Source of the DNA: an uncultured Methanosarcinales archaeon
Lineage (GTDB): Archaea > Nanobdellota > Nanobdellia > Woesearchaeales > JAGVZT01
Direction: 5' to 3'
DNA: 10,836 nt
Assembly: GCA_964419615.1 (NCBI GenBank)
Contig: CAYQPU010000038.1
Coordinates: forward strand, 1-10,836
Below, piece after piece: positions 1-10,836 of the stretch (within the stretch, counting starts at the first letter, position 1; each line of letters begins with the position of its first letter). The notes under the pieces are model-generated. The model had not been told where the DNA came from. It saw only the letters and a program-made list of their open reading frames with translations, and made no database searches. Position numbers and translations under genes: made by a program.

Positions 1-1063
1 TAGGATCTTTAATCTTATCTGGCAAGTAATCAGAGATTACGAAGTTTAGACCATGAGTTGCTAGTGCCTGCTGTTCTGCTCTTACTTTCATTTTTCTTAG
101 GTCATTTAGGGCTTTTTTCCATTTCTTGTGCTGGGCTATAAATGGATCGTTTTTTATTCCGTCTTTGATTCTTTTGATGTCAACGTCTTTTAATGGGTGT
201 GTTGGAAGGTTGTATTTTTTTATGTCATCTGGAGTTATACCAAAGAATTTTGCTTGAGGAACACAAAAGAATTCATTGATGTGGGCTGCATTTCCAGATC
301 CCACTTTTAGTGTTCTATAGATGTTCAACCATCCATATGGGTCACCATCTACAAATGCATAAACTGGTATTTTTGCTGAATCACTTAATCTTCTGATAAA
401 TCTTCTACATGCTCTGGTTGGAACTCCTCCCATTGAAACAAGAATGCAATTTGCTTTTTTCCAGTAATTATGTTTGTTTAATCTTTGGAACATACCTGTT
501 GTTTCAATAGCTAGGATGAATTTTGCTTTTGTTTCAAATTTTAGTTCTTCAACAGAGACTGGTACTGAGTATGCACCTGATCCAAATTTAGTACAATCAA
601 TTTTGATTTCTTTTCCTGTATCTGAGTCTTTGTCAATTACTGTTAGTTTTCCTGCAATGTCTCCTCCTTTTTCTTCTGGTATAAATCCAAGCTGTTCTCT
701 GTTTACTCTCATCATTGCTTCAATATCATCCATTACTGTGTCTGATTCGGTTTGTTCTTTGAATCTAGCATCTCCCCAGTTTTTGCTAACATAGTAAGTT
801 TCTCTTTTTGTTGCAATATCACTATTTTTAACAATCTCTTTTGAAAAACTCATCATTCTTAGTGTTTGAGCAAAAGTTTTGATAGTGGAGGCAGTTAGAG
901 TTCTTGTTTTTGTTTTTTTATCTAGTTCAAAAAAACCATCCTTTTCATTGTACCGAACATTACTTAGAGATCTGACTGGCATTTCTAGCTGAGGTTTTTG
1001 TTTTTTTAGAATACTTTTGTAGACTCTGTTTGAGATATTATTTATCTTTTTTAGAACTGTCAT
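1..1063 (-). CDS. top6A: DNA topoisomerase VI subunit A (Spo11 family), 3' end cut by the window edge
   Basis: Absent from the ORF track; translated by hand from ATG at 1063 (minus) with no stop before position 1. It reads [16 protein letters not shown]..., with ATKRETYY (catalytic Tyr in the winged-helix domain), LAIETTGMF and FVDGDPYG (TOPRIM Glu and DxD), and RAEQQAL near the end. GGAGG lies just upstream of the ATG. The gene directly follows top6B. Confidence 0.96.
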
Positions 1064-2696
1064 CTTCCCTCCTCCCTATTTTTGCAAATTCTTCATCATA
1101 TTCTGGGTTATCTTTTACTCCCACAGCTTTTAGTTCACCACGATCATGTTCGAGAATTTCTGCTAGCAGTTTTTCAATTTCTCTTTCTTTTACTTCATCA
1201 AGTTCAATTAGTTCTTTTAATGCTTCACCAATGTGAGGTATGTATTTTTTAATAAAATCTCTTTTTTTAAGTTCATCACCGACATTTTTCTTTTTCTTAA
1301 CATATTTTTGAAGTTTTCTACCTGCTTCTTGCAAAGCTAATTTAACTTCGCTGATGATTTCGGGATAATGAGCTACTGCTTCTTTGCTTTCAGATGTGAA
1401 TGGTACCCAGACTGAAGAGATGTGCACAAGAATAGTTGCCGGACCAACTGGTAATGCCCCTTTACTTTGGTTAAGACCATATGCTTTCCATTTTGTTTGG
1501 AGAACTGATTTGGTTATTGAACAGGCACTTCTTTGATACATTAATGGAACTCTGTTTGCAAATCTCATTAATGTTACTTGCTTATCACCTGTTTGATCTC
1601 CACCATAAGCTATTCCTACTTCAACTGCAAAAGGATTTCCCCTATAAACTGAAGGAGAACGTGTTACAGTACAATAAAATTCAGCATTGATTTCTTTTCT
1701 AAGTCCCTTTTCTAATAATTCTTCTCCAATTGGACTGATACAATCAGTAGGTGGAGCAATTATTTTTGTTTTTTTAATTGCTTTGATTAATTTTTCAGCA
1801 TTTTCTCTTGATAATCGCTTAGGACTGTTTTTTGGTAACAGTGCTGCGTTCTCGAATATTTTTTTTGCTGTTCCAGAACCAACACTTGAGAATTCATTTG
1901 ACAAAAATGATTGTAATGTACGATACTCTGTTACATCAAGCATTTTAATTAGTCTTCCAAGCTCCACACCATAAGGATGGGGAAGGATTTCTACTGGTTT
2001 TTTTGGAAGTTTTTTGGTTACTCTTGGAAAAATAAGTTGCTCTGCACTTGGTGATGTGTATATTATTGTTGCATGTGGGTTGACTACTGCAGTATATTTT
2101 AAGTAAGAATCAACACTTCTTGGACCTTTTCTATAGGTTGCTTCAAGATCTAGCTCAACTTTTGTTCCGTGATCTTTGTCCCACTCAACAATATCATCCT
2201 TGACGATCTTTGGTTTGTTGTTCTTTGTATCAATTACTAGTTCGTAATAATGTGCAGGTGCATCTTTTGATATTTTTGATATAATCTTTGCTGGCCTGCC
2301 TGTTGTTAATTGACCATACATTACTGATGCACTTATACCAATCCCTTGCTGACCTCTGCTTTGAGAGAGTTTAAAGAATTTTGACCCATATAATAATTTG
2401 GCAAATATTTTTGGGATTTGTTTTTTTACTATTCCAGGACCATTGTCTTCTACAACAACCTTGAATCTATCTTCTCCCATGTCAATTGTTTGGATTTCAA
2501 TGTCAGGCAGAACACCTGCTTCTTCACAAGCATCAAGGCTATTGTCAACTGCTTCTTTAATTGTTGTTAGTAATGCTTTGCCAGGATTATCAAAACCTAA
2601 TAAATGTCTGTTTCTGCTAAAAAATTCTGCTATGCTAATATCTCTTTGTGATTTTGCCAGTTCATGTGCAATTGCTCCTTCAGATATTTTTACCAC
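1038..2696 (-). CDS. top6B: DNA topoisomerase VI subunit B (GHKL ATPase, H2TH and transducer domains)
   Basis: N-terminal [20 protein letters not shown]; Bergerat motifs [17 protein letters not shown] and [10 protein letters not shown]; transducer motifs RFANRVPL and [13 protein letters not shown] start overlaps the upstream KH gene by 17 bp. Confidence 0.98.
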
Positions 2697-3228
2697 CTAA
2701 CTCTCTTAGTTTTTGAACTCTCCGACTTTTTTCTAACATCTTGTATACAGTGGAGTGCATGCTTCCTTCAAGGAGCATTTCTATTGCTCTTCTTGCCAGA
2801 GCAACATTGACAACCTCACCTATTATTGAAATTGTTTTTCCATACACACTTATATTGGTTTCTGTAAATTCTTCTAGGTTCTTTCTTGATTTACCATCAC
2901 TACCAATGACTCTGCCTTTTAATCTTTTGATTTGATGAGGATTATTTATGTAGTCTTTAATGTTTAGAATATCAAAACCATAATCTTGTTTTAATAGCAA
3001 TGTTGCTGTTTCAGGATTAAATCCCCTGCCAATAGCTTTGATGATTTCCTGGGCAAGATACACTTTTACTGTATCTTCTCCCTTAACTAAAACATCTCCT
3101 TCTTCAGAATCCACCATAATGTGAGTGCTTGTGCATTCCTCTAGCTTTTTTTTCATGTTACCTTTTGTACCAATCAAAACTGCTATCCTATCTTTAGGAA
3201 TTTTTAGTCCATGCTGATATTCAACCAT
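2680..3228 (-). CDS. dim2: Tandem KH-domain RNA-binding protein, archaeal Dim2/Pno1 (KRR1-like) small-subunit biogenesis factor
   Basis: Two KH GxxG loops ([20 protein letters not shown]), the family-typical AIGRGF and GKTISIIG segments, and C-terminal [14 protein letters not shown]. Position upstream of top6B-top6A matches the usual archaeal order. GGTGA lies upstream of the ATG. Confidence 0.9.
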
Positions 3229-3251
3229 GATTCACCACTAATTAGACTGCT

Positions 3252-3266
3252 CTTTTAAATGTTTTC
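3252..3266 (-). promoter_or_regulatory. Putative BRE/TATA promoter for the KH-top6B-top6A unit
   Basis: Minus strand GAAAACA-TTTAAAAG; the first T of the TATA box (3259) is 31 nt upstream of the ATG at 3228. Confidence 0.55.
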
Positions 3267-3274
3267 TCTCTGTT

Positions 3275-3556
3275 TTACAGCTTACTTAGAAAATGATTTA
3301 GGCAGTCTTTACCGCAAAACGATCCTCTTTTTTTAAAATCTCTTCTTCCAAATTTTAGAATAAATTCATCAATATAGTATGGATTAATTTTGATGCCACA
3401 AGTTGCACACAGTTTCATATCATTGTGTTCAATGTCTGCTAATTTCTGTTTTACAAGTGTTCTTGTGTGTGATCCACCATTTTCAAGGTCTTTTCTTAAT
3501 TTCACAAGATCTTCATATTTAACATCATCAATTAGATCTCTAAAACCTTTTTTCAT
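3275..3556 (-). CDS. Small hypothetical protein with a Cys4 treble-clef (TRASH/eL24-like) zinc-finger motif
   Basis: 93 aa. C50-x2-C53 (CATC) and F-C81-x3-C85 (FCGKDC) follow a helical N-terminal half. GAGGT ribosome-binding site and a TATA box lie upstream. Confidence 0.75.
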   Translation of the reverse strand: MKKGFRDLIDDVKYEDLVKLRKDLENGGSHTRTLVKQKLADIEHNDMKLCATCGIKINPYYIDEFILKFGRRDFKKRGSFCGKDCLNHFLSKL

Positions 3557-3597
3557 TCTGACCTCTTTTTATATTAGGATACTAAAAGATACACTGA

Positions 3598-3610
3598 TAT
3601 ATAAATTTTA
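3598..3610 (-). promoter_or_regulatory. Putative TATA promoter for the small zinc-finger gene
   Basis: Minus strand TAAAA-TTTATATA, 49 nt upstream of the ATG, which leaves a short leader containing GAGGT. Confidence 0.5.
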
Positions 3611-3647
3611 GCATTTTGTAGTGATATCATATTTGAGTAGATTTAAG

Positions 3648-3663
3648 GAAAATTATTTAAAAA
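3648..3663 (+). promoter_or_regulatory. Putative BRE/TATA promoter for mscL
   Basis: GAAAATTA-TTTAAAAA, with the TATA box 42 nt upstream of the ATG; the predicted short leader carries GGGGGAG. Confidence 0.5.
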
Positions 3664-3697
3664 AGAAACAGAATAGAACTTTCTAGGGGGAGAGTTT

Positions 3698-4003
3698 ATG
3701 GGAATAAAAAATGAGTTTTTAGAATTCTTAAAAGAGTATAAAATACTTGGATTAGCTATTGCATTTATTATGGGCGCTGCTGCAACAGCTTTAGTTAAGT
3801 CTTTAGTTGATAACATAATTATGCCGGTTATAGCTCCAATAATTCCTGGTGGAAATTGGAAAACAGCAACATTAGTGCTAGGTCCAGTTACTTTAGGATG
3901 GGGAGCTTTTGTGGCAGAAATTATTAATTTTCTAATAATTGCACTAGTTGTGTTTTTTGTTGCAAAGAAAGTGCTTAAAGAAGAAAAAGTGGCAAAGAAA
4001 TAG
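3698..4003 (+). CDS. mscL: Large-conductance mechanosensitive channel MscL (short archaeal type)
   Basis: Amphipathic N-terminus F7-x2-F10; TM1 LAIAFIMGAAATALVKSLVDNIIMP (typical MscL pattern ..IG.A....V.SLV.DI.MP); TM2 WGAFVAEIINFLIIALVVFF; basic tail. GGGGGAG ribosome-binding site upstream. Confidence 0.93.
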   Translation: MGIKNEFLEFLKEYKILGLAIAFIMGAAATALVKSLVDNIIMPVIAPIIPGGNWKTATLVLGPVTLGWGAFVAEIINFLIIALVVFFVAKKVLKEEKVAKK

Positions 4004-4006
4004 TTT

Positions 4007-5194
4007 TTAATTTATAATGTTGTTTATTTCTTCTTTTATTCTTTTTTCAAAGTCACCAACTCTTTCTCCTTCAGTTTTCTGCTGGCTTAGCGTTTGCATT
4101 AGAGTTATGATTTTTTGCTGTTCTACTTGATTATCCCATCCTTGAATTTTTATTTGACCAGTATTTTCTTTTATTAACATTTTCTCAATTTCATCAACAG
4201 AGTTTTCAGTTACCTTTATTGCTTTGAATTCCTTTGAGCTAAGTTTACCAGTGTTTCTTAATACGGAAATAGCTCCCTTTCTTTCCAGCTCTTTTCTAAT
4301 TGTTTTGAAATCAATATCTGTTGTTTTTCCAGTTATGAGTTCTCCAAATAATCTAACTGTGACAATTGTATGGATGAATTCTTTGTTTTTAATCAATTGT
4401 TTTAACTGTGCATTTACTTGTTCACTTGTTTTTTGATTACAGTCATGTTTGATGGAATAAACACTACAAACATTTAGTGGAAAATACCTTACAACTAGAC
4501 TTGGATCAGTTTCTACAATGAAGAAACCACCTTGCTCCAAATCTTCTAATTCTTTGAATGTGTCAGGAAAAGTTGGACCAGGGTAGATTATTTTCCCATA
4601 ACTTGGGATATTTTTTTCAATTATTTGATGAATATGGCCACCGGCATAGTAATCAAAGTTTTTTGGGAATTGGCCAAGTGATATTTTTTCTATCTGGTCT
4701 AATCCAGGCATATCAATTTCACTTATTGCCGAGTGAAACATGAATATCTTAAAGCCAGATTCTGCCTCAAGTTCTTGTTTGTTTAGTTTATTGTAATCTT
4801 GTTTTTCAAGTGATCCTCTTTTGCCATGAATTCCTATGATTTTTGCTTGCTTTTCTTTGGAAAAACTTTTGTTTTCTGTAATGTCATGAACAATGCCAGC
4901 TTTGTCTAAAACACTTAGTATAGTTTTTCCACTTGGTGAATAATCATGACTTCCGGCTATTACATAGATATTGATGTTGTGATCTTTTGCTTGTTTTAAT
5001 TTTTCTACAGCTATTTTTAGACTTTCAATTGCAGGAAGCGCTGTATGAAATAAATCCCCTGAGATGAGGATAAAATCGACTGATTCTTTGATGCAGATGT
5101 CTATTGCTCTTTCAAATGCCTTTGTTGAAAGATCCCGAAGTTTAGGATCAGACCAGCTTCCAATGTGACAGTCTGCCATGTGAGCAAATTTCAT
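4007..5194 (-). CDS. mre11: Mre11/SbcD-family metallophosphoesterase DNA repair exonuclease
   Basis: Phosphoesterase motifs ADCHIG (I), SGDLFH (II), AGSHD (III; usually GNHD), MFH (IV) and GGHIH (V), followed by YPGP, a capping domain and a helical C-terminus. 395 aa fits archaeal Mre11. Confidence 0.85.
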   Translation of the reverse strand: MKFAHMADCHIGSWSDPKLRDLSTKAFERAIDICIKESVDFILISGDLFHTALPAIESLKIAVEKLKQAKDHNINIYVIAGSHDYSPSGKTILSVLDKAGIVHDITENKSFSKEKQAKIIGIHGKRGSLEKQDYNKLNKQELEAESGFKIFMFHSAISEIDMPGLDQIEKISLGQFPKNFDYYAGGHIHQIIEKNIPSYGKIIYPGPTFPDTFKELEDLEQGGFFIVETDPSLVVRYFPLNVCSVYSIKHDCNQKTSEQVNAQLKQLIKNKEFIHTIVTVRLFGELITGKTTDIDFKTIRKELERKGAISVLRNTGKLSSKEFKAIKVTENSVDEIEKMLIKENTGQIKIQGWDNQVEQQKIITLMQTLSQQKTEGERVGDFEKRIKEEINNIIN

Positions 5195-5215
5195 GCATTT
5201 GATAATGTTTTGAGG

Positions 5216-5223
5216 TATATAAA
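5216..5223 (-). promoter_or_regulatory. Putative TATA box for mre11 (leaderless)
   Basis: Minus strand TTTATATA starting 29 nt upstream of the ATG; no SD motif. Confidence 0.55.
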
Positions 5224-5270
5224 TTTGATGAAACCAATTGAATTATCATTTTAATCCTACTTGTAATTAA

Positions 5271-5286
5271 CAAAAACTTTTTAAGT
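5271..5286 (+). promoter_or_regulatory. Putative BRE/TATA promoter for the 137-aa hypothetical gene (leaderless)
   Basis: CAAAAACT-TTTTAAGT, with the TATA box about 30 nt upstream of the ATG; no SD motif. Confidence 0.5.
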
Positions 5287-5308
5287 TCAAAATATCTGCT
5301 AGAGTAAT

Positions 5309-5722
5309 ATGAAAGCACAAGAGGTTTTGGAGTGGACAAACCACCATATCAAGTTTGTGGATGCATATCATAAGAAAATTAAGGGTATGTCTGAAAACAA
5401 AGGTGTTATTTGTGTTAAGTATAAGTCTAATAAAGTTGAGCATTATTATACTACTGTAAGTTTTGAAGATGTTGATCTTGCAAAACTTGGCTCAAATCCT
5501 ATTGTTGTGCTACCAAATTCAAAACATAATTTTGATTTGCTTGTAAAAAACTGGAAAAATATTTGTAAGAATCCAGATTTGAAATTGGTTTTTTTCAATC
5601 CAAATTCAACTCTGCTGAGAAAATGGGTTATTAAACCACATATTCATAATAAGATATGTGATAAAGAATCCTTAAAAAAAGGCCTAAAGGCTATGTTTGG
5701 TACTGTTGATATCGTGGATTAG
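5309..5722 (+). CDS. Hypothetical protein (137 aa), no recognised domain
   Basis: Only long ORF between mre11 and the cupin. A TATA-like element lies about 30 nt upstream of the ATG. Composition is Lys-rich like the host housekeeping genes. Confidence 0.75.
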   Translation: MKAQEVLEWTNHHIKFVDAYHKKIKGMSENKGVICVKYKSNKVEHYYTTVSFEDVDLAKLGSNPIVVLPNSKHNFDLLVKNWKNICKNPDLKLVFFNPNSTLLRKWVIKPHIHNKICDKESLKKGLKAMFGTVDIVD

Positions 5723-6090
5723 ATCTTTTCTGGATTTGTAACAGTTCTTTCTTCTTTAACATTACCAGTGTTTACTGTTCCTTTTTTAGAGATATAGATT
5801 ATTTCTGTTTGTTTCTTTGCAGCTGTTTGATGCTCAATTCCACGCGGCATGAACAAACATTCCCCTTTTTTTAGACAAAACTCCTCTTCTCGAGTTCTTA
5901 CAATAAATTCTCCAGAGATTGTTAAAAACATTTCATCTTCATCATCATGATGATGCCATGGAAGCTCGCCCTCACATTTTGCCAACTGAACATTACAGTC
6001 ATTGAGCTCTCCAATCTTTTTTGGACTCCAGAATTCATTGAATATGGAAAGTTTTTCCGAAATATTGATTTTTTGGATTTTTTTTGTCAT
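5719..6090 (-). CDS. Cupin-domain protein (mannose-6-phosphate-isomerase-like monocupin)
   Basis: Cupin motif 1 GELPWHHHDDEDEMFLTISG and motif 2 GECLFMPRGIEH, giving a His/His/Glu/His metal site. N-terminal FNEFWSPKKIGELND and C-terminal GTVNTG are typical of a widespread small-cupin family. Confidence 0.9.
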   Translation of the reverse strand: MTKKIQKINISEKLSIFNEFWSPKKIGELNDCNVQLAKCEGELPWHHHDDEDEMFLTISGEFIVRTREEEFCLKKGECLFMPRGIEHQTAAKKQTEIIYISKKGTVNTGNVKEERTVTNPEKI

Positions 6091-6113
6091 TTTATTATTG
6101 GGGTGTATGTCAA

Positions 6114-6128
6114 TTATTTAATTTTTTG
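6114..6128 (-). promoter_or_regulatory. Putative BRE/TATA promoter for the cupin gene (leaderless)
   Basis: Minus strand CAAAAAA-TTAAATAA, with the TATA box 31 nt upstream of the ATG; back-to-back with the infB promoter. Confidence 0.5.
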
Positions 6129-6135
6129 TTAATTT

Positions 6136-6150
6136 GACAAGATTTAAAAA
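6136..6150 (+). promoter_or_regulatory. Putative BRE/TATA promoter for infB (leaderless)
   Basis: GACAAGA-TTTAAAAA, with the TATA box 30 nt upstream of the ATG; no SD motif. Confidence 0.55.
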
Positions 6151-6172
6151 CAGTTTTTGATTCTATTTTTAT

Positions 6173-7945
6173 ATGGCAGATATTAGAAGCCCTATTTGTG
6201 TTGTTTTGGGGCATGTGGATCATGGCAAAACCTTGCTTTTAGATAAGATTAGAGGTACTGCTATTCAGAGAGGTGAATCTGGAGGGATTACTCAGGCAAT
6301 TGGCGCTTCTATTATTCCTATTGATACTTTAAAACAGGTTTGTGGAAAGTTGCTTGACCAATTAAAACTTGAATTAACAATTCCAGGATTATTGTTTATA
6401 GATACTCCTGGACACGAGGCATTTACTAGTCTGCGAAAGAGAGGTGGAAGTTTAGCTGATATTGCTATTGTTGTGATTGATCTAAATGAAGGCTTTAAAC
6501 CTCAAACTCATGAGACTATTAAGATTTTACAGAATTCAAAGACTCCATTTATTGTTGCTGCTAATAAATTGGATTTGCTTTCTGGTTGGCAGGATAAAAG
6601 CGGAAAGTTGCTTTCTGATATTAATGATCAATATCCCCAGGTTAAAGAAAAGCTTGATATTAAAATTTATGAGATTGTTGGAAAGCTTGCAGAGTATGGT
6701 TTTAATTCTGAGAGATTTGACAGAGTAGATGATTATACAAAAACAGTTGGTATTGTTCCGGTTTCAGCTATGAGTGGAATTGGAGTTCCGGAGTTGTTAA
6801 TGGTCCTAACTGGCCTATCTCAACGATATCTTAACCAGTGTTTGGAGTGTCAGGTTGAAGGTCCTGCAAGTGGAACAATATTAGAAGTTAAAGAAGAAAA
6901 AGGACTAGGTGTTACTGCTGATGTTATTATTTATGATGGTACTTTGAATGTTAATGACTTAATTGTTATTGGTGGTGTTAATGAACCATTGACAACAAAA
7001 GTTAGAGCTTTGCTTGTACCAAAACCTTTAGAAGAAATGAGGGATAAGAAGACTAAGTTTCTACATGTTGATAAGATTATTGCAGCAACTGGTGTTAAGA
7101 TTGTTGCCCCAGATTTGGATAAAGCAGCAGCAGGTATGCCATTAAAAGAGGCTTCTTCAGCTGATCTTGAGGAGATTCAAGAAAAAGTTAGACAAGAGGT
7201 TGGAGAGGTTTTAATTGAGACTGATCAGGCTGGAATAGTTGTTAAGGCTGATAATCTTGGATCCTTAGAAGCATTAATTAATTTACTTAAAAAAGAAGAG
7301 ATTCCTATTAGAAAAGCGTCAATTGGCCAGATTACTAAAAAAGATATTATGGATGTGCAGGCTAATCTGGAGACTGATGCTTTGACTGCAATATTACTGG
7401 GGTTTAGTATCAGTATGAATAAAGAAGCTGAGGAATTGGCAGAGGAGTTAGGAATTCCAGTTTTTACTAATACAATTATTTACAAATTAATTGAAGATTA
7501 CCAAGAATGGATTGAGAAGAAGAAAGCTGCAAAAAAGACGGCTGAGATGATGGGTGTTGTAAAGCCATGCAAGATCAAATTATTAAAAGGATATATTTTT
7601 AGACAGAGAAATCCTGCTGTTGTTGGTGTTGAGGTGGTTAGTGGTGTTCTTAAGGTAGGTCAATCATTGATGAAAGACACTGAAGCAATCACTTTTGTTA
7701 AAACCATTCAACACGAAAAGAAAAATATTCAAGAAGCTAAAGCCGGTATGCAGGTTGCTGTGTCTCTCGATAAGATTACAATTGGAAGACAGGTTGAAGA
7801 AACAGATGTTTTGTATTCTTTTGTTTCAGAGGGAGAATTTAGAACTATGAAAAAGATAAAAGAGAATCTTAGTTCTGCTGAAATTGATCTATTAAAGGAA
7901 ATTGCTGACAAGATGAGAGAACAAAATTCTATGTGGGGAATATGA
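6173..7945 (+). CDS. infB: Translation initiation factor aIF5B (archaeal IF-2)
   Basis: Starts IRSPICVVLGHVDHGKT (G1); GGITQAIGA (G2), DTPGHEAFTSLRKRGGSLAD (G3), NKLD (G4), VSA (G5). 590 aa with no bacterial N-terminal extension and no intein. Confidence 0.98.
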   Translation: MADIRSPICVVLGHVDHGKTLLLDKIRGTAIQRGESGGITQAIGASIIPIDTLKQVCGKLLDQLKLELTIPGLLFIDTPGHEAFTSLRKRGGSLADIAIVVIDLNEGFKPQTHETIKILQNSKTPFIVAANKLDLLSGWQDKSGKLLSDINDQYPQVKEKLDIKIYEIVGKLAEYGFNSERFDRVDDYTKTVGIVPVSAMSGIGVPELLMVLTGLSQRYLNQCLECQVEGPASGTILEVKEEKGLGVTADVIIYDGTLNVNDLIVIGGVNEPLTTKVRALLVPKPLEEMRDKKTKFLHVDKIIAATGVKIVAPDLDKAAAGMPLKEASSADLEEIQEKVRQEVGEVLIETDQAGIVVKADNLGSLEALINLLKKEEIPIRKASIGQITKKDIMDVQANLETDALTAILLGFSISMNKEAEELAEELGIPVFTNTIIYKLIEDYQEWIEKKKAAKKTAEMMGVVKPCKIKLLKGYIFRQRNPAVVGVEVVSGVLKVGQSLMKDTEAITFVKTIQHEKKNIQEAKAGMQVAVSLDKITIGRQVEETDVLYSFVSEGEFRTMKKIKENLSSAEIDLLKEIADKMREQNSMWGI

Positions 7946-8382
7946 AAATCCTAAATACTCGGGATGTTAAGGAAATTATTAAACTTATTGAGAGTCAGTG
8001 GGGTGCTAAACTTAAGTTGGATCTAGCTTTTCTGCAAAAAAAGGAAAAGATTTATGTTATAACTAGAGATCTAGGAAATATTGATTATTCTTTGTTAAGA
8101 ATTAATAATGTTGGTTTGTATTTTGGACAGGTTAGAAATAATGAAATTAGACTTAGTATTGAAGGTTCACAGATTGTTGGTCCATTAGCTAACAAGAATG
8201 TTTTAAAGGTCAGTGATCAAGAATTTGAGAGTTGGATTTCTGGTGAGGATTTGGAGGTTAATTCTAAGAATCATGCTTTTGTTTTATTAAAACATAATAA
8301 TGATTTTGTTGGTTGCGGGAAACATATTGGAAATAAGGTTTTGAATTATGTTCCAAAGGGTAGAAGAGTTCAGTTGGTGTAG
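7942..8382 (+). CDS. NIP7/RsmF-C-terminal-like PUA-domain RNA-binding protein
   Basis: Motifs GLYFG, IRLSIEGSQIVG, W..GEDL, GCGK and NYVPKGRR resemble the pre-PUA/PUA module of the NIP7 and RsmF C-terminal families. I prefer the ATG at 7942, which forms an ATGA overlap with the infB stop (7943-7945), over the track's GTG at 7933. Confidence 0.75.
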   Translation: MKILNTRDVKEIIKLIESQWGAKLKLDLAFLQKKEKIYVITRDLGNIDYSLLRINNVGLYFGQVRNNEIRLSIEGSQIVGPLANKNVLKVSDQEFESWISGEDLEVNSKNHAFVLLKHNNDFVGCGKHIGNKVLNYVPKGRRVQLV

Positions 8383-10739
8383 ACTGGTTGGACCTGGAAG
8401 GTTGCTTCATCCAACATTGGTTTATCTTCTTTTTCAACTGGTACTACATAAACACACGGGATTTGATCGTATCTATCCCTGAAATGATTTCTTAATCTTC
8501 GGACCAGTTTTCCACTTCCAGTTAATCTGAAATAGTCATTAATATTTACTAGTCGCACTCCCTGTTCTAGTATTTCTTTTAGTATTTTTTTACTTACATA
8601 AACATTAACATGGTCGAGGTTTTTTTGTTCTCCAAAAACAGCACGTGGTATTGTTCTTAGCATTTCTGCACCAATGTCTCCACCATAATTCTCCCATAAA
8701 GGATATATCTTATTCCAATTATCTCCCGACATCTTCATTAAATCTTTGCTTTTATAGCCTTGAGAAAGTGTCATTATTATTTCTAACTCTGGATCTCTTT
8801 CATAATCAGTGATTAAGGTGCCAGATTTGAAATCCTTATCCATGTTTAGACCAACTTGTTCACCAATAACACTGGCAACATAAGGAATAAACGGACTTGC
8901 AAGCTGGGCAAATGCTTGCCAATATCTTTTAACAATATTTCTGTTTACTTTTTCTCCAGATCGTTCTTTCATAGAATGATACTGTTGAATGTCTTCAAGA
9001 ATACTTCCCTCATCAAAGAATAATTCTTCATATGCTTTATGAAGTCTTAGATCGGCAACAAATTCTAAAGATTTTTCCATTCTTACCATTACTCTTGACA
9101 TTAACCATTTGTCAATATCATCTTCAACAGGAGGTCTTCCTCTTCCAGTTGGACCTAATTCTACAAATAAATCATACACCCATGCAACCCTTTCACCAAA
9201 ATTTTTCAGGTGACGCTGATCAAATTTAAGATTTTGAGTAGGATTTTCTTTTCCAAGCAAGTAGAGTCTTGCAATATCTGCTGAACTTTTTGTTATACTT
9301 AAACCTTGGCTTGCTAATCTTCTAGCTCCACCATTTTCAGCAAGCTCTAATAATTCATCAATAGATACTGCATTTCCAAATGTCTTGCCCATTTTTCTTC
9401 CTTGTGTGTCTTGAACAGTTCCATAAGCAAGCAGAGCAGTTTGCATTAAATGTCCTAAATCTAAAGCTGCAATTTGCATATTACTAAATAATGCATGAGC
9501 TTCACTATGATCCCATCCCATTATGTTTATCCAGTCTCCAAATCTTGTGTGTAATTCCTGTTTTATTTCTCTAAGTGTTGAAGTGTGGACACTAGTCTTA
9601 GTTTGTAATCGTCTTCTTAAATTCAGAGGATTAATATCTAATTCTCTAAGTTGATCATCTGTTCTCAACATATAGTCAAAAAACTCTCCTTCAATCTTAT
9701 CTGCAGGAAGTCTACCTTCATGAATTGCCTGTGCTATCACATACATAAAGAAGTAACCATTACTATCCATTAACGGACCTATCACAAGAGGGAAATCTGG
9801 ATCAGAAAATCTGCTTGGTGTTCCAAGTGCGGCAGTATAGTCTCTTTGAACATTTTTTGGCTTTCTACTTGCAAATAAAGAATGGATGCTGTTTTTGTAA
9901 GTATGAGGGAGAATTAATGTACCATTTTGTCTTACTAGCGAGCTAGTTAAATCTGCAAGAGTTTGTCCGTTTTCTAATTGGGCATTATATATGATTTTCC
10001 ATCCTTCAGATAAAACAACCTCTAACTGGTGATTTCTATGACCTGTTACTTTACAATTAACTGGACCTTTGAATTTTCTATCTCCTTTTGGTCCAACAAC
10101 TTTAATGTGGTCAATGTTAGCTGCCAGGACTTCATCCATATCAGAGGTAATTTCTTTTGTGCTATCACATAAAGAACAATAACCCATCTCAGCCTGGACA
10201 AAATCAATAAAACCTTTTTCAAATAAACTATCTACCCACCATTCTGTAAATCTTTGATACCATGGTGTGATTGTTGTTAGAAAAGTTTCATCAAATTGAG
10301 ATGTATCCACATTATACATGTCCAAATATCCAATTAAACCCATACCAACATAATGTACAAAGTCAAGTGCTGCTTCATGTACAAAGCCTGCCTGTTCTGT
10401 TCCTTCTGAATTTGCATAGTCTGCTGCAATATCTTGTATATGAGGCAAAGTTTCTACTAATTTATCTAAATCAGCAGCTTCCCAGTGAAATGCTTCGGAA
10501 TCACTTGTGCCATAGGCAAGATCTGCTAAAACTGCTTCTACATGACTAAAAGAAGGAAATCCAGTTGGATGCATACCAAATGGGAAAAAAGTATCATAAC
10601 CTGCTAAATTTGAAACTCTTGATAGAAAATCTTGAATTAACAGCCCTCTAAGGTTGCCTATGTGAATTTTCTTTTTACTAGGCGTAGGATAAGCTGAGAT
10701 AATTGTTTTATACAGTTTAGCAATAATTTCCTGTAACAT
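8370..10739 (-). CDS. Highly divergent archaeal-type leucyl-tRNA synthetase-like protein (class Ia), lacking the CP1 editing domain
   Basis: HIGN at residues 26-29 and KMGKT at 449-453. Collinear LeuRS-like blocks: FPFGMHPTGFP, TT.TPWYQRFTEW, ALGTP...VIGPLMDSNGY, GRLPADKIEGEFFDY, GWDHSEAH, SADIARLY, DIDKWLMSR and LASPFIPY. An in-frame TAA lies 6 codons upstream of the ATG, so the ORF is complete within the window. Confidence 0.85.
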   Translation of the reverse strand: MLQEIIAKLYKTIISAYPTPSKKKIHIGNLRGLLIQDFLSRVSNLAGYDTFFPFGMHPTGFPSFSHVEAVLADLAYGTSDSEAFHWEAADLDKLVETLPHIQDIAADYANSEGTEQAGFVHEAALDFVHYVGMGLIGYLDMYNVDTSQFDETFLTTITPWYQRFTEWWVDSLFEKGFIDFVQAEMGYCSLCDSTKEITSDMDEVLAANIDHIKVVGPKGDRKFKGPVNCKVTGHRNHQLEVVLSEGWKIIYNAQLENGQTLADLTSSLVRQNGTLILPHTYKNSIHSLFASRKPKNVQRDYTAALGTPSRFSDPDFPLVIGPLMDSNGYFFMYVIAQAIHEGRLPADKIEGEFFDYMLRTDDQLRELDINPLNLRRRLQTKTSVHTSTLREIKQELHTRFGDWINIMGWDHSEAHALFSNMQIAALDLGHLMQTALLAYGTVQDTQGRKMGKTFGNAVSIDELLELAENGGARRLASQGLSITKSSADIARLYLLGKENPTQNLKFDQRHLKNFGERVAWVYDLFVELGPTGRGRPPVEDDIDKWLMSRVMVRMEKSLEFVADLRLHKAYEELFFDEGSILEDIQQYHSMKERSGEKVNRNIVKRYWQAFAQLASPFIPYVASVIGEQVGLNMDKDFKSGTLITDYERDPELEIIMTLSQGYKSKDLMKMSGDNWNKIYPLWENYGGDIGAEMLRTIPRAVFGEQKNLDHVNVYVSKKILKEILEQGVRLVNINDYFRLTGSGKLVRRLRNHFRDRYDQIPCVYVVPVEKEDKPMLDEATFQVQPVYTN

Positions 10740-10761
10740 TTTAAAAGGTAAATTTTAATGT

Positions 10762-10769
10762 TATTTAAA
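10762..10769 (-). promoter_or_regulatory. Putative TATA box for the LeuRS-like gene (leaderless)
   Basis: Minus strand TTTAAATA starting 30 nt upstream of the ATG; no SD motif. Confidence 0.5.
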
Positions 10770-10836
10770 CCTTACTACTCTTAAATGATAAAATTCACAT
10801 AAATTAATGTAATTAGATCACATAATGACTATCTAT

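Follow-up and report, generated by a model that had tools for sequence, protein, structure and literature searches.

Accessory and CP1-less LeuRS enzymes

Among the described enzymes closest to the one presented here, LeuRS-I of the Sulfolobaceae has a disrupted CP1 domain and a divergent, acidic C-terminal domain (Weitzel et al. 2020, summarised in PMC9437257). According to the same summary, it makes Leu-AMP and binds tRNA-Leu without aminoacylation, and optimal growth depends on it (PMC9437257); it is thereby the reported case of a CP1-disrupted or editing-less LeuRS that can still activate leucine (PMC9437257). A second cytoplasmic LeuRS, NmLeuRS2, was found in the haloarchaeon Natrialba magadii, with strongly reduced aminoacylation (Fang et al. 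2014, PMC4005665), and the agrocin-84 self-immunity protein AgnB2 is also an accessory second LeuRS, with a KQSKS variant of the KMSKS motif and an accessory domain missing (PMC5059758).

The protein under study, P0001, is encoded in a window of 10,836 nucleotides (the whole stretch of DNA that was analysed), and may be regarded as analogous, and is comparable, to the already known paralogs LeuRS-I of the Sulfolobaceae and LeuRS2 of the haloarchaea. As in the case of LeuRS-I, it is an extra copy beside a functional LeuRS, has lost CP1 function, carries an acidic and divergent C-terminal domain and is retained under selection; by comparison with the published description of LeuRS-I, it differs in its Woesearchaeota lineage and in a CP1 that is excised rather than disrupted. 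From the taxonomic distance, the two proteins are likely of independent origin. With LeuRS2 it shares the condition of a second LeuRS gene in one archaeon, but in the NmLeuRS enzymes a body of the bacterial type is joined to archaeal tRNA-binding domains and CP1 is retained, whereas P0001 is of the archaeal type and lacks it. AgnB2 resembles P0001 in being accessory, in its variant KMSKS motif and in the missing accessory domain; however, it is plasmid-borne, bacterial-type, near-canonical and toxin-linked, and no such context is found at P0001. The LeuRS of Mycoplasma mobile (3ziu) is naturally CP1-less like P0001, unlike it bacterial-type, and, as the only LeuRS known from its organism, has the housekeeping role there; it is found among both the sequence and the fold matches of P0001, the N-terminal sequence match being local only (E 5e-7). 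No description of the family to which P0001 belongs, hereafter family A, was found in the literature searched, in agreement with the earlier note on this DNA, whose author did not recognise such a paralog as described in DPANN-type archaea.

The gene, its locus and its accessory status

The elements of the locus are as follows.

8370..10739, minus strand: complete LeuRS-like ORF P0001 of 789 aa (family A), an accessory LeuRS paralog without editing domain
10762..10769, minus strand: TATA-like element TTTAAATA, 23-30 nt 5' of the P0001 ATG
7933..8382, plus strand: PUA-domain protein of 149 aa, after aIF5B and convergent with P0001

The complete 789-aa frame with HIGN and KMGKT motifs reported in the earlier note was borne out, no internal stop being present. 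The host-style TATA box of that note is there, at the distance given above, and would plausibly be an archaeal promoter for P0001 yielding a leaderless or short-leader mRNA. All four copies of TTTAAATA in the window lie upstream of minus-strand genes, but four copies against 3.5 expected are not above chance, which suggests that position alone, and not motif frequency, counts in favour of a promoter.

The 3' ends of the P0001 and PUA-protein genes overlap by 13 nt, an arrangement conserved in relatives, and family A adjoins PUA-aIF5B in all four loci for which DNA is available. The genes nearby belong to translation and DNA housekeeping and occur also where the paralog is missing; Top6A, Top6B and aIF5B obtain scores usual for their families, so that their earlier description as canonical holds. 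No biosynthetic cluster and no toxin or biosynthesis genes are found around P0001, and the GC content of its gene is that of the surroundings. A same-family genome, G148, is without the paralog. Its corresponding slot is filled by ORFs of 592 and 484 aa, neither of which matches Pfam or resembles P0001, and a split or remnant copy of family A was ruled out there on account of this dissimilarity.

P0001 is an accessory paralog and not the housekeeping LeuRS, which upholds this part of the interpretation in the earlier note. The same genome (G000), which is 99% complete, encodes a canonical archaeal LeuRS (969.8 bits; contig C3), with HVGH, KMSKS and the TTRPDA editing motif, along with IleRS, ValRS, MetRS and CysRS; the search of the genome proposed in the earlier note for canonical leuS, ileS, valS and metS thus found all of them, and also cysS. 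A housekeeping LeuRS coexists with family A in four of the four genomes with data, being archaeal-type in G000, G020 and G484 and bacterial-type in G483. Only 10 tRNA genes were detected in this assembly (ARAGORN, Rfam RF00005), several of them with introns and ambiguous anticodons.

Assignment to LeuRS and loss of the CP1 domain

The domain organization of P0001 was resolved into the following parts.

10185..10721, minus strand: first half of the Rossmann fold (residues 7-185), with a Y-P-T variant of FPY, HIGN and HPTG
10653..10664, minus strand: HIGN, variant of the class I HIGH motif (residues 26-29)
10038..10178, minus strand: CP1 stump with the zinc-knuckle halves CxxC (C188, C191) and C229...H234
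9330..9842, minus strand: second half of the Rossmann fold (residues 300-470), with LGT, PLMDSNGY, GWDHxxxH and the KMSKS loop
9381..9395, minus strand: KMGKT, variant of KMSKS (residues 449-453)
8850..9302, minus strand: stem-contact fold and helical 'anticodon-binding' bundle (residues 480-630), weak for Pfam Anticodon_1 and aligning with 1wkb
8373..8846, minus strand: diverged, mildly acidic C-terminal domain (residues 632-789)

The closest relative of P0001 is LeuRS, not IleRS, ValRS or MetRS. The profiles NCBIfam leuS_arch (TIGR00395) and PRK12300 give 107-126 bits (cut-offs, 648-677), the equivalog cut-off of TIGR00395 (648.5 bits) being missed by P0001 at 106.9 bits, and the IleRS and ValRS profiles only about 42 bits. 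The best PDB sequence match is Pyrococcus horikoshii LeuRS (E 3e-16), and the same enzyme (1wkb) is the best fold match of the predicted structure (pLDDT 88.7), with Z 31.9 over 522 aa at rmsd 3.9, followed by 1wz2 and human LRS, and by MetRS at about Z 27. Class Ia enzymes as a whole match the model with Z 25-32, the class Ia Rossmann catalytic fold with its HIGH-type signature being present, and 1wkb superposes on it through residue 630. In both trees described below, P0001 is placed inside the archaeal-type LeuRS radiation. The prediction and superposition on the P. horikoshii enzyme suggested in the earlier note have been carried out and, together with the profile and PDB matches, uphold the collinearity with archaeal LeuRS that it had read from the sequence; what it had missed is the loss of CP1.

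P0001 and P. horikoshii LeuRS (1wkb/1wz2) have in common the Rossmann core with its HxTG, HIGH-like and KMSKS-like motifs, zinc knuckles on either side of the CP1 insertion point, and also the stem-contact fold and helical bundle. By contrast, P0001 is without CP1, has HIGN and KMGKT in place of the usual motifs and a remodelled C-terminal domain, is not the sole LeuRS of its genome, and lacks the N-terminal helix, the KWxxxW signature of the canonical consensus being absent at its start, as had been seen earlier (there as KWQxxW). About 37 residues separate the zinc-knuckle halves, where normal enzymes have about 250-335, and the alignment with the P. horikoshii enzyme jumps from query 178 = Ph 176 to query 303 = Ph 512. 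A T-rich editing motif of the TLRPET/TxRPET type was searched for in P0001 and not found. Judged from these alignments, the CP1 editing domain is cleanly excised, with both zinc-knuckle halves kept.

Origin, sister group and selection

LeuRS trees were built (a 46-row PMSF tree, and an AU test on 22 rows with LG+G4), and P0001 was found to group, within archaeal-type LeuRS, with a set of rare Woesearchaeal LeuRS-like proteins (P0008-P0013; group B), which are sister to family A in both trees with an SH-aLRT of 100. That P0001 arose when the resident leuS was recently duplicated was rejected by the 22-row LG+G4 AU test. The divergent sole LeuRS of the Woesearchaeales genomes G016 and G021 were ruled out as family A relatives, being bacterial-type LeuRS.

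Group B resembles family A in its A-F-P-T-P-S-G and DSN variants and in the absence of the N-terminal helix, and its short forms (669-675 aa) show the same clean CP1 excision. It differs in its canonical HxGH and KMSKS motifs, in a shorter C-terminal domain and in other genomic contexts and, as to its long forms, in having kept the LeuRS editing domain (PF13603; T-rich and VPxHDxxD motifs). These long forms imply, from the sequences, that the common ancestor of family A and group B would have handled Leu and tRNA-Leu. In both reference genomes where group B was found the copies are broken, that of G321 being split into ORFs of 674 and 285 aa, with an intact canonical LeuRS 5 kb away, and that of G266 containing two in-frame TAA stops.

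These broken copies, and the loss of the family A gene from G148, would be in keeping with P0001 itself being a decaying, functionless relic of a displaced ancestral LeuRS. However, reading frames are open in five of five family A members, and comparison with the same-genus ortholog (G000 vs G020) gave a dN/dS of about 0.19 (dN 0.317; dS about 1.7), similar to the 0.21 of the canonical LeuRS, for which dN is equal. P0001 is thus under purifying selection and is not decaying. Where the earlier note had allowed for decaying homologs without motif conservation, the survey found family A intact, with catalytic signature residues conserved across 25-58% identity. By taking into account also the confident fold prediction, a relic appears extremely improbable, and the pseudogene reading of family A was rejected on motif conservation and dN/dS. 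At deeper divergence, family A evolves much faster, with 27% identity against 50% for canonical LeuRS in the same genome pair.

Family A is rare, with only 4 matches below E 1e-30 among 1.84 billion cluster representatives. Such a rare and patchy distribution would suit an inhibitor-resistant spare LeuRS, which would confer self-immunity or resistance to a natural LeuRS inhibitor, including those that trap tRNA at the editing site and that a CP1-less enzyme would escape; second aaRS copies often have this role, as AgnB2 against agrocin 84 (PMC5059758) or IleRS2 against mupirocin (PMC9437257). Nevertheless, family A occupies one conserved chromosomal locus, its divergence tracks that of the neighbours and its base composition is the local one, no toxin or biosynthesis genes lie nearby, and the known resistant copies remain near canonical enzymes with editing kept, so that a resistance function is very unlikely. 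Since the locus is fixed and divergence tracks the neighbours, the pattern suggests that family A was inherited vertically, with losses, rather than transferred.

Active site, C-terminal domain and possible function

Of the positions at which canonical LeuRS varies least, 24 are retained throughout family A, and H26, G28, G47, H57, G60, W167, P278, G306, D325, S326, H415 and P619 are invariant over 36 aligned sequences. The features of the adenylate-forming site, namely H-x-G, HxTG, DSxxY, GxDH...H and the second, catalytic Lys of KMSKS, are all kept in P0001, and the catalytic signature residues are found in relatives down to 25-29% identity. Within family A, H26 and G28 of HIGN are invariant, with Asn at the fourth position in four of five members; of the KMGKT lysines, the second (K452) is present in all five and the first in four, ELSKS replacing the motif in one member. 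HIGQ and KMGKS are found in otherwise full-length LeuRS with editing motif (P0019 and P0017), variants of these motifs being therefore tolerated in other LeuRS.

Family A differs at several positions that are near-invariant in canonical enzymes (Q168, QWF 246-248, W291, C297, T327N, H423I and W432/P433), changes that leave room for an altered amino-acid or acceptor specificity, statements on the leucine pocket being read from alignment columns only. Two of the active-site changes, FPY to F/Y-P-T and DST to DSN, are common to family A and group B; because they are seen as well in those group B proteins in which the LeuRS-type editing domain is retained, they would be compatible with leucine, as this co-occurrence argues. 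The C-terminal domain is acidic, where its canonical counterpart is basic, and profile comparison did not relate it to the tRNA-variable-arm-binding domain of canonical LeuRS (hhalign probability, 0.4%). The terminal A-x-P-x-x-P-x-I motif of canonical LeuRS is absent from it, and its fold matches are weak (yeast IleRS C-terminal domain, Z 5.8; Ph LeuRS, Z 5.2 over 78 aa at rmsd 3.0), the pLDDT of the model being 55-75 in this region.

These pocket-region substitutions and the lost tRNA-arm motif would be expected of an adenylate-forming ligase repurposed for another, or a non-proteinogenic, amino acid or for a non-tRNA acceptor, as had been proposed in the earlier note; for such enzymes aaRS-paralog precedents have been compiled (PMC9437257). 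A possible partner is a methyltransferase-fold gene found divergently upstream of family A in two distant loci (copies 30% identical, E 3e-28). A word-indexed search for its wider family returned the protein itself only. The P0004 locus has no such neighbour, with a weak GNAT-like gene in its place, and a tblastn search of the present assembly did not find it. Only 97 nt of the contig remain upstream of the P0001 gene, and the expected continuation, DUF371-PUA, is at the start of contig C27, so that the partner of P0001 may sit in the assembly gap. A repurposed ligase is nonetheless unlikely, by taking into account also the occurrence of the same pocket variants in group B proteins with an editing domain, the housekeeping character of the neighbours without any biosynthetic cluster, and the conservation of the stem-contact and helical parts that bind the tRNA body.

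In the explanation that we prefer, and to which we would give about an even chance, P0001 is a second, specialised enzyme of the LeuRS type, leucine-activating and proofreading-free, supplying Leu-AMP for unedited tRNA-Leu charging or for a role other than bulk translation. It would derive from an old, fast-evolving Woesearchaeota LeuRS lineage that lost the N-terminal helix and the whole CP1 domain, cut cleanly between the zinc-knuckle halves, and that would have retained the adenylate-forming site and the helical bundle, along with a C-terminal domain that has been remodelled. The protein would bind ATP and leucine and form Leu-AMP. It would then either charge tRNA-Leu without editing or, by analogy with Sulfolobaceae LeuRS-I, put Leu-AMP formation and tRNA binding to a role outside bulk translation.

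The second branch overlaps with the reading of P0001 as a pseudo-synthetase that forms Leu-AMP and may bind tRNA-Leu without aminoacylation, acting in a regulatory or non-translational manner, e.g. in leucine sensing or tRNA sequestering. LeuRS-I provides the precedent (PMC9437257), and the absent CP1, the diverged and acidic C-terminal domain and the housekeeping LeuRS always found alongside are as would be expected. On the other hand, the first KMSKS lysine, which in E. coli LeuRS contacts C75 of the tRNA (PMC5059758), is kept in four of five members, and family A and LeuRS-I are, from their taxonomic distance, probably independent events; such a protein is thus possible, though not probable.

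Concluding remarks

Extra LeuRS copies with crippled editing are found in Sulfolobaceae, in haloarchaea and now in DPANN archaea. Family A is an unusually clean case, with the editing domain excised, the adenylation site kept and selection as strong as that on the housekeeping LeuRS, and its locus is fixed even where the type of the latter, archaeal or bacterial, differs. It illustrates how an ancestral LeuRS can be retained and re-specialised after its replacement through gene transfer, and provides a compact test case for a synthetase body released from bulk translation. It is also a trap for automated annotation, one relative carrying the label 'Leucine--tRNA ligase'. That family A is a conserved enzyme derived from LeuRS and put to a new use, either a proofreading-free LeuRS for a dedicated tRNA or condition, or a ligase with a remodelled pocket, a new acceptor and a methyltransferase-like partner, is a proposal that we consider doubtful at present; if true, such a dedicated LeuRS or new-acceptor ligase would add a new functional class to the aaRS paralogs of DPANN archaea.

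The LeuRS-like gene and its housekeeping counterpart

The window corresponds to the entire contig C38 of an assembly of 1.48 Mb (estimated 99.4% complete), has a uniform GC content throughout and carries otherwise ordinary genes (Top6A, Top6B, a KH protein, MscL, an Mre11-like phosphoesterase, a cupin, aIF5B and a PUA protein), in line with the earlier note, which had described the Top6 and aIF5B neighbours as canonical. Two further ORFs, at 5309-5722 (+; 137 aa) and 3275-3556 (-; 93 aa, Cys-rich), have no Pfam match; an unannotated 137-aa gene adjoins aIF5B in locus L018 too (10291-10704). The complete ORF with HIGN and KMGKT motifs reported in that note was confirmed:

8370-10739, (-): LeuRS-like ORF, 789 aa, uninterrupted (ORF reading)
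Residues 26-29 of the LeuRS-like protein: HIGN
Residues 449-453 of the LeuRS-like protein: KMGKT

Its proposed LeuRS-like but strongly diverged character is borne out by profile scores, Pfam class I matches being weak (tRNA-synt_1, 38.9 bits) and the NCBIfam archaeal LeuRS models ranking first with 107-126 bits, far under their cut-offs of 648-677 bits, followed by IleRS and ValRS at approximately 41-42 bits. The closest solved structure by sequence is Pyrococcus horikoshii LeuRS (E 3e-16), and the alignment leaps from residue 178 (176 in P. horikoshii LeuRS) to residue 303 (512), so that approximately 335 residues of the CP1 editing domain are replaced by approximately 125 in the query.

A canonical archaeal LeuRS (934 aa, 969.8 bits) with HVGH, KMSKS and the editing motif TTRPDA is encoded on contig C3 of the same genome, and the flagged gene is therefore an extra copy. 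The search for canonical leuS, ileS, valS and metS elsewhere in the genome, suggested beforehand, found all of them, along with CysRS, making the flagged gene a paralog. In this assembly (G000, estimated 99% complete) 10 tRNA genes and no more are detectable (contigs C1, C5, C12, C13, C16, C19, C20, C22 and C26), several with introns of 13-84 nt, for which the ARAGORN anticodons are ambiguous (e.g. 'Stop(tta)', a 4-base anticodon, 'SeC').

Relatives and distribution

A word-indexed search of 5.8 billion clustered proteins returned two relatives only, P0003 (56% identical to the query, from a Red Sea Suakin Deep Woesearchaeota MAG) and P0004 (36% identical, from Woesearchaeota), and an exhaustive search of 1.84 billion representatives gave four matches below E 1e-30, namely the query, P0004, P0006 (827 aa) and P0007 (890 aa), followed by a graded run of LeuRS. 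These five proteins (P0001, the query, P0003, P0004, P0006 and P0007) were defined as family A; their alignment contains 79 invariant columns, including TFFPFGxHPTG, TTIxP, PLxDSNxY, INIxGxxH...H, K452, GN, the AD..R.Y stem-contact motif, D..W..S and PY. The next matches, P0008-P0013, were defined as group B, with canonical HxGH and KMSKS; long forms (874-896 aa) carry the LeuRS editing domain PF13603 with the T-rich and VPxHDxxD motifs, and short forms (669-675 aa) show a clean excision as in family A.

In a sample of 201 genomes spanning the order, an ortholog was found in the same-genus genome G020 alone (the sample takes in G112, with a weak class I match only, on which no claim is built), and the paralog gene was not found in G148, a genome of the same family estimated to be 100% complete. 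Literature searches found no paper describing family A. In a Thermoplasmata MAG (L064, DATJYS010000001.1) the match at 3930-6266 lies in a class Ia ORF of approximately 1000 aa, 21% identical over query residues 7-654, which is probably the LeuRS of that organism.

All four family-A genomes have a separate housekeeping LeuRS, of two types: canonical in G000, G020 (1033 bits) and the P0006 genome G484 (archaeal, 975 bits), and bacterial-type in the P0004 genome G483, where it is divided over two contig ends (TIGR00396, 397 + 365 + 126 bits). An inhibitor-resistant spare LeuRS is a rival but unlikely reading of the family-A gene. A bacterial-type LeuRS (PF13603 editing domain, TIGR00396-like) is the only full LeuRS in some Woesearchaeales (G016:C1:805719-808346, L047; G021:C11, L048; G483 contigs C42 and C46) and relatives have the archaeal type, so that the housekeeping LeuRS has been replaced within the order.

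Predicted structure and active site

An AlphaFold2 model of the query, built from a 36-sequence alignment, reached a mean pLDDT of 88.7 and a pTM of 0.86, with confidence dropping to 55-75 across residues 650-789. Foldseek placed P. horikoshii LeuRS at the top (E 6e-21), with human cytoplasmic LRS next. The superposition on P. horikoshii LeuRS proposed in the earlier note also gave the top fold match, VIA-align yielding Z 31.9 with 1wkb (522 aa aligned, rmsd 3.9, 21% identity), 31.8 with 1wz2, 28 with human LRS and approximately 27 with MetRS structures, which likewise are without an editing domain. Compared with 48,161 chains, the C-terminal domain modelled alone (pLDDT 71) best matched the corresponding domains of yeast IleRS (Z 5.8), P. 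horikoshii LeuRS (Z 5.2) and IleRS2 (Z 5.1), which would fit descent from a class Ia C-terminal tRNA-binding domain, the matches being too weak for proof. Profile comparison with the canonical LeuRS C-terminal domain detected no similarity, and the net charge is mildly acidic in family A (-1 to -8), that of the canonical domain being +1.

In alignment columns with conservation of 85% or more across 25 canonical LeuRS, family A was found to keep H26, G28, G47, H57, G60, W167, C188, C229, Y251, P278, R299, G306, D325, S326, Y329, H415, G447, K452, G455, D488, R491, W545 and P619. Both KMSKS lysines, the second of which is assigned a phosphate contact and the first a contact with C75 of the tRNA (PMC5059758), are present in the query. 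Differences comprise H29N (4/5 members), Q168, the canonical QWF motif at 246-248, W291, C297, T327N, H423, W432/P433 and the change of FPY to F/Y-P-T. A new substrate or acceptor is a less likely rival explanation. The F-P-T and DSN variants of family A also occur in group B, even in its long forms that are competent for editing, and for this reason are probably compatible with leucine.

Phylogeny and origin

In a 46-row PMSF tree family A (SH-aLRT 100) has as its sister a clade of group B and P0017 (100), the two being nested in the archaeal-type LeuRS radiation and apart from the resident canonical LeuRS clade, bacterial-type LeuRS and the IleRS/ValRS/MetRS outgroups; a 22-row tree (586 shared columns, editing domain left out) gave a matching picture. 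The AU test on the 22-row tree rejected a grouping of family A and the resident canonical clade (delta lnL 150, p 1e-35), a value to be read with the long branches of family A and group B, the naming of the tested group after the tree and the site-homogeneous model in mind. An independent phmmer ranking concurs (group B, E 1e-18 to 1e-30; canonical LeuRS, approximately 1e-12 or weaker).

Group B is broken in both reference genomes where it was found. In G321 (L049, G321:C1:66792-71624) it is divided between two overlapping ORFs, one of 674 aa with the catalytic and editing parts (1399-3423, -) and one of 285 aa for anticodon binding (671-1528, -), with an intact 955-aa LeuRS 5 kb away; the split gene adjoins a PLP-dependent decarboxylase. 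The G266 copy (L050, G266:C7:1010-2886) has two in-frame TAA stops and is probably a pseudogene. We infer that other LeuRS genes repeatedly displaced a divergent, older LeuRS lineage of Woesearchaeota, and that family A would be the branch of that lineage that survived through a changed role.

Locus and selection

The family-A gene is flanked by an aIF5B-PUA pair and a DUF371-PUA pair in G020, G483 and G484. In the window it is convergent with PUA-aIF5B, the 3' ends of the PUA and LeuRS-like genes overlapping by 13 nt (8370-8382); a tail-to-tail overlap as in the window is found at L017 10385-10397. Since contig C27 of G000 starts with a DUF371-PUA pair, the same arrangement likely holds there, spanning the assembly gap. 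Two unrelated ORFs with no family or Pfam match (L045:6035-7813, +, 592 aa; L045:7976-9430, +, 484 aa) occupy the interval from DUF371-PUA to PUA-aIF5B in G148; this slot appears to be variable. Divergently upstream of the family-A gene in G020 and G484 lies a methyltransferase-fold gene (Pfam Methyltransf_31), the copies being 30% identical (E 3e-28):

L017:6893-7591, (-), and L031:5182-5850, (-): rare methyltransferase-fold protein, 222-232 aa, in two distant genomes

This gene was not found in G000, where it is perhaps hidden in the C38/C27 assembly gap; a weak GNAT-like gene takes its position in G483.

Substitution rates between G000 and G020 (dS is near saturation, and the ratios are upper-bound estimates)
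Gene; dN; dS; dN/dS
Family A paralog; 0.317; ~1.68; ~0.19
Canonical LeuRS; 0.317; ~1.53; ~0.21
aIF5B; 0.116; ~1.25; ~0.09

The paralog gene is clearly constrained, and its being a decaying gene is effectively excluded. At deeper divergence family A is faster-changing than canonical LeuRS: between G000 and G484 its proteins are 27% identical, those of canonical LeuRS 50% and those of aIF5B 56%.

Proposed role

That the query is a LeuRS paralog from an old Woesearchaeal lineage, kept by selection as an accessory copy and devoid of the editing domain, is well supported. Most likely it would still make Leu-AMP, and may then either charge tRNA-Leu without proofreading or, by analogy, act like LeuRS-I, the extra Sulfolobaceae copy that makes Leu-AMP and binds tRNA with no charging (PMC9437257).
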